Shown piece after piece: positions 1-64,000 of a stretch of 64,000 bases of DNA. Within the stretch, counting starts at the first letter, position 1. Every line of letters begins with the position of its first letter. The notes beneath the pieces were generated by a model. That model had not been told where the DNA came from. It did no database searches and was given only the letters and a program-made list of their open reading frames with translations. The stretch comes from Anaerosomatales bacterium (lineage in GTDB: Bacteria; Actinomycetota; Coriobacteriia; Anaerosomatales; SLCP01). A program made the position numbers and the translations under genes. The stretch lies in NCBI GenBank assembly GCA_029210645.1, contig JARGFT010000001.1:235595-299594 (forward strand), in the 5' to 3' direction.

Positions 1-392
1 AGTTCGGAGACGGTGTCCTGTCCGTCGACCCGGATCGCCTGCTCGAGGCAGCCGGCAATCTCAAGGATCTCGGCTTCGATCGGCTGAGCGTCGTTACCGC
101 GGTCGATCGACCAACGCACTTCGAACTCGTCTACCGCCTGTACGCGCGCCCGATGTCGGCGGCGGTCTTCATCAAGTGCAATGTCGACCGGGAGAATCCG
201 AGAGTCCACTCGCTGGCCGGTCTCTGGCCGGCCGCGCTGTGGCAGGAGCGCGAGACATTTGACATGTTCGGGATCATCTTCGAGGGCCATCCAGACCTTC
301 GCAGGATTCTTCTTCCCGATGACTGGGAGGGTTATCCCCTGCGCAAGGACTACCAGGATGAGACCCTTATCCGCAGGCCTGACTACATCTGA
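1..392 (+). CDS. nuoC: NADH-quinone oxidoreductase subunit C (5' truncated by window)
   Basis: Open frame from base 3 (…LSVVTAVDRPTHFELVY…); motif ERETFDMFGIIFEGHPDLRRILLPDDWEGYPLRKDY. Confidence 0.93.
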   Translation, partial: FGDGVLSVDPDRLLEAAGNLKDLGFDRLSVVTAVDRPTHFELVYRLYARPMSAAVFIKCNVDRENPRVHSLAGLWPAALWQERETFDMFGIIFEGHPDLRRILLPDDWEGYPLRKDYQDETLIRRPDYI

Positions 393-406
393 GAGGGGGC
401 GGGAGT

Positions 407-1552
407 GTGACTGCAGAGATAGGAAGTGACGCGTGTTTCACCAATCGGATAGATCCGGGCGTGGACGAACTGGTCGTCAACGTCGGTCCTTCCCATCCGT
501 CCACTCATGGCGTCTGCCGTGTGATCGTCCATCTCGACGGCGAGGTCGTCACCAAGGCAGAACCTGTCATCGGGTATCTGCATCGCGGCATCGAGAAGAT
601 GGCCGAGAACCGCACGTACCTCCAGGTCGTCCCCCTTACGGATCGTCTTGACTACGTCGGGTCGATGTATGCCAACTGGGCGTACTGTCGCGCGGTCGAG
701 CGGCTCGCAGGCATACAGGTGCCCGAGCGTGCCGAGTATCTGCGCGTGATCGTCTGCGAGATGCAGCGCATCGCGAGCCACATGATGTCCCTTGGCTCCG
801 CCGCGGCCGACACCGGAGCGGCCACGATGTTCATCTACGCGTTCGACCAGCGCGAGAGGGTCATCGAGGCGTTCGAGGAGCTGTGCGGTGCGCGACTCAC
901 GTACAACTACGTCCGCCCGGGCGGGGTGAGCTTCGAGATTCCTGAAGGGTGGACCGAGCGGGTGCTGCAGTTCTGCCGCGATCACCGCGAGGGACTCGAG
1001 CAGATGGATCGCCTCTTCTTCGGAAACGTCATTGCCAAGGATCGTATGAAGCACATCGGCGTGCTCTCGCCGGAAGACGCTGTCGCCTGGGGCGCATCGG
1101 GTCCGGTCGCCCGGGGCTCCGGAGTGAACTGGGACATGCGGAAGCACGATCCCTACTCGGTCTACCCGCGGTTCGACTTCGACGTTCCCACCGGCAGCAA
1201 CGGTGACTGCTACGACAGGGCGAGGGTGCGGCTCTTCGAGTGCTACGAGTCATGCCGGATCATCGAGCAGGCTATCTCGCAGATGCACCCGGGCCCGATT
1301 CGCACGCCCGGCTTGCCGAGACTGCTCGCCCCACGTCCGGGTGATGCGTACGACCATATCGAGTCTGCCCGTGGGGCACTCGGGGTCTACCTCGTGTCTG
1401 ATGGCTCGGTGCGTCCCTACCGTATGAAGGTGCGCTCGCCGGCCTTCTGCAACCTTGCTTTGCTGCCGCTTCTCGCCGAAGGCCATATGCTGTCCGACCT
1501 CGTCGTCATCCTGGGAAGCCTCGACCCGGTGTTCGGGGAGGTGGACCGGTGA
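407..1552 (+). CDS. nuoD: NADH-quinone oxidoreductase subunit D
   Basis: GPSHPSTHG, GYLHRGIEK, DRLDY, C-terminal GEVDR; no NiFe CxxC pairs. Confidence 0.95.
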   Translation: MTAEIGSDACFTNRIDPGVDELVVNVGPSHPSTHGVCRVIVHLDGEVVTKAEPVIGYLHRGIEKMAENRTYLQVVPLTDRLDYVGSMYANWAYCRAVERLAGIQVPERAEYLRVIVCEMQRIASHMMSLGSAAADTGAATMFIYAFDQRERVIEAFEELCGARLTYNYVRPGGVSFEIPEGWTERVLQFCRDHREGLEQMDRLFFGNVIAKDRMKHIGVLSPEDAVAWGASGPVARGSGVNWDMRKHDPYSVYPRFDFDVPTGSNGDCYDRARVRLFECYESCRIIEQAISQMHPGPIRTPGLPRLLAPRPGDAYDHIESARGALGVYLVSDGSVRPYRMKVRSPAFCNLALLPLLAEGHMLSDLVVILGSLDPVFGEVDR

Positions 1553-2499
1553 GCGGCCTGGCATGGGGAGCACTCTACGGTTTGGCGGCAGGCCTCGTCA
1601 TAGCGGTCGCCGCTCTGATCGGCGTATGGGGCGAGCGCAAGGTAGCCGGTCGGATCCAGATGCGTATCGGGCCCCAGGAGCTCGGTCCGTTCGGTCTGTT
1701 GCAGACACTCGCCGACACGCTCAAGCTCGTGCTCAAGGAGGACATCACGCCTGCAGCGGCTGACGTGCGCATCTTCCGTATCGCGCCGCTGATCGTCTTC
1801 GCGCCGATCGCGATGTCGTTCGTCATCATCCCGTACGCCTCGGGGTTCGCGCCGTTGGACACAAGCGTCGGGATCCTCTTCTTCATGGCGGTGCCGGCGA
1901 TCTCCGTGATCGGCGTTCTGCTCGCAGGTTGGTCGTCCCGGAACACCTACGCGACCATCGGCGGCCTGCGTGCTGCGGCGCAGATGATCTCATACGAGCT
2001 TCCCCGTACCCTCTCCATCCTGCCCTTCGTCCTGCTTGCGGGGTCGATGCGTCCGCTCGACATCATGGATGAGTGGCGTTGGTGGTGGATCCCGTTGACG
2101 TTCATCGCGTTCGTCGTGTACTTCATATCGTCGATCGCCGAGGTTAATCGCGGGCCCTTTGACCTGCCCGAGGCCGAGTCCGAGCTCGTAGCCGGATACT
2201 TCGCCGATTACTCGGGGATCCGGTGGGCGATCTTCATGATGGCCGAGTACGGCGGCATGGTGGCGGCTGCACTCTTCGGAGCTGTGTTCTGGTTCGGAGG
2301 CTACCTGCATCTTCCTGGCGCGTTCGGTGTGATCATGCTCATCGCGATGGCGACGCTACTTGCGATCGGGATGATCTGGGTGAAGTGGACCTTCCCGCGC
2401 ATGAGACCCGACCAGTTGATGGGCACTGCGTGGAAGGTTCTGACCCCGATGGCTCTCGTCCAGCTCGTGATCATCGGGGTGGTGATTCCGTGGCTGTAA
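1549..2499 (+). CDS. nuoH: NADH-quinone oxidoreductase subunit H
   Basis: ERKVAGRIQMRIGP, AQMISYE, RGPFDLPEAESELVAGY, FPRMRPDQLM. Confidence 0.95.
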   Translation: MSGLAWGALYGLAAGLVIAVAALIGVWGERKVAGRIQMRIGPQELGPFGLLQTLADTLKLVLKEDITPAAADVRIFRIAPLIVFAPIAMSFVIIPYASGFAPLDTSVGILFFMAVPAISVIGVLLAGWSSRNTYATIGGLRAAAQMISYELPRTLSILPFVLLAGSMRPLDIMDEWRWWWIPLTFIAFVVYFISSIAEVNRGPFDLPEAESELVAGYFADYSGIRWAIFMMAEYGGMVAAALFGAVFWFGGYLHLPGAFGVIMLIAMATLLAIGMIWVKWTFPRMRPDQLMGTAWKVLTPMALVQLVIIGVVIPWL

Positions 2500-4580
2500 C
2501 GCATGGCAAGGGCGCCACTCCCCGTCATGACGAGATCGGCGCGCCCGTACGCACCCCGCACGCGGTGCCGGTCACGATCAACGTCACAGATGACTTCCCG
2601 GGCGGGACCAAGGGGTTCTTCGCGCGGTGGCGCTCGCTTCTCACCGGTCTCGGCATCACCGGACGACGTGCGCTCGGGCCTGTTTCGACGCTGCGCTATC
2701 CGCACGAGAAGTACACCCTCTCACCGAGATGGCGCGGTGCGCTCAGACTGCGTGGGGTGCTCGGACGCGACGACATACCGATCATCAGTAGCGCCCCCCC
2801 GGAGTACAACGCCGGTATCGATGAGCTGTATCGCTCCGACCGTCTGCCCCCGTGTGTCGGCAATTGCCCGGCGAATGTCGACGCCCGCGGGCAGGGCTAC
2901 TATCTCGGCGAAGGGCAGCCGGCCGAGGCATACGAGCTGGTCCGGGAGCGCAACATCCTTCCCGGCGTGCTCGGTCGGATCTGCCACCATCCGTGCGAGA
3001 CGGCGTGCCGCCGGAACTACTACGACGAGCCCGTCGCTATCCGGCCGCTGCACCGCCATGCGTACGAAGAGTACGCGAAGGTTGCAAGCGAGCGTCTGAC
3101 GCCCTTCGAGCGCACGCGTACGCAGCGGATCGCCATCATCGGCTCCGGGCCCTCCGGCCTCACGGCAGCCTACGACCTGATGAAGCTCGGCTACGCGGTC
3201 TCTGTCTACGAGAAGGAGAAGAAGCCCGGTGGGGCGCTGTTCTCGGGCGTGCCCTCGTACCGGCTGCCGCGCGAGGTGCTCCAGGATGAGATCGACAACC
3301 TCGTCACTCTGGGCATGGAGCTCAAGCTCGGGGTCGAGGTCGGCAAGGACGTCCCCATCGACTACCTGATAGGCGAGTACGATGCCGTGCTGATCGCTGT
3401 GGGTCTCCAGGAGAGTCGTATCATCCCGGTGCCCGGGCACTCCGCCGAGGGAGTCATGGGTGCTCTGCCCTTCCTGCGCGATGCGAACTGGAAGGGCGAT
3501 GCGGGGGTGAGCGGCAAGCGTGTGCTCGTCATCGGCGGCGGTAACGTCGCCGTCGACGTCGCACGGTGCGCACTTCGCACCGGAGCCGTCGAGGTGCATC
3601 TTGCGTGCCTCGAGGGCGAGGACGAGATGCCGTGTCACCCGTGGGAGATCGAGGAGGCTCTTGACGAGGGAGTCATCGCGATGTGCTCCCTCGGTCCCGA
3701 GGAAGTACTCGTTGACGAGAACGGTAAGGTTCGCGGGATGCGAATGCGGGAGTGCCTGTCGGTATTCGACGCATCCGGGCGTTTCTCTCCGCAGTTCGGT
3801 GAAGAGACGACCGATGTCGAACTCGACGTCATCGTGTTCTCGGTCGGTCAGGGTCCCGTGCTCGCCGATGTGGTCGCCGGTTCCGACTTGACGCTTACCG
3901 AGCGCGGGCTCTTGCCGGTCGACGGGACGCTCTTCACTACTCACCACCCCGGTGTGTTCGCCTGCGGCGAGATCGTGACGGGTCCGGGCAGCGCGATCGC
4001 GTCGATCGCCACCGGTCATGAGGCGGCGACCTCTGTCCATCGCTTTCTTGAAGGCCGTGACCTGGCCGAGGACCGGGTCGCACGGCCGGTTCCGGTCTAC
4101 GACAAGTACCAGGTGGCTGACGTGAAGGGGGTGGAAGCCAACCGGCGCCGCGTCACGATGCCGATGGCCAAGCCAGAAGAGCGCGCCACCGACTTCAGGC
4201 CGGTCGAGCTCGGTCTGACCCATCTGGAAGCACTGAACGAGGCCGCTCGCTGCCTGCGGTGCCAGTCCGAGGTCTGCGTGGGATGCACCTTCTGTGCCCG
4301 CACCTGTCCGGACTATGCCATCGAGGTCGAGCGCACCGACGATCCCGGTGAGCGCCGCGTGACCCACTACGACCTCGACCTCTCGAAGTGCTGCTTCTGT
4401 GGCCTGTGCGCCGAGCAGTGTCCCACCGATGCACTGACGCACACCGGTCAGTACGAGCTGAGTTTCTATCATCGCGAACTGACCATCTTCGACCGGCATG
4501 AGATGGTCCGCGACGGGGGGGGTACCCGCGCGACCGGACGGGATGGCGTGCACGAGGGCGCCCCGGGGGTGACGCAGTGA
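2490..4580 (+). CDS. nuoI: NuoI with inserted GltD/DsrL-like FAD- and Fe-S-containing NAD(P)H oxidoreductase domain
   Basis: In-frame GTG at 2490 overlaps the nuoH end (the track's 2223 start lies deep inside nuoH). NuoI N-terminus (LLTGLGIT…TLRYPHEK…RWRG), then PPCVGNCP, GRICHHPCETACRR, GSGPSG, GGGNVAVD, EAARCLRC, then NuoI ferredoxin CVGCTFCARTCP and DLSKCCFCGLCAEQCPTDAL…YEL. Confidence 0.88.
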   Translation: MAVTHGKGATPRHDEIGAPVRTPHAVPVTINVTDDFPGGTKGFFARWRSLLTGLGITGRRALGPVSTLRYPHEKYTLSPRWRGALRLRGVLGRDDIPIISSAPPEYNAGIDELYRSDRLPPCVGNCPANVDARGQGYYLGEGQPAEAYELVRERNILPGVLGRICHHPCETACRRNYYDEPVAIRPLHRHAYEEYAKVASERLTPFERTRTQRIAIIGSGPSGLTAAYDLMKLGYAVSVYEKEKKPGGALFSGVPSYRLPREVLQDEIDNLVTLGMELKLGVEVGKDVPIDYLIGEYDAVLIAVGLQESRIIPVPGHSAEGVMGALPFLRDANWKGDAGVSGKRVLVIGGGNVAVDVARCALRTGAVEVHLACLEGEDEMPCHPWEIEEALDEGVIAMCSLGPEEVLVDENGKVRGMRMRECLSVFDASGRFSPQFGEETTDVELDVIVFSVGQGPVLADVVAGSDLTLTERGLLPVDGTLFTTHHPGVFACGEIVTGPGSAIASIATGHEAATSVHRFLEGRDLAEDRVARPVPVYDKYQVADVKGVEANRRRVTMPMAKPEERATDFRPVELGLTHLEALNEAARCLRCQSEVCVGCTFCARTCPDYAIEVERTDDPGERRVTHYDLDLSKCCFCGLCAEQCPTDALTHTGQYELSFYHRELTIFDRHEMVRDGGGTRATGRDGVHEGAPGVTQ

Positions 4581-5071
4581 GTCTCGAGAGCGTCATCTTT
4601 GCGGTCCTCGGCATCGTCGCCGTGTCAGGCGGCATAGTGACCGTGTTTGCCCGCGACGTCTCACGTATGGCGATGGGTTTGGGCGCATTCCTGGTGGCGG
4701 TTGCAGGCTTCTTCGTCTACTGGGGAGCGACCTTCCTCGGCATCGTGCAGCTCTTCGTCTACATCGGCGGTGTTCTCGTACTGATGATCTTCGCGATCAT
4801 GCTCGTCCACCGGTCGCCCGACGGTTCTCCGACGATCGAGTCACGGCACGATGTAGCAGCGATAGCCGTCGCTGGAGGATTGTTCTTCATGGTCGTGACG
4901 GCCTTGAGAGGTGTGGTTCCGGACTCGGTAGACCAGGGGATCACCTCGGGCCCGGCGGAGCTGAACGAGGCGTTCCTCGGCCCGATGCTCACGCACTTCG
5001 AGATGGGCGGCGTTCTGTTGCTTGCGGTGCTCGTCGCCGTCGTCGTGATTCTGGGAGGCGATGAGCGATGA
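4577..5071 (+). CDS. nuoJ: NADH-quinone oxidoreductase subunit J
   Basis: Hydrophobic; QLFVYIGGVLVLMIFAIML, HFEMGGVLLL; operon position. Confidence 0.92.
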   Translation: MSLESVIFAVLGIVAVSGGIVTVFARDVSRMAMGLGAFLVAVAGFFVYWGATFLGIVQLFVYIGGVLVLMIFAIMLVHRSPDGSPTIESRHDVAAIAVAGGLFFMVVTALRGVVPDSVDQGITSGPAELNEAFLGPMLTHFEMGGVLLLAVLVAVVVILGGDER

Positions 5072-5373
5072 GCCTGCTGGTCATCACCATCGGGCTGTTC
5101 TCACTGGGGCTGTACGGCATCCTGATCCGCCGAGACCTGGTGGCGATACTCGCGAGCATCGAGGTGATGCTCGGTTCCGCGACCCTCTTGCTCGTCGGCC
5201 TGGCAGCTGCGGGGACGCCGATGGGTACGCACGAGGGAGCGGTGGAGGCGACCGGCGTCATGGTCATCGTCCTCGCCGCTGCCGAGGCGGCTATCGGGCT
5301 CGCGCTGGTGATCTCCGTCGCCCGCCGTTTCAAGACGACCCGTGTCGACGAGCTGGCGGAGGTGAAGGGCTGA
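5068..5373 (+). CDS. nuoK: NADH-quinone oxidoreductase subunit K
   Basis: 101 aa, three TM segments, IEVML and AAEAAIGLAL. Confidence 0.93.
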   Translation: MSLLVITIGLFSLGLYGILIRRDLVAILASIEVMLGSATLLLVGLAAAGTPMGTHEGAVEATGVMVIVLAAAEAAIGLALVISVARRFKTTRVDELAEVKG

Positions 5374-5374
5374 G

Positions 5375-7201
5375 ATGGCTGCCTTCCTCGACCTTGGCTG
5401 GTCTGTCGTCCTGCTTCCGCTGTTGCTGGCGGTGTTGGTGGCCGTGTTCGGGCGGGTGCTCGGACGGTCCATCCCCGTCGTAGCGATCGTCGCGCCGTTG
5501 TGGGTCTTCGTCTACGGCGTCCTCTCCGTACTCGACGGTGTTCACGACCTGTCCCGTGCCGGTTCTGTCGAGTGGCTCACCGCCGCCGGCGCCGGCTCTC
5601 TGACGGTGGGTTGGGCCGTCGACGGATTGACCGCTGTGATGCTCGTGGTCGTCGGCCTCGTGGCATCCCTTGTCGTTCTCTTCTCCGTCGGCTACCTGCA
5701 CGGGGAGAGCGGTCTGCCGCGCTACTTCGCCTCTCTCTGTCTCTTCACGGCTGCGATGAGTATGCTCGTCGTGGCTGACGGGCTGGTCGGGCTCTTCATC
5801 GGGTGGGAACTCGTCGGAGCGTGTTCGTACCTGTTGATCGGCTTCTGGTTCACCCGTCCCGCAGCAGCCAAGGCCGCCGTCAAGGCGTTCCTCACCACCC
5901 GGGTGGGCGATGTCGGGCTCCTGCTCGCGCTCGCACTCCTCTGGCGTGAGGTCGGGGACCTCTCGTACGCGGGCGTGTTTGCCGCCGCCCCTTCGTTGGC
6001 GCCTGCGACCGTCACCGGAGCGAGTCTGCTCCTGCTGGTGGGCGCGATCGGCAAGTCGGCCCAGTTCCCGCTGCAGATCTGGCTCCCGGACGCCATGGAG
6101 GGTCCGACCCCGGTGTCTGCTCTGATTCACGCCGCAACCATGGTGGCGGCAGGCGTCTTCCTTATCGCGCGCACCTGGCCGCTCTTCTCGCTCTCCTCCG
6201 ACGCGCTGGCGATGACGCTTGCGGTTGGTGGGCTCACGGCCATCGGAGCCGCCGCGGCGGCCCTCGTGCAAACGGATATCAAGAAAGTGCTCGCCTACTC
6301 GACGATCAGCCAACTCGGCTTCATGTTCGCCGCTCTCGGCGTCGGGGCGTGGGGTGCGGCGGTGTTCCATCTCGTCACGCACGCAGCGTTCAAGGCGCTG
6401 CTCTTCCTGGGGTCCGGCAGCGTCATCCACGGCTCGGGCACGCAGGAACTCGAGGAGATGGGCGGCCTGTTCCGGAAGATGCCGGTCACGGGTGTCACCT
6501 GGCTGATTGGGGCCGGAGCCCTTGCGGGACTGCCTCCACTGGCCGGCTTCTTCAGCAAGGACGAGATCCTCCACGACGTCGCTCTCGCCGAGCCGGTCTG
6601 GGCGATCCTGCTCTTCGGTGCGAGCCTGATGACCGCGTTCTACGTTGCTCGCACGACCCGCCTTGCATTCTTCGACACGTACCGCGGGAACGGGCATCCT
6701 CACGAAGGCGGTTGGAGTATGCGGCTGCCGCTCATCGCACTGGCGACGCTCGCGGCTGCGATCGGATTCGCGGCCACGTGGCTTGCGGAGACACTCGGTA
6801 CCCATCACGGTTCGCTCGATCTTCGTGTCGCAGCGGGCTCGACACTGCTGGCAGCCCTCGGCCTTCTTGCCGGCTGGAAGGTTTCGGGAGTCGACCACAC
6901 AGGTTCGATGCAGCCGCGCATGGCCACACTTGCCAGCCTCATGAGGGAAGGGTGGGGAGCCGACAGACTCGTCGAGCGCGTGCTGCTCGCACCGGTCGCG
7001 AGCGCGTCGCAGTTCCTCTACAGATTCGTCGACCGGAAGGCCGTCGATGGCATCGCCGAGGGTACCGCTCCGTTTGCCCGCAGAGTGGGTCGCGCGTTCA
7101 GCTCGTTGCAGTCGGGTGACGCGCAATGGTACGCGACGATGCTGGGGGCAGGGGCCGTCGCCCTGCTCGCCGTCGTCTCCTACGTCGGGCGGGGGCTGTG
7201 A
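5375..7201 (+). CDS. nuoL: NADH-quinone oxidoreductase subunit L
   Basis: GKSAQFPLQIWLPDAMEGPTPVSALIHAATMV, DIKKVLAYSTISQLG, HAAFKALLFLGSG. Confidence 0.95.
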   Translation: MAAFLDLGWSVVLLPLLLAVLVAVFGRVLGRSIPVVAIVAPLWVFVYGVLSVLDGVHDLSRAGSVEWLTAAGAGSLTVGWAVDGLTAVMLVVVGLVASLVVLFSVGYLHGESGLPRYFASLCLFTAAMSMLVVADGLVGLFIGWELVGACSYLLIGFWFTRPAAAKAAVKAFLTTRVGDVGLLLALALLWREVGDLSYAGVFAAAPSLAPATVTGASLLLLVGAIGKSAQFPLQIWLPDAMEGPTPVSALIHAATMVAAGVFLIARTWPLFSLSSDALAMTLAVGGLTAIGAAAAALVQTDIKKVLAYSTISQLGFMFAALGVGAWGAAVFHLVTHAAFKALLFLGSGSVIHGSGTQELEEMGGLFRKMPVTGVTWLIGAGALAGLPPLAGFFSKDEILHDVALAEPVWAILLFGASLMTAFYVARTTRLAFFDTYRGNGHPHEGGWSMRLPLIALATLAAAIGFAATWLAETLGTHHGSLDLRVAAGSTLLAALGLLAGWKVSGVDHTGSMQPRMATLASLMREGWGADRLVERVLLAPVASASQFLYRFVDRKAVDGIAEGTAPFARRVGRAFSSLQSGDAQWYATMLGAGAVALLAVVSYVGRGL

Positions 7202-8649
7202 TGATCGCGCTCGAGATGCTCATCGTCATTCCCCTCCTGGGCGTCGTTGCATGCCTGCTGGTAGGTAGGTCCGATCCGTCGCGCGCGCGAGTCGCCGCAC
7301 TGGTGGCATCCCTCGGATTCGTTGCTGCTCTTCTTTCGCTCGCTGCTGAGGGGGTATTCTCCGGTGAGGCCGTCTCCGGCCTCTCTCTGGCGCCGGGTTC
7401 GGTTCCCTTCTGGGACCTGCGGATCGATGGCCTTTCCGCGCCGTTGCTCGCGCTGACCGCTCTCCTTGGTCCTGTTGCGGTGTTGGCATCGTGGAGGGTC
7501 GAGGAGAGGGCTGCCGCACACCACGCGCTCCTCCTCGCGCTGCAGGCCGCGGTGGCCGGTGTCTTCCTCGCTGCAGACGTCGTGCTCCTCTACGTCTTCT
7601 GGGAGGCGGTCCTGATCCCGATGTACTTTCTCATCGGTGTGTGGGGCCACGAGGACCGACGCCATGCCGCGATGAAGTTCTTCGTCTACACCTTCGCAGG
7701 CAGCGCATTGATGCTCGTGGGCATACTGGTATCGGTGTTCACGATCGGGACGACCAACATCGAATCCCTTATCGCCGGCCGGGTCGCACTCGCCGACCCG
7801 ATGCTGGTCTTCTGGCTGCTCGCGGCTGGCATGCTTGTCAAATTGCCGGCATTCCCGCTCCACACCTGGCTGCCCGACGCTCACGTCGAGGCCCCGACAG
7901 CAGGCTCCATTCTGCTCGCGGGAGTGCTGCTCAAAATGGGTGGCTACGGGCTGCTTCGTCTCGCCATACCGATCGCACCCGGACCCTTTGCCGATGTCGC
8001 GTGGATCTTCGCGGTGCTCGGTGGTATCGGAATCGTGTACGGTGCGATGGTCGCGCTGGCGCAGACGGACCTCAAGCGGCTCGTAGCGTATTCGAGCGTG
8101 GCCCACATGGGGTTCGTCATGCTTGCGCTCTCGGCGGGAGGGGAGCGCGGTTTCTCGGCAGCCATGCTCGTCATGGTCAGTCACGGGGTTATCGCGCCCC
8201 TGCTCTTCCTCCTCGTCGGACAGTTGTACGACCGGACTCATACGCGCGAGATCGCGCGCTTCGGGGGGTTCGGCTCTGTGGTGCCCCGGTGGGGGACCGC
8301 ACTGACCTTCGGGGCTCTGGCAAGTCTCGGTCTGCCGGGCCTGTCGGGTTTCCCGGGTGAGTTCCTTGCGGTGGTCGAGGGCTTCGGTGCCTGGTCGTGG
8401 CTGGTCGCCCTTGCAATGCCGGGAGTAGTGCTTGCTGCTGCGTACAACCTGCGAGCCGTGCGTGAGGTCGTGCACGGTAAGGTTGCAGGCGAGTGGGCGG
8501 GCATCCCGGATCTGTCGATCGCAGATCTGATCCCGGTTCTGCTGCTTGCTGCCGTCATCGTAGCTCTCGGCGTGTGGCCCAGGATCGTGCTCGCGATTAC
8601 CGGTGACGTCTTCGCCTCACTCGCGCTGCTCATCGGAACGGGGGCCTGA
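7201..8649 (+). CDS. nuoM: NADH-quinone oxidoreductase subunit M
   Basis: ATG overlaps the nuoL stop (alternative GTG 7198); YVFWE, PLHTWLPDAHVEAP, LLKMGGYG, KRLVAYSSVAHMG. Confidence 0.95.
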   Translation: MIALEMLIVIPLLGVVACLLVGRSDPSRARVAALVASLGFVAALLSLAAEGVFSGEAVSGLSLAPGSVPFWDLRIDGLSAPLLALTALLGPVAVLASWRVEERAAAHHALLLALQAAVAGVFLAADVVLLYVFWEAVLIPMYFLIGVWGHEDRRHAAMKFFVYTFAGSALMLVGILVSVFTIGTTNIESLIAGRVALADPMLVFWLLAAGMLVKLPAFPLHTWLPDAHVEAPTAGSILLAGVLLKMGGYGLLRLAIPIAPGPFADVAWIFAVLGGIGIVYGAMVALAQTDLKRLVAYSSVAHMGFVMLALSAGGERGFSAAMLVMVSHGVIAPLLFLLVGQLYDRTHTREIARFGGFGSVVPRWGTALTFGALASLGLPGLSGFPGEFLAVVEGFGAWSWLVALAMPGVVLAAAYNLRAVREVVHGKVAGEWAGIPDLSIADLIPVLLLAAVIVALGVWPRIVLAITGDVFASLALLIGTGA

Positions 8650-8650
8650 C

Positions 8651-10090
8651 GTGACCGAGGTCAGCATGCTGGTCGCATTCGCGCCCCACATCGCGTGCGT
8701 GATCGGGGCTGCTGCGGCAGTGGCCGCAGATGCGTTCGAGCGCCGGGGGCTAGCGATCACTCTCGCGGTCGTCGGCCTGATCGCCGGAGCCGTCCTCGCG
8801 TTTGCGAGCAGCGCTCGCGCGCCAGAGCTGACCGGCGACGTCGTGCTCTCGGGTACGGGCTTCTCGGCCACGGTCGGGATCATCTGTACGATAGCAGCAC
8901 TCGTGCTTGTCGGTTCGTGGCGCCCGCTCACCGAGGCAGATCACGGCGGCGGCCTTGCAGCGCTGGCAGCAGTCTTGGTCGCAGCGGCGGCATCGGCTGC
9001 GGTCGCCGCCGACATCCTCGTACTCCTCATCGCGCTGGAGGCGATGGCACTCTGCGCGTACGCGCTGGTGTGGTCTGCTCGCACCGCTGCCGCCACCGAG
9101 GCTGCGGTGAAGTACTTCGTTCAGGGCGCGATCGCCACGGGGCTGTTTGTACTCGGTCTTGCGATCATCTTCGGTCTGTACGGCGGCTCTACGTCCTACG
9201 TGTGGATCCGCGGAGTCATGGGTGCCGAGACCGGACCCCCGGTGACGACGGCGTTTGTTCTGATCGGTGTGGCGCTCGCCTATAAGATCGGCGCCTTCCC
9301 GTTCCACTCGTGGGCTCTCGACGCTTTCGAATCAGCACCCCCTCACTTCTCAGCGCTCCTGGCAGGCGTTCCCAAACTCGCCGTTGTCGTCTCGATGATC
9401 ATCTTGTTCTCGCGCTCGGTCTTCGCCGGCCTGGACGCCGCTTACACGCTGTGGGTCTTCGCGATCCTCGCTGTCCTCTCGATGGCGTTCGGCGCAACCG
9501 GGGGCCTGCTGCAGCGTTCCTACACGCGGATGCTCGCATACTCCGGAGTTGCCCAGATCGGCTATGCACTGGTGGGTGTCGCGCTCGGTGCTGTCTCCAT
9601 GACCTCGGTCGCGCTCCTGCTGACCGCGTATGCGCTTGCGGCAGCAGGCGCATTCCTTGCCGCCGGCGCATTTGCGGCCGCACGGCCCGGATGGGACGGA
9701 ACTATCGCGGGGCTGGCCGGACTGGGCAGAGAGCGTCCGTGGCTCGGTGCGGCGGTTGCAGTCGCGATGTTCTCGCTTATCGGGATGCCGTTGACCGCAG
9801 GGTTCTGGGGGAAGTTCCTCGTCTTCGGTGTTGCCGTGTCCGGAGGGTACTGGTGGCTGGCACTGATCGGCGTCATCGCGTCGGTGATCTCCTTCGGGTA
9901 CTACGGGGCAGTCCTGAAGTCCCTGTACTTCGAGTCAGCGCCAACGCGCGATGACGTGGCGGCGGAGGCTCGCCCCGACCGCGTCTCCGAGGTGGCTGTC
10001 GTCGTCACAGCGCTGCTCGTCCTTGCTATCGGCTGCGCCCCTCTACTCTTCGGTCTGCAGCAGATCCTGAGGGTGCTGACCTTCGCGTAG
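8651..10090 (+). CDS. nuoN: NADH-quinone oxidoreductase subunit N
   Basis: Start GTG 8651 (or ATG 8666); EAAVKYF, KIGAFPFHSW, RMLAYSG, PLTAGFWGKF. Confidence 0.92.
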   Translation: MTEVSMLVAFAPHIACVIGAAAAVAADAFERRGLAITLAVVGLIAGAVLAFASSARAPELTGDVVLSGTGFSATVGIICTIAALVLVGSWRPLTEADHGGGLAALAAVLVAAAASAAVAADILVLLIALEAMALCAYALVWSARTAAATEAAVKYFVQGAIATGLFVLGLAIIFGLYGGSTSYVWIRGVMGAETGPPVTTAFVLIGVALAYKIGAFPFHSWALDAFESAPPHFSALLAGVPKLAVVVSMIILFSRSVFAGLDAAYTLWVFAILAVLSMAFGATGGLLQRSYTRMLAYSGVAQIGYALVGVALGAVSMTSVALLLTAYALAAAGAFLAAGAFAAARPGWDGTIAGLAGLGRERPWLGAAVAVAMFSLIGMPLTAGFWGKFLVFGVAVSGGYWWLALIGVIASVISFGYYGAVLKSLYFESAPTRDDVAAEARPDRVSEVAVVVTALLVLAIGCAPLLFGLQQILRVLTFA

Positions 10091-10118
10091 AGTCCAGAGG
10101 AAAGTATTCACAAGGGTC

Positions 10119-10147
10119 TTGCGCGCCAGAAGAGTGGTGGTTACAAT
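10119..10147 (+). promoter_or_regulatory. Housekeeping-sigma promoter TTGCGC-N17-TACAAT
   Basis: -35 at 10119-10124, 17-bp spacer, -10 at 10142-10147 in an AT-richer intergenic stretch. Confidence 0.7.
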
Positions 10148-10152
10148 CCGTA

Positions 10153-10221
10153 ATGAGTTGCATGCAAGTGCAACCCCTTACCCCTGAGCCTCAAGGTGCC
10201 GGCCTTGGGGCTCTCCCTTTT
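10153..10221 (+). ncRNA. Candidate ~70-nt sRNA or attenuator leader
   Basis: Directly downstream of the promoter: hairpin GTTGCA/TGCAAC, C-rich linker CCCCTTACCCCT, terminator hairpin with T run. Confidence 0.45.
10186..10221 (+). terminator. Intrinsic terminator
   Basis: GAGCCTCAAGG/CCTTGGGGCTC 11-bp stem (one G-U) followed by TCCCTTTT. Confidence 0.7.
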
Positions 10222-10251
10222 GTGCGGCCGTTTTCGGGTCGATCGAAGTGG

Positions 10252-10279
10252 TCAAGGGGTCGACGGCCTTGGCCGATAC
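10252..10279 (+). promoter_or_regulatory. Sigma28 (FliA/SigD/WhiG-type) promoter TCAA-N16-GCCGATAC
   Basis: Matches TAAA-N15/16-GCCGATAA consensus; ends 10 nt before the FlgM-like ATG. Confidence 0.6.
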
Positions 10280-10289
10280 AGAAGGTACG

Positions 10290-10544
10290 ATGATTATCTC
10301 TGATGAGCAGGTCCGACTCGCCGTCGACTACCTGCTGACACACGACACGGATACCGACGAGACTCCGCCCTGCGAGGTCCCCGAGCAGCTTCTCAAACGC
10401 GTCAACGAGACGCTTCGGGCGCTTCCGGAGACGCGGGACGAGCGGCTCATGGAGGCGAGGGCACGGCTGGAGGCTCATCCGCCGTCGGCTCACGAGGTCG
10501 CAGCCAAGATCATCGGACGCGCCATCTCGGACTCCCTGCGCTAG
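10290..10544 (+). CDS. flgM: FlgM-like anti-sigma-28 factor
   Basis: 84 aa from ATG 10290 (MIISDEQV…); C-terminal LPETRDERLMEARARL…EVAAKIIGR resembles the FlgM sigma-binding helices; sigma28-like promoter upstream. Confidence 0.6.
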   Translation: MIISDEQVRLAVDYLLTHDTDTDETPPCEVPEQLLKRVNETLRALPETRDERLMEARARLEAHPPSAHEVAAKIIGRAISDSLR

Positions 10545-10636
10545 ACACCGCATCTCCTCGCGCAGCGGTGCTGGCGTCGTACCTTCGTAGCCTCCATACT
10601 CGGAGTAGCGCTGTGCGTTCGATCCGGGGGGACGCG

Positions 10637-10924
10637 ATGTCAGGCTCGAGCCGATCTCACACGATTCTCACGCTCTTCATGAACGTGCTCTTCTTCGTCG
10701 CCGTCCTTATCACGGGGCGCGTCGTCATCGAGTTCTTCGGTGCACTTGCCATGACGACCGCGGGGGGTGCGATCGTCTCCGTCACAGACATTGTCATCAT
10801 CCCGGCCGGTGTCGCGGGCGTGCGCACTCCGTACGGAGGAGTGTTCGACGTGGACGCGGCGATCACCGTCGGGGTTGTGCTCGTGCTGGAGTGGGCGCTC
10901 AGCGTCGTACGGGCACGGGGATAG
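10637..10924 (+). CDS. Small membrane protein (YggT-like)
   Basis: ATG 10637 after GGGGGG RBS; two hydrophobic segments flanking a VTD…P…GGVFD pattern. Confidence 0.5.
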   Translation: MSGSSRSHTILTLFMNVLFFVAVLITGRVVIEFFGALAMTTAGGAIVSVTDIVIIPAGVAGVRTPYGGVFDVDAAITVGVVLVLEWALSVVRARG

Positions 10925-11017
10925 ACTGACTGAGTGCCGGAGATGATTCGTCGGGATGTGCATGCACCTGCGTGCTGAGATTGAGCCTGCGAAGGGGGCT
11001 ACTGGGATGGTGACGGT

Positions 11018-12211
11018 GTGATGAGTGAATCACGTGCGATCGTGCTCGTGCTCGACAGCGTGGGCGCAGGTGCACTTCCGGATGCTGGTGACTACGGTGA
11101 CGAGGGGAGCAACACCCTCGGCAACACGGCCCGCGCAGTAGGGGGGCTCTCCATGCCCAACCTCGGTGCCATGGGTCTCGGCAATGTCACCGACATCCTC
11201 GGCGTGCCACCAACGGGTACACCTGTGGCTTCCTGGGGTCGGAATGCGGAGGCCAGCGCGGGCAAGGACACGACGACCGGTCACTGGGAGATGATGGGTC
11301 TTCACCTGACGAGGCCGTTTCCCACCTATCCCGATGGCTTCCCCGATGAGGTGATGGTTGCATTCGAGCGTGAAGCCGGTGTGGGATGGCTCGGGAACTA
11401 CCCGGCCAGCGGAACGGTCATCATCCAGGAGCTCGGTGATGAGCACGTCCGCAGCGGGAGACCGATCGTCTACACGAGCGCCGACAGTGTCTTCCAGATC
11501 GCCGCCCACGAGGATGTCATCCCGATCGAGCGGTTGTACGAGCTGTGCCTGATCGCACGCGAGAAGGTGTGTGTGGGCGAACACGCGGTCGGCAGGATCA
11601 TCGCCCGTCCCTTCATAGGCCCGGATGCCGGTGGTGTCTACACGCGCACGCACCGTCGGCGGGACTTCGCGCTTGCGCCATCCGAGCCGACCGTTCTCGA
11701 CCGACTGGCCGAGATCGGTGTGACGACGTATGGCATCGGAAAGATCGGTGAGATATTCGCGTGGCAGGGTGTCTGCGAGTCTCCACACTCGGAGAACAAC
11801 ATGCACGGCTTCGACAATCTGGTGAAGCGCGTCGCGAGCGACACGCCCGGCTTCGTGTTCGCGAACCTGGTCGACTTCGACATGATCTGGGGTCACCGCA
11901 ACGATCCGGAGGGGTACGCGCGCGGGCTCGAGGCGGTGGATGCGCGGATCCCCGACCTGCTCGACGCAATGAACGACGGGGACCTGCTCATCATCACGGC
12001 TGACCACGGATGCGACCCGACCACGCCGTCGACAGACCACAGCAGGGAGTACACGCCGCTCATCGCCAAGATCAAGGGTGTCGATGCCGGTGTGTCCCTC
12101 GGCACGCGAGCCACCTTCTCCGACATCGGGGAAACCGTGCTGGACCACTACGGTATCCCGGGTCGATGCGGGCGCGGTATCTCCTTCCGGGCGGAGGTGC
12201 AACACCGATGA
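11018..12211 (+). CDS. deoB: Phosphopentomutase
   Basis: VLDSVGAG, GKDTTTGHWE, YTSADSVFQIAAHE, NLVDFD..GHRND, TADHGCDP. Confidence 0.96.
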   Translation: MMSESRAIVLVLDSVGAGALPDAGDYGDEGSNTLGNTARAVGGLSMPNLGAMGLGNVTDILGVPPTGTPVASWGRNAEASAGKDTTTGHWEMMGLHLTRPFPTYPDGFPDEVMVAFEREAGVGWLGNYPASGTVIIQELGDEHVRSGRPIVYTSADSVFQIAAHEDVIPIERLYELCLIAREKVCVGEHAVGRIIARPFIGPDAGGVYTRTHRRRDFALAPSEPTVLDRLAEIGVTTYGIGKIGEIFAWQGVCESPHSENNMHGFDNLVKRVASDTPGFVFANLVDFDMIWGHRNDPEGYARGLEAVDARIPDLLDAMNDGDLLIITADHGCDPTTPSTDHSREYTPLIAKIKGVDAGVSLGTRATFSDIGETVLDHYGIPGRCGRGISFRAEVQHR

Positions 12212-13506
12212 CCTTCGAAGAGCTCATAGAGGTCAAACGGGACGGCTCGGAGCATACCCGCTCTCAGATCGATCGGATCGTACTGGGATATGCGTCCGGC
12301 GAGGTCCCGGAGTACCAGATGTCCGCCTGGCTCATGGCGGCCTATCTTAACGGGCTTTCCGCCGATGAGACCGTGTGGCTCACCGATGCGATGGTGCGCT
12401 CGGGACGGATCGTCGATCTCTCGTCGATCCCGGGCATCAAGGTGGACAAGCACTCCACGGGAGGTGTGGCGGACACGACGACTCTCGTCCTGGCGCCGCT
12501 CGTGGCCGCATGCGGAGCACCGTTCGCGAAGATGAGCGGCCGGGGACTCGGATTCACCGGCGGCACGCTCGACAAACTCGAGTCGATACCCGGGATGCGA
12601 ATAGAACTCTCAGCCGCGGACTTCCTCGATCAGGTCGTGCGGGTGGGGGTAGCAGTGATCGCCCAGTCCCCGGACATCGATCCGGCGGACAAGAAGATGT
12701 ACGCGCTTCGCGACGTCACGGCCACGGTCCCGAGCATCCCGCTCATCGTCGGATCGATCATCAGCAAGAAGGTGGCGGGGGGTGCGGACGCCGTCCTGTT
12801 GGATGTGAAGGTCGGGTCCGGCGCGTTCATGAAGACCGAGAAGGAGGCGCGGCACCTTGCCGGGGAACTCACCCGGGTCGGCGTAGCACTGGGCAAGGAC
12901 ATTCACTGCGTGATGAGCGACATGGACCAACCGCTCGGCATGGCCGTTGGCAACGCGCTCGAGGTCATCGAGGCGATCGAGACGCTGCGGTGCACGGGCC
13001 CGGTCGAGCTCACGGAGCTGTGTGTGGCCCTTGCGGGCAGGATGCTCGTGCTCGGCGGTGTGGCGGAAAGCGAGGGTGACGGCCGTTGGCAAGCCGAGCA
13101 AGCACTCTCATCCGGCGCGGCGATGAGGGTCTTCGAGCGCTGGATCGAGACTCAGGGAGGCGACCCGCGAGTGGCCGCAGACGTCTCACGACTTCCCCGG
13201 GCGCACTTCACGCGCGAAGTGACCGCGGAAGAGGGCGGATTCGTGGTCAGGATGGATGCCGAGTGCATCGGCAGAGCTGCGATGATGCTCGGTGCCGGCC
13301 GTGCGGTCGCGGACGACGTCATCGATCCCGGCGCGGGGATGTTGCTCGATGTCCGGATCGGTCACGAGATCGCACCGGGAGACCGCCTGGCGACGCTGTA
13401 CGCCTCGACGGTCGATCAGTTGGATGCCGGAGAGGAGCGCCTGAGGGCCTCTATCGAGCTGGGACCTGACCGGGTGAGCCCTCCGCCGCTCTTCCACGAG
13501 GTGTAG
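12208..13506 (+). CDS. pdp: Pyrimidine-nucleoside/thymidine phosphorylase
   Basis: ATG 12208 overlaps the deoB stop; DKHSTGGV, KMSGRGLGFTGGTLDKLESIPG, LDVKVGSGAFMK. Confidence 0.95.
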   Translation: MTFEELIEVKRDGSEHTRSQIDRIVLGYASGEVPEYQMSAWLMAAYLNGLSADETVWLTDAMVRSGRIVDLSSIPGIKVDKHSTGGVADTTTLVLAPLVAACGAPFAKMSGRGLGFTGGTLDKLESIPGMRIELSAADFLDQVVRVGVAVIAQSPDIDPADKKMYALRDVTATVPSIPLIVGSIISKKVAGGADAVLLDVKVGSGAFMKTEKEARHLAGELTRVGVALGKDIHCVMSDMDQPLGMAVGNALEVIEAIETLRCTGPVELTELCVALAGRMLVLGGVAESEGDGRWQAEQALSSGAAMRVFERWIETQGGDPRVAADVSRLPRAHFTREVTAEEGGFVVRMDAECIGRAAMMLGAGRAVADDVIDPGAGMLLDVRIGHEIAPGDRLATLYASTVDQLDAGEERLRASIELGPDRVSPPPLFHEV

Positions 13507-13511
13507 CCGCT

Positions 13512-16151
13512 TTGGAGCTTGTCGTCGGACATGCAAACCCGGACTTCGATGCGTATGCCGCAACCGCTGCCGCCACGAAGCTCTTTCCGGGTTCACGCGG
13601 CGTGTTCCTCGGTACACAGAACTCCAACGTGCGGGCTTTTCACAACCTGCACGAGGACTTCCTCGAGTTCGTGGACTTGCGCGGACTGGACCTGGACTCA
13701 GTGACGCGGCTGATCGTCGTCGACACGCGTGACGCAGGCCGGATCGGAGAACTCGGCGAGGTGGCGCTGCGCCCCGATGTCGATGTGATCGTGTACGACC
13801 ATCACCCCCCGGCCGAGGGCGACCTCGAGGGCGTGGATGACCGTTCGCTGGAGGTCGGCGCGACGACGTCGATACTGGTGCACGAGATCCACCGCCAGGG
13901 CATCGCGCTCACCCCGCTCGAGGCATCCTTGTTGCTGCTGGGAGTGCATGAAGACACGGGCTCGCTGACCTATCCGGGTACAACGGCGTATGATGCCGAG
14001 GCCGTCGCATACCTCATGGGCGCCGGTGCGGACATGGAGGTGCTCAACCAGTTCCTCTCCAGAGCCCTCGATGCCGAGCAGCTGCGTCTGCTCGAAGACC
14101 TCGTGGGCTCTCTGGAGGTCTGGGACGTCCACGGTCAGCAGGTGGCCGTCGGCGTCGCCCGTGCCGAGGAGTACGTGGACTCTGCCAGCGTTCTGACGCA
14201 CTACATCGTCGAGGACATGGGGTACCGTGTCGCGATAGCCATCGTCGGCATGCCCGGCAGGTTGCAGTTGGTTGCACGCAGCCGGCTTCACGAGGTGGAT
14301 GTCGGGGAGGTCATGAAGCGAATCGGCGGAGGCGGGCATGCTCAGGCAGCGTCGGCTGCCTTCCGCGAACTCGACACAGAGGCGGCCCTTCTGCACGTCC
14401 GGGAAGCGCTTGAACAGGTCGTGCGCCCGCCGCTGAAGGCCAAAGACATCCTGTCGGCTCCGGTTCACACCGTCCAGCCGGACGCCACGATGGCCGAAGC
14501 CGCAACGCTCATGTCGAGCTGGGGCCACGGGGGCCTGCCCGTGGTGGAGGACGATCGCATCGTCGGGTTAGTCACCCGCAAGGACGTCGACAAGGCCGTG
14601 CGTCACCGCCTCTCGCATGCGCCGGTCAAAGGATTCATGACCCGCGAGGTTGTCACGGTTGCTCCCGGCGACGACCTCTACACGCTCGAGAACCTTCTGG
14701 CGGCAAAGGGGATCGGGCGTCTTCCGGTGGTCAGCGACGGAGCCCTCGTCGGCATCGTGACGCGCAAGGACCTTCTGGCAGCACAGCACGGCGATGAGTA
14801 CCTCGATCGCCGTCTGCCACGTGCTCGTGCGCGGTCTACCGAGCGGTTCCTGGCCTCGGTGACCTCGCTTCTGCCCGAGGAGGCCCACGAGGCGCTGCAT
14901 GAGATCGGACGTCTGGCCGAGGAGCACGGCCTGCGCGCACATGCAGTGGGCGGATTCGTTCGCGACATGCTGCTCGGCCGACGCAACCTTGACGTCGACA
15001 TCGTGGTGGAGGGCGACGGGGTCGCTTTCGCGCAGGCCGCTGCCGAAGCTCTCGGTGCCCGCGTGAAGGTGCATAGGCGTTTCGGGACGGCCGTGCTCGT
15101 GCTCTCCAAGACGCTACACCTCGACATCACCAGCGCCCGTACCGAGTACTACACGCGCCCCGGGGCCCTGCCCACGGTCGAGCGCTCATCGCTGCGCCAG
15201 GACTTGTTCCGACGGGACTTCACCGTGAACGCCATGGCCGCATGCGTGAACGCCGAGTGCTTCGGTGCCGTCGCCGACCCGTTCGGCGGCCTGCGCGACC
15301 TCGAGCGCGGTACGCTTCGGGTGCTGCATCCGCTGTCCTTCGTCGAGGACCCGACCCGAGTCTTGCGCGCGGCCCGATTCGAGCGGCGATTCGGGTTCAG
15401 CATGGATGGCGCGACCGAGGATCTGGCGCGACAGGCGGTGGAGATCGGCGTCATCGATGAGGTCAGCGGCGCCCGGATCCGCGAAGAGATGCTCGATATC
15501 ATCGACGAGGACGCGCCGTCGGCGGTATGCGAACGCCTGGACGACCTCGGAGTGCTCGGCGTGCTGCTGCCTGAGGGAGTAGCGGCACACCAGGCCATCG
15601 AGGCGCTCTTCGGTGCCGAGCGCGCGTACCGCACACTCGCAGATGCCTTTGAGCGCGCGCCGCGACGGAGCGTCTCCCTCGTGGCAGCGCTTGTGGCTGA
15701 CAGCGGACGACAGGCAGGAGAGCGCTGGTTGCGCAGGATGCGCTTCGGACGCGAGTACGCCGAGTCCGCGCTCGTGCTCGCGGAGCGGTCGGCGTTTCTC
15801 GGCAAGCGGCTGAAGGACCGGCGGAAGATGCGGGATTCGCGCCTCTATCGCCTCCTCGAACCGGTGCCTCAGGAGGCGCTGGTGCATCTCTGGGCTAGCG
15901 GTGACGCACTGGCGCGCGAGCGCGTGCAGCGGTTCGTGAGCGTGCTCTCGCGCATCAAGCCCGCTGTGACCGGGGAGGACCTCATAGAGATGGGCCTAAC
16001 GCCGTCTCCCGCCTTCTCCGGTATACTCGCGCAAGCGCTTGACGCTCGCCTCGACGGCAAGGCGGTCGGACGGGAGGCCGAGATGGCCAACCTCGGCCGT
16101 CTCGTTTCGCGCGCGGGACTGTCCGCAGATAACCCCCAACAGGGTCGCTAG
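13512..16151 (+). CDS. tRNA nucleotidyltransferase with N-terminal DHH/DHHA1 and CBS domains (CCA/A-adding type)
   Basis: GHANPDFD, YDHH, GGGGH (DHH/DHHA1); paired CBS; VGGFVRD, DVDIVVE, RRDFTVNAMA, EDPTRVLRAARF. Confidence 0.9.
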   Translation: MELVVGHANPDFDAYAATAAATKLFPGSRGVFLGTQNSNVRAFHNLHEDFLEFVDLRGLDLDSVTRLIVVDTRDAGRIGELGEVALRPDVDVIVYDHHPPAEGDLEGVDDRSLEVGATTSILVHEIHRQGIALTPLEASLLLLGVHEDTGSLTYPGTTAYDAEAVAYLMGAGADMEVLNQFLSRALDAEQLRLLEDLVGSLEVWDVHGQQVAVGVARAEEYVDSASVLTHYIVEDMGYRVAIAIVGMPGRLQLVARSRLHEVDVGEVMKRIGGGGHAQAASAAFRELDTEAALLHVREALEQVVRPPLKAKDILSAPVHTVQPDATMAEAATLMSSWGHGGLPVVEDDRIVGLVTRKDVDKAVRHRLSHAPVKGFMTREVVTVAPGDDLYTLENLLAAKGIGRLPVVSDGALVGIVTRKDLLAAQHGDEYLDRRLPRARARSTERFLASVTSLLPEEAHEALHEIGRLAEEHGLRAHAVGGFVRDMLLGRRNLDVDIVVEGDGVAFAQAAAEALGARVKVHRRFGTAVLVLSKTLHLDITSARTEYYTRPGALPTVERSSLRQDLFRRDFTVNAMAACVNAECFGAVADPFGGLRDLERGTLRVLHPLSFVEDPTRVLRAARFERRFGFSMDGATEDLARQAVEIGVIDEVSGARIREEMLDIIDEDAPSAVCERLDDLGVLGVLLPEGVAAHQAIEALFGAERAYRTLADAFERAPRRSVSLVAALVADSGRQAGERWLRRMRFGREYAESALVLAERSAFLGKRLKDRRKMRDSRLYRLLEPVPQEALVHLWASGDALARERVQRFVSVLSRIKPAVTGEDLIEMGLTPSPAFSGILAQALDARLDGKAVGREAEMANLGRLVSRAGLSADNPQQGR

Positions 16152-16163
16152 GAGAACGCACAC

Positions 16164-16793
16164 GTGGACCTTACTCAGATTGCATGGCGATTCGGCCTGC
16201 TGGTGCCCGCGATCGTCATCCACGAGGTCTCGCATGGCTGGGCTGCGTACGCGCTCGGTGATACCACAGCCAAGGACAAGGGGCGTCTGAGCCTCAACCC
16301 CATTCGTCACATAGATCCGTGGGGCACCATCCTTCTGCCGCTACTGATGGTCGCCGTTCTGGGCTTTGGCTTCGGGTATGCGAAGCCCGTGCCCATCAAT
16401 CCGTACCGGTTCAAGGACTACCGCAAAGGGATGTTCCTGACCGGCATCGCCGGTCCGGCATCCAATCTGGTGCTGGCTGCGGTGTCGGGATTGCTGTTTC
16501 GCGTCGTCGGCGGCGCGGGGTTGCTCGGACAGCTGCTCTTCTTCTTCACACTGATGAACCTCGTGCTGATGTTCTTCAACCTGATACCGCTTCCGCCGCT
16601 GGACGGATCGCGGGTGCTGCCGCTCTTCCTTTCCGATCGCGCTCTAGAGGCGTATCACGGAGTCGAACGGTACGGTTTCATCATTATCGTCGCTGCGCTC
16701 TGGCTGTTGCCGTCCTTCTTGAACATCGATCCTCTCGGCTGGTACCTGGGGGCTACGGTCTACCCGCTGCTCGGGCTGTTCACGGGTCTCTAG
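16164..16793 (+). CDS. Site-2 protease (M50) family membrane metalloprotease
   Basis: HEVSH, AGPASN, NLIPLPPLDG. Confidence 0.92.
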   Translation: MDLTQIAWRFGLLVPAIVIHEVSHGWAAYALGDTTAKDKGRLSLNPIRHIDPWGTILLPLLMVAVLGFGFGYAKPVPINPYRFKDYRKGMFLTGIAGPASNLVLAAVSGLLFRVVGGAGLLGQLLFFFTLMNLVLMFFNLIPLPPLDGSRVLPLFLSDRALEAYHGVERYGFIIIVAALWLLPSFLNIDPLGWYLGATVYPLLGLFTGL

Positions 16794-16796
16794 ACC

Positions 16797-18785
16797 ATGG
16801 ACGCGCTTCACGGCGTGGAGCTGGTGGTCGACGTCACCGCCGTGTTCGCGCTCTCGATCGTAGCGGTGCTGATTTGTCACCGGCTCAAGATCCCTGCCGT
16901 GGTCGGCTTCCTGATCGGCGGTGTCCTCGCAGGACCCCACGTCCTCGGGCTGATCAGCTCGGCAGCGCAGGTCGAGGTGATGGCCGAACTCGGTATCGCG
17001 CTGCTGCTCTTCGTGATCGGGCTGGAGCTCTCCCTGCGTGATCTCGCTGAGATACGCAAGCCGTTCCTCATCGGTGGCACCATTCAGATGGCGGGGACTG
17101 CAGCGGTCATCTCCATCGGCTCGCTGATCATGGGCAGGACTTGGGAGCAGGCGGTCTTCCTCGGTTTCGTCGTCGCCCTCTCCAGTACTGCCGTCGTGCT
17201 GAAGCTGCTCCAGGACCGTGCCGACATCGAGAGCCCCCACGGCCGTATGGTGCTGGGGACGCTCATCTACCAGGACATCGCTGTTGTCCCGCTCATGATC
17301 GCCGCGCCGCTGTTCGCCGCCGCAGGTGGGGCGCCGGCCGAAGGCGGCTCGTCTCTCCTCGAGTTCATCGCCCGCCTGGTGATGGTCGGCGCGCTCGTCT
17401 ACGTGAGCTACCGGTGGCTCGTCCCGGTTCTGATGCATCAGGTGGCACGCACTCGCAGCAGGGAGACCTTCCTCCTTGCGGTGCTGGTCATCTGTATGGT
17501 CATCGCTTTGGCGAGTGGTGCGGCCGGGCTGTCGATCGCGCTTGGCGCGTTCCTTGCCGGCCTGGTGATATCCGACTCACCCTTCAGCCATCAGGCAGTT
17601 GGCGTCATCATGCCTTTCCGCGATGTCTTCATGAGCCTCTTCTTCGTCTCGATCGGCATGCTCGTTGACCTGCGCTTCATAGCAGAACATCCGCTGCTAA
17701 TCGCCGAGCTGACCCTCGGGATCCTGCTGATCAAGCCGTTGGTAGCCGGTTTCGCGACGCTCGTCCTCGGCTACCCGCTGCGCACTGCGATCCTCGCCGG
17801 GCTCGCTCTCGGCCAGATCGGGGAGTTCTCCTTCATCCTCGCCGAGGCGGGGGTCACTGTAGGACTGGTCGACCACGACCTGTTTCAGATCGTGGTCGCA
17901 TGTGCGGTGTTCAGTATGGTCCTCACACCTGCGCTACTCGCGGTGGCGCCGCGTGTGGCTCACCGCATGTCGGGGCTCCCACTGCCCGACTGGCTGATAC
18001 GGGGCCGCAACGCTACAGAGCTCACGGCGGAGCACGACCACCACGGGCACGTCCTCGTGATCGGGTTTGGGATCACCGGCCGCAACGTGGTCCACTCGGT
18101 CGACCACGCGGGGGTGCTCTCGACGGTCATCGAGCTCAACCCGGACGTCGTACGCACCGCCCGCGAGGAGGGCGTGGACATCCACTACGGTGATGCGAGC
18201 AACCCGGCCGTGCTCGAGCACGTACACGCGGCTGAGGCCCGCGCGATCGTGATCGCGATCGACGACCCGATCGCCACCCGGCGCATCGTCGAACTGGCCA
18301 GGCGGATGTCTCCGGACGCGTTCATCGTGGTCCGCACGCGCTATCTTCGCGGCACCGAGGACCTGCACTCGCTCGGTGCGGACGAGGTCATCGCCGACGA
18401 GGTGGAGGTCTCCGTCGAGGTGCTCTCACGGGTGCTCGCCCGGATGCTTGTGCCCCGGGAAGACATCGAGCGGTGCATCCGTGAGATCAGGGCCGAGACG
18501 CGCGACATGGCGCGTCCGCTCTCCGACCACGCCCTGTCTGCGGGCGATCTCCGGGTTGAGGTCCCCGAGCTGCGTACGCAGACCTTCCGGGTCACCGAGG
18601 GCTCGCCGTTCGCGCACCGCACGATCGCCGAGCTCGAGCTGCGCCCGCGCTACGGAGTCACGGTGCTCGCGGTCAGACGCGGCGACCGCTCGATGCCCAA
18701 CCCGCCCGGCCACACCGAGATACGCGTCGACGACGTGCTCTTCGTCATCGGACCAGAAGGCTTCGACCCCCATAAGGTCACGTAG
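16797..18785 (+). CDS. CPA2/Kef-type cation:proton antiporter with TrkA-N and TrkA-C domains
   Basis: About 13 TM segments, LSSTAVV, QD, GEFSF; GFGITG Rossmann domain, YGDA; C-terminal RCK-C. Confidence 0.9.
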   Translation: MDALHGVELVVDVTAVFALSIVAVLICHRLKIPAVVGFLIGGVLAGPHVLGLISSAAQVEVMAELGIALLLFVIGLELSLRDLAEIRKPFLIGGTIQMAGTAAVISIGSLIMGRTWEQAVFLGFVVALSSTAVVLKLLQDRADIESPHGRMVLGTLIYQDIAVVPLMIAAPLFAAAGGAPAEGGSSLLEFIARLVMVGALVYVSYRWLVPVLMHQVARTRSRETFLLAVLVICMVIALASGAAGLSIALGAFLAGLVISDSPFSHQAVGVIMPFRDVFMSLFFVSIGMLVDLRFIAEHPLLIAELTLGILLIKPLVAGFATLVLGYPLRTAILAGLALGQIGEFSFILAEAGVTVGLVDHDLFQIVVACAVFSMVLTPALLAVAPRVAHRMSGLPLPDWLIRGRNATELTAEHDHHGHVLVIGFGITGRNVVHSVDHAGVLSTVIELNPDVVRTAREEGVDIHYGDASNPAVLEHVHAAEARAIVIAIDDPIATRRIVELARRMSPDAFIVVRTRYLRGTEDLHSLGADEVIADEVEVSVEVLSRVLARMLVPREDIERCIREIRAETRDMARPLSDHALSAGDLRVEVPELRTQTFRVTEGSPFAHRTIAELELRPRYGVTVLAVRRGDRSMPNPPGHTEIRVDDVLFVIGPEGFDPHKVT

Positions 18786-18859
18786 GGTTCCCGTGCCGAT
18801 GCGCTATCATACGAACCGCCGCATCCCATCCGTCGCCACCTGCGAGGAGTCTCCGTCGT

Positions 18860-19861
18860 ATGACACGTAAGCGCGCGCTCACCGGCTATCGGCCCACCGG
18901 CAAGCTCCACCTCGGCCACTGGTTCGGCAATCTCCAGAACATGCTGACCATGCAGAACGAGTACGACGCGTTCTACTTCATCGCGGACTGGCACGCGCTC
19001 ACCAGTGATTGGGCCGACACCACACGAGTTCGCGAGTTCACCGAGGAGATGGTACTCGACTGGTGTGCCGCCGGCCTCGATCCCGCGCGGTGCACCATCT
19101 ACCGCCAGTCGGATGTCCCCGAGGTCGCCGAGCTTGCGCTCTACTTCTCGATGGTCACCCCGATGTCGTGGCTCGAGCGCGTCCCCTCGTACAAGGAGCA
19201 GCGCGAGCAGGTGACCGACAAGGACCTCGGCAACCTCGGCTTCTTCATGTACCCGCTGTTGCAAGCTGCCGACATCACGATCGTGCTTGCCGACGTGGTC
19301 CCTGTGGGCGAGGACCAGCTCCCGCACCTGGAGCTCACGCGCGAGATCGTGCGGCGGTTCAACAACGCCTACGGTGAGTATCTCGTGGAGCCTGCCGCGC
19401 TCATCGCGAAGCAGGGCGCACGGGTTCCGGGTACCGACGGACGCAAGATGAGCAAGTCGTACGGCAACTCCATCTTCATCTCGGACTCTCCCGACGAGAT
19501 CACCGCGAAGGTGCGTGGCATGATCACCGACCCTGCGCGCAAGCTGAAGACCGATCCGGGCGACCCGGATATCTGTCCGCTCCACCAGATACACAAGCTG
19601 GTCAGCCCCGACCCGGCCGACATCGCCGAGTGGGATCGTTGCTGCCGCAGTGCGGAGTGCGGTTGTGTCGCTCACAAGCAGAAGATGGCCACCGACCTCG
19701 TCGAGTACCTTGCCGAGTTCCGCGCGCGTCGCGAGGAGCTTGCCGCGCGGCCGGGCTTCGCGTGGGAGGTCCTCGAGGCCGGGGCCGCCAAGGCACGGCC
19801 GGTTACCTCAGAGGTCGTCGAGACCTGTCGGCGCCTCGTGCGCATCGACAACAACGGGTAG
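18860..19861 (+). CDS. trpS: Tryptophan--tRNA ligase
   Basis: PTGKLHLGH, YPLLQAADI, VPVGEDQ, KMSKS. Confidence 0.96.
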   Translation: MTRKRALTGYRPTGKLHLGHWFGNLQNMLTMQNEYDAFYFIADWHALTSDWADTTRVREFTEEMVLDWCAAGLDPARCTIYRQSDVPEVAELALYFSMVTPMSWLERVPSYKEQREQVTDKDLGNLGFFMYPLLQAADITIVLADVVPVGEDQLPHLELTREIVRRFNNAYGEYLVEPAALIAKQGARVPGTDGRKMSKSYGNSIFISDSPDEITAKVRGMITDPARKLKTDPGDPDICPLHQIHKLVSPDPADIAEWDRCCRSAECGCVAHKQKMATDLVEYLAEFRARREELAARPGFAWEVLEAGAAKARPVTSEVVETCRRLVRIDNNG

Positions 19862-19873
19862 GGGGCGTCCCCG

Positions 19874-20623
19874 CTGGGCTACCGGGTCAAGATCGACGCC
19901 TTCGAGGGACCGTTCGACCTCCTGCTGCACCTCGTTGCACGGCAGAAGGTCGACGTGAGCTCGATCTCCATCACCGAGGTCACGGACCAGTACCTCGCCT
20001 ACATCGAGGGAATGCACGAGCTCGACCTCGATGTCGCGAGCGACTTCCTGCTCGTGGCTGCCACGCTGCTCGAGATCAAGGCAGCCAGCCTGCTTCCCAC
20101 AGAGGAGCAGTATATCGGCGAGGACATCGACGACCTCTCTCCTGAAGAGGCACGCGAACTCCTCGTGACCCGTCTGCTCGCGTACAAGCAGTTCAAGAAC
20201 GTCGCTGCAGAGCTCGCGGCCCGGATGGAGTCGGTCTCGCACATGCATCCGCGTCAGGCAGGCCTTGAAGAGCCCTTCGTGGGGCTCATGCCCGACTATC
20301 TCGAGGGCCTCACTCTGCGCGGTCTTGCGGTGATCTGTGCCGACCTTCTTCACAAGCGCGAGGTCTTTCTCCTGCAGGCAGAGCACGTTGCCGCGGCACC
20401 GATCAGCCTGGAGTTGCACACCGAGAGCGTGTCGCGGACCCTGGCGCGTGCGGGTACGGTACGCTTCAGCGAACTGCTCGGCACCGACCCCACGCCAGAG
20501 GTCCTCGTCGTGACGTTCCTCGCCATTCTCGAACTCTACAAGCGGGGACGGGTTCAGCTGCGACAGGACGAACTGTTCGACGACATCGTGGTGACAGCCA
20601 CCGACGTTCAGGAGGATTCGTGA
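19874..20623 (+). CDS. scpA: Segregation and condensation protein A (probable CTG start)
   Basis: Conserved N-terminus (M)GYRVKIDAFEGPFDLLLHLV lies upstream of the first GTG (19955); FLAILEL C-terminal winged helix. Confidence 0.9.
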   Translation: MGYRVKIDAFEGPFDLLLHLVARQKVDVSSISITEVTDQYLAYIEGMHELDLDVASDFLLVAATLLEIKAASLLPTEEQYIGEDIDDLSPEEARELLVTRLLAYKQFKNVAAELAARMESVSHMHPRQAGLEEPFVGLMPDYLEGLTLRGLAVICADLLHKREVFLLQAEHVAAAPISLELHTESVSRTLARAGTVRFSELLGTDPTPEVLVVTFLAILELYKRGRVQLRQDELFDDIVVTATDVQEDS

Positions 20624-20624
20624 C

Positions 20625-21260
20625 ATGCAAGCGGACGTGACGCTCCGCGGTGCGATCGAGGCACTGCTCTTCGTGTCGGACGAGCCGGTCTCGGCCTCGC
20701 GCATCGGCAAGATACTCGAGGCCGATGTGTCGAGCATCGCCCGGGTTCTCTCCGATCTGGCCGAGGAGTACCGCAACGACGAGCGGGGATTTCAGCTCCG
20801 TGAGGCAGCGGGAGGATGGCGCCTCTACACGCATCCGGCCCATCACGACGCGATCGAGCAGTTCGTCCTCTCCTGGGACACGCGCCGCCTCTCCCAGGCG
20901 GCACTGGAGGCGCTTGCGGTCGTCGCGTACCACCAGCCCGTGACCAGGGCCGGTGTGAATGCCGTGCGCGGCGTGAACAGCGAGGCGGTGATCTCCTCGC
21001 TCATCGAGAAGGGCCTGGTACGCGAGGCTGGTCGCGATCGTGAAGCAAGCAACGCCATCATCTACACGACGACAAGAACGTTCCTTGAGAAGTTCGGGTT
21101 GAAGAGCCTCGACGAACTGCCGCCGCTCGAGGAGTTCGCCCCCGACGAGCGAACCGAGGCCGCCATACGCGATCGTCTGGGTGGTCCGTCTGCAGACATC
21201 GGGTTCGGAGTGGATGACGCTTCCGGGCCCGACGAGGACGACGTCACCGGGATCGACTGA
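20625..21260 (+). CDS. scpB: Segregation and condensation protein B
   Basis: IEALLFVS, LSQAALEALAVVAYHQPVTR, FLEKFGL..LDELP. Confidence 0.95.
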   Translation: MQADVTLRGAIEALLFVSDEPVSASRIGKILEADVSSIARVLSDLAEEYRNDERGFQLREAAGGWRLYTHPAHHDAIEQFVLSWDTRRLSQAALEALAVVAYHQPVTRAGVNAVRGVNSEAVISSLIEKGLVREAGRDREASNAIIYTTTRTFLEKFGLKSLDELPPLEEFAPDERTEAAIRDRLGGPSADIGFGVDDASGPDEDDVTGID

Positions 21261-21262
21261 CG

Positions 21263-22039
21263 GTGGCATCCCCTCGAACCACTGGAGCATCGGGAGACGA
21301 TGGCGGGCGTATCGTCCCCATGCGCCTGCAGCGTTTCCTTGCGCGCTCCGGTGTGGCGTCGCGCCGGGGGAGCGAGGACCTGATGACCGCCGGCCGCGTG
21401 CGGGTGAACGGCGAGGTCGTGCGCGAACTCGGCTCCCGGGTCGATCCTCTCGTCGACGTGGTCGAGGTCGACGGGCGGGTCGTCACACTGGCTTCGACAC
21501 CGGTCTACATCGTGCTCAACAAGCCGGCGGGATACGTGACAACCATGAATGACCCGCAGGGGCGTCCCACGGTTGCCGATATCGTTCCACGTGATCCCGC
21601 AGGGCTCTTCCCGGTCGGTCGGCTCGACCTTGAGACGACGGGATTACTGCTCTTCACGACGGACGGGGACCTCGCGCACCGGCTTCTGCACCCGAGATAC
21701 CACGTAGAGAAGGTCTACCACGCACGGGTACAGGGCACACCCTCACCCGAGGATCTCGACACCCTGGCAGCCGGCGTCAAGCTCGAGGACGGCATGACCG
21801 CACCGGCCCGCGTCCGCTTGCTCGATCCCGGGCCGCCTGCCTCGGTCGAGATCGCGATACGGGAAGGGCGCAAGCGACAGGTCCGGCGTATGTTCCTCGC
21901 TGTCGAGCACGCGGTCATATCGCTGCACAGAGAGTCCTTCGGTCCAATCCGCCTCGGCGATCTTGCCGCGGGTGCGCATCGCGCGCTCGGGTCCGAGGAG
22001 GTTGCCGCACTCTGGCGCGCTGCGGGGAGCGATGTGTGA
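21263..22039 (+). CDS. rluB: Pseudouridine synthase, RsuA/RluB family (start possibly ATG 21320)
   Basis: S4 domain RLQRFLARSGVASRR; GRLD catalytic motif; EGRKRQVRRM. Confidence 0.88.
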   Translation: MASPRTTGASGDDGGRIVPMRLQRFLARSGVASRRGSEDLMTAGRVRVNGEVVRELGSRVDPLVDVVEVDGRVVTLASTPVYIVLNKPAGYVTTMNDPQGRPTVADIVPRDPAGLFPVGRLDLETTGLLLFTTDGDLAHRLLHPRYHVEKVYHARVQGTPSPEDLDTLAAGVKLEDGMTAPARVRLLDPGPPASVEIAIREGRKRQVRRMFLAVEHAVISLHRESFGPIRLGDLAAGAHRALGSEEVAALWRAAGSDV

Positions 22040-22614
22040 TGGCGCTTGTCGTGATCACAGGAGGTGCCCGCAGCGGCAAGTCTGCGGCGGCGCAGCGAAT
22101 GGCGGTTGCACGCTCGCGCGCCGGGGCAAGGGTTGTGGTGGCCGTCTTCGGAAAGGCCGACGGGGACCCCGAGTTCGCCGAACGCATCGAGAGACACCGC
22201 ACCGGGCGGCCCGAGGGGTTCCGCACGCTCGAGGCGAGCGACCCGCGTTCGTGGATCGAGGATGTCGCCGAAGACGAGCTGCTTGTACTGGAGTGCCTGG
22301 GGACTCTCACGGCCTTGGCCATGGAGGAGATCGGACAGACTGAGACGGAGGTCGCGTCATCCGACCTCCTTGACTCCTCCCTGAGCGAGTTCGTCGAGTG
22401 GGTGGTGCGCCGCCCGGGAGATACGATCGTTGTGACAAACGAGGTCGGGTGGGGCGTGGTTCCCTCATTCGCATCCGGACGGATCTTCCGCGACGCGCTC
22501 GGGCGGGCGAACGCCGCACTCGTGACCGCTGCTGACGCCTCCTATCTCGCCGTCAACGGGAGGCTCCTTGACCTGGGTTGCCTGCCGCGTGACGTGCAGT
22601 GGCCCGCCGACTGA
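22036..22614 (+). CDS. cobU: Adenosylcobinamide kinase / cobinamide-phosphate guanylyltransferase
   Basis: GGARSGKS, RIERHR, VTNEVGWGVVP, FRDALGRAN. Confidence 0.92.
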   Translation: MMALVVITGGARSGKSAAAQRMAVARSRAGARVVVAVFGKADGDPEFAERIERHRTGRPEGFRTLEASDPRSWIEDVAEDELLVLECLGTLTALAMEEIGQTETEVASSDLLDSSLSEFVEWVVRRPGDTIVVTNEVGWGVVPSFASGRIFRDALGRANAALVTAADASYLAVNGRLLDLGCLPRDVQWPAD

Positions 22615-22620
22615 AGGAGT

Positions 22621-23700
22621 TTGACGCGCGTGGACGCTCGTGAACGGATACGTACACTCCTGGACTCGGTGAGGCCCACCGATCCGGCTGCCGAGCGGCG
22701 CGCGTGGGCGCGGCTGGACACGCTGACCAAGCCACCCCGAAGCCTTGGAAGACTCGAGGAGGTCGCGGCCGCGATCGCCCGCATTCAGGGTACCGACCGT
22801 CCCTCGGTCACGCGCAAGGCCATCATCCTCATGGCCGGGGACCACGGTGTCGTGGCCGAGGGGGTTTCGCCGTATCCTCAGTCGGTGACGTGGCAGATGG
22901 TTGCTAACTTCGCGGCCGGTGGAGCAGCCATCAACCAGATCGCCTCCTCGGTTGGCGCTGATCTGCTCCTTTACGATCTGGGGGTAGTCGGGGACACGAG
23001 CGTCTTCACCGGTGTCAATCAAGCCAAGGTGGTCCGGGGGACCGCGAACATGCGCCTTGGACCGGCGCTGACCCGCGATCAGGCGGTGGAGGCTCTCCTC
23101 GCAGGTGCCCAAGCCGCCTCCGAGGCTGCAGATGGCGGAGTTGCGCTTCTCGGTACGGGTGAGATGGGAATCGGGAATACCACCGCGGCGGCAGCCCTTA
23201 CCGCCGCGTACACGGGTGCACCCGTGGAGCGGGTCGTGGGACCGGGGACCGGCCTCGACCACACCGGCGTAGCTCACAAGATGGCCGTGGTCCGCGATGC
23301 GCTCGCACGCAATGTCACGCCGGGAAGCGACGCACTGGACATCCTCGCTGCGCTGGGCGGTGCCGAGATCGCCGGTCTTGCCGGTGTCATGCTCGGCGGA
23401 TCCGCACGGGGTGTCTGCGTGCTCGTGGACGGGTTCATCTCGGGAGCAGCCGCGCTGGCTGCCGTCGCGCTCTGCCCGTCATGCCGTGACCACCTCCTTG
23501 CGTCACACCGGTCGCTGGAGCCGGGCCACACCGTCCAACTCGATCATCTGGGCATGGCGCCCGTGCTCGATCTCGATCTGAGACTCGGGGAGGGAACCGG
23601 CGCAGCGCTCTCCATGGGGCTTGTGGACGCAGCGTGTCGGATGCTTTCGGGTATGGCGACGTTTGAGGAGGCCGGAGTGAGCGGCTCGGAGTCCGCGTGA
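22621..23700 (+). CDS. cobT: Nicotinate-nucleotide--dimethylbenzimidazole phosphoribosyltransferase
   Basis: LTKPPRSLGRLE, AGDHGV, GEMGIGNTT, DGFIS, LRLGEGTGA. Confidence 0.95.
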   Translation: MTRVDARERIRTLLDSVRPTDPAAERRAWARLDTLTKPPRSLGRLEEVAAAIARIQGTDRPSVTRKAIILMAGDHGVVAEGVSPYPQSVTWQMVANFAAGGAAINQIASSVGADLLLYDLGVVGDTSVFTGVNQAKVVRGTANMRLGPALTRDQAVEALLAGAQAASEAADGGVALLGTGEMGIGNTTAAAALTAAYTGAPVERVVGPGTGLDHTGVAHKMAVVRDALARNVTPGSDALDILAALGGAEIAGLAGVMLGGSARGVCVLVDGFISGAAALAAVALCPSCRDHLLASHRSLEPGHTVQLDHLGMAPVLDLDLRLGEGTGAALSMGLVDAACRMLSGMATFEEAGVSGSESA

Positions 23701-24485
23701 AGGACGTGTCGACATCGCGCCCGCTGCGGGACCTCTCGCTGGCGGTGACGCTGCTGACGGCGGTCCCGCTGCCAGCGCGCTGGCCCGCCGACGAACGTCC
23801 GGATGTCGCGGGCTACTTCCCGCTGGCAGGTGCGCTGCTGGGTAGTGTCGGGTACGTTTTCCTCGCCCTTGCCGCACGGCTGGGTGTTCCGGGCGGCACT
23901 CGTGTCAGCCTCGAGTCTGTGATGCTTGCGGTGTTGCTGGTGACCATGTGGGCGATGCTCACCCGCATGCTGCACTGGGACGCGCTTGCGGATGTCGCGG
24001 ACGCCTACTGGGGAGCGCATGAGCCGTCCATGCGCCTGGAGATTGCAAGCGATCCCCACGTCGGGGCGTTCGGTGTCGCCGGTATCGTGCTGGTCGCTCT
24101 CGTACAGGTTGCAGCACTCTCGCTGCTCATCGCGAACGGGTTCCTTGTCGCCGTCGCCGTCGCCGTGGTGATCGCGCGCTACGCTGCGCTTTTCGGAGCC
24201 TGGCTGGGCTCGCCTGCCAAACAGACCGGTCTCGGAGCTGTGGTCGCGGGCCGACCACGTCCGGCATCCGTTGTTGCCGCCACACTCGTGTTCCTGGCGA
24301 CGTTGTCACTGTCGTGGGCCTCCGGGCCGGGTGCCTTCGCGGCCGTCGTAGTCTGTCTCGTCGTCGCGCTCGGGGTCCCGCACGTGCTCGCATCGCGTTT
24401 CGGCGGCATCACCGGAGACGTTCTCGGCGCGAGCATTCTGCTGACCGAGACCGCTTCGCTCGCGATCCTCGCATGGGTCCGGTAG
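23697..24485 (+). CDS. cobS: Adenosylcobinamide-GDP ribazoletransferase (cobalamin synthase)
   Basis: LHWDALADVAD, DPHVGAFG, GGITGDVLGA; multi-TM. Confidence 0.92.
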   Translation: MKDVSTSRPLRDLSLAVTLLTAVPLPARWPADERPDVAGYFPLAGALLGSVGYVFLALAARLGVPGGTRVSLESVMLAVLLVTMWAMLTRMLHWDALADVADAYWGAHEPSMRLEIASDPHVGAFGVAGIVLVALVQVAALSLLIANGFLVAVAVAVVIARYAALFGAWLGSPAKQTGLGAVVAGRPRPASVVAATLVFLATLSLSWASGPGAFAAVVVCLVVALGVPHVLASRFGGITGDVLGASILLTETASLAILAWVR

Positions 24486-24489
24486 GACG

Positions 24490-25077
24490 ATGAGTGACAC
24501 CGAATTCTTGATCGTGCGTCATCCCGAGACGTGGGCCAACGTTGAAGGCCGGTTCGTCGGCCGCGGTGAATCTCCCTACACGGAGCGCGGCAGGCGGCAG
24601 TTCGATCTCTTGGCGGCACGGATCGCAGCGTTTCGTCCGGATGCCGTCTGGTCGAGCCCGCTTGCACGTGCACATGACGTGGCCGTTGCGGCAGCAGGCG
24701 CGTGCGAGGCCACCGTGACGCTCGATGACCGGCTGTTGGAGCTGGACTTCGGGCAGGCCGAGGGGCTGACGTGGCCCGAGATCGAGGCGGCAGGACTGGA
24801 GTTCGACTACCGCTCGGTGGACACTCCGGTCGCGCCCGGAGGCGAGTCCCGTGGCCAGATAGAGACCCGGTCCGCCGCGTTCGCGGATTCGCTTGTGACC
24901 GCGGGCGGGCGCCACGCGGTATGCACCCACGGAGGCGTGTTCCGAGCGATGCTGGTGCATCTCCTCGGCCTGTCGATCACCGACATATGGGCCTTCCACA
25001 TCCGTAACGGGGCGGTGGCGCACGTGAGCGTGACCGAAGGACACGGCATGATCGAGGAGTTCCGCGTCCACGGATGA
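24490..25077 (+). CDS. cobC: Histidine phosphatase family, probable alpha-ribazole phosphatase
   Basis: RH(P)ET, SSPLARA, ELDFG..EG, THGG; follows cobUTS. Confidence 0.75.
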   Translation: MSDTEFLIVRHPETWANVEGRFVGRGESPYTERGRRQFDLLAARIAAFRPDAVWSSPLARAHDVAVAAAGACEATVTLDDRLLELDFGQAEGLTWPEIEAAGLEFDYRSVDTPVAPGGESRGQIETRSAAFADSLVTAGGRHAVCTHGGVFRAMLVHLLGLSITDIWAFHIRNGAVAHVSVTEGHGMIEEFRVHG

Positions 25078-25085
25078 GTTCCCGC

Positions 25086-25114
25086 TTGCCCGTGCGCTTC
25101 CGACCTGCGACAAT
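25086..25114 (+). promoter_or_regulatory. Possible internal promoter TTGCCC-N17-GACAAT with extended -10 TG
   Basis: Lies in the cobC-hisC intergenic gap. Confidence 0.4.
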
Positions 25115-25161
25115 CCTCGGCACACCCGCACCGGGAACGCAAGGAGTGCCAGAGGGCCGAG

Positions 25162-26262
25162 ATGGACTGGGAAGCCGCCATACGAGCAGCGCTCGATCCC
25201 ATGGTGCCCTACGCGCCCGGTTTGCGCGCGAGTGAGGTGCGCGAACGCTCGGGCCGGGACACGATACTGAAGCTGTCGAGCAACGAGCACCCCTGCGGAC
25301 CCTTTCCTGGAGCGGTCGCCGCGATGGAAGCGGTGCTGACCCGTTTGAACCGCTACCCCGACGGTGCCGCCCGCGCACTGCGGCGAGCACTCTGCGAACA
25401 CCTTGACGTCGCTGATGAGACTCTCGTTATCGGCAACGGTTCGAACGAGATCATCCGTCTGCTCACCCAGGCTGTCGTGCGTCCGGGCGACGAGATCGTC
25501 TTCGCGTGGCCGAGTTTCGTGGTCTACCCCATGGTCGCGCAGATGTTCGGGGCCACCGCCGTGAGGGTTCCGCTCACCGCCGATGAGACGCACGACCTTC
25601 CCGCGATCCTCGCTGCTATCACCGAGCGGACGCGCATCGTCTTTCTGTGCAATCCCAATAACCCCACCGGCACGATCTACCGCCGTGATGCCTTCGAACG
25701 CTTCATGGCCGAGGTCCCGGATCACGTGATCGTTGTGGCCGACGAAGCCTACTTCGAGTTCGTCACCGACGACCGGTATCCCGACGCGCTGGAGTGGTTC
25801 GATGGGCAGCGGCCCCTCGCAGTCCTGAGGACCTTCTCGAAGATCTACTCGCTTGCAGGGGTGCGCATCGGCTACGGTGTCCTGCCGGCAGCGCTGGCGC
25901 GCGCGGTCGACAAGATCCGTGAGCCCTTCAACGTGAACATCGTGGCGCAGGTCGGTGCCTACTACTCGCTCGGCGATGAGGCCGAGGTCGAGCGTCGCCG
26001 GCGCGAGAACCAGGAGCAGAAGACCTACCTCTATTCGGCCTTCGACCGGCTTGGTATGGGGTATGTCCCGTCGGAGACCAACTTCGTCTACGTCAGGACT
26101 GACCGTCCGGTCGAAGTGTTCGAGGCACTCCTCGGCGAAGGTGTCATCGTACGTGACTTCGGTACCGCACCTGCACTGCGGGTGGGCATCGGGACACCGG
26201 ACGACACCCGGGCGACGGTCGCGGCGTTCGAAGCGATCAGCACACGGCTCGGTGGCGTCTAA
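25162..26262 (+). CDS. hisC: Histidinol-phosphate aminotransferase
   Basis: KLSSNE, NRYPD, GNGSNE, CNPNNPTG, DEAY, RTFSKIYSLAGVRIGY; upstream of aroF-tyrA-aroA. Confidence 0.85.
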   Translation: MDWEAAIRAALDPMVPYAPGLRASEVRERSGRDTILKLSSNEHPCGPFPGAVAAMEAVLTRLNRYPDGAARALRRALCEHLDVADETLVIGNGSNEIIRLLTQAVVRPGDEIVFAWPSFVVYPMVAQMFGATAVRVPLTADETHDLPAILAAITERTRIVFLCNPNNPTGTIYRRDAFERFMAEVPDHVIVVADEAYFEFVTDDRYPDALEWFDGQRPLAVLRTFSKIYSLAGVRIGYGVLPAALARAVDKIREPFNVNIVAQVGAYYSLGDEAEVERRRRENQEQKTYLYSAFDRLGMGYVPSETNFVYVRTDRPVEVFEALLGEGVIVRDFGTAPALRVGIGTPDDTRATVAAFEAISTRLGGV

Positions 26263-26324
26263 CGCTATCTCCGTTGCCGAGGAGGCGTGACAGGGTACGC
26301 ACCTAGGCGAGGGAGTGAACAGCG

Positions 26325-27353
26325 ATGCTTGTAGTGATGCGGGACCACGCGTCCCGAAGCGATATCAGTCATGTGGTCGAGGTCCTCGAGGGAGCAGGCG
26401 CACAGGCGCACCTGTCACAGGGCGAGGTCAAGACCATCATAGGTGTCATCGGAGACCGGGAGACGATCTATAGTCTGGAGCTCGAGGGACTCCCCGGCGT
26501 CGAGAGCATTGTCAGGGTACTCAAGCCTTACAAGCTTGTAAGCAGGGAGTTTCAGCCCGAGGACACCGTCGTCACGCTTTCCCAAGGCTCGTCGATCGGC
26601 GGGGGAGCGTTCGCCGCGATCGCCGGCCCGTGCTCCGTGGAGTCGCCCGAGCAGATGACCACCGTGGCCCGGGCCGTCAGCGGATCGGGGGCGGCGATGT
26701 TGCGCGGCGGCGCCTACAAACCCCGAACGAGTCCGTACGCGTTCCAGGGCCTCGGCGTCGACGGCCTGCGGATGATGCGCGAGGCGGCCGACGAGTTCGG
26801 TCTCCCGGTGGTCACCGAGGTCCTCGACGTGCGGGATGCACAGACCGTTGCCGAGTGGGCCGACGTCCTCCAGGTCGGAGCGCGCAACATGCAGAACTTC
26901 ATGATGCTCGACGAGCTGGGAAAGATGGGCAAGCCCGTCCTGCTCAAGCGCGGGCTCTCCGCGACTATCGAGGAGGTTCTCTCGGCTGCCGAATACGTGC
27001 TCAAAGGGGGCAACCGCGACCTCATCCTCTGCGAGCGGGGTATCCGGACGTTCGAGACGTACACGCGCAATACTCTCGATCTTGCGGCGGTCGCCGCGCT
27101 GAAGTCGCTGACCCACCTCCCGATCATTGTCGATCCCTCGCATGCGACCGGAAGACGGGAACTCGTCGCTCCCATGGCGAAGGCCGCTGTGGTAGCCGGT
27201 GCCGATGGCATCATGGTCGAGGTGCACCCCGACCCGGAGCGCGCCCGGTGTGACGGCCCGCAATCGCTCGACATGCCGGGATTCGAGGATCTCATGAGAG
27301 GGCTTGTCCCGCTCATGGATCTTTCCGGCAAACACTCGGGGGCAGCCTCATGA
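26325..27353 (+). CDS. aroF: DAHP synthase, type I-beta with N-terminal regulatory domain
   Basis: IAGPCSVES, GGAYKPRTSPY, GARNMQNF, CERGIRTF, DPSH. Confidence 0.94.
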   Translation: MLVVMRDHASRSDISHVVEVLEGAGAQAHLSQGEVKTIIGVIGDRETIYSLELEGLPGVESIVRVLKPYKLVSREFQPEDTVVTLSQGSSIGGGAFAAIAGPCSVESPEQMTTVARAVSGSGAAMLRGGAYKPRTSPYAFQGLGVDGLRMMREAADEFGLPVVTEVLDVRDAQTVAEWADVLQVGARNMQNFMMLDELGKMGKPVLLKRGLSATIEEVLSAAEYVLKGGNRDLILCERGIRTFETYTRNTLDLAAVAALKSLTHLPIIVDPSHATGRRELVAPMAKAAVVAGADGIMVEVHPDPERARCDGPQSLDMPGFEDLMRGLVPLMDLSGKHSGAAS

Positions 27354-28474
27354 GATTCGAGTCAGTCGCCATCGTCGGCGTCGGCCTCATCGGCGGCTCG
27401 TTTGCCGCTGCACTCAAGGAGCTGCCCGATGCCCCACGGGTGGTGGGCATCGATGTGGATCCGGTCGGGTTGGAGGCGGCTCGCGCGCGCGGGCTGATCG
27501 ATTCCGGATCGCTTGCCGGTGGCCTCGGTGCCCAGGAGTGGCTCGGACCCGAGGGAGTCGACCTGGTCGTACTGGCAACCCCGGCCCATCACGTGGTGTC
27601 GTGGATCGAGAGTCTGGCCTGCCTCGGGTATCGGGGTGTCGTCACCGACGTTGCCTCGACGAAGGCGGGGGTGATCTCGGCTGCGGAGTCGTGGCTGACC
27701 GGTCGCGCAGCATTCGTCGGTGGACACCCGATGGCCGGATCGGAACGCAGCGGTGTGGACGCCGCCAACGCCGACCTGTTCCGTGGCGCGTACTACGTTC
27801 TGACGCCGAGTCACTCGACAGACGTCGACGCGTATCGGCGCGTCCACGCACTCGTCAGTGAGTTCGGTTGCCGTGTCGTGTCCGTGGACCCGACAGAGCA
27901 CGATGAGGTTGTAGCCATCGTCAGCCACGTGCCGCACGTCGCGGCGAGTGCGCTCGTCGATCTCGCCGCCGATCACTCGGGAAAGGACGGCGAGCTTCTC
28001 CGGCTCGCGGCCGGTGGCTTCAAGGACACAACGCGTATCGCCGCGGGAAGCCCTGACCTGTGGACTGGGATCTGCCTGGACAATGCGGATGCGGTTGCAG
28101 GCGGTGTCGAGGAGCTGCGCGACGTCCTCGGACAGTTCTGCGACATGTTGCGTGTTCGGGATGTTGAGGGGCTGCGCGCGTGGCTCGCCCGCGCCGCCGA
28201 GATTCGTCGCTCGCTGCCGGCCCAGTGGGTCCCCGCCACGACGCGCCTCACGGAGATCGTGGTTCCCGTGCTCGACCGGCCCGGCGTCGTCGCCGAGGTA
28301 ACGATGGCGGCAAGTCGTGCGGGCTGCAACATAGAAGCGATCGAGATCGACCACGTCTCCGAGGCGAGCGCCCACCTCGTTATCGTGATGACGGACGAGG
28401 GAGACATCACCCGTTTCCTGGAGATGCTACGCTCGACCGGGTATGCGCCGGAGGCGCGCCCGCTCGAGAGCTGA
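27350..28474 (+). CDS. tyrA: Prephenate dehydrogenase with C-terminal ACT domain
   Basis: GVGLIGGS, DVASTK, GGHPMAGSE, SHVPH, DTTRIA; ACT motif DRPGVVAEV. Confidence 0.93.
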   Translation: MRFESVAIVGVGLIGGSFAAALKELPDAPRVVGIDVDPVGLEAARARGLIDSGSLAGGLGAQEWLGPEGVDLVVLATPAHHVVSWIESLACLGYRGVVTDVASTKAGVISAAESWLTGRAAFVGGHPMAGSERSGVDAANADLFRGAYYVLTPSHSTDVDAYRRVHALVSEFGCRVVSVDPTEHDEVVAIVSHVPHVAASALVDLAADHSGKDGELLRLAAGGFKDTTRIAAGSPDLWTGICLDNADAVAGGVEELRDVLGQFCDMLRVRDVEGLRAWLARAAEIRRSLPAQWVPATTRLTEIVVPVLDRPGVVAEVTMAASRAGCNIEAIEIDHVSEASAHLVIVMTDEGDITRFLEMLRSTGYAPEARPLES

Positions 28475-28490
28475 GAAGGGACGACGGTTC

Positions 28491-29801
28491 ATGCAGTATG
28501 TCTCGACGACACCCGACAGGCCGCTTGCAGGAGAGCTTGCAGTCCCCGGTGACAAGTCCCTCTCGCATCGGGCGGTTCTTTTCGCTGCGATGGCCGAGGG
28601 GACGTCACGTCTTGTCGGCGTTCTGGACAGCGAGGACGTTCGTGCCAGTATCGGGGCGGTCCGCGCGCTCGGTGCGAGCGTCGATCTCGTGACTGCCAAC
28701 GACAGGGGCCTCGAGCTCGTCGTCACCGGCTGGGGCGGGGAGGGTCCACACGCCCCGGACGAGGCCATCGACTGCGGCAACAGCGGCACGACCGCGCGCT
28801 TGCTCCTCGGTGTTCTGGCGGGATGGGAGACCGGGGCCACTCTCGTCGGAGATGCGTCCCTCTCGAAGCGTCCGATGGGACGTGTGACGGACCCGCTCGC
28901 GAGTATGGGGGCATCATTCGAGTCACTCACGGGCACGCTTCCGATAACAGTGCGCGGTGGGGGACTGAAGGGCGTCGACTACGTCACCCCTGTCGCCAGT
29001 GCGCAGGTCAAGAGCGCCATACTCCTGGCGGGACTCCAGGCAGCGGGCAGAACGACCGTCCGTGAGCCCGCCTCGTCGCGTGACCACACCGAGCTGCTGT
29101 TGCCTGCGTTCGGGGTGCCGGTCGGCCGCGACCGCACCACCCGCGCGGCGTGGGTTGACGGACCTGTGGTCATGAAGGCCTCCGACATCACCGTACCCGG
29201 CGATCCGTCCTCGGCAGCGTTCATGGTCGTGGCCGGTCTGCTCGTGTCCGGCAGTCGCATCACCGTCACAGGTGTCGGGCTGAACCCGACGAGGATCGCG
29301 TATCTCGACGTCCTCGACAGGATGGGCGCGGGAATCACGATCGAGCCGTCCGAGGTCGCGGGTGCCGAGCCGGTCGGATCGGTGCACGTCGGGTATACCC
29401 TGGGACTTCGGGCGGCAGTGGTACGCGCCGCGGAGGTCCCGGCGCTCGTGGATGAGATCCCGGTGCTCGCGCTGCTGGCAACGCAGGCAGCAGGTGAAAC
29501 CCGCTTCGAGGACGTGGGGGAGCTGCGCGTGAAAGAGTCGGACCGTCTCGCAGCGGTGGTGGAGGGGCTGACACTGCTCGGTGCCTCCGCGCGCACCGAG
29601 GGCGACACCCTGGTGGTGCAGGGCCCATCCGAGCTGCGCGGAACCGGACTCGACAGCCACGGCGACCACCGCCTGGCGATGACGTGGGCGCTTGCCGGGC
29701 TTGCCGCCGATGGCCCGGTGACCGTCGCCGGATTCGAGGCGGTCGACGTCTCGTATCCGTCGTTTGCCGCCGATCTCGCAGCTCTCAGTGCCAGCGGTTG
29801 A
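28491..29801 (+). CDS. aroA: 3-phosphoshikimate 1-carboxyvinyltransferase
   Basis: ATG 28491; PGDKSLSHR, CGNSGTT, SAQVKSA, ELRVKESDR, DHRLAM. Confidence 0.95.
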   Translation: MQYVSTTPDRPLAGELAVPGDKSLSHRAVLFAAMAEGTSRLVGVLDSEDVRASIGAVRALGASVDLVTANDRGLELVVTGWGGEGPHAPDEAIDCGNSGTTARLLLGVLAGWETGATLVGDASLSKRPMGRVTDPLASMGASFESLTGTLPITVRGGGLKGVDYVTPVASAQVKSAILLAGLQAAGRTTVREPASSRDHTELLLPAFGVPVGRDRTTRAAWVDGPVVMKASDITVPGDPSSAAFMVVAGLLVSGSRITVTGVGLNPTRIAYLDVLDRMGAGITIEPSEVAGAEPVGSVHVGYTLGLRAAVVRAAEVPALVDEIPVLALLATQAAGETRFEDVGELRVKESDRLAAVVEGLTLLGASARTEGDTLVVQGPSELRGTGLDSHGDHRLAMTWALAGLAADGPVTVAGFEAVDVSYPSFAADLAALSASG

Positions 29802-29867
29802 TCGCCGTCCCCGTGCTATGATGCGGCGCGCATATCCACGACTACGACAGAGAGGAACCGGGGAATC

Positions 29868-30542
29868 GTGATAGTCGCTATCGACGGTCCTGCTGCCTCG
29901 GGAAAGTCCACCGTAGCCAAGGCGCTTGCACGCAGGATCGGCGCTCACTACCTCGACACCGGTGCGATGTACCGTGCGGTGGCGCTGGCCGCCCTGAAAC
30001 GCGGCATTTCTCTTGCCGACGAACACTCCATCGCGCGGCTCGCTCACGAGCTGACCATCGAGTTCGTGCATGCTGGAGACTCGCCGGTCCCCACCGCCGT
30101 TCTGCTCGAGGGGGAGGATGTCACAACGGCCATCCGCACACCCTCGGTCGACGACGCAGTAAGTGCCGTCGCGCGCATGGGGCAAGTCCGCGCCGCCCTG
30201 GTCAAGCAGCAACGGCGTATCGCGGCACGGGCGTCCTCCATCGTACTCGAAGGCCGCGACATCGGAACGGTCGTCTTCCCCGACGCCGAGGTGAAGGTGT
30301 TCCTGACGGCATCTCCCGCCGAGCGGGCCCGTCGCCGGCACGTGGAGATGACCGGGCGCGGACACGAGGTGGAGGAGGGAGAGGTACTCGACAACCTGCA
30401 GCGCAGGGACGATGCAGACTCGACCCGTGAGGCGGCCCCGCTGGTGGCGGCCGACGATGCCGTACTTCTCGACACGACTGGACTCTCCATCGACCAGGTG
30501 GTGGATTCGGTAGCTGCTCTGGTGGAGCGGGTAACGACGTGA
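29868..30542 (+). CDS. cmk: Cytidylate kinase
   Basis: IDGPAASGKST, DTGAMYR, EGRDIGTVVFP. Confidence 0.96.
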   Translation: MIVAIDGPAASGKSTVAKALARRIGAHYLDTGAMYRAVALAALKRGISLADEHSIARLAHELTIEFVHAGDSPVPTAVLLEGEDVTTAIRTPSVDDAVSAVARMGQVRAALVKQQRRIAARASSIVLEGRDIGTVVFPDAEVKVFLTASPAERARRRHVEMTGRGHEVEEGEVLDNLQRRDDADSTREAAPLVAADDAVLLDTTGLSIDQVVDSVAALVERVTT

Positions 30543-31171
30543 GCATGAGACTCGCACGCACACTCAGGGCGACGCTTGCACACGTACTGCTCGCCGCGTA
30601 CCGCACCCGGTCCACGGGTGCGCAGAACGTGCCGCCCGGTGGAGCGATCCTTGCAGGGAATCATGCCTCCTACCTCGATCCGATACTCCTGTGGTGCAAC
30701 GCTCCGCGGCCGGTTCACTTCATGGCCAAGGTGGAGCTATGGAACTCGCGCGTCATTGGCGGGGCCCTCGATCGCCTGTGGGCGTTTCCGGTTCACCGGG
30801 GTGCTCCCGACCGGGCGGCCGTGACCACCGCCACCGAACTGCTCTCCTCGGGCAAGCTCGTCGGGATCTTTCCCGAGGGTACCCGCCACCGCACTGAGGG
30901 CCCGGACCTACTGGGTACGGCGAACGCAGGTGCGGCCTTCCTCGCCATGCGCGCCGGTGTGCCGGTTGTTCCGGTCGGGATACACGGTACGGCAGAGGCA
31001 CTGCCGAGAGGCGCCCGCATGCCGCGTTTCCCCCGCGTCGCGATACGCTACGGTCAGCCGGTGTATCCCGAGGAGTTCGCGGAGGGCGGGCGGAAGGAGC
31101 GTGTCGAGGCGATGACCACCGAGATCATGCGTCGGATCGCTCTAGCCATGCAACAGGCGAGAGAGGCGTAG
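30539..31171 (+). CDS. plsC: 1-acyl-sn-glycerol-3-phosphate acyltransferase
   Basis: NHASYLD, FMAK.EL, FPEGTR. Confidence 0.88.
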   Translation: MSMRLARTLRATLAHVLLAAYRTRSTGAQNVPPGGAILAGNHASYLDPILLWCNAPRPVHFMAKVELWNSRVIGGALDRLWAFPVHRGAPDRAAVTTATELLSSGKLVGIFPEGTRHRTEGPDLLGTANAGAAFLAMRAGVPVVPVGIHGTAEALPRGARMPRFPRVAIRYGQPVYPEEFAEGGRKERVEAMTTEIMRRIALAMQQAREA

Positions 31172-31173
31172 AG

Positions 31174-32007
31174 ATGCAGGTACGGGTCGCCCGTCACGCA
31201 GGCGTGTGTTACGGAGTCGAGCGTGCTCTCGAACTCGCGGAAGAGGCCGCAGGCAGTGGCAGCACCGTCCGTACCCTCGGCCCGCTCATCCACAACCCGC
31301 AAGCGGTGGCTGCCCTCAAGGAGCGCGGTGTCGAGGTGGCCGGGTGCCTCGAGAAGGTCGCAGGCGGTACGCTCGTCATACGCTCCCACGGCGTGGACCC
31401 TGCGATCATCGAGTCGGCTCGCGAGAAGGGCCTCGACGTCGTGGATGCGACGTGCCCGTTTGTGAGCAAGGCGCACGACGCCGCGCGCGAGCTGAAGGCC
31501 GATGGCTACCTCGTGGTGATCGTCGGCGAGGCAGACCATCCCGAGGTCGAGGGGATCAGCGCGCATGCGGGTGGAGACGCGATGATCGTCCAGACACCCG
31601 ACGAACTGCCCGAGCGCTTCTCGAACCGGCGTATCGGCATAGTCGTGCAGACCACGCAATCCGCCGACCGTCTTGCTGCAGTGGTGCAGGCGGTTCTCCC
31701 GCGCGTCGCCGAGCTGAGGGTATTCAACACGATCTGCTCCGCTACTGCTAAGAGGCAGCTTTCCGCCGAGGAGCTTGCCCGCGAGGTCGACGTGATGGTG
31801 GTCGTCGGCGGTCACAACTCGGGCAACACCAACCGTCTTGCGGAGATCTGCCTGCGCGCGAACCCGCGTACCTACCACGTCGAGACCTCTGACGAGCTCG
31901 ATGCCGGCTGGTTCTCAGGTGCACAGGTGGTCGGGGTGACGGCTGGCGCGTCGACCCCCGACGCGCAGATGGCGGGTGTGGTCGCCGCCATCGAGTCACT
32001 CGGCTGA
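31174..32007 (+). CDS. ispH: 4-hydroxy-3-methylbut-2-enyl diphosphate reductase
   Basis: GVCYGV, DATCPFV, HPEV, NTICSAT, SGNT, TAGASTP. Confidence 0.95.
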   Translation: MQVRVARHAGVCYGVERALELAEEAAGSGSTVRTLGPLIHNPQAVAALKERGVEVAGCLEKVAGGTLVIRSHGVDPAIIESAREKGLDVVDATCPFVSKAHDAARELKADGYLVVIVGEADHPEVEGISAHAGGDAMIVQTPDELPERFSNRRIGIVVQTTQSADRLAAVVQAVLPRVAELRVFNTICSATAKRQLSAEELAREVDVMVVVGGHNSGNTNRLAEICLRANPRTYHVETSDELDAGWFSGAQVVGVTAGASTPDAQMAGVVAAIESLG

Positions 32008-32009
32008 AG

Positions 32010-33344
32010 ATGCCCGGCATACCTACATACGGCAGCGGGTCGATCGAATCTGGCGCCGGCTCGAGGATCGAGGACGTGGAACCGGGCACTCCGGCGGCAC
32101 GTGCCGGACTCGCCGCCGGACTCACCGTCGTCCGGGCCAACGGGAGATCGTTGCGAGACGTCATCGACTGGCGGTGGGAGAGTGACGGTACATCGGTAGA
32201 CCTTGAGATCTCCGATAGCGAGGGGACGCACGATGTCCGCTTGGAGCGCAACGCGGGCGAGGCATGGGGCTTCACGTTTGCCGGGGTCCTCTTCGACGGA
32301 GTCCGTACCTGTCGCAACTCGTGCACGTTCTGCTTCATGAGCCAGCTACCGCGCGGATTGCGGCGCGCCCTCTACGTGCGCGACGACGACTACCGGCTCT
32401 CGTTTCTTCAGGGCAACTTCGTGACGTTGACGAACCTGACCCCTGCCGATGTTGACCGCATCGTGGAGCAACATCTCTCTCCACTCTACGTGTCGCTGCA
32501 TGCGGTGACGCCGGAGGTGCGTGCGACGCTCGTATGCGCGCGCGAGGACCGTGCGCCGGACGTGATCGATGAACTGCTCTCCGAGGGCATCGAGTTACAC
32601 GTGCAGATCGTGCTCGTCCCGGGCGTGAACGACGGCGATGAGCTTGAGACGTCGCTGAGGTGGCTGGCCGCGCGCGACGGCGTTCGATCGGTCGGCATCG
32701 TGCCCCTCGGGTTCACGCGCCATCAGCAGCGATTCACTACCTCGTACGGGGCCGTGTCGGCGGCACGGGCAGTGCTCGACCAGCTCGAGCCGTGGCAGGC
32801 CGCCTTCCGGCGGCGTGACCGAATCAGCTGGGTCCACGCGGCAGACGAGTTCTACCTCAACGCCGGGCGGCCCGTGCCGCCGTCCGGGTCATACGACGGC
32901 TTTCCCCAGTACGAGAATGGCATCGGACTGCTGCGAGACTTCGAGGACGAGCTCGTCGGCGAGCTCCGCGACCGGGCGTCCGCGCCAGCCGCAGGACCCG
33001 TGAACGACATCCGCACCACGGTGGTCACGGGCACGCTCTTCGCGCCTGCCCTACGCACACTTCTGCACGCACAAGGACTGGATCGACGCGTTGACGTGCT
33101 CGCGGTCGACAACCACTTCTTCGGAGGCAACGTCTCTGTCTCCGGACTGCTGACCGGAGAGGATGTCGTGAACGCGCTCGCGACACACGAGGGTAGCGCG
33201 AGATTCATCATGCCCCGGATCATCTTCAACGATGATGGTCTGACCCTCGACGACGTTTCCGAAGCAGGGATACGCGCCTCCTGCTCTGCGCCTGTCGACT
33301 TCGTCCACCCCAGCGCGCGTGCCCTGCTCTCTGCTATCCTCTAA
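32010..33344 (+). CDS. DUF512 family radical-SAM-like protein with N-terminal PDZ-like domain
   Basis: CRNSCTFC, DDDYRLSFLQGNFVTLTN, PGVNDG, QYENGIG, N.FFGG.V.VSGLL; directly upstream of der. Confidence 0.85.
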   Translation: MPGIPTYGSGSIESGAGSRIEDVEPGTPAARAGLAAGLTVVRANGRSLRDVIDWRWESDGTSVDLEISDSEGTHDVRLERNAGEAWGFTFAGVLFDGVRTCRNSCTFCFMSQLPRGLRRALYVRDDDYRLSFLQGNFVTLTNLTPADVDRIVEQHLSPLYVSLHAVTPEVRATLVCAREDRAPDVIDELLSEGIELHVQIVLVPGVNDGDELETSLRWLAARDGVRSVGIVPLGFTRHQQRFTTSYGAVSAARAVLDQLEPWQAAFRRRDRISWVHAADEFYLNAGRPVPPSGSYDGFPQYENGIGLLRDFEDELVGELRDRASAPAAGPVNDIRTTVVTGTLFAPALRTLLHAQGLDRRVDVLAVDNHFFGGNVSVSGLLTGEDVVNALATHEGSARFIMPRIIFNDDGLTLDDVSEAGIRASCSAPVDFVHPSARALLSAIL

Positions 33345-33396
33345 CGCTGCAGGACGGCACGCTCCGTGTGCCGGTCTCCCTTCCGTAGGAGCATCG

Positions 33397-34704
33397 ATGC
33401 CACTCCCCATCGTCGCCGTGGTCGGCCGCCCGAATGTCGGCAAGTCCACCCTCGTCAACCGTATCGCTCAGACAGCGGACGCCATCGTGCACGAGGCACG
33501 CGGGGTCACCCGCGACCGCAGCTACCACCGTGCGGAGTGGAACGGCCGGGAGTTCATGCTGATCGACACGGGCGGCATCGAGACCGCCAAGGACGATCCC
33601 TTCGCCGAGTCGATCACCGCACAAGCGCTGGTGGCGACCGAGGAGGCCGACGTCGTCATCGTGCTCGTCGACGGGACAACGGGAGTCACTGCCGGTGACG
33701 AGGAGGTCGCGCGCAAGCTGAAGCGGGCGCGCATCCCGGTCTTTCTCGCCGTCAACAAGATGGACACCCCCGGGCGCGACGACGCGGTACACGAGTTCTG
33801 GGCTCTCGGCCTTGGCGACCCGTGGCCGGTATCGGCGACCCACGGCCACGGTACGGGAGATCTGCTCGACGAGATCGTCGGTTCTCTGCCCGAACCGCGC
33901 CCGGTCGTGGAGTCCGATGCGATCGACATCGCCATCATCGGCAAGCCGAACGCAGGAAAATCATCGCTTCTCAACCGGCTGACCGGTACTGAGCGGGCGA
34001 TAGTCAGCGAGGTCGCCGGTACCACACGGGACGCCCTGGATGTCGTGGTGGAACGGGACGGGCGCACGTATCGCTTCATCGATACGGCGGGTATCAGACG
34101 CAAGGCGAAGATCGACGCGGATGTCGAGTACTACGGGTTCGTGCGCGCGATGCGCGCGATCGACAACGCCGAGGTGGCCCTGCTGGTCATCGACTCAACG
34201 CTCGGCGTGACCGATCAGGACCAGCGCGTGGCCCGATTCGCCGAGGAGCGCGGATGCGGACTCGTCATCCTGCTGAACAAGTGGGACCTGATCGACGATG
34301 CCGAGCAGCGCGAAGAGCTCTCGTACCAGATCGAAGAACGCCTCGGTTTCGTCTCGTACGCCCCGGTCATCCGCATCAGCGCACTCACCGGGGCCAAGGT
34401 CCATCGGATCTACGCGTCACTCGATACCGTCTGGCGCAACTACACCCAGGAGATCACTACCAGTGCCCTCAACCGGATGCTGACGGAGATGCGGGACTTC
34501 GGTCACACGGTGAGCAAGGGGGCCCGCACGCTTCGGGTGCACTACGTGACGCAGACGCGCACCAAGCCCCCCGGTTTCACCTTCTTCGCAAACCACCCGA
34601 CGCTCGCCGACGACAACTTCAAGCGCTACGTGGAGAACCGCATGCGTGAGGCATTCGACTTCACCGGCACGCCGATCATGCTGAAGTTCAGACAGAAGGA
34701 CTGA
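33397..34704 (+). CDS. der: Ribosome biogenesis GTPase Der (EngA)
   Basis: ATG 33397 after AGGAG; two GTPase domains (GRPNVGKS/DTGG and GKPNAGKS/DTAG). Confidence 0.96.
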   Translation: MPLPIVAVVGRPNVGKSTLVNRIAQTADAIVHEARGVTRDRSYHRAEWNGREFMLIDTGGIETAKDDPFAESITAQALVATEEADVVIVLVDGTTGVTAGDEEVARKLKRARIPVFLAVNKMDTPGRDDAVHEFWALGLGDPWPVSATHGHGTGDLLDEIVGSLPEPRPVVESDAIDIAIIGKPNAGKSSLLNRLTGTERAIVSEVAGTTRDALDVVVERDGRTYRFIDTAGIRRKAKIDADVEYYGFVRAMRAIDNAEVALLVIDSTLGVTDQDQRVARFAEERGCGLVILLNKWDLIDDAEQREELSYQIEERLGFVSYAPVIRISALTGAKVHRIYASLDTVWRNYTQEITTSALNRMLTEMRDFGHTVSKGARTLRVHYVTQTRTKPPGFTFFANHPTLADDNFKRYVENRMREAFDFTGTPIMLKFRQKD

Positions 34705-34706
34705 GT

Positions 34707-35366
34707 ATGGAGACCGCGTTGCGGATCGCCGTGGTCCTGCTCGTCTCGTACTTCATCGGAGCGATTCCCTTCTCCGTGATCGTCGGCCGCACCTTCTACA
34801 AGGTCGACGTGCGCGAACACGGTTCGGGAAACGCCGGGGCCACCAACGTCATGCGAGTCCTCGGCTGGCAGGCGGGTGTGGCCGTCCTTCTCCTGGATGC
34901 ATTGAAGGGGGTCGCTGCGGTTCTGTTCGCCATGTGGGTGCACCCGTCACACCTCGGCAGCACGGCGCACGACTGGGTGTTGATCGGCGCGTCGTTTGCG
35001 GCGGTTCTCGGACACTCCTACTCGCCGTACCTTCGCTTCGCCGGCGGCAAGGGCGTGGCCACCGCCGCGGGAGCCCTCCTCGTCGTGATGCCTGCCGCTT
35101 GGCCGATCCTCTTCGTCACGTTCGCGGCGGTGGTGGCGATCTGGCGCATGGTGAGCCTCGGGTCGGTGGTCATCGCGACCCTCTTTCCCGTTCTGGTCCT
35201 GTTCTTCTACGCGGACCGCCCTGCGTTGATAACGTTCTCCCTCGTCGCGGCGAGTCTCGTCCTATGGCGCCACCGCTCCAACATCGCACGCATCGCGCGA
35301 AGGGAAGAAGCTAAGATAAGCTGGAGTCGTGGCCGATCCGCAACGCACAAGGAGGACGCTCGTTGA
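34707..35366 (+). CDS. plsY: Glycerol-3-phosphate 1-O-acyltransferase
   Basis: GSGNAGATN, GGKGVAT, HRSNI.R. Confidence 0.95.
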   Translation: METALRIAVVLLVSYFIGAIPFSVIVGRTFYKVDVREHGSGNAGATNVMRVLGWQAGVAVLLLDALKGVAAVLFAMWVHPSHLGSTAHDWVLIGASFAAVLGHSYSPYLRFAGGKGVATAAGALLVVMPAAWPILFVTFAAVVAIWRMVSLGSVVIATLFPVLVLFFYADRPALITFSLVAASLVLWRHRSNIARIARREEAKISWSRGRSATHKEDAR

Positions 35367-36382
35367 GAAGGGCAGCAGTCATCGGCGCCGGATCGTGGGG
35401 AACAGCGGTCGCGAGCGTTCTCGGCGGCAAGGGGATACCGACCGTGCTCTGGGCGAGAAGCGCAGAGGTTGCCGAGTGCATCTCGGCCGAAGGTCGCAAC
35501 CCTCGTTACCTGACCGACGTGACACTGCCGTCCGCGGTGTCCGCGACCACCGATCTCGAAGAAGCGGTCCGCGGTGTCGACGTCATCATTCTTGCCACAC
35601 CCTCGCAGGCCGTGCGAGCTGCTGCCGAGTCTCTCCGGCCCTTCTGGAACGGTGAGGCGCCCGTCGTCAGCCTGGCGAAGGGATTGGAGCGCGGCTCGCT
35701 ACTTCGGATGACCGAGGTGCTTGCCGAGGTTCTCGGAACGCACACGCGGCTTGCAGCTCTCTCGGGCCCCAACCACGCCGAGGAGGTGTCGCGGGCCATC
35801 CCAACGGCAACGGTGATCGCTGCCTACGACGAGGGTGTGGGAGTCGCTCTGCGTGAGTTGTTCAGGACGCCAGCGTTCCGTCCCTACACCAACGGCGACG
35901 TTGTCGGCGTCGAACTCGCTGCCGCATCCAAGAACGTCATCGCCGTGGCAGCCGGCATGTCCGACGGCCTCGGATTCGGAGACAACACCAAGGCCGCCCT
36001 CATGACCCGTGGGCTGGCAGAGATGTCCCGTTTAGGACTGCGTGAAGGCGCGAATCCTCTCACGTACATGGGGCTTGCGGGCATGGGCGATCTTATCGCG
36101 ACGTGTACCTCGCGCCACAGCCGCAACCGCGCTCTCGGTGAGTGCATCGCCCGGGGCGGCAGCGTGGAGCAGTACGAGACGGAGACCCACATGGTCGCCG
36201 AGGGTGCAGTGTCGTGCCTGACCGTCGACGAGCTCGGCGCGCGCGACGGTCTCGAGATGCCCATCACGCACCAGGTGCGAGTGGTCGTTCATGACGGCGC
36301 CCCCGCAGGTGACGGGGTGGAGGCACTCATGGGACGCGAGTCGACCGATGAGTTCCACGGGATGGACCTGACCGACGAGTAG
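35363..36382 (+). CDS. gpsA: NAD(P)H-dependent glycerol-3-phosphate dehydrogenase
   Basis: GAGSWGTA, SGPNHAEEV, KNVIA, GDLIATC.S..SRN. Confidence 0.95.
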   Translation: MRRAAVIGAGSWGTAVASVLGGKGIPTVLWARSAEVAECISAEGRNPRYLTDVTLPSAVSATTDLEEAVRGVDVIILATPSQAVRAAAESLRPFWNGEAPVVSLAKGLERGSLLRMTEVLAEVLGTHTRLAALSGPNHAEEVSRAIPTATVIAAYDEGVGVALRELFRTPAFRPYTNGDVVGVELAAASKNVIAVAAGMSDGLGFGDNTKAALMTRGLAEMSRLGLREGANPLTYMGLAGMGDLIATCTSRHSRNRALGECIARGGSVEQYETETHMVAEGAVSCLTVDELGARDGLEMPITHQVRVVVHDGAPAGDGVEALMGRESTDEFHGMDLTDE

Positions 36383-36393
36383 GGGGCCCGTTT

Positions 36394-37065
36394 ATGTCCG
36401 AGCGCGTGCTCATAGCTCCATCGATCCTTTCGGCGGACTTCACCGACCTCGGGAACGCGGTCCGTCTGATCCAGGACGGCGGTGCGGACTTCGTCCACGT
36501 CGATGTCATGGACGGGCATTTCGTCCCCAACCTCACTATTGGTCCGCCGGTGGTCAAGGCGCTCAAACGTGTCGCAGAGATCCCGCTCGACGTTCACCTG
36601 ATGATCGACAACGCCGAGGACACGATCGGGTGGTACCTCGATGCGGGCGCCGATTGGATCACCGTCCATGTCGAGGCCTGCAATCACCTGCACCGGGTGC
36701 TCCAGACCATCCGGGGTGCCGGTGCGCGTGCGGGCGTCAGTCTCAATCCCGGGACTCCCGTCGAGATGATCCGGGACGTCATCGCCGATCTCGACATGGT
36801 GCTCGTCATGAGCGTCAATCCCGGCTTCGGCGGCCAGTCGTTCATCGGCCGCTCGGTCGATCGAGTCCGCCGTGTCGCTGCCATCTGTGCCGAGGAGGGT
36901 GTCAACCCCTTGATCCAGGTTGATGGAGGTATCGACCCCGCCACGGCCCCACTGGTGACAGCGGCGGGTGCGAGATGCCTGGTCGCAGGAAGCGCGGTCT
37001 TCTGTGAGGATGACCCGGTTTCTGCGATGAACGCGATCCGCGAGGCAGCAGAGCAGGTCTTGTAG
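36394..37065 (+). CDS. rpe: Ribulose-phosphate 3-epimerase
   Basis: APSILSADF, HVDVMDGHFVPN, MSVNPGFGGQ, VDGG. Confidence 0.96.
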   Translation: MSERVLIAPSILSADFTDLGNAVRLIQDGGADFVHVDVMDGHFVPNLTIGPPVVKALKRVAEIPLDVHLMIDNAEDTIGWYLDAGADWITVHVEACNHLHRVLQTIRGAGARAGVSLNPGTPVEMIRDVIADLDMVLVMSVNPGFGGQSFIGRSVDRVRRVAAICAEEGVNPLIQVDGGIDPATAPLVTAAGARCLVAGSAVFCEDDPVSAMNAIREAAEQVL

Positions 37066-37077
37066 TACACTAGCAGC

Positions 37078-37196
37078 GTCTTTCTTCAGGGCGGGGTGAA
37101 AGTCCCCACCGGCGGTGATAGCCCGCGAGCCCCCACCAGGGCTGACCCGGAGGATTCCCGGGGCCGACAGTGAGAGTCTGGATGGGAGAAGGAAGG
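37078..37196 (+). ncRNA. FMN riboswitch (RFN element)
   Basis: CTTCAGGGCGGGGTGAAAGTCCCCACCGGCGGT…GCCCGCGA…GCCGACAGT..AGTCTGGATGGGAGAAG directly upstream of the rib operon. Confidence 0.95.
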
Positions 37197-37209
37197 ACCG
37201 CGCACGAGC

Positions 37210-38313
37210 ATGCGTCTGTTTACCGACGATTCCTCATCGATCACCGACCCGTTCTTGAGGCGCGCCTGGATTCTCGCGCGCAACGGCCTTGGCACGACGT
37301 CTCCGAACCCGATGGTCGGCTGCGTCCTGGTGCAGGGCACGGAGATCGTCGGGGAGGGGTGGCACGAGCGTGCTGGCGGTCCCCATGCAGAGGCCATCGC
37401 GCTTCGCGACGCCGGCTCTGCGGCGCGGGGCGCGACGGTCTACGTGACCCTGGAACCCTGCGCTCATCACGGTCGCACGCCTCCGTGCGTGGATGCACTG
37501 ATCGAGTCCGAGGTTGCCCGCATCGTCATCGGGATGCCCGATCCGAGCATCGTGGCATCAGGAGGTGCAGAGCGTCTCAGTGCTGCCGGCATCGAAGTCA
37601 TCTTCGCGGACGACCCGGCGCCGTTCGCAGCGCTCAACCGCGGCTGGCTGATGCACGTGCGGGAGTCACGGCCGTGGATCACGGTGAAGCTTGCGCTCAC
37701 ATTAGATGCGAGGATCGCGGCAGGTCCGGGTGTGCGGACCCGGATCTCGGGTCCCGGGGCCCACGCAGTGACGATGCGGCTGCGCGCCGCGTCCGATGCA
37801 GTCGTGATCGGCGCGCGGACTGCGATCGCCGACGACCCCGCGCTGACAGTGCGCGATTCGGCTGGTGCACCCGCTTCGCGCCAGCCGTTGCGGGTGGTAC
37901 TGACGCGGCGCACAGATCCGGACGGGTGCTCGCTCTTCGGTGACGGCCACGGGCAGACCGCGGTCCTGATGCCTGACGGATGCGGGCGTGCGGCTCCGGC
38001 GGGAGCACGGGCGATCGAGTACGACTCGGCCGGCGGAGTTACCGCTGCCATGCGTGCGCTTGCCGCCGAGGGCATCGCACACGTGATGGTCGAGCCCGGG
38101 CAGACGCTGTTCACCGCTCTGTGGGACGAAGGACTGGTCGACGAGCTGGTGCTCGTTCATGCGGGCGGAGTGGGAGGAGAGGGGTGGACGGGCAGCTACA
38201 CCGGGTCCGATGGCGGCCCCGAACTCGCCTTGAGGACGAGGATGAAGGCGGTCGAGGCGGAAGTTGTGGGCGACGACGCGATCACTGTTTGGACGAGGAA
38301 GACGCAGGAGTAG
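37210..38313 (+). CDS. ribD: Riboflavin biosynthesis deaminase/reductase
   Basis: SPNPMVG, HAE, TLEPCAHHGRTPPC, KLALTLD, DDPALTVR. Confidence 0.93.
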   Translation: MRLFTDDSSSITDPFLRRAWILARNGLGTTSPNPMVGCVLVQGTEIVGEGWHERAGGPHAEAIALRDAGSAARGATVYVTLEPCAHHGRTPPCVDALIESEVARIVIGMPDPSIVASGGAERLSAAGIEVIFADDPAPFAALNRGWLMHVRESRPWITVKLALTLDARIAAGPGVRTRISGPGAHAVTMRLRAASDAVVIGARTAIADDPALTVRDSAGAPASRQPLRVVLTRRTDPDGCSLFGDGHGQTAVLMPDGCGRAAPAGARAIEYDSAGGVTAAMRALAAEGIAHVMVEPGQTLFTALWDEGLVDELVLVHAGGVGGEGWTGSYTGSDGGPELALRTRMKAVEAEVVGDDAITVWTRKTQE

Positions 38314-38343
38314 TGCGGTCGCACGGGAGAGGAAGGACAGCAG

Positions 38344-39012
38344 ATGTTCACGGGACTCATCGAGTCTGAAGGGATCATCACGCGCACCGAGCGTGTCGCC
38401 GACGGGATGCGGGTCGAGGTCTACGCACCCGAGTTCGGACGCGACATGGCGATCGGTGACTCGATCGCCGTCGACGGCTCGTGCCTGACAGTCGTCCAGT
38501 TCATCCGTGGTGCGTTCATCGCCGACGTCAGCTCCGAGACGCTCTCGCGGACCACGTTGGGTGGTCTTCGACAGGGCGCCAAGGTGAACCTGGAGCGGGC
38601 GCTGCGTCTGTCGGACCGTCTGGGGGGTCACATCGTGACCGGGCACATCGATGACGTAGGAACGTTGGTCATGCGACATCCCGCAGGGAACTCGACGATC
38701 TACCAGTTCGCGGTGTCCCGCGCGCTGATGGAGTACATCGTGCCCAAGGGTTCTGTCGCGGTAGATGGCATCTCGCTGACGATCGCGCAGACACGCGGGG
38801 ACGGGTTCGCCGCTGCTGTCGTGCCGCATACCGAGTCAGCGACCACGCTCGGCGAGAAGCCCACTGGTGCCAAGGTGAACATCGAGGTAGACATGATGGC
38901 GAAGTACGTCAAGCGGTTCGTCGAGCTCTACGCCGGCATAGACGATGACGCATCACCGCCGATCCGCCGGGGACTTGGCGATATGCTCCGCGAGATGGCC
39001 GATGGCCGATGA
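38344..39012 (+). CDS. ribE: Riboflavin synthase alpha chain
   Basis: N-terminal MFTG, GDSIAVDG.CLT, VNLERA, GGH.V.GH. Confidence 0.95.
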   Translation: MFTGLIESEGIITRTERVADGMRVEVYAPEFGRDMAIGDSIAVDGSCLTVVQFIRGAFIADVSSETLSRTTLGGLRQGAKVNLERALRLSDRLGGHIVTGHIDDVGTLVMRHPAGNSTIYQFAVSRALMEYIVPKGSVAVDGISLTIAQTRGDGFAAAVVPHTESATTLGEKPTGAKVNIEVDMMAKYVKRFVELYAGIDDDASPPIRRGLGDMLREMADGR

Positions 39013-40271
39013 TGACGAACACCGGGGACAGCCCGCTCTTCAGCACAGTCGAGGCAGCGATCGCCGAGATCGCTTCGGGGCGTATGGTGATCGTCGTCGA
39101 TGACGAGTCGCGTGAGAACGAGGGCGATCTGGTCATGGCAGCCGAGAAGGTCACGCCACAAGCCATCAACTTCATGGCGACCCACGGTCGAGGCCTGATC
39201 TGTCTGCCGCTGACGGGAGAACGACTCGACGAGCTGCGAATACCCCCGATGACCCAGACGAACACGTCGGAGCAGGGCACCGCGTTCCATGTGTCGATCG
39301 GCGCCAAAGGTGTCATATCGACGGGAATCTCAGCCGCCGACCGTGCGGCGACCGTATGCGTAGCGATCGACCCGCAGACCCGCCCCGATGACATATCGAT
39401 GCCCGGACACGTCTTTCCCCTGCGAGCGAAGCCGGGTGGCGTCCTCGAGCGGGCAGGCCACACCGAGACCGCTGTTGATCTGGCGCGCCTAGCGGGGCTG
39501 TATCCGGCCGGAGTCATCTGCGAGATCATGAACGCTGACGGCACCATGGCGCGCCGACCACAACTCGAGCACTTCGCTGAACAGCACGAGCTCATCATGG
39601 TCACCGTTGCCGACATCATCAGGTTTCGCAGGCGCACGGAGCGACTTGTCGAGCGCACCTCGACGGTCAATCTGCCGACCCGGCACGGAATGTTCATCGC
39701 ACACGGCTATACGTCGAAGATCGACGCTTCGACGCATATCGCGCTCGTGGTCGGTGATGTCGCGGGCGCCCACGACGTGCTCGTGCGCGTCCACTCCGAG
39801 TGCCTGACCGGGGACGTGTTCCACAGTCTCAGATGCGATTGCGGGGCTCAGCTTGAAGAAGCCATGCGTCTCGTTCAGGCCGAAGGAGGGGGAGTCATCC
39901 TCTACATCGTCGGGCACGAAGGCCGCGGCATCGGGCTTGCCAACAAGCTCAAGGCCTATGAGCTTCAGGAAGCAGGCGCGGACACGGTGGAGGCCAACGA
40001 GGCACTCGGATTCGCGCCGGACCTGCGGGACTATGGCATCGGTGCGCAGATACTTGCGGACCTCGGACTCACGTCGATGCGGCTTCTGACGAACAACCCC
40101 ACCAAGATAGTCGGTCTCGAAGGATACGGTCTGCGCGTCACCGAGCAGGTCTCCCTCGAGGTTCCGGCGTGTGACGACAACCGTGCATACCTTATGACCA
40201 AGCGGGAGAAGATGGCGCACACGCTCCTGCTCGATGATGGTGTGACCACCGAAAGGGAGGAAGAGCGATGA
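39009..40271 (+). CDS. ribBA: Bifunctional DHBP synthase / GTP cyclohydrolase II
   Basis: [38 protein letters not shown]. Confidence 0.96.
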
Positions 40272-40732
40272 GTACGTTTGAAGGCAATCTTATCGGGACG
40301 GGGTTGAAGATAGGAATCGTCGTGAGCAGGTTCAACGAGCTCCTCTCCGGGCGTTTGCTCGCAGGGGCACAGGACGGGCTCACGCGTCACGGGGTTGCCG
40401 TGGACGACGTGGATGTCGCCTGGGTGCCCGGCGGATTCGAGATTCCGCTCGTGGCCAAACAGATGGCCGCCTCCGGTCGCTACGACGCGATACTGGCGCT
40501 CGGGGTCGTCATCCGCGGAGGGACGCCCCATTTCGAGTACGTCGCCTCTGAGGTGGCGAAGGGCATAGCCCACGCCTCATTCGATTCCGGAGTTCCCGTC
40601 ATGTTCGGTGTCATCACCGCCGACACCATCGAACAGGCCGTCGAGCGGGCGGGCACCAAGGCCGGGAACAAGGGCTGGGACGCTGCTCTCGGTGCGATCG
40701 AGATGGCGAACCTCGCCAAGGCGCTAGGCTAG
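40268..40732 (+). CDS. ribH: 6,7-dimethyl-8-ribityllumazine synthase
   Basis: [27 protein letters not shown]. Confidence 0.96.
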
Positions 40733-40748
40733 GCGCAGAAGCGGATCG

Positions 40749-40787
40749 GAAAACCAGGAAGCCCCGGCCAGATGGTCGGGGCTTCCT
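40749..40787. terminator. Hairpin terminator after ribH with its T tract on the minus strand (possibly bidirectional)
   Basis: AGGAAGCCCCGGCCA/TGGTCGGGGCTTCCT stem at 40756-40787; plus-strand AAAA just upstream reads TTTT after the stem on the minus strand. Confidence 0.75.
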
Positions 40788-40865
40788 CTGCGTCCAGTGG
40801 GCTCTCGCCACCCTGTGGCTATCAGCCGTGGACCGTTGGTTCCCTTGCCGCCTCGCAAGACGGGT
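40750..40865 (-). ncRNA. Candidate ~115-nt structured sRNA
   Basis: Minus-strand promoter TTGTTG-N17-TACTGT with extended TG; several stems; ends at the terminator with the minus-strand U tract. Confidence 0.45.
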
Positions 40866-41021
40866 GTCACACAGTATCAGACAGAGACAGCACCAACAAG
40901 AGAAGGTACGTTCGATTCGACGAGCGGTCTCCGCTGAGCGCTGAGTGGCGATGTGCGCAGCCCGTTCGGTCCGATAGAATGGGGTCAGGCCACGTTCGCG
41001 ACCAGACACGGAGGAGTGACC

Positions 41022-41717
41022 ATGGTTGTCGGCGACACATCTGATGAGCCGGTCACGGACGGGCGGAGTACGGTCGTCGAGGTGTTCGGCGTCAAGCTCT
41101 CGGTAAAGAACCGCAGGCTTGCAGAGATACTCTCCATGGACGCGGCCGAGGCACTCGGTTTCGAAGGCAAGACCCCGAGGGTCCACGACCACGAGTTCGA
41201 AACGCACGTGGTCAACGAAGCGTCTCCCTTTGCCGTGGTGGCGGCAGCCGGTCCGGACGATGCGGCCGAAGCCCAGCGACGTACTGAGCTTCGGCATCAC
41301 GTGGAGGCTATCGCCGCCTCCCTCGGCTTCACGGTGGTCGCCGGCGGCAAGTGGCACTCTCCCTCGGGTCAGACGCTGCATGCGCGGGTCGTCTCCAGAG
41401 CGGTCTCTGCGGCGGCAGCTGCCGATACGGTTGAGAAGCTCGGTGGGCTCATGAAGGCTCGTCCCGCCGGGGAGTCGGTTGTGCTGATCACACAGGACCG
41501 GTCGGCTGCTGCGACATTCATCGGCGTCATCCGGGAACGCCAGGCACACGCCACCTTCCGGGTCGTGAGCGTCGAGGACCTCGAGGCGCTCGGCGCAGTA
41601 TCCGACAGCGGTCGCGCGGACCACGCTGCATTCATCGCCCTCCTGTCTCCCCAGGCGGCGGTCGACATCGGCCCCGCCATCGCTCAGATGTGTCCGGAGT
41701 CGCCAGGGCAGCCGTAG
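41022..41717 (+). CDS. Hypothetical protein
   Basis: ATG 41022 after GGAGGAG; TAGAAT -10 at 40975-40980; coding-like composition; no family recognised. Confidence 0.7.
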   Translation: MVVGDTSDEPVTDGRSTVVEVFGVKLSVKNRRLAEILSMDAAEALGFEGKTPRVHDHEFETHVVNEASPFAVVAAAGPDDAAEAQRRTELRHHVEAIAASLGFTVVAGGKWHSPSGQTLHARVVSRAVSAAAAADTVEKLGGLMKARPAGESVVLITQDRSAAATFIGVIRERQAHATFRVVSVEDLEALGAVSDSGRADHAAFIALLSPQAAVDIGPAIAQMCPESPGQP

Positions 41718-41744
41718 GGGCTGGAGTGTCGGGGGGCGGTTCGC

Positions 41745-41802
41745 TTGACACCCTCGCAGCCGGGGACTATCGTGCTGAAATCATACTGTTTTGGTAAGGA
41801 TT
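41745..41802 (+). promoter_or_regulatory. Promoter TTGACA-N17-TATCGT plus candidate Rrf2 operator AATCATAC-N7-GTAAGGATT
   Basis: Consensus -35 at 41745-41750, -10 at 41768-41773; AT-rich imperfect inverted repeat 41779-41802 over the start site. Confidence 0.65.
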
Positions 41803-41824
41803 CCAGTCGAGGAGCCGAGACCGG

Positions 41825-42277
41825 ATGCGTCTGACCGCCAAGAGCGAGTATGGATTGCTCGCCATGATCGATCTGGCGTGCAGGGTCGATCAGGGTCCGG
41901 TCAGCGCTCGTGAGATCTCCGACCGCCAGGGCATACCCGCCAAGTACCTCGAACAGCTCTTCGTAGGCCTTCGCAAGGCGGGTCTCGTGGGAGCGGTGCG
42001 GGGCGCTCACGGCGGGTTCGCTCTCCATCGCCCGGCCGGCGAGATCACCGTCCTCGATGTCGTCGAGGCGCTGGAGGGTTCGCTGCGTCCGACGGTCTGC
42101 GACGGGGACAGAGCCGCTGCGTGCGGACGCGGTGACGCGTGTGCCGCGGCGGGCGTGTGGGACCGGGCCACCAGTGCCGTGCGCGATGTTCTGGAGTCCA
42201 CGACGCTGGATTCGCTCGCTCGCACCCAGGAAGTCCTTGACGAGTCGGGTGCTGCCCGAAGTCCTATTGAGAGGTAG
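41825..42277 (+). CDS. Rrf2 family (IscR/CymR-like) transcriptional regulator
   Basis: YLEQLF..LRKAGLV..VRGAHGGF; three Cys (C-x7-C-x5-C); heads iscS-iscU. Confidence 0.92.
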   Translation: MRLTAKSEYGLLAMIDLACRVDQGPVSAREISDRQGIPAKYLEQLFVGLRKAGLVGAVRGAHGGFALHRPAGEITVLDVVEALEGSLRPTVCDGDRAAACGRGDACAAAGVWDRATSAVRDVLESTTLDSLARTQEVLDESGAARSPIER

Positions 42278-42283
42278 GAGAGC

Positions 42284-43477
42284 GTGATGGAAGCCCGCGA
42301 CGCATATCTTGACTACGCTGCAACCACTCCGGTCGACGAGCGGGTCCTCGAAGCCATGCTGCCGTACTACACACAAGTATGGGGCAACCCGAATAGCCTC
42401 TACCGCCGAGGACGAGAAGCGTACACCGCGCTGGAGGCGGCGCGCGAGCGGGTGGTTGGAGCCATCGGTGCAACCCACCCTAACGAGGTCATCTTCACAG
42501 CCGGGGGCACGGAGGCCGACAACGCCGCGCTCATCGGCATCACGACCAGGGCGCGCCCGGACGGCGGACACCTTGTCGTCTCCGCCTTCGAGCACCACGC
42601 TGTCCTCGAGCCCGCCCAATTCCTCGAAAAGTCCGGCTACGCGGTCACGTATCTTGCTCCGCGCCCGGCGGGCTACATCGACCCCGAGGATCTGCGCAAC
42701 GCCCTGCGCGACGATACAGTCCTCGTTTCGGTGATGCACGGCAACAACGAGATCGGCACCCTTCAGCCGATCCGCGAGCTGGCCGAGGTGGCACACGAGC
42801 GCGGTGCGCTGTTCCATACCGATGCCGCCCAGACCCTCGGGAAGGTGCCATTCAACGTTGCCGATCTCGGTGTAGATGCGGCGTCATTCTCAGGGCACAA
42901 GATCTACGGCCCGAAGGGCGTTGGCGCGTTGTACCTGAAGCGTGGGACCCCGTTCGCCCCGATGGTCCGCGGCGGCGGTCAGGAGTTCAAGAAGCGCTCC
43001 GGGACGCAGAACGTGGCGGGCATCGTCGGGTTCGCCACCGCGCTCGATCTGGTCCTGGCCGAGCTTCCCGAGGAGGCAGCGCGGCTCGCATCGCTCAGAG
43101 AGCGGATCGTGAGCGGAGTGACGTCAACGATCGAGAACACGATCGAGAGCGCGAGCTACCCCGAGCGTCTCCCGAACATCGCCCACATGATAATCAAGGG
43201 AGTCGAGGGCGAGGCCATGCTGCTGCAGCTCGATGCCAAGGGCGTTGCGGTCTCGACTGGTTCCGCGTGCTCCTCGGGTAGCCTTGAGCCCAGCCACGTC
43301 CTGCTGTCGATCGGATGCCCGCCTGAGTTGGCGCACGGTTCAGTGCGCGTCTCGGTCGGCAGGTTTACGACCGCCGAGGACGTCGAGTACTTCCTCGAAG
43401 TGTTCCCGCCCATCGTCGAGCGGCTGAGGATGATGTCTCCGCTCTACGCGAAGATGTACGGTTCGGCAACCACGTAG
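42284..43477 (+). CDS. iscS: Cysteine desulfurase
   Basis: YLDYAATTP, HTDAAQ, SGHKIYGPKG, STGSACSS. Confidence 0.95.
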   Translation: MMEARDAYLDYAATTPVDERVLEAMLPYYTQVWGNPNSLYRRGREAYTALEAARERVVGAIGATHPNEVIFTAGGTEADNAALIGITTRARPDGGHLVVSAFEHHAVLEPAQFLEKSGYAVTYLAPRPAGYIDPEDLRNALRDDTVLVSVMHGNNEIGTLQPIRELAEVAHERGALFHTDAAQTLGKVPFNVADLGVDAASFSGHKIYGPKGVGALYLKRGTPFAPMVRGGGQEFKKRSGTQNVAGIVGFATALDLVLAELPEEAARLASLRERIVSGVTSTIENTIESASYPERLPNIAHMIIKGVEGEAMLLQLDAKGVAVSTGSACSSGSLEPSHVLLSIGCPPELAHGSVRVSVGRFTTAEDVEYFLEVFPPIVERLRMMSPLYAKMYGSATT

Positions 43478-43524
43478 AACGACGTCAGCAGGGCCGTGCG
43501 CCCGGATTCGAGGAAGGGAGTCCC

Positions 43525-43992
43525 GTGCTCTACAGCGAGAAGGTCATGGACCACTTCAACAACCCGCGTAACGTTGGTGTCCTCGATGATGCCGATGGCA
43601 TCGGAGAGGTCGGCAACCCGGTGTGCGGTGACGTCATGAAGATCTCCATCAAGGTGGCCGACGATAAGATCGACGACATCCGCTTCCAGACCCTCGGGTG
43701 CGGGGCTGCCATCGCGACCAGTTCGATCGTGACGGAGATGGCACGCGGTATGTCTCTTGAGCAGGCGGTCGCCATCACCAAGAAGCAGGTCGCCGAGGAA
43801 CTCGGTGGTCTTCCGCCCGCGAAGATGCACTGCAGCGTGCTCGCCACTGATGGCCTCAAGAAGGCGGTTGACGACTATCTCGTGACGCACGGTCGGGACC
43901 CCATCGCGGTCGGCACGATCGCCCACGACGACCCTGAGTTCGATCCACACGCCGAGGAGCACGACGACGCGTGTGAGGTCACCGAGGAGTAG
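43525..43992 (+). CDS. iscU: Fe-S cluster scaffold IscU/NifU-N
   Basis: YSEKVMDHF.NPRNVG, CGD, GCGAAIA, KMHCS. Confidence 0.94.
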   Translation: MLYSEKVMDHFNNPRNVGVLDDADGIGEVGNPVCGDVMKISIKVADDKIDDIRFQTLGCGAAIATSSIVTEMARGMSLEQAVAITKKQVAEELGGLPPAKMHCSVLATDGLKKAVDDYLVTHGRDPIAVGTIAHDDPEFDPHAEEHDDACEVTEE

Positions 43993-44001
43993 CGCGCGCC
44001 G

Positions 44002-45048
44002 GTGGCCTCTGTATGGGTTGCGATGAGCGGTGGTGTGGACTCATCGGTCGCTGCGGCGCGTCTTGTCGGGCAGGGACACCGCGTGACCGGCGTGACGATG
44101 CAACTGCTGCCCGAGGGTGACGAGCCGGGCAGATGCTGCTCTACCGATGCGGTGCGTGCGGCCCGACGCGTCTGCGATCTTCTCGGCATCGAACACTACA
44201 CGCTCAACATGCGCGATGCGTTCGAGGCGGACGTCGTGGATCCTTTCGTGAAGGCGTACGCCTCGGGTCGCACGCCGAACCCCTGCATCGCATGTAACGA
44301 CCGGCTCAAGTTCGCCCTGCTGCTCGCGCGCGCACGCACTCACGGGGCCGAGGCGCTTGCGACCGGTCACTACGCGCGCATCGTGAGCGACGATATCGGC
44401 GGGTGCTGGCTTCATCGCGCACGTGATCCTGCGAAGGACCAGTCCTACTTCCTCTACCGGCTCGCCGAGCCCGCGATCGAGAGCGTGTGGTTCCCGCTGG
44501 GCGACACCACCAAGGCCGAGGTACGCGCCGAGGCGCGCAGCCTGGGCCTGCCCACCGCGGAACGCCCGGAGAGCCAGGAGGTCTGCTTCGTGCCGCAGGA
44601 TGCGGGCTCGTTCGTGGCTGCGCGGGTGCCTTCCGCGGGATCGTCGGGTCCTATCCTCGATGAGCACTGCGAGCGGGTCGGCACCCATGGAGGCGTCGGC
44701 CGTTACACGATCGGACAGCGCAAGGGTCTGGGGGTCGCCGGAGGCCCCTGGTTCGTGTCGGAGATCAGGCCCGCCACGAACACGGTTGTCGTCGCCCACG
44801 GGTCCCCCGTTCCCGTGATCTCCATCGCGCTCGAGGACGTGGTCTGGCGCGATGCGGCCTGCGCCCGGGTCGCTGCGGTCGTGAGATACCGCTCGGACCC
44901 GATCCCTGCGTCGGTCACCCCGACCTCTGACGGCGGCGCACTCGTCGAACTCGATCTGCCCGTTGCGGGGGTCGCTCCCGGTCAGGCTGTCGTATGCTAC
45001 ACGGGTGACCGGGTAGTGGGCGGAGGAGTGGTGAGAGCGACGCGATGA
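44002..45048 (+). CDS. mnmA: tRNA 2-thiouridine(34) synthase
   Basis: AMSGGVDS, TPNPCIACN, ATGHYAR, KDQSYFL, ESQEVCF, PGQ. Confidence 0.95.
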   Translation: MASVWVAMSGGVDSSVAAARLVGQGHRVTGVTMQLLPEGDEPGRCCSTDAVRAARRVCDLLGIEHYTLNMRDAFEADVVDPFVKAYASGRTPNPCIACNDRLKFALLLARARTHGAEALATGHYARIVSDDIGGCWLHRARDPAKDQSYFLYRLAEPAIESVWFPLGDTTKAEVRAEARSLGLPTAERPESQEVCFVPQDAGSFVAARVPSAGSSGPILDEHCERVGTHGGVGRYTIGQRKGLGVAGGPWFVSEIRPATNTVVVAHGSPVPVISIALEDVVWRDAACARVAAVVRYRSDPIPASVTPTSDGGALVELDLPVAGVAPGQAVVCYTGDRVVGGGVVRATR

Positions 45049-45845
45049 TGATGGACCTGCACATCCACACCGAGCGGTGCGGCCACGCTGCGGGACGTCC
45101 GTCTGAGTACCTTGCCGAGGCACGGCGTGCGGGGCTTGCGATCGTCGCGTTCACCGACCATCTCCCGCTCCCTGACGGCTACGATCCCGACGAGGAGTAC
45201 GCGATGCGTCCCGCCGAACTCGGCGAGTACGTCGCCGAGGTCCGCGAGGTGGCCCACTCATCGGGCGCTGCGCCCCGGGTGCTGCTCGGCATCGAGGCGG
45301 ATTGGATTCCGCAACACCGGGCTTACACGGCCGGCCGCATCGCCTCCCACGCCTTCGACATCGTTCTCGGCTCGGTTCACTTCCTCGACGATTGGGTGTT
45401 CGATGACCCCCGCCTCATCGACGAGTGGTCGCGCAGGGACGTCAGGGACGCGTGGACGCACTACTTCGAGACGCTCACGCAGGCTGCATCGAGCGGGCTG
45501 TTCGACGTGATGGCCCACCCTGACCTCGTGAAGAAGTTCGGGCATGTTCCGCCGGGCGATCTGAGCGCGCTCTACGAGGAGGTGGCCGCTGCGATCGCGG
45601 ATGCCGGGGTGGCCATCGAGGTGTCCTCGGCCGGACTGCGAAAGCCGTGCCGTGAGATCTACCCGTCGGACGACCTGCTCTCGGCGTTCTGCCGGGCGGG
45701 CGTGCCGGTGACCACCGCATCGGACGCGCACTCGCCCCGGGAGGTCGGCAGAGGCCTCACTGAGGTGAGAGATGCCGTCGCACGCGCGGGGTACACCAAG
45801 ATCGCGTACTTCGAGGCACGGGAGATGCGGGAGGTGGCGCTGTGA
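45045..45845 (+). CDS. PHP-family histidinol-phosphatase (HisK/HisJ-like)
   Basis: DLHIHT, TDH, GSVH, AHPD, SDAH. Confidence 0.85.
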   Translation: MMMDLHIHTERCGHAAGRPSEYLAEARRAGLAIVAFTDHLPLPDGYDPDEEYAMRPAELGEYVAEVREVAHSSGAAPRVLLGIEADWIPQHRAYTAGRIASHAFDIVLGSVHFLDDWVFDDPRLIDEWSRRDVRDAWTHYFETLTQAASSGLFDVMAHPDLVKKFGHVPPGDLSALYEEVAAAIADAGVAIEVSSAGLRKPCREIYPSDDLLSAFCRAGVPVTTASDAHSPREVGRGLTEVRDAVARAGYTKIAYFEAREMREVAL

Positions 45846-46936
45846 GCGTCCGGGTGGCCGATGTCGTGGACGCGATCCATGATGCGTTTCCTGCCGAGTG
45901 GGCAGAGTCCTGGGACCGCGTCGGGCTTCTGGCGGGCGATCCCGCGGCAGAGGTCTCGAAGGTGCTCGTCTCGCTCGATCCGACGCCTGCCGCTCTCGAG
46001 CGCGCCCGACAGGCGGGCGCTCAGGCCCTCGTGACCCATCACCCGGCGTTCCTGGAACCGCCTGCCACTCTCACACCGCGCGGCGCGGGAGTCACCTTCG
46101 CCGCCCTTGATGCGGGAATCGCGCTGATCGCGGCGCACACCAATCTCGACCGGGCACCGCGCGCAGCCGCGGCGCTGCCGCACCTTCTCGGCCTCGACCC
46201 CGGACGCCCTCTTGAAGACGCGCACCTCCCCATGTCCATGATCAGCGTCTTCGTTCCCGGGGAGGCGGAACACGCCGTCGCCGAAGCGATGGCCCTGGCT
46301 GGTGCAGGCAGGATAGGGGAGTATCGCGGCTGCTCGTTCGCAGCTCCCGGGACGGGGGCCTTCACCCCTGCCGAGGACGCCTCTCCCCATTCCGGCGCGC
46401 CCGGCGAAGCAAGTTCGGCACGGGAGCTGCGCCTGGAGATGGTGGCCCCACCGCCCTGCGCTGGCGCGGTCGTCCGCGCCGCGCGCGATGCACACCCCTA
46501 CGAAGAGCCGCTCATCACGGTCACGCCGGTCACTATCGCCCGCGGTAACGCCCGCATGGGTCGCATCTCTGCGCTGCGTGAACCGACATCACTGGCGACC
46601 TTCGTCGACCACGTCTCGGACGTCTTCCGCATCACCCCGAGGGTCTGGGGTGATCCTGCCGCCCGGCTGGCGTCTGTCGCTACCGCCACGGGTTCGGCCG
46701 GCTCGCTGGTTCCTGCGGCCCTCGAGGCTGGCGTCGATGTCCTGGTGGCCGGTGAGGTGCGCTATCATGACGCCCAGACAGCAGCCGCTGCGGGCCTGTG
46801 CGTCGTGGAGATCGGACACGACGTGTCGGAGTGGCCGCTGGTGCCGGTTCTTGCGTCCGCACTCTCCGGTGCTCCGGACCTGAGCGCGGTAACTGTACTC
46901 GTCGACCCGCCCGCCGCCGGCTGGTGGACCCCGTAG
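45842..46936 (+). CDS. Nif3-like dinuclear metal protein with PII-like insert
   Basis: WD.VGL, THHP, HTNLD, HPYEEP, GH..SE. Confidence 0.9.
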   Translation: MSVRVADVVDAIHDAFPAEWAESWDRVGLLAGDPAAEVSKVLVSLDPTPAALERARQAGAQALVTHHPAFLEPPATLTPRGAGVTFAALDAGIALIAAHTNLDRAPRAAAALPHLLGLDPGRPLEDAHLPMSMISVFVPGEAEHAVAEAMALAGAGRIGEYRGCSFAAPGTGAFTPAEDASPHSGAPGEASSARELRLEMVAPPPCAGAVVRAARDAHPYEEPLITVTPVTIARGNARMGRISALREPTSLATFVDHVSDVFRITPRVWGDPAARLASVATATGSAGSLVPAALEAGVDVLVAGEVRYHDAQTAAAAGLCVVEIGHDVSEWPLVPVLASALSGAPDLSAVTVLVDPPAAGWWTP

Positions 46937-46947
46937 AGGAGTCGCTG

Positions 46948-47676
46948 ATGGATGTGCCCACGGCACTGATCGCCCTGCAGACATGCGACCTGGAGATCCG
47001 CCGGGCGGCAAAGCTCCTCGATGAGCTTCCGGAGAAGCGTTCGATCCTCGAGACCCGCCACAAGGCCGAGGAAGTTCGCCAGCTCAAGGGGAAGGCCGAG
47101 GAACTCGTCCACCGGCTGGAAAGAGCCATCGCCGCCAACACCGACGAAGTCTCCGCTCTCGACGAGAAGATCGCCGGGGTCCAGAAAACCCTCGACGGTG
47201 GACAGGTGACCAAACCCAAGGAAGTCCACAACCTCTCGCGCGAGATGGATGCCCTCAAGCGGCGTGAAGACAAGCTCGACAACGACACGCTCTCGCTCAT
47301 GGAGCGGCTCGAGAAGGCCCGGGAACAGGTCGCCAAGGTGGATACCGCGCTACAACGCCTTTCGACCCGTGAGAGTGAACTTATCGCCGCGTATCGCCTC
47401 AAGGGCGGAGAGGTCCAAAGCGACCTCGAGGCGCACAAACAGCAACGCGCCGAACTAGCGGCAGCGGTCGGCGACGAGTTGCTCGCGCGCTACGAGGCCG
47501 CCGCTGCGGCCAAGGGCGGCATCGGGGCTGCGAGACTTCTCGAGGTGGCGTGTTCAGCATGCCGGGTCGAGCTCCCGTCCGAGCGACTGCGGGAGTTGCG
47601 TGAGGGTGCTGACGTCGGCGTGTGCCCGAACTGCCGGCGCCTGCTCGTTGTCCGGGGGGACGATGCGTCCGAATAG
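46948..47676 (+). CDS. Coiled-coil protein with C4-type zinc ribbon (DUF164-like)
   Basis: ATG 46948 after GAGGAG; long heptad coiled coil; CSAC…CPNC.RLL. Confidence 0.88.
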   Translation: MDVPTALIALQTCDLEIRRAAKLLDELPEKRSILETRHKAEEVRQLKGKAEELVHRLERAIAANTDEVSALDEKIAGVQKTLDGGQVTKPKEVHNLSREMDALKRREDKLDNDTLSLMERLEKAREQVAKVDTALQRLSTRESELIAAYRLKGGEVQSDLEAHKQQRAELAAAVGDELLARYEAAAAAKGGIGAARLLEVACSACRVELPSERLRELREGADVGVCPNCRRLLVVRGDDASE

Positions 47677-48139
47677 CGAAGCGCCCTGCGTGCTCTACAC
47701 CGACGGCGGTTCCCGCGGGAACCCCGGCCCGGCAGGCTCCGGATTCGTCCTCTTCGATCCCTCGGGTGCCGTCATGTGCGCTGCAGGTCACTTCCTCGGC
47801 GAGGCGACCAACAACCGCGCCGAGTACGACGGTCTCATCCGGGGGCTCGAGGCGGCGCTGTCGCGGGAATGTCGGGCGCTGGAGGTCCGGATGGACAGCG
47901 AGCTGATCGTCCGGCAGATGACCGGTCGCTACCGCGTGAAGAACGAGGGTCTGAAGGAACCGTTCGCGCGCGCCCGGGCGCTCGCGAGTCGTGTCGGTGA
48001 TGTGCGCTTCGTACACGTACGGCGTGCCGAGAACACCGAGGCCGACCGGCTCGCCAACGAGGCGATGGACGCACGCGCCCCGGTTGGTGATCCCGTTGAG
48101 CCCTGTGGGGACGACGGTGCGCAGGGCATGCTCTTCTGA
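47663..48139 (+). CDS. rnhA: Ribonuclease HI
   Basis: TDGGSRGNPG, TNNRAEY, DSELIV.QM, N.EAD.LAN. Confidence 0.92.
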   Translation: MRPNSEAPCVLYTDGGSRGNPGPAGSGFVLFDPSGAVMCAAGHFLGEATNNRAEYDGLIRGLEAALSRECRALEVRMDSELIVRQMTGRYRVKNEGLKEPFARARALASRVGDVRFVHVRRAENTEADRLANEAMDARAPVGDPVEPCGDDGAQGMLF

Positions 48140-48150
48140 GGAGGTCGTCC

Positions 48151-48516
48151 GTGTACGAGTTGACGGTCAAAGGACACTTCGACGCCGCTCACGCGCTGCA
48201 CGGGTATCCCGGTGAGTGTCGCGAGCTTCACGGTCACACCTGGGACGTCGAGGTGACGGTTTGCGGCGATCACCTCGACGACGTCGGGATCGTCTATGAC
48301 TTCAAGCGCCTGAAGGAGGACCTCGGGGTAGTCCTCGGCAGGTACGATCACGCGTACCTCAACGAGGTTCCACCGTTCGACACGCTCAACCCGACGGCAG
48401 AGAATCTCGCACGCATCGTGTTCGAGGAGCTCGACGGAGTCGTCGGCGATGAGGTCACTGTCGCCGAGGTGGCGGTGTGGGAGTCACCGATAGCGAGGAT
48501 CGTCTACCGGGGGTAG
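48151..48516 (+). CDS. queD: 6-carboxytetrahydropterin synthase
   Basis: FDAAH, C..LHGH, DH.YLN, PTAENLA, WES. Confidence 0.92.
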   Translation: MYELTVKGHFDAAHALHGYPGECRELHGHTWDVEVTVCGDHLDDVGIVYDFKRLKEDLGVVLGRYDHAYLNEVPPFDTLNPTAENLARIVFEELDGVVGDEVTVAEVAVWESPIARIVYRG

Positions 48517-48562
48517 TCCGCCCGGCCGCGGGGCAGGCCGCGAAAGGGGAGCGGACAGAGAA

Positions 48563-48735
48563 GTGTCCCGAGAAACCTCGTCCGCGTGGTGCCTAATCCG
48601 CTGCTTCCCATTTCCCTCCATTGGAGTCCCGCTCGACCAGACCAACTCACGTTATGCCTGCTCTCGCGTTCCCCCGCCGGCGGCTACTGGTACGCAACCT
48701 TTCGGTACTCGCCAGGTCCGACTTCTCGGGACAAC
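48563..48735 (-). ncRNA. Unassigned ~173-nt structured ncRNA
   Basis: Promoter TTGACG-N17-TAACGT starts transcription at the 5' arm of an 11-bp terminal stem (TGTCCCGAGAA/TTCTCGGGACA); internal GNRA-capped hairpins. Confidence 0.6.
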
Positions 48736-48739
48736 TGCT

Positions 48740-48768
48740 ACGTTACAGGCACCGGGTGAGAGCGTCAA
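48740..48768 (-). promoter_or_regulatory. Housekeeping promoter TTGACG-N17-TAACGT
   Basis: Plus-strand cgtcaa at 48763-48768 and acgtta at 48740-48745. Confidence 0.75.
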
Positions 48769-48896
48769 GCACGTTTTCGCAGAAATACCGAGTAACTGAC
48801 GAACGGAATCGATACGAAGCTGAACGGTCACTATCGGCGTTCGGACGGGACTTCCGCGAATCCGCATATCACCGAGGCACAGGGGCTCTCATCGCC

Positions 48897-48928
48897 TTGA
48901 GACACGAGCAGTGTTAGGGTAGACTAAC
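48897..48928 (+). promoter_or_regulatory. Promoter TTGAGA-N17-TAGACT overlapped by DtxR/IdeR-type box GTTAGGGTAGACTAAC
   Basis: Palindrome 48913-48928 resembles the TTAGGTTAGCCTAA core; upstream of dtxR-feoB. Confidence 0.75.
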
Positions 48929-48972
48929 TCCGGCTGAACTCCCGGTCTCCCTGCTCTTGTGGAGGTGCCCCG

Positions 48973-49626
48973 ATGCCCACCGAGACTCTCGAGGAGTACC
49001 TCGAAACTATCTACAAACTCGCCGAACGAGGCGCGGTGCGCCCTACGCCTATCGCCGAGTCGCTGGGCGTGTCGGGTCCGACAGTGACGGCCACGCTGAA
49101 GCGGTTAGAATCGCGCGAGTTGATCACTCGCAGCGGTGGAGACGTCGTTCTCACGGATGCTGGCAGGACGCTCGCGGTGGACATCATCAGGCGCCATCGT
49201 CTTGCCGAACGCTTTCTGGTCGATGTACTCCGGTTGCCCTGGGAGGAAGCCCACGAGGACGCGTGTCGCCTGGAGCACGCACTCTCGCCGCGTGTGATGG
49301 AAGCGCTCGAGGAGTATCTCGACAACCCCGAGGTGTGTCCGCACGGGCATCCGATACCGAGCGCAGAGGGCGAGATCGTACCCGTGAAGGGGGTCCCGCT
49401 CTGCGACGTCGATAGTGGCCGTACCTCCGAGATCCTCCAGGTCTCCGAGGACGACGAGGCCATGCTGACCTATCTCGGTTCGCTTGGCATGTACCCCGGT
49501 ACGCCCGTGCGCGTGTGTGAGGTTGCACCGTTCAAAGGGCCACTATTGATCGAGGTGAACGGCACGACCTATGCACTGGGTCGGGACGTGGCCGAGCGCA
49601 TACTCGTCAGCGCCGACCTCAGCTGA
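48973..49626 (+). CDS. DtxR/MntR family metal-dependent regulator with C-terminal FeoA domain
   Basis: EEYLETIY, VSGPTV, RRHRLAE.FL, ACRLEH, CPHGHPIP, LG..PG. Confidence 0.93.
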   Translation: MPTETLEEYLETIYKLAERGAVRPTPIAESLGVSGPTVTATLKRLESRELITRSGGDVVLTDAGRTLAVDIIRRHRLAERFLVDVLRLPWEEAHEDACRLEHALSPRVMEALEEYLDNPEVCPHGHPIPSAEGEIVPVKGVPLCDVDSGRTSEILQVSEDDEAMLTYLGSLGMYPGTPVRVCEVAPFKGPLLIEVNGTTYALGRDVAERILVSADLS

Positions 49627-49639
49627 CGGGGCACTTTCT

Positions 49640-51667
49640 ATGCCCGCGTGTCACGGCCCAGTACCGTCAGAGCTCTTCCCCGAAGGGCGTCCGGAACGCC
49701 TCATCGCCTTCGCCGGAAACCCCAACGTCGGCAAGTCGACGCTTTTTAACAGCGTGACCGGCCAAGACGTCATCACGGCGCATTACGCCGGCAAGACGGT
49801 CGACGTCAACGTCGGTCATACAGTCATCGGCGAGGAGATCGCGAACGTCATCGACCTGCCCGGGACGTACGGCCTGGACGATGCTTCCGAGGTATCGCTG
49901 ACCACGCGCCGCGCCCTGCTCGACCTGAGGCCAGACGCGACGATCGTCGTGCTCGATGCGTCGAACCTTACGCACAACCTCGCGCTTGCGTTCGAAGTCC
50001 TCGACTTGGGTCTGCCGGTGGTTCTCGCCGCGAACATCGCCGACGTGGCCCGGCGTGCCGGGACTGAGGTCGACGCAGCGCGACTTGCTGCGGCAACGGG
50101 TGCACGAGTCATCGAGACCGTCGCGGTGACCGGTGAGGGTATCAGCGACCTGATGACCGCGGCGCTTGAGGTTGCCGAGGAGCCACGCCCCCTTCCGACA
50201 CCGCTTCACCGGTACACGATAGACGTGGAAACGTCAGTGGCCCCGCTGATCGCCACGGTGAAAAGCCGCGGTAGCAGTGCGCTGTGTCTGGAGGGGCGTC
50301 CGCTTGCGCTGCAGCTTCTCGAGGGCAGGACGGATGTGATCGAGGCACTCGAGGAGCAGGGTGACACGGGCCTGATCCGTGTTGCCGCGGAGACCCGGGT
50401 CGCCGTCGAACACCTCTCGGGCGGGCGCCCATCGTTCGTGCTGCACCGCGAGCGGCATACGCTGGCGAAGCAGGCGGCCGACGAGTGCATATCGCAACGG
50501 AAGGTTCGCCGGCAGATCCCCTGGGAGAAGCTGGCTACCGCGCCCCTCACCGGCATCCCGATGCTCATCGCCGCGCTCGCCTCCATCTTCCTGTTGCTCT
50601 TCTTCGTGGGCGAGTTCCTCGCGGGTCTCTTCTCCTCGGGCTGGGCCGCGTACGTCTCACCGCACATCCAGGCGCTGGTCGGGGCGATCGCCGGTGACGG
50701 ACTCATCGGAAGCACGCTGCTCTGGGGGCTCGACTCCGGTATCGAGGCTGCGCTCGGTATCGGGTTGCCCTACATCCTCACCTTCTACTTCCTGCTCGCT
50801 ATCCTCGAGGACAGCGGATACCTCAACGCGGTGGCGTTCCTGTCCGACAACATGATGCACCGGCTCGGACTTCACGGGCGGGCGATCATCCCGCTCGTCG
50901 CCGGTGCGGGGTGCAGCGTGCCTGCCGTGCTCTCAACGCGGGTACTCTCCTCCGACCGTGAGCGGTTCATCGCGGCCACGCTCGTGTCCTTCGTGCCGTG
51001 TAGCGCGCGCACGGCGGTCATACTCGGCGCGGTGGGACATTACATCGGTATCGGGCCTGCCCTCGGGGTCTATGCGGTCACGGTAGTCGTGACGATCACG
51101 GTAGGCGCGGTGATGGCCCGCGTGGTCCCGGGGCAGACGCGGGGACTCGTGATGGAGATGTTCGCCTTCCGACGCCCGAAGGTCGCCATCGTCGCGCGCA
51201 AGGCGTGGGGGCAGTTCGTCGAGTTCCTCGTGGTCGTCATCCCGCTGGTGGTCGTAGGGAGCATCGTGCTCGGCGGGTTGTACGAGAGCGGATGGCTGTG
51301 GAGTCTGACGACCCCGCTCGACCCGCTCGTCGTCGGTCTGCTCGGTCTGCCGTCGGTTGCCGGGCTGACGCTGCTCTTCGGTGTGCTACGCAAGGAGTTC
51401 GCACTGCAGTTGCTCGCCACCCTGGCGATCGCAAGCATGGGGGAGGAGGCGCGCGACCTCACCGCGTTCATGAGCAGTACCGACCTCTTTGTCTATGCGC
51501 TCGTGAACACGCTCGCTGTTCCGTGCATCTCGACCATCGCGGTGCTCGGGAAGGTGCTCGGTCGGAGACGGACGGCGCTCGTCGTCGCCATCACCGTCGG
51601 GACCGCGCTTGGTGTGGGGGCCTTCTTCGCGCGGGCTATTCCAATCGTCACGAACCTGCTCGGATAA
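49640..51667 (+). CDS. feoB: Ferrous iron transporter B
   Basis: ATG 49640; GNPNVGKS, DLPGTY, LEDSGY, GCSVPA, VPCSAR, RKE, PC. Confidence 0.92.
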   Translation: MPACHGPVPSELFPEGRPERLIAFAGNPNVGKSTLFNSVTGQDVITAHYAGKTVDVNVGHTVIGEEIANVIDLPGTYGLDDASEVSLTTRRALLDLRPDATIVVLDASNLTHNLALAFEVLDLGLPVVLAANIADVARRAGTEVDAARLAAATGARVIETVAVTGEGISDLMTAALEVAEEPRPLPTPLHRYTIDVETSVAPLIATVKSRGSSALCLEGRPLALQLLEGRTDVIEALEEQGDTGLIRVAAETRVAVEHLSGGRPSFVLHRERHTLAKQAADECISQRKVRRQIPWEKLATAPLTGIPMLIAALASIFLLLFFVGEFLAGLFSSGWAAYVSPHIQALVGAIAGDGLIGSTLLWGLDSGIEAALGIGLPYILTFYFLLAILEDSGYLNAVAFLSDNMMHRLGLHGRAIIPLVAGAGCSVPAVLSTRVLSSDRERFIAATLVSFVPCSARTAVILGAVGHYIGIGPALGVYAVTVVVTITVGAVMARVVPGQTRGLVMEMFAFRRPKVAIVARKAWGQFVEFLVVVIPLVVVGSIVLGGLYESGWLWSLTTPLDPLVVGLLGLPSVAGLTLLFGVLRKEFALQLLATLAIASMGEEARDLTAFMSSTDLFVYALVNTLAVPCISTIAVLGKVLGRRRTALVVAITVGTALGVGAFFARAIPIVTNLLG

Positions 51668-51702
51668 CATCTCCGGGGTTCCTGTCAGAGGGGTCATCTA
51701 TC

Positions 51703-51731
51703 TTGCATACCGAACATATGTTCGGTATGCT
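51703..51731 (+). promoter_or_regulatory. SOS promoter TTGCAT-N17-TATGCT with LexA box CGAACATATGTTCG
   Basis: Perfect Gram-positive GAAC-N4-GTTC palindrome at 51711-51724 inside the spacer. Confidence 0.9.
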
Positions 51732-51760
51732 CTGTTCCCCTCGACGTAAGAAGGTCTCCC

Positions 51761-52180
51761 GTGGGCCACAACGCTGCAATCAAAGAGCATCGCGCGCTTC
51801 CTGAAGGGCTCCCGCTCGACCTGTTCGACTCTGCCGAGGGCCGGCGTCCGATCGTGCTCGATCTGCTCGCCACGCCCTGGCTTGTGCGGGCCTCAGAACT
51901 CCGGCTACCGGGTGACGGTGGGCTCGGGCGCCGGATCGGCGAGGCGGTCGCGGTCTCGTGGGACGCAGCCCGGCATTCGCCGGTTGCGTTCGCGTGGCGC
52001 GGGCGGGTCTACGACGTCACCTCGGTCGTGCAGACCTGGGCGGTCGAGCACGCGTGGTGGGACGCCGGGCAGCGGGTGAGCCGGCGCTGCTGGCGGGTGC
52101 TCGCCGGAGACGGTGGCACGTACGACCTCGCGTTCGAACGCCTCACGGGCGCGTGGGTCCTCCTCGGCATGCAGGACTGA
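51761..52180 (+). CDS. DUF6504 / ImuB C-terminal-like small protein
   Basis: P..F.WRGR.Y…W…WW…WRV…YDL…W.L..MQD pattern; LexA-controlled; near dnaE2. Confidence 0.75.
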   Translation: MGHNAAIKEHRALPEGLPLDLFDSAEGRRPIVLDLLATPWLVRASELRLPGDGGLGRRIGEAVAVSWDAARHSPVAFAWRGRVYDVTSVVQTWAVEHAWWDAGQRVSRRCWRVLAGDGGTYDLAFERLTGAWVLLGMQD

Positions 52181-52248
52181 GGGCCGCCTACACCGGGTAT
52201 CTACCGAGGGTGAAGGAACGCTCCACAGAACCGATCGGAGGGAGCGTC

Positions 52249-52857
52249 GTGAACAACCGTGCGGTCCCGACGATCGCCATCGCGCTCCTCGTCGTAGGAG
52301 TACTCGGCATAGCCGCCACGATCGTGCTCCAGCGCTCGTCGACGCCCGCGCTCCAGGGCAGAGCCCCTGACGCCATGGATGCGATGTTCATCGAGGAGAT
52401 GGTCCCGCATCACCAAGACGCGATCGATATGGCCGAGATGGCGCTCGGGCGCAGCGAACGCCCGGAGATCAGGCAGCTCGCCGAGGACGTCATCCGGACC
52501 CAGAGCGCGGAGATCGATCAGATGCGAGCGTGGTACCGCGAGTGGTACGGCGTCGATGTGCCCGAGAGTGGCGGGCGGCCGGGCATGATGGGTCGCGGCT
52601 CGCCAGGCATGATGCGCGGCATGATGTGGCAGGGCACGGTCGACCTGGAGGCACTGGAAGAGGCCGACGAGTTCGACAAGGTCTTCCTCGAGGCGATGGT
52701 CCCGCACCACGAGATGGGGGTCATGATGTCCCGCATGGCCGGTAGCGTCACGAGCCGGCCGCAGTTGCGTGAGCTGACGCGCTCGATCGTCCGGGCTCAG
52801 AGCGAGGAGATCGCGGACATGAGACGGTGGCACGAGGAGTGGTACGGGCGCCGGTGA
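52249..52857 (+). CDS. DUF305 (CopM-like, ferritin-fold) exported or membrane-anchored protein
   Basis: GTG 52249 after GGAGGGAG; N-terminal TM; two M.PHH…A..M / Q..EI..M..W repeats; Met-rich linker. Confidence 0.88.
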   Translation: MNNRAVPTIAIALLVVGVLGIAATIVLQRSSTPALQGRAPDAMDAMFIEEMVPHHQDAIDMAEMALGRSERPEIRQLAEDVIRTQSAEIDQMRAWYREWYGVDVPESGGRPGMMGRGSPGMMRGMMWQGTVDLEALEEADEFDKVFLEAMVPHHEMGVMMSRMAGSVTSRPQLRELTRSIVRAQSEEIADMRRWHEEWYGRR

Positions 52858-52888
52858 TCCGGCAACCGTGCAGGCGTGAAGGAGTTGA

Positions 52889-53173
52889 ATGGCCATGATG
52901 GGACCGTACGGTTGGGGATACGACATGATGGGCGGCGGCTGGTTCGGCGGCCTGTTGATGCTTCTCTTCAGCGTGGTGGTCATCGCCGGCGTCGTGCTGC
53001 TCGTGATCTGGGCGGTGCGGCAGTCGACGGGGCAGACCGGCTCACACGGGTCTCAGTCAGCCCCGCCGCAGACGAGCTCCGATGAGGCGGTCGCGATCGC
53101 GAGGAAGCGTCTTGCGGCCGGCGAGATCACGAAAGAACAGTACGAGGACCTGATCCGCGTACTGGGTGGATGA
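52889..53173 (+). CDS. SHOCT domain membrane protein
   Basis: Met/Gly-rich N-terminus, one TM, A..IA.KRLA.GEI..EQY. Confidence 0.85.
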   Translation: MAMMGPYGWGYDMMGGGWFGGLLMLLFSVVVIAGVVLLVIWAVRQSTGQTGSHGSQSAPPQTSSDEAVAIARKRLAAGEITKEQYEDLIRVLGG

Positions 53174-53211
53174 TCCGTGCACGGGAGCATGAACTCACTC
53201 TAGCGGGCCCC

Positions 53212-53240
53212 TTGCCGGACGAACATATGTTCGATACTCT
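53212..53240 (+). promoter_or_regulatory. SOS promoter TTGCCG-N17-TACTCT with LexA box CGAACATATGTTCG
   Basis: Identical palindrome at 53220-53233 inside the spacer, upstream of dnaE2. Confidence 0.9.
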
Positions 53241-53266
53241 GGAGACCTCCGTCCGAGAGGTCTCCC

Positions 53267-56596
<3,330 letters not shown>

Positions 56597-56602
<6 letters not shown>

Positions 56603-57853
56603 CGAGCGCTCGTCTCCCTCCCGATCACCGGGAGACTGCGGGGGAGTGCCGGTGTCCCGGGCAGGATGGGCACCGTGGCGCAGGGATGTCGAGCCAAACC
56701 GTCTGTGCACCTCGTCGATGCTCTCGGCGAGTCGATCGAGTACTGGATCGGGCACGGGGGCCTCGTCGAGCAGGTCCATCTGTATCGCGCGTTCCTCGAA
56801 CCCGCTCAGCCCGACCCCGATCAGGCGCACGCCCACACCCGGTGACCAGACCTCATCCAGGAGATCCAGGGTCGTCTCGACGATTCGATCACGTGCGTCA
56901 GTGGGCGCGGGAAGCGTGCGTCGTACGGTACGGGTCGAGAAGTCACCGTAGCGGACCTTGAGCGTGACGGTTCTACCCGAGAGGTGTTTCGAGCGGAGTC
57001 GGCCTGCAACCTTGCCCGCAAGCGCGGTTATCGCAGAGCGGATATCGGCCGCGGTATGGAAATCCTCGGCAAACGTCCGCTCGTTTGAGACGGACTTCGC
57101 TGGCGGATTATCGCGGACAGGACGAAGATCGACACCCCGAGCCCGGTCGACGAGTTCCGGACCCCAGGACCCGACCACTTCCCGTGCGGTCGTCTCATCG
57201 AGGACCGCAACGTCACCAAGCGTGGTGATGCCGAGCCTTTCGAGCCGGCCAGCGGTGATCGAGCCTATGCCCGGCATGAGTCGCACCGGCAACGGGGAGA
57301 GAAAGGACGCCTCCTCTCCCGGAAGGACCATCGTGATCCCGTGGGGCTTGTCCCGGTCCGAGGCGATCTTAGCCACCGTCTTGTTGGTCGCGATTCCGAT
57401 CGAGCACGACACGCCGAGGCGGTCGACCTCATCGCGGATGCGGGAGGCGATGGAGAGCGGGTGCTCCCCGGAGTGCGCACCGGGGGTGACGTCAAGGTAC
57501 GCCTCGTCTATCGATGTGGGCTGCACGTGGGGGGTGACGGAGCGGAAGATGTCCCTCACGGCGTGCGACACGTCCCCGTAGCGCTCGGCCCGCGGACGTG
57601 CCCACACGGCATCGGGACAGAGCGCGGCAGCCCGGGCGGCGGGCATCGCCGAACGGACTCCGAAACGCCGGGCCTCGTACGATGCAGCCGAGACCACTCC
57701 GCGGCGTGCGGGATCACCGCCCACGATGACCGGCCGGCCCCGCCACTCCGGATGATCGAGCTGTTCGACAGCGGCGAAGAAGGCGTCCATGTCAACGTGG
57801 AGAACGGCCCTCCCGGACCAGTTCCTCGCGGATGTCGAATCGTGTTCGGCCAT
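56597..57853 (-). CDS. dinB: DNA polymerase IV
   Basis: HVDMDAFFA, SYEAR.FGV.SAM, SIDEAY, AKIASD..KP.G; clamp motif QMDLL. Confidence 0.94.
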
Positions 57854-57933
57854 AACACCACAAGTGTACCTGGCGACTCCGTCACGAGGTGAGGTCGGCT
57901 AGAATCGTTCGAGCGGTCGTCGAGAGGAGTGCC

Positions 57934-58797
57934 GTGTACATCGGTGCGCACGTGTCCGTCGCCAAGGGACTGACCTCGGCAGTGACCTACGCGCAATCGG
58001 TCGGTTGCGAGTCGATGCAGGTCTTCGCCAAGAGCCCGCGCCGCTGGGACGGGCCTCCAACGGATGCCGATGGAGGTGTGCGGTTCGCCCGGGCACGGGA
58101 GGATGCGGGGATCGCCGCCGCCTTCACTCACACCGCCTATCTCATCAACCTGGCGTCATCCGACGACGTGCTGTGGCAGCGCTCGGTGAACGCGCTCGCC
58201 GATGAGATCACCCGGGCCCGGCTGCTGCGGGCGGACGGTGTCGCGACACACCTCGGGACACACCCGTCCGGAGAGTCGGAGGAAGCGGCGGAGAGGATCG
58301 CGACCGGCATCCGGGCAGCATTCGACCGGGCGAAGGGAGACCCGGGCTCGCCCACGAGGCTACTACTCGAGAACACGGCAGGCGGGGGAACCACCTACGG
58401 GCGCACCGTGGCCGCCATCGGCGCGGTCCTCGAGCGCTGTAAAGGAGCACGGCCGCTCCTCGGTGTGTGTCTGGATACCTGTCATGCGCATGCTGCCGGC
58501 ATCGACCTTGGCACCACCGCTGCGTGGGACTCCCTTCTCGATGAGGTGGAGTCGGCGTGCGGGGCCGGTGCGATCAAGCTCATCCACGCGAACGACAGCA
58601 TGTTCGAGCGGGGGTCCCATCGAGACCGGCATGCCTGGATCGGGGAGGGGACCATGGGCGTCGGAGCGTTCGAGTCGATGCTCACTCGACCGGACCTGAA
58701 GGGCGTGTCCGTCGTGACCGAGATGCCGGGTGAGGTTCCCGAGAAGGACGTGGAGAATATCCGCAGGCTGAAGGCATTGCGGGGAGACCAAGTGTGA
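57934..58797 (+). CDS. nfo: Endonuclease IV
   Basis: GTG 57934 after GAGGAG; GAHVS, H..YLINLAS, LENTAG, DTCH, H.NDS, DRH. Confidence 0.94.
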   Translation: MYIGAHVSVAKGLTSAVTYAQSVGCESMQVFAKSPRRWDGPPTDADGGVRFARAREDAGIAAAFTHTAYLINLASSDDVLWQRSVNALADEITRARLLRADGVATHLGTHPSGESEEAAERIATGIRAAFDRAKGDPGSPTRLLLENTAGGGTTYGRTVAAIGAVLERCKGARPLLGVCLDTCHAHAAGIDLGTTAAWDSLLDEVESACGAGAIKLIHANDSMFERGSHRDRHAWIGEGTMGVGAFESMLTRPDLKGVSVVTEMPGEVPEKDVENIRRLKALRGDQV

Positions 58798-58936
58798 CCT
58801 GCGTCACCGAGTCGGGCGCCCGAAGTGTCGAACTTCTCCCGTAGGGCGCGTGGGTTGCCGCCTGCCGCCATGGGTTCTAGCATAGAATCCCGTGTAGGCC
58901 CGCTTCGAACGCCGACGACCATGCGAGGTGCACGCG

Positions 58937-59908
58937 ATGGGTTTCGTCCTGCTTCGCCGTGACGATGGTGAAGTCACGCTGATCACACCGAGGATCTTCG
59001 CCACTCGTCGGGAAGCGCTCGACGAGGTTACGCGTGCCTCGGCAGATGGTCACTTGGCAGCCGATGAGGTCGTCCTGGTCGACCTGGATGCCTCGACGCC
59101 CGTGCTGATCGTCACGCCGCCACCCGCGCAAGAGGAAGCCGTGCCGGAACACGACGAGGACTCGGCTGAACCTGAGGCAGGTACGGCCGCAGCGCTTATC
59201 GAGACCGCCGCCAGCGCTCCGCTCCCGCCGACGATCGATGTGGAGGACGCTATCGCCGAGGCGATCATCGCCGATGCCGAGGAGCGGGATCTCGAGATCG
59301 CCGAGGCCCAAGCTCCGCCTGTCGGGCCCGTCAATGTGCCGTCCGATGACGCGGACGAGACTGCGGAGGCCGAAGAGCAGGCGGCGCCAGCCGCCGTCGA
59401 GGAGGTCTTCGAGCCCCTCGATGAACCCGGAGTGCCAACCACCCCCGTCGTCACTGCCGACGAGGAGCCTGCCGCGCGCACTTGGCCCTGGGAACCGGCG
59501 CCAGTCCCCCTCGAGTCGCCCGGCTCGTCGGTCGAAAGTGTGGCCGACGTGACAGACGAGTCCGAGCAAGAGGCGAGCACGCCCCCGATCGCCGACGGGG
59601 ATACGCCCGCTGACGAGCCTGCCGATGAGATGTCCGGCTTGCTGGCAGACCTCGAGGAGATCGGCGCGGAGGCTCCGACCCAGGAGTCCGCGGAGGAGAG
59701 AGCCGAATCACCGGCTGAACCAGCCGTCGCTGCATCTGACGCCATCCCTGAGGTATCCGCTGAACCGGAGTCATCGAAGGCGTACGAAGCGGGCGCTTCC
59801 GACATCACCACGCTCACGTGCGATGACTGCATCTACCTGAACACCTGCCCCAAGAAGGGGGAAAGCGACCCCACGAGTTGTGGCTCGTTCCAGTGGAAGT
59901 CGGTCTGA
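58937..59908 (+). CDS. Hypothetical acidic, low-complexity protein with C-terminal Cys cluster
   Basis: ATG 58937 after GAGGT; E/A/P-rich linker; CDDC-x4-CP-x9-C at the C-terminus. Confidence 0.75.
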   Translation: MGFVLLRRDDGEVTLITPRIFATRREALDEVTRASADGHLAADEVVLVDLDASTPVLIVTPPPAQEEAVPEHDEDSAEPEAGTAAALIETAASAPLPPTIDVEDAIAEAIIADAEERDLEIAEAQAPPVGPVNVPSDDADETAEAEEQAAPAAVEEVFEPLDEPGVPTTPVVTADEEPAARTWPWEPAPVPLESPGSSVESVADVTDESEQEASTPPIADGDTPADEPADEMSGLLADLEEIGAEAPTQESAEERAESPAEPAVAASDAIPEVSAEPESSKAYEAGASDITTLTCDDCIYLNTCPKKGESDPTSCGSFQWKSV

Positions 59909-59941
59909 CCGCTGCGGTAGCAGGCTCAGGAAGCGGAAACT

Positions 59942-59968
59942 CGGGAGCGGCCGCATCGGCCGCTCCCG
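59942..59968. terminator. Hairpin between the convergent hypothetical gene and rnpB
   Basis: Perfect 12-bp stem CGGGAGCGGCCG-cat-CGGCCGCTCCCG. Confidence 0.75.
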
Positions 59969-59981
59969 GTGCGATTCAGGT

Positions 59982-60327
59982 GGAGTGGGCCTGTAAGCCG
60001 GATTCTGTCGGGGATGATCATCTATCTGGGACCACGATCGCTCGTGACCTCGTGCGGGCTAACCCGAGCGTCGGTCGGGCCGACCTTAGCCGCTCCTATT
60101 CGCCCTTGCTCCGGGTGGGGTTTGCCAAGCCGCCACGTTGCCGTGACGCTGGTGCGCTCTTACCGCACCGTTTCAGCTTTTCCCCCGCTCGAGAGCGGGG
60201 GAGTCTTCTTTTCTGTGGCACTTTCCGTCGGATCGCTCCGCCCTGCCGTTAGCAGGCACCCTGCCCTGTGGAGTCCGGACTTTCCTCACGAATCCTGAAG
60301 ACCCGCGCGATCATCCAGCCCACTCCG
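59982..60327 (-). ncRNA. rnpB: RNase P RNA (type A)
   Basis: Minus strand GAGGAAAGTCCGGACTCC…ACAGAATCCGGCTTA; P1 GGAGTGGGC/GCCCACTCC; TAGAAT -10 at 60334-60339. Confidence 0.96.
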
Positions 60328-60384
60328 GTGATGATTCTAGCAGGTGGCGCGCCAGGTGGGGTTCAGAGGTGGCGCTGCCGAGAC

Positions 60385-62085
60385 TCAGGCGGTGTCCTGA
60401 CGTCCCTGCGACTGCAGCTTCGCCCAGGCGTCCCGCAACGTGAGTGTCCGGTTGAACACCGGTGCATCAGGTGCCGACTCGATGTCCGCGCAGAAGTAGC
60501 CGAGCCGTTCGAACTGAACGGTCTGGCCCACGGCAGGGTCTGCCAGCGCCGGTTCGACGAAGCACGTCGGCAGAACCGTCTCCGACTCGGGGTTCAAGTC
60601 TTCGAAGAGGTCGCGCCCGTCGCTACCGGGGTATGGATCGCCGAAGAGGTGGTCATACAGCCGCACCTCGGCGGGAACGGCGTGAGCACAGGAAACCCAG
60701 TGAAGGGTGGCCTTGGGACGGCGTCCGTCAGGTGCGCTGCCGCCTCGCGTGTCGGGATCGTACGTGCAGCGCAGCTCTGTGATGGTGCCATCTGCGTCCT
60801 TGACGACGTCGGTGCAGGTGACGAAGTACGCGGACCGCAGGCGGACCTCGCGGCCGGGAGCGAGGCGGAAGAACTTCTTGGGCGGGTCCTCCATGAAGTC
60901 GTCGCGCTCGATCCAGAGTTCCCGGGTGAAGGGCACGGTGCGCGTCCCGGCCGCCGGGTCCTCGGGATTGTTGACGACGTCGAGCTCCTCGACCTGGTCC
61001 TCCGGATAGTTCTCGATGACCAGCTTGACGGGATTGAGAACCGCGAAGCGGCGCAGGGCGGTCCGGTTCAGCACGTTGCGCACCGCATGATGGAGCATCT
61101 CGACCTCCACGATGCTGTCTGCCCGTGCGACCCCGATCATCGCCGCGAAGTCGCGGATCCCCTCGGCAGGGAATCCCCTCCGCCGCAGAGCGGAGATCGT
61201 CGGCATTCGCGGATCGTCCCATCCGCGTACGTGTCCCTCGGACACGAGACGCAGAAGCACTCGCTTGGAGAGCACGGTGTGCGTGAGGTTCAAGCGTGCG
61301 AACTCGTACTGGCGCGGCCTGGAGGGCACCGGCAGGTTCTCGACGAACCAGTCGTACAGCGGTCGGTGGTCCTGGAACTCCAGCGTGCAGATCGAGTGCG
61401 TGATGTTCTCGATGGCATCGGACTGCCCGTGAGCGAAATCGTACGACGGGTAGATGCACCACGCGTCACCCGTGCGAGGGTGTGGCGCGTGCAGGATACG
61501 GTACATCACCGGGTCGCGGAAGTTGATGTTGGGCGAGGCCATGTCGATCTTCGCGCGCAGGACTCGCGATCCGTTGGGGAACTCGCCGGCGCGCATCCTC
61601 TCGAAGAGGTCGAGGTTCTCGTCGACCGAGCGGTTTCGCCACGGACTCTCGATGCCCGGCTCGGTCAGGGTGCCCCGGTGCTCGCGGATCTCGTCCGCGG
61701 AAAGGTCGTCGACGTAGGCCTTGCCGTCCCGGATCAGGTGGACGGCCCACGCGTAGAGCTGTTCGAAGTAGTCCGAGGCGAAGTAGAGGTGTTCGCCCCA
61801 GTCGAAACCGAGCCAGCGGACGTCCTCCTCGATCGAATCGATGAACTCCTGCTCTTCCTTGATCGGGTTCGTGTCGTCGAATCGCAGGTGGCAGCGGCCA
61901 CCGAACTCCTCGGCGATACCGAAGTTCAGGCAGATCGACTTCGCATGTCCGATGTGCAGGTAGCCGTTGGGCTCCGGAGGGAATCGCGTGACGACCGACT
62001 CATGCCGGCCTTCACGCAGGTCAGCGGCGACGATCTCGCGCAGGAAGTCAGCGCGCTCGGGTGCGGGTGCGGGATTGGTGTCCAT
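60385..62085 (-). CDS. glnS: Glutamine--tRNA ligase
   Basis: ATG 62085 (MDTNP…); [47 protein letters not shown]. Confidence 0.95.
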
Positions 62086-62114
62086 GGAGGCAGAGGATAG
62101 CACAGGAAACAGCA

Positions 62115-62145
62115 GGAGGCCCCCTCTACATGAGAGGAGGCCTCC
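62115..62145 (-). terminator. Hairpin downstream of tRNA-Glu
   Basis: GGAGGC..CCTC…GAGG.GGCCTCC inverted repeat just past the tRNA 3' end. Confidence 0.55.
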
Positions 62146-62154
62146 GTTGTCTGT

Positions 62155-62230
62155 TGGTAGCCCGTACGGGATTCGAACCCGTGATTTCCGCCTTGAGAGG
62201 GCGGCGTCCTCACCGCTAGACCAACGGGCC
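62155..62230 (-). tRNA. tRNA-Glu (CTC)
   Basis: GGCCCGTTGGTCTAGCGG…CCGCC-CT-CTC-AA-GGCGG…GGTTCGAATCC…CGGGCTACCA. Confidence 0.96.
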
Positions 62231-62234
62231 ATAC

Positions 62235-62310
62235 TGGCTGGGGTGCTAGGGCTCGAACCTAGACTCTCCGGAACCAGAATCCGGCGTGTTGCCAGTTACA
62301 CCACACCCCA
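62235..62310 (-). tRNA. tRNA-Gln (CTG)
   Basis: TGGGGTGTGGTGTAACTGG…CCGGA-TT-CTG-GT-TCCGG…GGTTCGAGCCC…CACCCCAGCCA. Confidence 0.96.
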
Positions 62311-62343
62311 ACACGCACCTTCTACGCCAGGGCGCGGATAGCA

Positions 62344-62373
62344 ATACTACGGGGGCCGCGTTCGGCCTGTCAA
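62344..62373 (-). promoter_or_regulatory. tRNA operon promoter TTGACA-N18-TAGTAT
   Basis: Consensus -35 between the gltX stop and tRNA-Gln. Confidence 0.6.
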
Positions 62374-62393
62374 CCCTCACAAGCCGAGAGTGT

Positions 62394-63863
62394 CTACTGC
62401 GCGAGAGAGCTCACTGCGGCGCGGATGCGATCGAGCGAGCGTTCCTTACCCAGCAGTGCAAGCGACTCGAAGAGCGGAGGACTGACAGTCGAGCCGCTCA
62501 CTGCGACGCGCACCGCCTGGAAGACGATCTTTGGCTTGAGACCGGTCGTTTCCGGGACGGCGCGCAGCGCCTGCTCTATCGCGGCGGGCGAGAAGTCGGG
62601 GAGTGCATCGAGTACCTCGGCCACAGCATCCAGGGCCTCCCGGACGCCCTCCGTCTCGAGCACCTTGGCGCGCGCCGATTCCTCGATGGCAACAGTGTCC
62701 GCGAAGAAGAACGCAACCTTTGAGGCGAGTTCGTCCAGCCGCTTGACGCGCTCGGAGACGAGAGGAGCGAGCTCGACGAGCCAGAACCTCATAGCGGCAA
62801 CTTCATCAGCCGAGAGCAGACCGGCATCGACGAGCCAGGGGACCATACGGTCGACGAACTCCTCGGCAGGTAGCTCACGCAGGTAGACGCCGTTGAGCCA
62901 CTCGAGCTTCTCGGCGTCGAAGACCGCAGGATTCCTTGAGACGCGTTCGAGGGAGAAACTCCCGGTAAGCGTTGCCCGGTCGATGACCGTCGTCTTGTCG
63001 TCGAGAGACCAGCCGAGCAGTGCCAGATAGTTGACGAGGGCCTCGGGCAGGTAGCCGAGCTCGCGGTAGGCTTCCACCGAGGTAGCGCCGTGCCGCTTGG
63101 AGAGGCGCTTGCCGTCGGGTCCCCATATCATCGAGAGGTGCGCGAAGACCGGTACGGTCGCGTCGAGCGCCTCGAAGACCAGGATCTGACGCGGCGTGTT
63201 CGAGAGGTGGTCATCGCCACGGATAACGTGGGTGATCGCCATCTCGACGTCGTCGATGACGGTCGCGAAGTTGTATGTCGGGCTTCCGTCGCTGCGCGCG
63301 ACGACAAAGTCGTCCATCGCGTCGATGCCGAACGTTGTCTCGCCGCGGACGGCGTCGACGAAGACGATGTCTCCGTGGTCATCCGGGACACGCAGCCGCC
63401 ACGCGTGGGGCTCGCGTGAGGCCAACCGTGCCGCAACGGTGGCCCCGTCAAGACCCAGACACGTACGATCGTAGCCGGAGAACCCACCGGCCTGGCGGGA
63501 TGTCTCGCGCTTGGCCGCCAGCGTTTCAGGAGTACAGAAGCACGGATAGATGGCGCCCGACTCCTTGAGACGAGCCAGAGCCGCGTCGTACGAGGCACGG
63601 CGCTGCGTCTGGAAGTAGGGTCCATACGCTCCGTCGGCCTCGGGCCCCTCGTCCCAGTCGATGCCGAGCCAGCGAAGTGCGGAGAGTATCGCTCTCGTGT
63701 TCTCCTCGGTCGATCGCTCGGGATCGGTATCGTCGATGCGCAGGACAAAGGCTCCGCCATGTCGCCGGGCGAACGCCCAGTTGTAGATCGCGGTACGCGC
63801 ACCGCCGATGTGAAGGTGACCCGTGGGGCTCGGGGCGAAACGAACGCGGACGGACTCGGGCAC
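62394..63863 (-). CDS. gltX: Glutamate--tRNA ligase
   Basis: RFAPSPTG.LHIGG, LRIDDTD, ITHVIRG.DH..NT, LSKRHGA, anticodon domain SPPLF. Confidence 0.96.
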   Translation of the reverse strand: MPESVRVRFAPSPTGHLHIGGARTAIYNWAFARRHGGAFVLRIDDTDPERSTEENTRAILSALRWLGIDWDEGPEADGAYGPYFQTQRRASYDAALARLKESGAIYPCFCTPETLAAKRETSRQAGGFSGYDRTCLGLDGATVAARLASREPHAWRLRVPDDHGDIVFVDAVRGETTFGIDAMDDFVVARSDGSPTYNFATVIDDVEMAITHVIRGDDHLSNTPRQILVFEALDATVPVFAHLSMIWGPDGKRLSKRHGATSVEAYRELGYLPEALVNYLALLGWSLDDKTTVIDRATLTGSFSLERVSRNPAVFDAEKLEWLNGVYLRELPAEEFVDRMVPWLVDAGLLSADEVAAMRFWLVELAPLVSERVKRLDELASKVAFFFADTVAIEESARAKVLETEGVREALDAVAEVLDALPDFSPAAIEQALRAVPETTGLKPKIVFQAVRVAVSGSTVSPPLFESLALLGKERSLDRIRAAVSSLAQ

Positions 63864-64000
63864 GGGGGACTCCTTGTCGGGATGAGAACGGGGCGCTCTC
63901 TATGGTACCCGTATTGCGACGGTGCGCCAGTATCGTGACATCTGCGCCCTTCGCGACGTGAAATCCTTCCCAAGCACACACATTCGTGATACCGTGGCGC

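Follow-up and report, generated by a model that had tools for sequence, protein, structure and literature searches.

A NuoI subunit of complex I interrupted by an NfnB/GltD-type flavoprotein, a probable NAD(P)H-oxidising input module

Results

The gene in the nuoI position of an Anaerosomatales genome encodes, in a single reading frame of 696 residues, the two halves of NuoI with approximately 500 residues of an NfnB/GltD-type iron-sulfur flavoprotein between them (Table 1). The insert is probably an NAD(P)H-oxidising module taking the place of the missing NADH-input module. The window, a 64,000-nucleotide stretch of contig JARGFT010000001.1 (assembly GCA_029210645.1, positions 235,595 to 299,594), had been given this interpretation in a sequence-only reading, and every proposed check that could be run computationally supported it, the function being deduced from sequence.

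The fused gene lies in the slot between nuoH and nuoJ of an 11-gene operon, nuoABCDHI*JKLMN (I* denotes fused nuoI), with nuoA, B, C, D and H upstream and nuoJ, K, L, M and N downstream. Its GTG start at 2490 overlaps the nuoH stop codon (2497-2499) and directly follows a GGTGGTGA-like stretch; the N-terminal extension of the 696-residue form is also kept in the homologue P0122. Public annotations of the gene read "FAD-dependent oxidoreductase" or "glutamate synthase beta subunit-like". The earlier claim that its product greatly exceeds the size of NuoI was borne out.

Table 1. Features of the fused nuoI gene and its neighbours in the window
Feature	Window position	Strand	Residues	Details and basis
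nuoC (3' part), nuoD (407-1552), nuoH (1549-2499)	3-2499	+		Pfam
Fused nuoI gene	2490-4580	+		696 aa; alternative GTG start at 2565 gives 671 aa
NuoI N-terminal part	2592-2756	+	35-89	Amphipathic helix, YPHEK, RWRG; 8qby_I alignment, TIGR01971, AF2 helix
YPHEK			70-74	
RWRG			80-83	
Linker, NuoI strand into insert	2757-2846	+	90-119	Length varies among homologues; alignment
Fer4_20 Fe-S domain	2847-3074	+	120-195	Cys122, 126, 165, 169, 173, Glu170, His188; Pfam, alignments
PPCVGNCP			120-127	
GRICHHPCETAC			162-173	
FAD and NAD(P)H Rossmann domains (Pyr_redox_2)	3126-4016	+	213-509	Pfam, alignments
GSGPSG	3141-3158	+	218-223	
GGGNVAVD	3534-3557	+	349-356	
Strand-2 end, ACLEGED	3603-3623	+		Motif position, alignments
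Permuted segment, ending in RCLRC	4149-4262	+	554-591	Homologous to canonical NfnB/GltD N-terminus; alignment to the genome's NfnB-like protein
RCLRC			587-591	
NuoI 2x[4Fe-4S] domain	4275-4520	+	596-677	NuoI-type long spacer, YE tail; NuoI alignment, Cys spacing
CVGCTFCARTCP			596-607	
CCFCGLCAEQCP			634-645	
QYELSF			654-659	
nuoJ, nuoK, nuoL, nuoM, nuoN	4577-10090	+		Pfam

Both ends of the protein match NuoI far beyond chance. Residues 35-89 align with residues 4-56 of Paracoccus NuoI (8qby_I) with an E-value of 3.4e-6, and residues ~592-677 align with residues 60-146 with an E-value of 7.6e-18, as expected from the proposal of a NuoI start and a NuoI end with a flavoprotein between them. 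The NCBIfam NuoI model TIGR01971 matches in two stretches (profile positions 1-42 and 40-121) that lie approximately 500 residues apart rather than in one contiguous domain of ~160-200 residues, and the whole-protein score of 94.5 bits falls below the curated cut-off of 113.05. The AF2 model has a helix at residues 15-37 (numbering of the 671-residue form) in the N-terminal part, and T42, Y45, P46, R57 and G58 were invariant in 12/12 aligned fused proteins. The two Cys motifs of the C-terminal domain are separated by 38 residues in the window protein, by 35-40 in the fused proteins and by 39 in the genome's normal NuoI, as against 28-32 in unfused relatives. Compared with the normal NuoI of the same genome, the C-terminal domains of 12/12 fused proteins scored 43.5-60.5 bits, but the ferredoxin domains of the 16 nearest unfused flavoproteins (16/16) only 26-39 bits. 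By both measures the C-terminal domain resembles NuoI more than it does the ferredoxin domain of the unfused relatives, and the termini therefore proved NuoI-like rather than generic, as had been claimed.

The insert contains Pfam domains Fer4_20 (61 bits, cut-off 25.8) and Pyr_redox_2 (83.2 bits, cut-off 26.1), flanked on either side by the NuoI-type stretches, with Fer4_7 following at residues 596-648. All of the motifs quoted in the sequence-only reading are present where it had placed them. Alignments add that the insert is circularly permuted: the segment ER..F..EA.RCLxC, usually N-terminal, is placed after the flavin domains and ends five residues before the first NuoI cysteine. In the NfnB-like protein that the genome itself encodes, its counterpart is residues 26-72 (E 2e-8), and comparison of the window protein with this canonical protein gives two HSPs of 217 and 43 bits. 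The contiguous N-terminal RCLxC....C...CP of canonical proteins is absent, being split into C...CP (residues 122-127) and RCLRC. Assignment of RCLRC to the ferredoxin domain was rejected, as in the alignments it corresponds to the N-terminal segment of the GltD fold, moved to a new place. Fifteen cysteines and Glu145 do not vary among the 12 fused proteins, whose identity falls as low as 36%, nor among 65 sequences that include unfused relatives. The AF2 model of the whole chain has a pLDDT of 89.6 and a pTM of 0.86; by fold it comes closest to StnC, the NfnABC large subunit, NfnB and GltD. The curated NCBIfam cut-offs were all missed (PRK12771, 451 against 516 bits; PRK12814, 353 against 916; gltA TIGR01316, 276 against 472), so no function was carried over by family name, and the gltA score led us to reject an identity as glutamate synthase.

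The end of strand 2 reads ACLEGED in the window protein, and CLE is typical of its clade; the NADPH-dependent homologues have YRR at this place, as do sister clades of fused proteins, and StnC, 9bov_A and the genome's own NfnB-like protein read YRRT. We take the Arg-Arg pair after strand 2 to be an NADPH-type determinant. With CLE in place of YRR, NADH is more likely than NADPH to be the coenzyme in the window's clade, and the YRR sister clades are probably NADPH users. The prediction of NADH follows a general rule for Rossmann folds that we presume to apply here; the CLE-type proteins named in our searches are all functionally uncharacterised.

The host genome is rated 100% complete. Profile searches of it gave no match to NuoE (PF01257) or NuoG (PF10588), and the sole NuoF-type domain (PF01512) belongs to RnfC, within rnfCDGEAB; the genome does not encode the NuoE, NuoF and NuoG of a 14-subunit complex I. 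MenA is present (323 bits, cut-off 264), and no match to MqnA/D (PF02621) was found in the genome. By eye, NuoB retains the cysteines that we take to be the N2 ligands, and NuoD has the motifs HPSTHG and GYLHRG.EK, which presumably contain the quinone-site His and Tyr. A second nuo operon in the genome encodes a normal NuoI of 168 residues, and Rnf and an NfnAB-like pair are present as well; given these three systems, NADH could be dealt with elsewhere in the organism. The NfnA-like family PF10418 has two matches, one on contig C3 and one on C41, the latter adjoining a canonical NfnB-like gene and being the only NfnA-like gene found next to a partner.

Of 143 genomes sampled from the order, 126 carry the fused gene and the other 17 showed none; near-full-length copies in the order number 112. 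It also occurs in 19/369 sampled genomes of other actinobacterial classes, across 11 families and at 34-50% identity. Homologue clusters from independent assemblies (635-745 residues, 68-95% identical) have the intact architecture in 120/120 cases among the matches listed, and the frame is single and uninterrupted at 20/20 examined loci of other genomes. "Stops inside" six matches were rejected as broken frames: they are terminal stops read through, and all frames are intact. Wherever flanks exist, the gene is located in a nuo cluster (2/2, 11/11 and 16/16 loci). In close relatives nuoJ lies downstream at 11/11 loci and nuoH upstream at 10/11, the eleventh ending at a contig edge; outside the class, 14/16 loci keep the nuoH-nuoJ slot. 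The fusion is maintained in nuo operons over deep divergence.

Scans of contigs returned mostly generic GltD patterns. Among 80 loci from genome contigs, searched with the fused-family alignment, only L013 and L014 carry the fused gene, in both cases between nuoH and nuoJ; among 80 loci from metagenome contigs, searched with six distant fused members, none was fused or had nuo neighbours. Taking both scans together, nuo neighbours were seen at 0/158 non-fused loci. The metagenome-contig scan recovered no locus for P0148, P0156, P0170 or the Moorella-type P0161. The P0161 cluster includes Neomoorella glycerini WP_156271450.1, whose N-terminus looks NuoI/HycF-like by eye.

Discussion

We consider it likely that the fused subunit is a hard-wired input module consisting of FAD and two [4Fe-4S] clusters, which would feed menaquinone through N6a/N6b and N2. 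The permuted NfnB/GltD-type cassette is spliced into NuoI just before the first cluster-binding cysteine. NAD(P)H would transfer a hydride to FAD, and single electrons would leave through the two [4Fe-4S] clusters of the cassette; the outer one is predicted to be ligated partly by Cys588 and Cys591, which stand just 5-8 residues ahead of Cys596 in the first NuoI cluster. From the cassette the electrons would travel via N6a and N6b to N2 in NuoB and reach menaquinone at the NuoD/NuoH site, with the antiporter-like subunits pumping protons. By providing this path from FAD through its own clusters, the cassette would stand in for NuoEFG.

Complex I is reversible, and the same wiring could operate backwards, with menaquinol and the proton-motive force, or reduced ferredoxin docking elsewhere, reducing NAD(P)+. 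This would suit the YRR-type members, which look NADPH-specific and might supply NADPH for biosynthesis; it would also match what the available part of Degli Esposti 2015 (PMC4758237) infers for mbx-like complexes, and a cultured relative is described, in the accessible portion of the source, as respiring with H2 or thiosulfate. However, the NADPH-type YRR is absent from the window's clade, the NfnAB-like pair and Rnf already connect ferredoxin, NADH and NADPH in the genome, and no sequence feature fixes the direction; we regard reversal as unlikely. That the insert serves some other soluble substrate or partner, rather than pyridine nucleotides, is quite unlikely, as both dinucleotide folds with their glycine motifs are whole and conserved and these sites accommodate FAD and NADPH in the homologues of solved structure. 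Such a role may hold for the CLE-type unfused relatives with MvhD-like tails, which probably work in Hdr-like complexes. In favour of this reading of the insert, CLE-type members have no characterised representative, PRK12771 is named only as an 'NAD(P)-binding protein' subfamily, and a tree of the cassette core places the 22 unfused proteins of the GltD-Fd-MvhD type within the CLE-type fused group (SH-aLRT 99). This tree was built by a quick method with a single outgroup, and its unfused members are only the best matches to a CLE-type query, which makes the direction of evolution weak.

The sequence-only reading had also raised electron bifurcation with an NfnA-like partner. A bifurcating FAD of the NfnB kind, working with such a partner or a different one, would fit the place of NfnB among the closest matches in fold and sequence and the invariant Glu beside a cluster cysteine, but none of the nuo loci examined has an NfnA-like gene within it or nearby, and the PF10418 match on C41 is paired with its own canonical NfnB. 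Of the two nearest solved relatives with the same permuted topology, StnC is moreover reported as non-bifurcating in the available part of PMC10482914. Bifurcation thus found no support and is very unlikely. That two genes were joined by an assembly chimera, a frameshift or a pseudogene, for which no evidence was found, can be dismissed with near certainty, given the conservation of all cofactor ligands, the 120/120 intact clusters among the matches listed, the 112 near-full-length copies and the 20/20 uninterrupted loci.

Returning to the hard-wired NAD(P)H input module, we tentatively suggest, at somewhat less than even probability, a broader scheme. The permuted NfnB-like cassette, with its ends meeting in one cluster-binding loop, would be a portable input module; placed at the entry cluster of NuoI, it would create a proton-pumping NAD(P)H:menaquinone oxidoreductase that needs neither FMN nor NuoEFG and is widespread among anaerobic Actinomycetota. 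Within this family there would have been one switch from YRR to CLE (NADPH to NADH), and the NuoI-hosted form may even be the ancestor of the soluble GltD-Fd-MvhD proteins.

What feeds the "11-subunit" complex I is a question taken up in PMC11238625, as far as its available text goes, and PMC3144371 found no common partner. For the present lineage, the donor answer appears to be contained in the NuoI subunit itself. The first cultured members of the order (OPB41 / Anaerosomatales) were described in a paper whose accessible sections list nuoNMLKJIHDCBA, with NuoEFG absent and ferredoxin as a possible donor, and make no mention of a flavoprotein in NuoI. If our interpretation is true, metabolic reconstructions of these subsurface bacteria need an NADH- or NADPH-linked proton pump, complex I gains a minimal natural N-module of FAD and two clusters, and the parallel between StnC and NuoI points to a reusable insertion cassette for the evolution and design of redox enzymes. 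As cultured isolates exist, the prediction is open to direct test.

Comparison with known systems

With canonical NuoI (Nqo9, TYKY), the holder of N6a and N6b, the window protein shares the N-terminal helix, YP..K and R.RG, the two CxxCxxCxxxCP motifs with a long spacer, the YE tail and the nuoH-nuoJ slot; it differs by the ~500-residue insert between positions ~56 and ~60 of Paracoccus NuoI. NuoEFG, which contains FMN and 5-7 clusters, FpoF and docking ferredoxin or flavodoxin also deliver electrons to the NuoI clusters, but these are separate subunits or carriers, whereas the window protein would have the donor site within the NuoI polypeptide and FAD instead of FMN or F420. NfnB, the GltD small subunit and DPD domains I-III have in common with the insert the Fer4_20, FAD and NAD(P)H folds and the pattern of seven Cys and a Glu, but canonical NfnB/GltD carry the RCLxC segment at the N-terminus, an order found, together with YRR, in the NfnB-like protein of this genome. 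The unfused PRK12771-type GltD-ferredoxin-MvhD-like proteins (P0130-P0174) have a 36-41% identical cassette in the same permuted order, with CLE, but are without the NuoI N-terminus and have a short-spacer ferredoxin domain and a C-terminal extension.

According to the available part of Degli Esposti 2015 (PMC4758237), a gltD-related flavoprotein takes the place of NuoI in mbx-like operons of Thermotoga and proteobacteria and was read as the site of NAD(P)+ reduction. Common to both cases is that an NAD(P)-reactive flavoprotein of the GltD type occupies the place of NuoI in a complex I relative; by that description, on which the distinction is based, the flavoprotein of the mbx-like case substitutes for NuoI in operons of the Mbx-like (Mrp-type) kind. 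The operon in the window has the genes nuoABCDHIJKLMN and a NuoD of the complex I type, and neither Mrp-type antiporter genes nor an Mbx-type NuoD were found in it. A Thermotogae MAG locus (L022) considered as an Mbx subunit was rejected, as it encodes a 1521-residue HdrA-like fusion.

The best matches in sequence and fold are StnC (8oh5_C) and the NfnABC large subunit (9bov_A, 9n5u_A), with 32-33% identity over ~530 residues. They share the permuted GltD order (C...CP ... FAD ... NAD ... ER..F..EA.RCLxC) and, as in the window protein, the cassette is an insert within an iron-sulfur host protein. The host is NuoG-like in StnC and NfnABC, soluble transhydrogenases with HydBC-like partners, but NuoI of a membrane complex in the window, and the nucleotide site is YRRT in StnC and 9bov_A but CLEG in the window protein. 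The available text of PMC10482914 describes StnC as an NADPH input with the GltD module inserted in a NuoG-like protein; this module holds FAD and two [4Fe-4S] clusters and, without bifurcation, hands electrons singly to the next clusters. The earlier claim that the architecture is undescribed stands in part: the literature searched yielded no description of a flavoprotein inside NuoI of a nuo operon, but the principle has precedents in the StnC insert and, as far as its available text shows, in the mbx-like case of Degli Esposti 2015.

The fused gene and its operon

The fused nuoI gene is a single open frame of 696 codons within a nuo operon (see table of features). It begins at a GTG that overlaps the nuoH stop codon and is immediately preceded by a purine-rich GGTGGTGA stretch. 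An in-frame GTG at 2565 is an alternative start, giving a protein of 671 residues; because the 25 extra N-terminal residues are conserved in the alignment with homologue P0122 (68% identical), the start at 2490 was retained. The nuoA and nuoB genes are located just ahead of the window start, and the genes examined beyond nuoN on the downstream side and nuoA on the upstream side have housekeeping roles or other functions unconnected with nuo.

Features of the fused nuo operon and of related loci in the source genome
Feature	Position	Strand	Remarks
nuoC			upstream of fused gene; Pfam
nuoD	407-1552		upstream of fused gene; Pfam
nuoH	1549-2499		upstream of fused gene; Pfam
fused nuoI	2490-4580	+	single open frame
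nuoJ	4577-5071		downstream of fused gene; Pfam
nuoK, nuoL, nuoM, nuoN	ending 10090		downstream of nuoJ; Pfam
nuoABCDHIJKLMN (second operon, complete)	C2 ~41.2-50.9 kb (L010 4210-13900)	-	normal 168-aa NuoI
NfnA-like + NfnB-like pair	C41 101.5-103.9 kb		YRR-type, normal linear Cys motif order; internal permutation control

As listed, the reading frames of nuoL and nuoM share 76 bases (7126-7201), and nuoM itself probably begins later. Right after nuoN, two small ORFs within 10191-10924 (120 aa on the minus and 118 aa on the plus strand) gave no Pfam hit at E 1e-5. Elsewhere in the window, a long plus-strand ORF of 610 aa and a minus-strand ORF of 615 aa overlap at 60268-62232; the former is without a Pfam match at E 1e-8.

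NuoI is split by a permuted flavoprotein cassette

Two parts of the fused protein align with Paracoccus NuoI (8qby_I): residues 35-89 with its residues 4-56 (E 3.4e-6) and residues ~592-677 with its residues 60-146 (E 7.6e-18). The NCBIfam NuoI model likewise matches twice, over profile positions 1-42 and 40-121. Since both halves align separately, NuoI is cleanly split between positions ~56 and 60. Pfam places Fer4_20 (residues 120-195) and Pyr_redox_2 (213-509) between the halves. The full protein scores below every curated NCBIfam cut-off, with 451 against 516 for PRK12771 "NAD(P)-binding protein" and 94.5 against 113 for NuoI; therefore no family name is simply transferable to it.

The sequence-only reading had assigned the termini to NuoI, as opposed to a generic ferredoxin, and this assignment held. 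Queried with the ferredoxin domain of the genome's normal NuoI (contig C2), the C-terminal domains of fused proteins gave 43.5-60.5 bits in 12/12 cases, and the ferredoxin domains of the nearest unfused flavoproteins 26-39 bits in 16/16. The Cys motifs are spaced by 35-40 in fused proteins and by 39 in normal NuoI, as against 28-32 in the unfused relatives, which are PRK12771-type GltD-Fd-MvhD-like proteins.

The genome's own NfnB-like protein, encoded on contig C41, has a canonical linear order at its N-terminus (ER..DF.EV.LGYT...EAARCLQC....C...CP). BLASTP of the fused protein (numbered from the 671-residue form) against it returned two matching segments: fused residues 97-501 with NfnB-like residues 68-486 (217 bits), and 529-574 with 26-72 (43 bits, E 2e-8, 49% identity). 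Thus, the N-terminal segment of NfnB has its counterpart after the flavin domains in the fused protein. Judged from these alignments, the insert has a circularly permuted NfnB/GltD fold, with the break point inside the first Cys motif. The same segment order is found in the NfnABC large subunit (9bov_A) and in StnC (8oh5_C), over ~530 aligned residues. These two structures were also the best fold matches to a confident AF2 model of the fused protein (pLDDT 89.6, pTM 0.86).

Predicted cofactor ligands

In an alignment of 12 fused proteins with identities down to 36% (671-residue numbering, 25 lower than in the 696-residue form), Cys97, 101, 140, 144 and 148, Glu145, Cys563 and 566, and eight ferredoxin-type cysteines are invariant, as are the NuoI residues T42, Y45, P46, R57 and G58. 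The invariant Cys and Glu persist when 22 unfused relatives are added. This pattern would give the two [4Fe-4S] clusters of the cassette seven Cys and one additional ligand, while N6a and N6b would share eight Cys. In StnC, Lys170 is reported as a cluster ligand (PMC10482914); the corresponding residue is His in 8/12 fused proteins and Lys in 4/12. Cys566 and Cys571 are separated by five residues, so that, if they bind neighbouring clusters as we infer, the outer cassette cluster must adjoin the first NuoI cluster. The first three cysteines of motif 1 are presumably the ligands of N6a, the entry cluster. According to a published cofactor table, N6a and N6b are held by NuoI and N2 by NuoB.

Distribution and gene context

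In a search of 5.8 billion proteins, all of the at least 120 clusters of fused-type homologues listed range from 635 to 745 aa in length and show 68-95% identity, and those with a taxon name are labelled as Coriobacteriia or Coriobacteriales. Frames were intact in all 20 loci that were read through. An artefactual origin of the fused gene is thereby excluded. Among the 150 best proteins of a 50%-representative library, the NuoI N-terminus is covered in 12, down to 36% identity; one of them is named Candidatus Subteraquimicrobiales.

We sampled 301 genomes of the class, 143 from the same order (Anaerosomatales) and 158 from other orders. A copy at least 60% identical is present in 126/143 same-order genomes (112 near full length and 14 partial, most of these cut at contig ends) and was not found in the remaining 17; no genome of the other orders (0/158) had a match better than E 1e-101. 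A profile search of 401 genomes of the phylum, 369 of them outside the class, yielded full-length matches in 19/369, spread over 11 family codes. The fused gene is common in its lineage and overlooked in annotation.

The operon position is conserved wherever flanking sequence exists. The fused gene lies inside a nuo cluster in both L013 and L014, and in loci of close relatives nuoJ follows it in 11/11 and nuoH precedes it in 10/11, the eleventh being cut by the contig end. Outside the class, it lies between nuoD-nuoH and nuoJ/K/L/M in 14/16 loci. One further locus (L207; G383 C26) has divergent units, nuoB-C-D-I* and nuoA-H-J-K-L-M-N, with the fused gene (I*) immediately after nuoD. The last (L208; G642 C46, 200-10669), from a distant actinobacterial genome, has a YRR-type fused nuoI (34% identical) at the contig end, followed by five antiporter-like (NuoL/M/N-type) genes, and may represent a complex I-related enzyme that has gained additional pumping subunits.

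Coenzyme motif and core phylogeny

As a general rule for Rossmann folds, an acidic residue where strand 2 of the second dinucleotide-binding fold ends favours NAD(H), and an Arg-Arg pair NADP(H). The window protein reads ACLEGED at this point (CLE being residues 373-375); YRRT stands there in NADPH-dependent StnC, in its aligned homologue 9bov_A and in the NfnB-like protein of the genome. The 32 fused sequences divide evenly into 16 (C/M)LE and 16 YRR.

The flavoprotein core was also placed on a quick maximum-likelihood tree of 56 rows, for which the NfnB-like protein of the genome served as single outgroup. One clade of 39 rows (SH-aLRT 99) unites all 16 (C/M)LE fused proteins with 22 unfused proteins (14 CLE by regular expression, 8 unscored) and a Moorella-type row; all 16 YRR rows fall outside it. 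Within it, the Moorella-type row, which is CLE-type, groups in a single clade (support 99) with the 22 unfused GltD-Fd-MvhD-type rows, and this clade is nested inside the CLE-type fused rows. The placement is weak for the direction of evolution, as the unfused rows are the best matches to a CLE-type query only. The Moorella-type protein, P0161, comes from Bacillota, and its cluster includes Neomoorella glycerini WP_156271450.1 (623 aa). By eye its N-terminus resembles that of NuoI or HycF (YP...P...RG); it shares the permuted CLE-type cassette, and its second Cys motif is a variant lacking CP. Given that the core tree nests it among unfused proteins, it may have arisen by a separate fusion.

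The rest of the genome

The source genome (1.98 Mb, 46 contigs) is rated 100% complete. Genome-wide searches found no match to the NuoE-type domain PF01257 or the NuoG-type domain PF10588, and the sole Complex1_51K (NuoF-like) match is RnfC, within rnfCDGEAB; the supposition that the genome has no NuoEFG input module is thus borne out. The rnf genes, at ~158.9-164 kb of contig C11 (L012 6885-12004), are followed by a heptaprenyl diphosphate synthase component I gene. With its second nuo operon, whose subunits are 33-51% identical to those of the window, the organism has two complex I-like enzymes differing at the input subunit.

NuoB retains the CC..E, GNC and GCPP cysteines, and NuoD contains HPSTHG and GYLHRG.EK, which we take to be the quinone-site His and Tyr motifs. 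MenA was found above its cut-off; the futalosine marker PF02621 had no match in the genome. The menA gene (1,4-dihydroxy-2-naphthoate polyprenyltransferase) lies ~2 kb from a gene for an Mrp-type antiporter subunit B-like protein (C41 ~57.1-58.0 and ~59.9-61.2 kb; L186).

Proposed mechanism and comparison with known systems

The sequence data establish the architecture, the conserved ligands, the place in the operon and the missing NuoEFG. An input module hard-wired into NuoI is the best-supported mechanism. With cofactors, distances, direction and proton pumping of the fused complex as we infer them, NADH (NADPH in the YRR clades) would reduce the FAD of the cassette, and electrons would travel via the cassette's proximal and distal clusters to N6a, N6b, N2 and menaquinone, coupled to proton pumping.

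Three rival readings bear on this scheme: the fused complex may operate in reverse, the CLE-type site may serve another substrate, or the cassette may bifurcate electrons. As to bifurcation, the genome contains two NfnA-type PF10418 matches, one on contig C3 and one on C41, the latter directly upstream of the canonical NfnB-like gene; in StnC, bifurcation is reported to be lost in the GltD domain, which hands electrons singly to the following clusters (PMC10482914). The hard-wired input module is directly testable in cultured strains.

We found no description in the literature of a fused flavoprotein-NuoI in a nuo operon. Passages on the 11-subunit enzymes state that their electron donor is unknown (PMC11238625, PMC3144371), and the OPB41 isolate paper, in the passages concerned, lists nuo genes and proposes that ferredoxin may be the donor, with no mention of a flavoprotein there. 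Among the sources as far as consulted, the nearest prior statements are two: in mbx-like operons of Thermotoga and proteobacteria, NuoI is replaced by a flavoprotein related to gltD (Degli Esposti 2015, PMC4758237), and the GltD domain of StnC (aa 102-565), carrying FAD and two [4Fe-4S] clusters, is inserted into a NuoG-like protein (PMC10482914). The fused protein thus shares its cassette with StnC but differs in the host, which is NuoG-like in StnC and NuoI here.

Follow-up and report, generated by a model that had tools for sequence, protein, structure and literature searches.

A stand-alone structured RNA family absent from Rfam 15 in an environmental order of Coriobacteriia

The window analysed here, that is, the whole stretch of 64,000 nucleotides from contig JARGFT010000001.1 of an Anaerosomatales bacterium, contains an intergenic interval (48517-48972) that is flanked by two plus-strand genes and harbors, on the minus strand, the gene of a small RNA. 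The gene order around this copy of the RNA is NIF3, CT398-like zinc ribbon, RNase H, PTPS, the RNA in the opposite orientation, IdeR and FeoB. The features of the interval and its borders are as follows.

48151-48516, plus strand: PTPS/QueD-like 6-pyruvoyl-tetrahydropterin synthase, 121 aa, convergent to the RNA
48516-48556, minus strand: G+C-rich hairpin between the RNA and the PTPS stop codon, predicted by folding, species-specific
48555-48563, minus strand: semi-conserved pyrimidine/U-rich tail CACUUCUCUGU after the terminal stem P1, seen in alignments of relatives
48564-48733, minus strand: the RNA, about 170 nt, delineated by its fold, by a covariance-model match and by RNA-library contigs, which cover only 48564-48722
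48740-48745, minus strand: -10 hexamer TAACGT, 17 nt past the -35 hexamer, read directly; TANNNT in 56 of 57 homologous copies
48763-48768, minus strand: -35 hexamer TTGACG of the RNA's own promoter, read directly; TTG[AC]NN conserved in position in 56 of the 57 homologous copies
48973-49626, plus strand: DtxR/IdeR-type regulator, 217 aa, with FeoB next to it

Promoter and ends of the RNA

The minus-strand promoter TTGACG-N17-TAACGT (48768-48740) was originally proposed from the letters of this one genome; the letters are as claimed, and the hexamers are conserved as a pair, TTG[AC]NN-N16-18-TANNNT, upstream of the RNA in 56 of the 57 homologous copies scanned. The spacer is 17 nt long in 52 of these copies, and the distance from the -10 hexamer to the first base of P1 is 7 nt in 45. 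In the alignment of relatives, an A-rich stretch (GAAA) is found upstream of the -35 hexamer. A sigma-70 consensus scan did not list this promoter because TAACGT matches TATAAT at only three of six positions. The corresponding terminator scan called no intrinsic terminator for the RNA, and the open reading frames that overlap the RNA element have no Pfam match.

Given a conserved promoter located 7 nt from P1, transcription should begin at the foot of this stem. The 5′ end of the RNA would thus lie at 48732-48734, judging from the promoter distance, and the 3′ end probably lies near 48564, where both the stem and one RNA-library insert end. A transcript that starts at the first base of P1 and ends right after this stem would therefore be a nearly blunt, unbranched rod. 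The tail that follows P1 reads CACYUCUAUGU in high-GC genomes and UUCUUUAUUUU in low-GC relatives, and could possibly be a signal for termination or 3′ processing. The G+C-rich hairpin (48516-48556) noticed beyond the RNA does fold, but is conserved only in the closest relative (L002).

Near ideR there is an IdeR-type palindrome, TTAG-N6-CTAA, at 165-213 nt upstream of where the RNA begins. It was rejected as a control site of the RNA promoter on account of this distance, and the 19-mer IdeR-site pattern was matched in only one of 27 loci.

A conserved, covarying rod

A BLAST comparison of the intergenic region with 40 relatives yielded matches in 36 of the 41 genomes, the conserved core being the predicted RNA. 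The source genome itself encodes exactly two copies, of which the second (G000:C45:91168-91353) is about 72% identical to the one in the window.

The 170-nt minus strand (48733-48564) folds with a minimum free energy of -74.3 kcal/mol (z = -4.15), a value that none of 200 dinucleotide shuffles attained, whereas the plus strand of the same region reaches only -52.8 kcal/mol (z = -1.52). The signal is confined to the exact 170 nt: a 241-nt stretch that includes the flanks gives z = -0.33. The ends of the RNA (48723-48733 and 48564-48574) form an inverted repeat of 11 nt, 100% complementary, with 148 nt between the arms, and G-U pairs extend this terminal stem, P1, to 14 pairs; the 11 and 14 pairs had been given in the sequence-only reading and are borne out by an inverted-repeat search and by the folds. 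A G-U wobble in P1 is present in 90 of 91 sequences and would become an A-C mismatch on the plus strand. This invariant wobble and the asymmetry of folding together place the RNA on the minus strand.

A structure of 61 pairs was derived from per-sequence folds on an unfitted MAFFT alignment of 47 copies (A1). In this alignment, 84.6% of the cells are paired, compared with 33-47% when the partners are slid, and 37 of the 61 pairs change on both sides, compared with 16-25 after sliding; none of 500 shuffles reached the observed values. The covariance model R1 has 102 matches, and the alignment fitted to it comprises 92 distinct sequences. Here 85.4% of 5518 cells are paired (30-50% slid) and 48 of the 61 pairs change on both sides (19-32 slid), again with none of 500 shuffles reaching the observed values, although the pair counts of this second alignment are inflated because it was fitted to the model. 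In the window, R1 matches 48555-48737 with 180 bits. The top pairs of a mutual-information scan fall almost without exception within the structure; the scan moved one pair by one column (U-U 33, U-A 23, C-G 20, G-C 12) and gave no branched junction or pseudoknot.

The RNA is accordingly described as a single unbranched rod of about 60 pairs, with the following parts, all on the minus strand and listed from the 5′ end.

48720-48733, minus strand: 5′ arm of P1, UGUCCCGAGAAGUC; 14 pairs, with 98.7% of cells paired
48698-48704, minus strand: conserved GAAA, an internal loop and not a tetraloop; the helices on either side are formed with the 3′ half of the RNA and show covariation
48683-48693, minus strand: 5′ strand of the central loop, GUACCAGUAGC, invariant; at least 90% conserved at 10 of 11 positions
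48644-48653, minus strand: apical hairpin AAC-GUGA-GUU with a GNRA-type loop; consensus CGYRAG, closing pairs covary
48603-48619, minus strand: 3′ strand of the central loop, GGAGGGAAAUGGGAAGC; consensus G.R.GAAAcGGgAAg
48592-48599, minus strand: A(G/U)UA strand opposite the GAAA loop, here GGAUUAGG; consensus gAKUA
48564-48579, minus strand: 3′ arm of P1, GAGGUUUCUCGGGACA, supported by the inverted repeat and by covariation

The consensus of P1 is GuCCCRAGARGuY / RAGgUUUCUYGGGaC, with covarying R-Y pairs in the middle of the stem; at pairs 5-7 there are compensatory changes from G-C to A-U, and one pair is A-U in 24 sequences and C-G in one, compared with G-C in 66. Beyond P1 there are two short helices, followed by the GAAA internal loop, a 5-pair helix, the central region and the apical domain. 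The GAAA/AGUA and GUA/GAA loops presumably resemble the loop-E or bulged-G motif. The 5-pair helix that follows the GAAA loop covaries heavily, one of its pairs being A-U in 60 sequences, G-C in 19, C-G in four and U-A in three.

The central region spans about 13 x 13 nt and does not vary in sequence (consensus GUACCAGnAGC opposite GAAAyGGrAA); its conservation was assessed over the 92 distinct sequences, which come from genomes of 37-66% G+C. It holds two invariant C-G pairs and one covarying pair and, precisely because the sequence does not vary, covariation cannot tell an open from a paired state here. In two relatives, L045 and L048, a further hairpin of about 30 nt is inserted between GAAAC and GGGAA.

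The sequence of the apical domain varies, but its shape is always that of a rod with several small loops. One of the pairs that close its apex occurs as GC in 32 sequences, GU in 20, AU in 13, CG in nine, UA in nine and UG in eight. Three GNRA-capped hairpins had been suggested for this RNA. One of these, AAC-GUGA-GUU, is the conserved, covarying apex, whereas the other two, ACC-GAAA-GGU within a CUGG/CCAG stem and GC-GAGA-GC, are present in the window but not conserved in relatives, where the GAAA of the former lies in the internal loop; these two were rejected as conserved hairpins.

Distribution, genomic context and transcripts

The RNA is found by R1 in 66 of the 67 sampled genomes of the window's order, with one to three copies in each and, in some genomes, tandem copies 0.6-1.6 kb apart; in 83 genomes from other orders of the class, R1 found no copy. 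Elsewhere in the phylum, R1 matches 10 of 150 sampled genomes, nine of these over the full length of the RNA: all six genomes of family f56 and members of families f50, f73 and f37, along with a doubtful, truncated match in f35. The distant copies lie in loci of 37-55% G+C, compared with 66% for the source genome, and retain P1, both strands of the central loop, the GAAA/AGUA loop and the GNRA apex. A motif scan over 185,579 species genomes produced at least 120 matching stretches. Among the 80 matches listed, there are Coriobacteriia and metagenome-assembled genomes labelled Actinomycetota/Actinobacteria or Actinomycetes, as well as Candidatus Aquicultor, Candidatus Geothermocultoraceae and 'Coriobacteriaceae bacterium EMTCatB1'; four of these 80 are labelled Eubacteriales and one 'unidentified'. 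Scans of viral contigs and of plasmids gave no match to the RNA.

It had been noted for the window that no gene follows on the strand of the RNA, and this arrangement proved largely general: both in the window and in 29 of 30 loci (L001-L030), the gene downstream of the RNA is oriented towards it, with PTPS converging at 14-122 nt and IdeR diverging at roughly 200-360 nt. A riboswitch or cis leader was rejected on these grounds, the exceptions being L046, L047 and four of the six f56 loci. In L046 and L047, the RNA is inverted in the same gap, such that it lies on the same strand as its neighbors, 83 nt upstream of ideR. The RNA of family f56 is divergent from UbiD/UbiA and points at the RNase H-CT398 operon, towards its 3′ end; in four of the six loci, a gene for a CDF cation-efflux protein is interposed, 157-295 nt downstream on the strand of the RNA. 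Second copies are located after gatB or ABC-transporter genes, or face an epimerase gene, and in one distant locus (L080) a HAD_2 hydrolase is encoded downstream. Because orientation and neighbors vary between loci and between copies, the RNA gene is autonomous, and the synteny with the NIF3-CT398-RNase H operon may represent an ancestral gene order. The CT398-like zinc-ribbon protein is encoded in all 42 genomes sampled from the order, but also in 45 of 58 from the RNA-less orders; it was rejected as a co-occurring partner, being common with and without the RNA and showing no specific link. In locus L083, the RNase P RNA lies 295 nt from the new RNA; in the window the two are 11 kb apart.

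Parts of the stretch are present in four metatranscriptome runs (three freshwater and one estuary, under four study codes). The RNA-library contigs come from relatives, differ from the window by 0-23 letters and carry no strand information. At a likeness of at least 82%, they cover only 48564-48722 within the region 48400-48900; the uncovered flanks are a weak control and not evidence of silence, since the flanks of relatives may be too diverged to align. Inserts that span 48580 to 48721 or 48722 are bounded directly by adapter in three runs, and one insert ends at 48564. The word depths of single contigs are 17,773-25,000 in run X18 and 18,343-20,867 in run X19. Inserts this short and deep, with adapter at their ends, are consistent with a very abundant small RNA and not with contaminating DNA. 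DNA runs contain at most a fraction of 0.44 of the sampled words and are not used for any statement on habitat. The fragment that recurs in the RNA libraries is missing most of P1, which could reflect processing, or else priming or reverse transcription blocked by the stable duplex.

The conservation of the sequence, the covariation, the conserved promoter and the RNA-library contigs all support what was initially claimed for this locus, an independently transcribed structured non-coding RNA, and we have little doubt that the RNA represents a real, transcribed and structured family.

Relationship to known RNAs and possible function

No Rfam 15 family matches the RNA element in a search of the window at gathering thresholds, and none was found at E-values up to 10 over 48300-49000 or, for eight homologues and the paralogue, at E-values up to 1. 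The sequence-only reading had listed a new class among several options, and this option fits best, as neither the window copy nor the eight homologues match an Rfam 15 family. In the open-access text searched, no description of the RNA was found; a report elsewhere is possible. The RNA is considered a new stand-alone structured family that is absent from Rfam 15. Its architecture is rated as a variant of the known long-hairpin, protein-binding kind; should the partner or function of the RNA differ from those of 6S and Ms1, it would be new in category as well. That the element is neither RNase P RNA nor SRP RNA, as was claimed at the outset, is confirmed by the genome's own copies at other loci: RNase P RNA is in the window at 59978-60326 and SRP RNA is at C22:199052-199147. 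The tmRNA of the source genome, found by ARAGORN, is likewise a separate locus.

Among the closest known RNAs is 6S RNA (SsrS, RF00013), which resembles the new RNA in length (about 170-185 nt), in the shape of a long hairpin closed end to end with a conserved loop in the middle and an apical stem, in its abundance, in having a strong promoter of its own and in the occurrence of paralogues within one genome, such as 6S-1 and 6S-2 of B. subtilis (named in PMC11077062). 6S is a ligand of the sigma-A holoenzyme and a template for product RNA. However, the new RNA shows no match to RF00013 at E-values up to 10, the loops of the 6S RNA of the source genome differ from those of the new RNA, and the central region of the new RNA, which is invariant and can form short helices, may differ from the plain open bubble of 6S. 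A canonical 6S RNA is encoded elsewhere in the source genome (48.9 bits against a cut-off of 46.4 bits for RF00013, with typical loop sequences), and RF00013 is matched in 95 of the 101 class genomes sampled, whether or not the new RNA is present; in 28 genomes the match exceeds the Rfam cut-off. All 42 genomes sampled from the order have such a match, as do 52 of 58 from other orders. The new RNA is thus an addition to 6S and not a replacement.

Like the new RNA, Ms1 of mycobacteria and Streptomyces is an abundant, lineage-restricted actinobacterial RNA whose long hairpin contains a central loop. Ms1 measures about 300 nt, and R1 finds nothing in most families of the phylum sample. The central loop of the Ms1 hairpin is described as important for binding the polymerase core, the shape of 6S being similar in this respect (PMC4191392). 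Ms1 has been traced by synteny with a HAD-family hydrolase and an oxidoreductase (PMC9130861), whereas the neighbors of the new RNA are PTPS and IdeR-FeoB for the first copy and an epimerase, GatB or an ABC transporter for the second. CoRP of Corynebacterium glutamicum, another abundant structured RNA peculiar to its lineage, is set apart from the new RNA by its description: it is 516 nt long, cleaved in two and flanked by tRNA genes (PMC11077062). Among the orphan RNAs of bacteria that came from comparative genomics, the raiA motif, OLE and ROOL are comparable in showing covariation and conserved nucleotides and in being restricted to certain lineages. The new RNA does not match their Rfam families, and it is an unbranched rod, whereas they have junctions or pseudoknots. 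Of the early suggestion of a 6S- or Ms1-like RNA, then, membership in the 6S family falls with the missing RF00013 match and Ms1 is a misfit in synteny and length, while binding to polymerase as a mode of action is possible.

The strong promoter, the presence of one to three copies, the apparent high abundance, the covarying helices and the frozen loop together point to a protein-binding RNA made in bulk. Under this proposal, to which we assign a chance slightly short of even, the RNA would be produced in quantity from its one to three gene copies through the conserved promoter, which is of the housekeeping type, and would act in trans; the invariant central loop would be the putative binding site with which the RNA sequesters or scaffolds a conserved cellular protein. 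The long hairpin akin to those of Ms1 and 6S, together with the lineage-specific and sequence-unrelated abundant polymerase-binding RNAs already described in Actinomycetota (Ms1 and CoRP; PMC11077062, PMC9130861), makes RNA polymerase the leading candidate for the partner, in which case the RNA would be a further lineage-specific polymerase-binding RNA beside 6S. This particular assignment is tentative and more doubtful than protein binding as such. The central region may not need to be an open bubble as it is in 6S and Ms1; given that RF00013 matches are found throughout the order, the polymerase already has its usual RNA partner; and the metal-transport genes that lie beside the RNA in two classes could indicate another role. 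L7Ae was considered as a candidate partner, and its gene was not found in the source genome.

To our knowledge, housekeeping-grade structured RNAs that are kept across whole orders are few: RNase P RNA, SRP RNA, tmRNA and 6S RNA. The new RNA is near-universal in a large uncultured order, reaches sister classes, is very deep in environmental RNA libraries and lies outside Rfam 15. It is conceivable, albeit somewhat unlikely, that deep-branching anaerobic Actinomycetota possess a new ribonucleoprotein or regulatory system, common to the lineage, of which this RNA is the RNA subunit; the lineages concerned could be the environmental Coriobacteriia order of the window and relatives of Candidatus Aquicultor and Candidatus Geothermocultoraceae. 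Such a system could take the form of a new polymerase-binding class beside canonical 6S or of a trans-acting sensor tied to ferrous-iron homeostasis. Either variant, if true, would add a housekeeping-grade RNA to those of bacteria, one that ranks in nature with the most abundant transcripts these organisms make. If polymerase is bound, two different decoy RNAs would govern transcription and the pattern of Ms1 and CoRP in Actinomycetota would be extended; a different partner would provide a handle on the biology of organisms that are accessible only through metagenomes. The alignment and the model can be used immediately as an annotation tool and as a lineage marker for metatranscriptomes.

The best surviving alternative, unlikely in our estimation, is an RNA that works without a dedicated protein partner, be it as a sensor in trans of a ligand or a metal ion such as ferrous iron or as a self-assembling or catalytic RNA, with the loop as pocket or active site. 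The loop nucleotides that are invariant across 37-66% G+C and the purine-rich internal loops are compatible with this possibility, and a metal sensor in particular would be in keeping with the position beside ideR(dtxR)-feoB in 29 of 30 loci of the order, with the CDF cation-efflux gene 157-295 nt downstream on the same strand in four of six f56 loci, and with the placement of the RNA of L046 and L047 83 nt upstream of ideR on the same strand. However, in most loci no gene follows on the strand of the RNA, the 14-pair P1 is too stable for a switch helix, the mutual-information scan shows neither branching nor a pseudoknot, the genes around the second copies are unrelated, and the operon synteny is possibly no more than ancestral.

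A base-pairing small RNA that controls mRNAs in trans through a conserved single-stranded stretch appears less probable again. Although such a regulator would be in keeping with the stand-alone gene, its own promoter and the high expression, the fold uses about 60 of some 85 possible pairs, the unpaired stretches that are conserved are short and confined to internal loops, and conservation of a whole fold across classes is atypical of small RNAs that pair through a seed.

A cis-acting element, either a plus-strand leader of ideR or an antisense RNA or terminator that insulates the convergent PTPS operon, is largely refuted. Such an element would account for the filling of the gap between two plus-strand genes and for the hairpin that abuts the PTPS stop codon (48516-48556), but the plus strand folds poorly (z = -1.52) and turns the conserved G-U pairs into mismatches, the promoter faces away from ideR, second copies are found elsewhere and the orientation is flipped in L046 and L047.

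Finally, a CsrA-sequestering RNA, a Ro-associated Y RNA or a MITE with transposon-end repeats can practically be dismissed on the sequence evidence. The sequence-only reading counted nine GGA trinucleotides, and there are indeed nine; they would suit a CsrA sponge, just as the end-to-end pairing would suit a MITE. However, PF02599 (CsrA) and PF05731 (Ro60/TROVE) were not found in a genome rated 100% complete, and the sponge that was suggested fails on this account and because the RNA is a rod instead of a bundle of hairpins with GGA loops: the GGA motifs lie in helices and internal loops, the single apical loop having none. Against a MITE, the check for multicopy ends returned no copies in viral contigs or plasmids, only two in the genome, and a synteny that is conserved over the order, such that the non-coding RNA stands.

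Variation of the new RNA among relatives

In two related genomes (L046:2010-2196 and L047:2032-2219), the gene for the new RNA is inverted within the same gap between the PTPS gene and ideR, and accordingly lies on the same strand as ideR, 83 nt upstream of it. Variation also extends to the structure itself: in one family of the sampled genomes, f2, an additional hairpin of approximately 30 nt is inserted in the central loop, between GAAAC and GGGAA (L045:1998-2212 and L048:1998-2217), which converts the rod into a three-way junction. In four loci of another family, the low-GC relatives L082, L084, L085 and L087 (f56), the closing stem P1 is followed by a U-rich tail (UUCUUUAUUUU), and the next feature on the RNA's own strand, at a downstream distance of 157-295 nt, is a CDF cation-efflux gene.

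Additional copies and other structured RNAs

The genome from which the window comes (G000) encodes a second copy of the new RNA (155 bits, about 72% identical), which possesses its own promoter and faces a gene for a NAD-dependent epimerase/DUF1731 protein. In relatives, the gene also occurs as tandem pairs, 0.6-1.6 kb apart, and some genomes carry three copies.

Second copy and examples of tandem pairs
G000:C45:91168-91353 (L036:1998-2183), +, second copy
G054:C37:217701-218478, tandem pair
G074:C18:158477-160262, tandem pair
G087:C1:645206-647010, tandem pair
G089:C14:70845-71620, tandem pair

Structured RNAs of known families and tRNA genes are listed separately; the canonical 6S RNA of G000 scores only slightly above the RF00013 cut-off of 46.4 bits.

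Other RNAs
G000:C44:80709-80889 (L031:1501-1681), -, 6S RNA, RF00013, 48.9 bits
Window 59978-60326, RNase P RNA
L083:2479-2936, RNase P RNA of a distant low-GC relative, 282 bits, divergent from the new RNA and 295 nt away
Window 37078-37197, +, FMN riboswitch, 108.9 bits
Window 62158-62310, -, two adjacent tRNA genes

In three RNA-library runs, adapter-bounded inserts span exactly window positions 48580-48722, that is, the new RNA minus most of P1; this recurrent insert may have arisen by processing of the RNA or as an artefact of the libraries.

The region upstream of ideR and feoB

A palindrome located upstream of ideR, approximately 45 nt from its start, overlaps a promoter-like site.

Window 48914-48927, palindrome TTAG-N6-CTAA (TTAGTCTACCCTAA on the minus strand)
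Window 48897-48925, +, promoter-like site TTGAGA-17-TAGACT

The palindrome is found at the equivalent relative position in 18 of the 27 related loci and is probably a DtxR/IdeR-type operator of the ideR-feoB operon. The first 56 nt of the longest FeoB ORF, which begins at 49571, are shared with ideR, which ends at 49626 (window 49571-49626); the actual feoB start probably lies downstream of 49571.
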